Positions 1-4,294 of a stretch of 4,294 nt of DNA are shown here, piece by piece. The stretch's first letter is position 1. Every line of letters begins with the position of its first letter. Below the pieces are notes generated by a model that was not told where the DNA came from, did no database searches, and saw nothing but the letters and a program-made list of their open reading frames with translations. Made by a program: the position numbers and the translations under genes. The stretch comes from a virus (Duplodnaviria > Heunggongvirae > Uroviricota > Caudoviricetes). The stretch spans positions 1 through 4,294 of the IMG/VR virus record IMGVR_UViG_2534681675_000010; one strand, written 5' to 3'.

Positions 1-349
1 TTTTTTGATGACTTATTATTTATTCTTATGCAATATGCGATTTTAAGTATGTTAAGTCTTTATCGGATTGTTTATGTAAGCACGATGGTTAAATTTTATG
101 ATTCTCTGCCGTCTGACATGGATTGAATTTGCTCATTATTTGACTGGGTGAATACATCATAAAACGAAAACGGGGCAACTGCACTCGCAGGCTCTTTGTC
201 AGTGTCGCTGGTGTGTTTTGGGGCTGATAACGATGAAGACCTCTCCCGGAGGAGATTCAGACATACCTGCACAAAGCCTGAATTGAAAAGCAACAGTTAT
301 AATGTGCAGTGCGGTGGGGATGAAAAATATGTGAGCATAATCAAAAAAA

Positions 350-371
350 CTGCTGTGTTGGAGCACAGCAG
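350..371 (-). terminator. Rho-independent terminator for leftward (minus-strand) transcription
   Basis: Inverted repeat CTGCTGTG (350-357) / CACAGCAG (364-371) with 6-nt loop. On the minus strand the stem is followed directly by a 7-U run (plus-strand A-run 343-349). Lies about 150 nt downstream of the stop of the 518-730 minus-strand ORF. Confidence 0.55.
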
Positions 372-517
372 TAAAGGTACTGATAAGGGTAGAAGATTAT
401 TATTGTTATTCTTTTTTATTTTATATGACGGATGATTTCAATTCGGAATAAATACGACTAATAACTGCGACTTTTTGTAAATTCAGCAATATAAAGAAAT
501 GGTTATATGAACAGTTA

Positions 518-730
518 TCACAGAGCAGACGGTGTATCATTCTTTGTTACAGTTAACTGACGGGCACATTTTATGTCTGCTGCCAGCCTCCGGCGACAGG
601 CTTCAATAACCCATGCCGAAAAGTTGCCGGAGCCTTTATGCTCAAGGGCGATATTGATCTGCTCAATCATGTGATTGGGAAAACGGATGTTACGGGTTGT
701 TGTTTTGCTGGTTTTGTTCTTCGATGACAT
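518..730 (-). CDS. Small hypothetical protein (70 aa), possible ribbon-helix-helix DNA-binding fold; resembles DUF3950 (YlcI/YnfO-like) proteins found next to Nu1 homologs in E. coli cryptic prophages
   Basis: Minus-strand ORF with ATG start (complement of 728-730) and TGA stop (complement of 518-520). The segment RNIRFPNHMIEQINIALEH looks like an RHH beta-strand followed by a helix. The family assignment is recalled, not searched. Sits just upstream of cos on the opposite strand, with an intrinsic terminator downstream. Confidence 0.55.
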   Translation of the reverse strand: MSSKNKTSKTTTRNIRFPNHMIEQINIALEHKGSGNFSAWVIEACRRRLAADIKCARQLTVTKNDTPSAL

Positions 731-894
731 TGTCTTTTTCCATATTCACTGCAGTGTTCTGTATTGTCCAAAGATGTTTTTACTTAAATTTGATGCAGAT
801 CAATTAATGCATTGAGACCGAACTCATTATTTGTCCTCTTTCATGGTGAACTTGTCGGTTGAGATAACTTTTATTTAATTGATAATTATTATCA

Positions 895-929
895 TTTTCG
901 GGTCCTTTCTGGCGATCCGGCCTGTTACG
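895..929. other. cosQ-like region immediately upstream of cosN (prophage right-end sequence)
   Basis: GGTCCTTTCTGGCGATCCGGCCTGTTACG closely resembles the last bases of the phage lambda genome as I recall them (GGTCCTTTCCGGCGATCCGACAGGTTACG), ending in GTTACG just before the cohesive end. Confidence 0.6.
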
Positions 930-941
930 GGGCGGCGACCT
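930..941. other. cos: cosN cohesive-end site (12-nt lambda-type cohesive end GGGCGGCGACCT)
   Basis: Exact match to the lambda left cohesive end GGGCGGCGACCT, followed by CGCGGGTTTTCGCTATTTA as at the lambda left end. Small-terminase gene starts about 215 bp downstream, as in lambda. Confidence 0.88.
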
Positions 942-979
942 CGCGGGTTTTCGCTATTTACGAGTTTTTTTGAGGTGAT

Positions 980-1113
980 GGTTGTTGTTTTATCGTTTGA
1001 TATATCTACTTGATAAGTAATAAGAAAGAAAAATAAACACAACAACCTGATGATCTTTCTTATACGAAAAAGCATGTAAAATCAGAGGGTTTTACAAAAA
1101 ACGTGGTTGTTGT
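980..1113. repeat. cosB-like region with three copies of GGTTGTTGT (direct 980-988, inverted 1039-1047, direct 1105-1113); candidate R3/R2/R1 small-terminase binding sites
   Basis: The 9-mer occurs at 980-988 (+), as its reverse complement ACAACAACC at 1039-1047, and at 1105-1113 (+). Spacing is about 60 bp and orientation is direct-inverted-direct, the same as lambda R3-R2-R1, but the motif differs from lambda CGTTTCC-type R sites. Flanks extend the similarity (GGTTGTTGTTTTAT versus GGTTGTTGTGTTTAT). Confidence 0.6.
990..1015. promoter_or_regulatory. Candidate IHF-binding (I1-like) site between the first and second cosB repeats
   Basis: AT-rich segment with two partial matches to the IHF consensus WATCAANNNNTTR on the minus strand (TTGATA at 997-1002 and 1010-1015). 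Position between R3-like and R2-like repeats mirrors lambda I1. Matches are imperfect. Confidence 0.3.
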
Positions 1114-1146
1114 ATTGCTTTTTTGCCGGTGGTTTATGGAGGGGCT

Positions 1147-1624
1147 GTGGCCTTTTTATTGAATAAAAGCGACATGGCCTCCTCCATCGGTATCTCAGTA
1201 CAGGCATTTGATAAATGGGGTGTTCCTCCTGTTGAGCGCAGGGGGAGAGAGGTTTTCTATGACGTTAAAACTGTACTGGAGATAGATCGCGAGCGACGTC
1301 AACAAAACCAGAAATCTTCAGGTGGTGAAAATGATCTTGAGGAAAGGCTACTTCAGGCCAGGGTTAACCTGACGGAAGAACAGGCTATTGCTCAGCGGTT
1401 AAAAAACCAGGTTGCAGAGCATAAGGTGATTGATACAGCTTTCTCTATTTTTGCCCTGTCCCGGTTATCCGGAGAACTGGCATCTGTTTTGGACAGTATT
1501 CCGCTTTCGATGCAAAGAAAATTCCCTGAATTGACAGGCAGACAATTGGCTTATCTAAAAGAGCTGGTTGCGAAGGGGGCTAATAAATGCGTTGAGTCCG
1601 CTGAAAAAATGAAGGAATTTGCGG

Positions 1625-1653
<29 letters not shown>
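1147..1653 (+). CDS. nu1: Terminase small subunit (Nu1-like; DNA-recognition subunit), divergent from lambda Nu1
   Basis: C-terminal half clearly homologous to lambda Nu1 (DTAFSIFALSRLSGELASVLDSIPLSMQRKFPEL versus lambda ETAFCTFVLSRIAGEIASILDGLPLSVQRRFPEL). N-terminus aligns with the Nu1 winged-HTH (LNKSDMASSIGISVQAFDKWGVPPV versus VNKKQLADIFGASIRTIQNWQEQGMPV). Start is uncertain: GTG 1147 follows a GGAGGGG Shine-Dalgarno (1138-1144) and keeps the HTH helix 1, first ATG is 1174, and the ORF track begins at TTG 1123. Stop TAA 1651-1653. Confidence 0.85.

Positions 1654-4294
<2,641 letters not shown>

What the first reader, a model, noticed from the sequence alone, without database searches (positions are those of the whole stretch)
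518..730. Small RHH-like / DUF3950-like gene divergently placed just upstream of cos
A 70-aa minus-strand ORF with a strand-then-helix N-terminal signature (RNIRFP, then HMIEQINIALEH) sits about 200 bp before cosN and has its own terminator. I recall similar small proteins of unknown function (YlcI/YnfO, DUF3950) next to Nu1 homologs in E. coli cryptic prophages. Its conserved position beside the packaging site is unexplained. It could be a small DNA-binding regulator or moron, and its function is, as far as I know, uncharacterised.
Basis: partly seen in the sequence, partly recalled or inferred. Interest (0 to 1): 0.4.

Follow-up and report, generated by a model that had tools for sequence, protein, structure and literature searches.

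The report
Small regulator gene beside phage cos
This is a real, strongly conserved 70-residue gene of the YlcI/YnfO (DUF3950) family, most likely a small Arc-like DNA-binding regulator made by lambda-type prophages from its own oxygen-sensor-bound promoter; phage lambda carries an unannotated copy, and its biological role is still untested.

Summary
The ORF at 518-730 (minus strand, 70 aa) exists as described, 199 bp from the cosN nick, with a good terminator hairpin at 349-372. It is a full-score member of Pfam DUF3950 and NCBIfam YlcI/YnfO, and RefSeq already annotates it. Its first 49 codons are under strong purifying selection (dN/dS 0.04 against lambda). Reference lambda has an intact, unannotated copy at complement(48109..48303). 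The fold reading (ribbon-helix-helix, Arc/Mnt-like) is likely but rests on weak, in-register profile hits; the structure model and fold search were inconclusive. The intergenic region holds a perfect FNR box (790-803) placed as a class II activator site for this gene, and a Fur box (880-894) next to cosQ. Both sites are experimentally bound in K-12 cryptic prophages but were assigned to nohA/nohB. The position before the packaging genes holds across three unrelated terminase modules in E. coli prophages, but not family-wide. Distant members sit in P4-like/PICI satellites, opposite the primase operon, behind three evenly spaced palindromes, or as chromosomal orphans. Best reading: a lysogen-expressed regulatory moron encoding a small repressor. 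It is a known family with unknown function and is of moderate interest.

The parts
518..730 (-). CDS of the 70-aa YlcI/YnfO (DUF3950) family protein
   Evidence: ORF list; Pfam, NCBIfam and PHROG hits; RefSeq annotation WP_000095729.1.
584..730 (-). Codons 1-49: basic N-terminal arm plus the putative ribbon-helix-helix core. This is the conserved unit of the gene.
   Evidence: These residues are nearly invariant among close homologs. dN/dS is 0.043 against lambda. DNA homology to lambda and to HK97-type prophages begins or ends at this segment. AF2 places helices at 19-32 and 39-58. Arc aligns in register.
518..583 (-). Codons 50-70: a lineage-specific, hypervariable C-terminal tail that starts at a mosaic joint
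   Evidence: Alignments A1 and A3. Lambda homology stops near 584. Window 1-600 is found in only 20 of 5426 E. coli genomes.
339..372 (-). Intrinsic-terminator-like hairpin plus U-run, 146 nt downstream of the stop codon
   Evidence: dG -15.6, z -4.0.
763..768 (-). Putative -10 hexamer GACAAT of the ylcI-type promoter; predicted start near 756
   Evidence: Conserved at -38/-39 from the ATG in three diverged promoter variants: window, lambda and 21-type. It lies 21 nt from the FNR box. The transcription start is inferred, not measured.
790..803 (.). Perfect FNR box TTGATGCAGATCAA, centred about 41 bp upstream of the predicted start (class II geometry)
   Evidence: The identical sequence is bound by FNR in vivo and in vitro in K-12 DLP12 and Qin (Grainger 2007, PMC1802558). 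It is a strongly enriched ChIP-seq peak with a very high motif score (Myers 2013, PMC3688515). It is conserved at -73/-74 in the lambda and 21-type variants.
880..894 (.). Fur-box palindrome TGATAATTATTATCA abutting cosQ. It supplies GATAAT hexamers on both strands and overlaps a rightward promoter-like site at 859-886.
   Evidence: The homologous K-12 sites are 25.3-bit and 22.3-bit Fur clusters, gel-shifted by Fur (Chen 2007, PMC2189734), and are listed as Fur-repressed 'nohA'.
900..941 (+). Context: cosQ-like GGGTCCT (900-906) and the cosN cohesive end GGGCGGCGACCT (930-941)
   Evidence: Sequence; alignment with the lambda right end. The element names come from my own knowledge of lambda cos.
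1147..3753 (+). Context: divergent packaging genes, namely Nu1-type small terminase (1147-1653), gpA large terminase (1625-3550) and gpW (3547-3753)
   Evidence: Pfam; RefSeq annotation.

Best explanation
The ORF is a genuine gene for a small YlcI/YnfO (DUF3950) protein. Residues about 10-50 most likely form an Arc/Mnt-like ribbon-helix-helix DNA-binding domain. In that reading the strand xxRNIRF pairs with the same strand of a second subunit to read the major groove through T12, N14 and R16. A basic N-terminal arm and the NFSAW cap of helix B would hold the backbone.

The gene is an autonomous unit transcribed leftward, against the late operon. Its promoter has -10 GACAAT 21 nt from a perfect FNR box, and the unit ends at its own hairpin terminator. 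It is therefore built to be expressed from the prophage (a 'moron'), probably in response to anaerobiosis and possibly iron (a Fur box lies 80 bp further upstream).

The protein most likely acts as a transcriptional repressor or autoregulator. By analogy with the satellite branch of the family, its target may be the promoter region it shares with the divergent lytic module, here the Fur-controlled promoter reading through cos into the terminase genes.

Shown: gene reality, family membership, purifying selection, the sequence elements, and FNR and Fur binding to the identical or homologous K-12 sequences. Inferred: the RHH fold, the transcription start and FNR activation. Speculative: the target and the biological role.
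For: Family membership and selection. The module is present in 4681 of 5426 complete E. coli genomes, with up to 13 copies per genome, and intact in lambda itself.

RHH reading: AF2 gives two helices after an extended N-terminus. Arc aligns in register, NLRWP against NIRFP, at P 0.011. RHH proteins are among the top PDB profile hits, at non-significant E-values: a CopG-family chain and CdbA. There is also a HicB-type RHH hit.

Autonomous unit: the terminator. The FNR box and GACAAT keep the same distances from the ATG in three diverged variants. FNR ChIP-chip with EMSA and ChIP-seq show binding at ylcI/nohB and nohA/ynfO. The K-12 gene is transcribed, forming a convergent overlap with ybcW in RNA-seq.

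Repressor analogy: in P4-like/cf-PICI satellites the gene is the only one on the opposite strand. It lies about 180 bp from the small-genes/primase operon. Three or four 12-bp palindromes (GTG-N6-CAC) sit at -123, -100, -76 and -30. Their cores change together with residues 12 and 14 of the protein. Some islands with these arrays show no alpA in the expected place between int and the gene (L049 type).
Against: No significant fold match was obtained: Foldseek against PDB gave nothing, and the model pLDDT is only 67. No RHH Pfam family scored.

Myers 2013 saw no FNR-dependent expression change at these loci in glucose minimal medium. Grainger 2007 saw low, FNR-independent activity, although the primers show the fusion faced nohA.

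The lambda-type intergenic region lacks the three-palindrome array of the satellites, so no operator is identified here. The HK97-type context has neither the FNR box nor a comparable intergenic region.

The covariation between operators and protein residues in satellites is confounded by linkage: any neighbouring protein would covary too.
Confidence: 0.6

Rival explanations
1. Host-directed lysogenic-conversion regulator. The protein is a DNA-binding regulator, but its targets are host genes switched on under anaerobic or iron-limited gut conditions, not phage promoters.
For: The gene has its own FNR-bound promoter and a nearby Fur site. Orphan copies sit in chromosomal and virulence settings with no phage module to control. 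These include S. enterica arizonae and diarizonae between sopB/IpgD and a C69 peptidase gene, with their own TTGAT-N4-ATCAA at -77, plus Pantoea and Tatumella metabolic loci. The gene lies in the same interval as bor in lambda.
Against: No host phenotype or regulon has been reported. The satellite context points to a local target.
Confidence: 0.2
2. Packaging-site accessory factor. The protein binds at or near cos to modulate terminase action, for example by shielding the prophage cos or assisting cosQ function.
For: In E. coli prophages the gene always lies directly before the packaging module, whatever the terminase type: Nu1, DUF1441 or HNH/HK97-type. In lambda-type phages the gene, promoter and cos form one conserved block. 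In cosmid experiments a helper phage would supply the protein in trans (my reasoning).
Against: Distant family members have no Nu1/gpA-type packaging genes or lambda-type cos within 4 kb. In the HK97-type context the gene is separated from cos by the HNH gene. The opposite-strand, own-promoter, own-terminator design is typical of lysogen-expressed genes, not late packaging functions.
Confidence: 0.1
3. Orphan RHH antitoxin or remnant of a toxin-antitoxin pair.
For: There is weak similarity to HicB-type RHH domains. A 39-aa ORF (421-540, minus strand) overlaps the stop codon.
Against: No conserved downstream partner exists. The 3' flank differs between lineages and is ORF-poor. In lambda the next gene is convergent. 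There are no PADLOC hits. Satellite and orphan copies are single genes.
Confidence: 0.05
4. The conservation reflects a DNA or RNA element (a recombination linker at a module boundary, or an antisense transcript) rather than a protein.
For: Mosaic joints fall at both ends of the 147-bp segment. The K-12 transcript overlaps ybcW convergently.
Against: Over 49 codons there are 20 synonymous against 6 non-synonymous differences from lambda, giving dN/dS 0.043. The protein motif persists at 38-50% identity across genera where DNA similarity is gone.
Confidence: 0.03

Closest known systems
YlcI (DLP12) and YnfO (Qin) of E. coli K-12; Pfam PF13132 DUF3950; NCBIfam NF041551
   Same: They belong to the same family by full-score HMM hits. 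They have the same size and the same place before nohD/nohA. They share the same FNR box sequence and a homologous Fur site.
   Different: The window protein is 67% identical to the lambda/DLP12-type protein in the multiple alignment (72% by tblastn). It carries a different, rarer C-terminal tail and 3' flank. It sits in an apparently intact prophage rather than a cryptic one.
Arc and Mnt repressors of phage P22 (ribbon-helix-helix)
   Same: All are small stand-alone proteins with a basic arm. The strand motif N-x-R-aromatic-P is followed directly by helix A. N14 and R16 align with Arc N11 and R13 (the Arc sequence and its base contacts are from my own knowledge). Mnt is likewise a prophage-expressed repressor transcribed divergently from the promoter it controls.
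   Different: No significant sequence or fold match was obtained. Neither the operator nor the oligomeric state is known. The gene is not in an immunity region.
Lambda morons bor and lom
   Same: Each is an independently transcribed unit within the late region that can be expressed from the prophage, with own promoter and terminator. The ylcI-type gene, like bor, is counter-oriented and lies in the Rz-cos interval.
   Different: Bor and Lom are envelope proteins. This gene encodes a putative cytoplasmic DNA-binding protein with an FNR-bound promoter.
CI/OR-type switch of lambdoid phages (analogy for the satellite branch only)
   Same: Three palindromic sites lie 23-24 bp apart between divergent promoters. 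The small opposite-strand gene occupies the position of the maintenance repressor (the OR spacing is from my own knowledge).
   Different: The protein is a putative RHH of 50-67 aa, not an HTH repressor with a cleavable C-terminal domain. Binding is untested, and the array is absent from the lambda-type locus.

Membership tests
DUF3950 / YlcI-YnfO family | Score above the curated cutoffs of PF13132 and NF041551 | tested here: met
   71.9 bits against a cutoff of 25, and 36.5 bits against a cutoff of 30. All 25 diverse members tested also hit PF13132.
DUF3950 / YlcI-YnfO family | Short stand-alone protein (50-80 aa) with the IRF...NFSAWV.EAC core | tested here: met
   The protein is 70 aa. I15, R16, F37, S38, A39, V41 and A44 are invariant columns.
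Ribbon-helix-helix (Arc/MetJ/CopG) superfamily | Beta-alpha-alpha topology with an N-terminal strand of alternating polar and hydrophobic residues | tested here: inconclusive
   Two helices lie at the expected places and residues 10-18 are extended or coil in the monomer model, at pLDDT 67. The strand cannot form without the partner subunit. The pattern R-N-I-R-F fits.
Ribbon-helix-helix (Arc/MetJ/CopG) superfamily | Significant sequence or structure similarity to a solved RHH protein | tested here: inconclusive
   Only weak hits were found, all aligned in the same register: Arc P 0.011, 9kkd E 0.56, CdbA E 0.48 and phrog_497 E 0.0077. Foldseek found nothing.
Ribbon-helix-helix (Arc/MetJ/CopG) superfamily | Obligate dimer that binds repeated or palindromic operator DNA | not testable with these tools
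   Candidate operators exist only in the satellite branch. No multimer prediction or binding assay was available.
Class II FNR-activated promoter | TTGAT-N4-ATCAA site bound by FNR | tested here: met
   The match is 10/10 at 790-803. The identical sequence is bound in vivo and in vitro in K-12.
Class II FNR-activated promoter | Site centred near -41.5 relative to the transcription start | tested here: inconclusive
   The geometry fits the conserved GACAAT hexamer, but no start-site data were available.
Class II FNR-activated promoter | FNR-dependent expression | not tested
   Published data show no change in glucose minimal medium, and only a nohA-facing fusion was tested. The ylcI-facing promoter has not been assayed.
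Moron (autonomous prophage-expressed unit) | Own promoter and terminator, orientation against the late operon, dispensable accessory position | tested here: met
   Transcription of the K-12 copy is reported. Dispensability was not tested.
Type II toxin-antitoxin (RHH antitoxin) | Conserved adjacent toxin gene in the same operon | tested here: not met
   No conserved partner appears in any context. PADLOC gave no hit.
cos/terminase accessory protein | Co-occurrence with a packaging site or terminase across the family | tested here: not met
   This holds only in E. coli/Shigella-type lambdoid prophages. It is absent in satellites and orphans.

The most novel reading that the evidence does not exclude
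YlcI-family proteins are the missing maintenance repressors of Gram-negative P4-like/PICI satellites. In that reading they bind the three evenly spaced GTG-N6-CAC palindromes to hold the primase operon off. The lambda-type copy is a derived version that couples anaerobiosis and iron status (FNR, Fur) to silencing of a cos-proximal promoter into the terminase genes. Phage lambda would then carry an overlooked environmental input into late or packaging gene control.
Probability: 0.12. Interest if true: 0.7.

Novelty: new member of a known kind. Interest (0 to 1): 0.38.

Why it matters
About 86% of complete E. coli genomes carry this module, often in many copies. The best-studied phage, lambda, has an intact copy missing from its reference annotation. 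Two global regulators, FNR and Fur, are experimentally known to bind right here, but the sites were credited to the terminase pseudogenes nohA and nohB. Re-assigning the FNR site to the divergent small gene gives a directly testable idea: lambdoid prophages make a small DNA-binding protein in response to gut-like conditions. The satellite data offer a candidate for the unknown repressor of Gram-negative phage satellites. None of this changes the fact that the family is already catalogued and its function remains unproven.

Tried and rejected
- **Structure:** the single-sequence AF2 model was poor (pLDDT 54). The alignment-based model reached only 67. Foldseek against PDB gave no match with E below 6.
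- **Pfam at E up to 10:** on 25 members, no RHH family appeared apart from one HicB-like hit.
- **Rfam:** no hits in the window or in three satellite loci, apart from a tRNA.
- **PADLOC:** no hit.
- **Lambda 'orf64':** the ORF of that name in the CRISPRi paper is a different ORF near pR'. The phi80 orf64/AtiEcA is unrelated.
- **Gifsy-1 gene STMMW_26411:** this anaerobically induced gene could not be linked to this family.
- **Unavailable papers:** the lambda ribosome-profiling paper and the Casjens-Hendrix review are not held.
- **Shared 11-mer:** ACACTGAATAC occurs in lambda and in the HK97-type upstream region, but on opposite strands and at different distances. I judged it chance.
- **Three-palindrome array:** the array seen in satellites was not found in the lambda-type intergenic region.
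- **Toxin-antitoxin reading:** rejected for lack of any conserved partner.

Full report
**Observation**

The window is the lysis-to-packaging junction of a lambda-type prophage. It is identical to a stretch of E. coli N96. Lambda's cohesive end GGGCGGCGACCT is at 930-941 and a cosQ-like GGGTCCT at 900-906 (element names are from my knowledge of lambda). The start codon is therefore 199 bp from the nick. A 9-bp GC-rich stem followed by seven U lies at 372..349 on the gene's strand. It folds at -15.6 kcal/mol, z = -4.0. The terminator claim holds, although it lies 146 nt beyond the stop codon.

**Is it a gene?**

Yes. It scores far above the curated cutoffs of Pfam DUF3950 and NCBIfam YlcI_YnfO_N, and it hits phrog_949. 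RefSeq already names it a YlcI/YnfO family protein.

DNA from 584 to about 960 is 77% identical to the right end of phage lambda. Lambda has an intact 64-codon homolog at complement(48109..48303). The reference record NC_001416 does not annotate it.

Over the first 49 codons the window and lambda differ at 20 synonymous but only 6 non-synonymous positions (dS 1.27, dN/dS 0.043). This excludes a chance ORF or a purely DNA-level element.

The module (N-terminal coding part, promoter, cos) occurs in 4681 of 5426 complete E. coli genomes, with up to 13 copies each. After codon 49 the proteins diverge completely. The window's own tail and 3' flank are rare, found in 20 genomes.

**Family and fold**

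The family is narrow. Only 100 clusters at E <= 0.001 were found among 1.84 billion representatives. After removing contaminants, all true members are 50-70-residue stand-alone proteins of Enterobacterales plus Gilliamella. Invariant positions are I15, R16, F37, S38, A39, V41 and A44.

AF2 with a 17-sequence alignment gives two helices (19-32, 39-58) after an unstructured N-terminus, at pLDDT 67.

The weak similarity hits that point to a known fold class are to ribbon-helix-helix proteins, and they share one register:
- P22 Arc by hhalign, P 0.011, pairing NIRFP with NLRWP (Arc sequence from memory)
- a CopG-family chain, E 0.56
- CdbA, E 0.48
- a HicB-type RHH PHROG, E 0.0077

Foldseek found nothing, as can happen for a monomer model of an obligate dimer. 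I rate the RHH assignment likely (about 0.8) but not shown.

**The transcription unit**

The intergenic region contains a perfect FNR consensus, TTGATGCAGATCAA, at 790-803. Twenty-one nucleotides further toward the gene lies GACAAT (768..763). The box and the hexamer keep their distances from the ATG (-73/-74 and -38/-39) in three diverged variants: the window, lambda, and a phage-21-type cos region. The sequence between them drifts. With a start about 7 nt after the hexamer, the box would be centred near -41. That is the class II activator position (established knowledge of FNR and CRP promoters).

The same sequence in K-12 is a documented FNR target:
- Grainger et al. 2007 found ChIP-chip peaks at nohB and nohA/ydfO with this site and confirmed binding by EMSA (PMC1802558).
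- Myers et al. 2013 list ylcI/nohB and nohA/ynfO peaks in all data sets, with a very high motif score of 16.68 (PMC3688515).

Grainger's reporter used an upstream primer inside ylcI and a downstream primer at the nohA start. It therefore measured only the nohA direction (my reading of the primers). Myers saw no FNR-dependent expression change in glucose minimal medium and proposed masking by Fur. FNR binding is thus shown, while FNR activation of this gene is inferred and untested.

A Fur-box palindrome (880-894) abuts cosQ. Its K-12 homologs are among the strongest predicted Fur clusters (25.3 and 22.3 bits) and are shifted by Fur (PMC2189734). The palindrome supplies GATAAT on both strands and overlaps a rightward promoter-like site at 859-886. 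That site is probably the Fur-repressed 'nohA' promoter of the literature.

**Context in lambdoid prophages**

All hits with a lambda-type Nu1/gpA neighbour are from Escherichia, Shigella or close relatives. The gene also sits, antisense, directly before two other packaging modules:
- an HNH endonuclease plus HK97-type terminase, with a 41-bp gap and no FNR box
- a DUF1441-type small terminase

In the HK97-type case, homology to the window covers only the 147-bp N-terminal coding segment. Mosaic joints therefore flank the domain on both sides.

**Family-wide context**

Members at 38-60% identity have no Nu1/gpA within 4 kb. Most lie in P4-like or capsid-forming PICI satellites, arranged as int, alpA, sometimes antA, then the DUF3950 gene. 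It is the only gene on the opposite strand. Two small genes and the primase follow. A 2026 survey of Enterobacter satellites lists the same gene without comment on function.

The roughly 180-bp region between the gene and the leftward operon holds three or four 12-bp palindromes of the form GTG-N6-CAC. They lie at -123, -100, -76 and -30 from the ATG, 23-24 bp apart. A TTGACG -35-like element for the leftward promoter sits between them.

The palindrome cores fall into classes that track residues 12 and 14 of the protein:

| Residues | Palindrome core |
|---|---|
| YKG | TTTAAA |
| TKG | YATATA |
| KKG/KKN | TGCGCA |
| xKK | C-rich |

In the Arc alignment these residues are the positions facing DNA. 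This looks like an OR-type switch with the small protein in the repressor position. However, linkage alone could produce the covariation, so it is an inference.

Other members are chromosomal orphans:
- in Pantoea, next to ABC transporter genes
- in Tatumella, between malic enzyme and a citrate carrier
- in S. enterica arizonae and diarizonae, between sopB/IpgD and a C69 peptidase gene

The Salmonella copies and a Citrobacter copy carry their own TTGAT-N4-ATCAA at -77.

**Mechanism**

The common denominator is a single small gene with its own promoter. In mobile elements it is oriented against the neighbouring lytic operon and placed just upstream of that operon's start. The best-supported reading is a prophage- or satellite-expressed RHH repressor.

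For this window I propose FNR-assisted (and perhaps Fur-influenced) leftward transcription from about 756, termination at 349-372, and a dimeric DNA-binding product. Its target is unidentified. Candidates are its own promoter and the Fur-controlled promoter that reads through cos into the terminase genes.

The rivals are a host-directed regulator, a cos accessory factor, an orphan antitoxin, and a DNA/RNA-only element. They are weighed in the rival section. The last two are contradicted by tested features.

**Comparison and novelty**

The gene is a member of an already catalogued family of unknown function. No paper found assigns it a role. What this analysis adds:
- the unannotated lambda copy
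- evidence of strong protein-level selection confined to 49 codons between mosaic joints
- re-assignment of a published high-affinity FNR site to this gene on geometric and comparative grounds
- positional conservation across three terminase types
- the operator-like arrays in satellites

These are leads, not proof, so interest is moderate.

**Dead ends**

Fold search, Rfam, PADLOC and the RHH Pfam models gave nothing. Two lambda papers were unavailable. 'orf64' in the literature is a different ORF. A shared 11-mer between unrelated upstream regions was judged chance.

Noticed in passing
L003 2210-2404 (NC_001416 complement 48109..48303): The reference lambda genome has an intact 64-aa YlcI homolog with no CDS annotation. 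Some other lambda-like records call it a hypothetical protein, and several have nothing annotated there.
   Followed up: yes
window 859-894: The Fur-box palindrome TGATAATTATTATCA abuts cosQ and gives GATAAT on both strands. The rightward promoter-like site TTGAGA-16-GATAAT reads through cos into the terminase genes. It matches the Fur-bound 'nohA/nohB' sites of the K-12 literature and hints at iron-regulated transcription across cos in lysogens.
   Followed up: partly
L006-L033, L036-L038, L040, L042, L055, L062; many 3.5-kb ENA contigs: Assemblies of unrelated taxa (Kitasatospora, Cohnella, Pedobacter, Enterococcus, MAGs, even S. aureus) contain lambda right-end DNA on contigs of about 3.5 kb or 48.5 kb, often with frameshifted YlcI copies. 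This is almost certainly lambda control-DNA contamination, and it inflates the apparent taxonomic range of the family.
   Followed up: partly
L092 4947-5554; L095 2227-3281: The same gene sits antisense directly before an HNH/HK97-type packaging module (41-bp gap, no FNR box) and before a DUF1441-type small terminase. DNA homology to the window there is limited to the 147-bp N-terminal coding segment, so mosaic joints lie at both ends.
   Followed up: partly
L088 5870-5935; L084, L057, L061, L066, L068 and others at -123, -100, -76 and -30 from the DUF3950 ATG: Three or four 12-bp palindromes (GTG-N6-CAC) spaced 23-24 bp apart lie between the DUF3950 gene and the leftward primase operon of P4-like/PICI satellites. 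Their core sequences change together with protein residues 12 and 14.
   Followed up: partly
L088 about 5815-5860 and the same place in 14 other satellite loci: A conserved GC-rich hairpin (GAAGCCCGG, a 17-nt loop, CCGGGCYTC) lies in the leader of the leftward operon. It shows compensatory changes between genera and has no Rfam match. It could be a regulatory RNA element of these satellites.
   Followed up: partly
L084 5634-6608; L057 3535-4719; L065 3625-4572: Long ORFs (315-394 aa) run antisense across the DUF3950 gene and its promoter region in satellites, and some pipelines call them as genes. Their only shared segment is the reverse translation of the conserved domain, so they look like annotation artefacts.
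   Followed up: partly
window 1-517 (L001 8490-9517): About 1 kb between the Rz-like gene and this gene is AT-rich (29-37% GC in places) and has no convincing ORF. This left part occurs in only 20 of 5426 complete E. coli genomes, but in up to 5 prophages per genome.
   Followed up: partly
L043 and L044 4001-4171: In S. enterica subsp. diarizonae and arizonae a 56-aa family member lies between sopB (IpgD family) and a C69 peptidase gene, an SPI-5-like setting. It has a perfect TTGAT-N4-ATCAA 77 bp upstream.
   Followed up: no

Follow-up and report, generated by a model that had tools for sequence, protein, structure and literature searches.

A 9-bp word, GGTTGTTGT, occurs three times, in direct, inverted and direct orientation, between the cohesive end and the small-terminase gene in the window (by which we mean the whole analysed stretch of 4,294 bp, IMG/VR record IMGVR_UViG_2534681675_000010). 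This raises the question whether the repeats are the sites at which the terminase recognises the DNA to be packaged and, if so, whether the specificity they provide is a new one. Our answer to the first part is that the region 942-1146 is, with a probability of about 0.9, the cosB of a lambdoid Escherichia coli prophage with packaging specificity of the N15/Monarch type, the copies of GGTTGTTGT being the R3, R2 and R1 sites for the winged helix-turn-helix (wHTH) domain of the small terminase TerS. As to the second part, GGTTGTTGT forms the core of a TerS site that has already been published and validated genetically, and the arrangement with three sites is the Monarch type, likewise published.

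The sequence-only reading of this DNA had described three copies of the 9-mer in these orientations, starting at +51, +110 and +176 from the cohesive end, and exact matches are indeed located at these positions (Table 1), all of them between cosN and the start of the small-terminase gene, which is placed identically in RefSeq. A lambda-like cos is characterised by the cosQ heptamer GGGTCCT and a cosN 12-mer similar to that of lambda, and the window contains both. The 7-bp cosQ is highly conserved, its position and role being those given in the lambda literature (PMC4669245), and was kept in nearly all the aligned relatives of the window; the cohesive end GGGCGGCGACCT is found also in lambda-type prophages, namely the one denoted here L109 and DLP12 of E. 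coli K-12. On the other side of the repeats, a gpA-type large terminase (TerL) follows TerS, and after it come gpW and the first part of the portal gene.

Table 1. Features of the packaging region (positions in the window; distances with a plus sign are counted from the cohesive end).
Feature	Positions	Strand	Remarks
cosQ (GGGTCCT), packaging-termination subsite	900-906	+	30 to 24 bp left of the cohesive end; putative function
cosN cohesive end GGGCGGCGACCT	930-941	+	Identical to lambda
Packaging-specificity cassette, 738 bp	964-1701	+	Right cosN-cosB spacer, cosB, whole TerS and the first ~26 codons of TerL
R3, predicted primary TerS site	980-988	+	Exact GGTTGTTGT at +51; extended GATGGTTGTTGTTTTAT, about 977-993
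I1, candidate IHF site TATCAAGTAGATA	1003-1015	-	12/13 match to WATCAANNNNTTR; adjoined by an A/T-rich tract, 1016-1035
R2, predicted inverted TerS site	1039-1047	-	Exact inverted copy; 59 bp from R3
R1, predicted direct TerS site	1105-1113	+	Exact copy; TerS start 42 bp on
TerS, small terminase, Nu1 family	1147-1653	+	168 aa; Pfam Phage_Nu1 (PF07471), 1.7e-21; same CDS in RefSeq
Predicted TerS recognition helix	about 1192-1224	+	Within the N-terminal ~43 aa, N15-type winged-HTH domain
TerL, large terminase, gpA family	1625-3550	+	Pfam GpA_ATPase and GpA_nuclease; start per RefSeq

An architectural model is provided by cosB of lambda itself, which is preceded by cosQ and cosN identical to those of the window and consists of R3 at about +50, an inverted R2 about 60 bp from R3, an IHF site between the two, and a direct R1. 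With the lambda spacings counted on a lambda-type prophage cosB, the distance from R3 to R2 is 59 bp in the window and about 61 bp in lambda, while that from R2 to R1 is 66 bp against about 41 bp, and TerS starts at +218 instead of +191. The claim that the layout is the same as in lambda therefore holds for the intervals from cosN to R3 and from R3 to R2, but not for the interval from R2 to R1. The recognition word is different as well, the lambda R core being CGTTTCC and that of the window GGTTGTTGT; the motif was thus rightly called unrelated to the lambda core, and it turned out to be an N15-type word. gpNu1 of lambda belongs to the Nu1 family and has a wHTH DNA-binding domain (DBD) like TerS of the window, to which it is 37% identical, mostly outside this domain. 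As a whole, the reading of the region as a cosB with a non-lambda recognition sequence in the R3-I1-R2-R1 layout agrees with the order, orientation and position of the sites and with the presence of a Nu1-family TerS downstream of them.

A comparison with the R sites of phage 21 had also been proposed, and it shows that the window is not of the 21 type. The phage 21 cos record (M23775.1) contains the repeats CGTGTCGG, CATGTCGG (inverted) and CATGTCGG, i.e. the tripartite architecture and cosN are common to both, whereas the repeats are unlike those of the window and gp1 of phage 21 is only 26% identical to the TerS of the window. The DNA of phage 21 is also not packaged by the N15-specific terminase (PMC4669245). 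Immediately before the start codon of gene 1 the phage 21 record carries a tandem duplication, two copies of GGGTTGTTTTCATG (L113:176-202, M23775.1); it yields two one-mismatch hits to our 9-mer, a connection with the N15-type site being improbable.

As for N15, its R3 was defined by block mutations as GAGGTTGTTGTT at bp 48-59 (Feiss et al., 2015, PMC4669245), and in the N15 DNA we found this sequence at 48-59 and, hence, GGTTGTTGT at bp 50-58. The block mutants m1 and m2 (GAGGTT to TGTAGG and GTTGTT to TGTTGT) lowered the yield about 7- and 100-fold, respectively (PMC4669245). The window reads GATGGTTGTTGT at +48 to +59 and contains the 9-mer core of N15 R3 unchanged, offset by 1 bp (+51 to +59) and at the same distance from the cohesive end. 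In other respects the two cosBs differ. In N15 a single site lies upstream, there is no IHF site, and the inverted site rR2 is located inside gene 1, 200 bp downstream. The window, with its three upstream sites and the candidate I1, lacks rR2: the best inverted match within TerS +100 to +220 has 3 mismatches, and no copy of GGTTGTTGT with one mismatch or fewer occurs inside the TerS gene of the window. The simple N15-type cosB, with a single upstream R3 and an inverted rR2, was accordingly ruled out for the window. Moreover, the N15 TerS starts at bp 89, the C-terminal halves of the two TerS proteins have diverged, and cosN of N15 differs from that of the window (and of lambda) at bp 9 and 12.

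The full set of features is found in the Monarch group of prophages, which combine the R sequence and recognition helix of N15 with a three-site cosB containing an IHF site (Feiss et al., 2015, PMC4669245). Compared feature by feature with the published description of this group, the window shows no demonstrable difference. In both, the R sequence is of the N15 type and the TerS helix is the same as in N15, R2 is the inverted one of three R sites, rR2 is missing, and cosQ and cosN resemble those of lambda; between R3 and R2, where the Monarch cosB has its IHF site, the window has a candidate IHF-like one. The Monarch sequence itself is reportedly carried in the 2015 paper of Feiss et al. in Virology (482:260). 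That the sites could instead constitute a new packaging specificity, distinct from those of lambda, 21 and N15, is suggested by the dissimilarity of the motif to the R cores of lambda (CGTTTCC) and phage 21 (CATGTCGG), and by megablast of positions 880-1660 against deposited phages, which matched the cosQ/cosN part only and retrieved no phage with this cosB at high identity. We nevertheless regard this as improbable, since the 9-mer is contained in the published N15 R3, the helix is identical to that of N15 gp1, and the Monarch group with this very layout has already been described (PMC4669245). The recognition sequence is thus different from that of lambda, as had been claimed, but it is not new; in view of its identity to N15 R3 and of the published Monarch layout, the original finding is correct but already known. 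The specificity concerned differs from the lambda and phage 21 specificities, although the N15-specific terminase can package lambda DNA (PMC4669245).

The protein side of the N15/Monarch assignment is provided by TerS. Its closest characterised counterpart is N15 gp1, with an overall identity of 49% and with 36 of 43 residues (84%) matching in the N-terminal domain, where residues 15-26, GISVQAFDKWGV, are the same in both proteins. Among 16 TerS homologues with 35-80% overall identity (from Escherichia, Pluralibacter, Trabulsiella, Erwinia, Aeromonas, Oceanimonas, Halomonas and Pseudomonas), the segment G15-ISVQAFDKW-24 is invariant, as is V26, and G25 is replaced by R in two. A phmmer search of PDB with the full TerS of the window gave no match, and the profile of the 16 homologues was needed to reach the structures of the lambda TerS DBD (6HN7_B, 5e-7; 1J9I, 4.5e-3; 7LW0). 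In the alignment of this profile with the solved structures, the invariant segment falls onto lambda's alpha-2 recognition helix. The single-sequence AlphaFold2 model of TerS was weak (pLDDT 58) but had the expected order beta-alpha-alpha-beta-beta-alpha, i.e. beta-alpha1-alpha2-wing-alpha3. The co-occurrence of an invariant helix and an invariant DNA word across genera is what a cognate pair predicts, and at the level of sequence the TerS helix and GGTTGTTGT would represent such a pair.

The DNA side was followed over 105 loci with relatives of the window TerS (38-99% identity), retrieved from GTDB genomes and IMG/VR. Nearly all of these loci, from Escherichia to Pseudomonas, have GGTTGTTGT, exact or with one mismatch, immediately before TerS. 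Forty-one unique tripartite cosBs could be distinguished, in which the order of the R sites is always +/-/+, the distance from R3 to R2 is 59 bp without exception, the 9-mers are invariant or differ by one base, and R1 precedes the TerS start codon by 41-42 bp. The distance from R2 to R1, in turn, falls into two classes, 78 bp (30 loci) and 66 bp (11 loci, the class of the window); the R2-R1 spacer of the latter is 12 bp shorter, a little over one helical turn, and in the alignment the difference is a block gap after window position ~1062. The constant R3-R2 distance, set against the two R2-R1 classes, is consistent with tight geometric constraints on the R3-I1-R2 unit, the position of R1 being less constrained. 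Given the R2-R1 spacing of 66 or 78 bp versus about 41 bp in lambda, R1 may not work as it does there. In the alignment the three 9-mers stand out as conserved islands where the overall identity of cosB to that of the window drops to 60-80%.

An AT-rich possible IHF site had been noted between the first two repeats. An IHF-like core is conserved there, but the 12/13 match as such does not distinguish it, the count of IHF consensus matches being not significant alone (9 observed against 4.7 expected). The case for I1 as a candidate is made because its position is conserved and because lambda has an IHF site in the analogous place: TTGATAA lies exactly 21 nt past R3 in 40 of the 41 unique tripartite cosBs, within a conserved block that reads TTGATAA(G)TAA, while the neighbouring bases vary.

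A two-site variant was observed in Pluralibacter gergoviae and its IMG/VR relatives (L003, L047-L051), with R3 (AGTTGTTGT) and R2 (GGTTGTTAT), each with one mismatch, about 160 to 100 bp upstream of TerS and with cosN altered to GGGCGACGTCCG. These loci contain no recognisable R1 and no TTGATAA core; their TerS is still 79-82% identical to that of the window.

Inverted copies so close to a start codon might also act at the level of RNA or single-stranded DNA, for instance as a leader hairpin controlling the translation of TerS on the late transcript. The predicted fold does pair R3 with R2, and R1 is situated 42 nt before the start codon; however, the z-score of the fold is only -1.78, with 10 of 200 shuffled sequences folding at least as well, there is no Rfam match, and no compensatory changes were seen in the relatives, the 9-mer itself being invariant. 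Furthermore, many relatives have one upstream site and are unable to form such a pair locally, and the single site of N15 is required for the packaging of DNA (PMC4669245). We therefore consider a structural role of the repeats in RNA or single-stranded DNA very unlikely in comparison with binding of TerS to them.

Still less probable is that the repeats arose by chance, or are members of some repeat family widespread in the host or in phages, and have nothing to do with packaging. The 205-bp interval from cosN to TerS is expected to contain 0.002-0.006 exact copies of GGTTGTTGT, the Poisson probability of at least three being about 1e-9 to 4e-8, and the 40.8-kb prophage of which the window is a part has no exact copies beyond the four of the window. 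These counts speak against chance (P about 1e-8) and a common repeat family, and so do the positions kept across the 41 distinct cosBs. Over the 105 related loci, the 330 bp upstream of TerS contain GGTTGTTGT at 52 times the density found elsewhere, and all 43 copies outside this region lie either inside ylcI or inside TerS at the position of rR2 (in one locus, L011, the TerS-internal copy is at +139 and direct, not inverted). What could be adduced in favour of chance is the fourth exact copy in the window, outside cosB, which the sequence-only reading had not mentioned. It is located at 695-703 (+), 235 bp left of cosN, inside ylcI/ynfO (DUF3950; 518-730, minus strand), where it corresponds to Thr-Thr-Thr codons. 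This copy is present in all the ylcI homologues adjoining N15-type cosBs, and the same 9-mer occurs in identical or divergent ylcI beside lambda-type cosBs (in L109 and in K-12 DLP12, where ylcI is beside nohD). The fourth copy is, then, a coding coincidence that belongs to ylcI and not to this cosB. Its interpretation as an upstream TerS site similar to R4 of lambda was ruled out, as it travels with ylcI beside lambda-type cosBs.

That the sites are targets not of TerS but of another protein (a regulator of the host or the prophage, for example, or the neighbouring DUF3950/YlcI, whose gene lies just upstream and carries the same 9-mer) can be practically dismissed, since an identical ylcI is also found beside lambda-type and other cosBs without the motif, and the motif co-occurs with the N15-type TerS helix in genera with no ylcI detected beside TerS. 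A tblastn search for ylcI homologues gave matches from the window and IMG/VR loci only.

Positions 1-963 and 1702-4216 of the window are 99.9% and 98.6% identical, respectively, to the L109 prophage, which has a lambda cosB (CGTTTCC) and a lambda Nu1, while 964-1701 gave no alignment with it. TerL is of the lambda type beyond its first ~26 codons, the mosaic boundary being at 1702. In E. coli N96 itself, the ylcI-cosQ-cosN left flank recurs in a second prophage (L108:3913-4100, NZ_CM169999.1), where it adjoins a third cassette, with the cosB repeats CATGTCCGG / CCGGACATG arranged as +,-,(-/+) and a TerS whose N-terminus (VATQTEVARHLSLTDRQLRRLQK...) is unrelated to TerS of lambda, 21 or N15. 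This cassette might be Gifsy-1-like; its assignment to the phage 21 type was ruled out, the TerS N-terminus being unrelated to gp1 of phage 21 (M23775.1). On the grounds of these natural swaps within matching flanks, we conclude that cosB, TerS and about 26 codons of TerL form one exchangeable cassette. Its limits agree with the published functions of the TerS termini, of which the N-terminus binds cosB and the C-terminus binds the N-terminus of TerL (PMC9026076).

A complete lambdoid prophage (40.8 kb) of E. coli N96 contains the window with 100% identity. In this prophage an IS66 element (tnpA, tnpB, tnpC) interrupts the tape-measure gene (L002:30577-35851), and even with an intact packaging module this copy would probably fail in tail assembly; it may no longer make infective particles. 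It also contains a tRNA cluster (Ile, one unassigned, Arg; L002:15865-16118) with a DNA methyltransferase gene upstream and lysis genes downstream. A tRNA cluster in this place, between the methyltransferase and lysis genes, occurs in many EHEC-type lambdoid prophages.

By analogy with lambda, the N15/Monarch-type cosB could operate as follows. A bend introduced by IHF at the conserved TTGATAA core, which separates R3 from R2, would bring these two mutually inverted sites, 59 bp apart, face to face for docking of a dimer of the TerS DBD. The bound TerS would then anchor TerL, which would nick the DNA at cosN and start packaging, R1 being presumably accessory. Here we infer the binding of TerS at all three sites, the binding of IHF and the docking onto a bent hairpin; R2, R1 and I1 are putative sites assigned from their sequence. 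As to its origin, the block 964-1701 would have been recombined as a self-contained specificity cassette into a packaging and head region of the lambda type.

The same recognition pair occurs also in a simpler arrangement. Pseudomonas phages F10 (L111:52-60, 252-260) and JBD68 (L112:50-58, 250-258) have an exact GGTTGTTGT and an exact inverted rR2; their R3 is at +52 and +50, respectively, from the deposited genome end, and rR2 is 200 bp downstream, inside TerS. The simple R3-plus-rR2 form was found as well in prophages of Halomonas, Aeromonas, Oceanimonas and Erwinia (L006-L027), the distance from R3 to rR2 being 200-201 bp in most of the simple-form loci and 204-211 bp in four. In inverted form the rR2 9-mer, ACAACAACC, fits the conserved Lys-Gln-Gln-Pro stretch of the TerS alignment, and the almost fixed distance that it keeps within coding DNA suggests selection acting on rR2. 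According to the published proposal, unequal crossing-over in a Monarch-like ancestor gave rise to N15. We can only tentatively put forward another scenario, which we hold to be possible though rather doubtful, that the pairing of GGTTGTTGT with ISVQAFDKW is far wider than the enteric prophages reported to have it, with the simple form ancestral and the tripartite one a secondary, enteric elaboration towards lambda. If true, this would reverse the published proposal and would mean that rR2 is functionally important rather than dispensable.

What is mildly new here is the breadth of the recognition pair, including the isolated phages F10 and JBD68, and the existence of two R2-R1 spacing classes. 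As for the organism, the N15/Monarch specificity can be assigned to this prophage and to about 22 of 5426 complete E. coli genomes, and such an assignment predicts which helper phages, cosmids or PICI-like elements the terminase can or cannot package. The window itself is also a clean instance of natural exchange, a 738-bp specificity cassette having been swapped into identical flanks.
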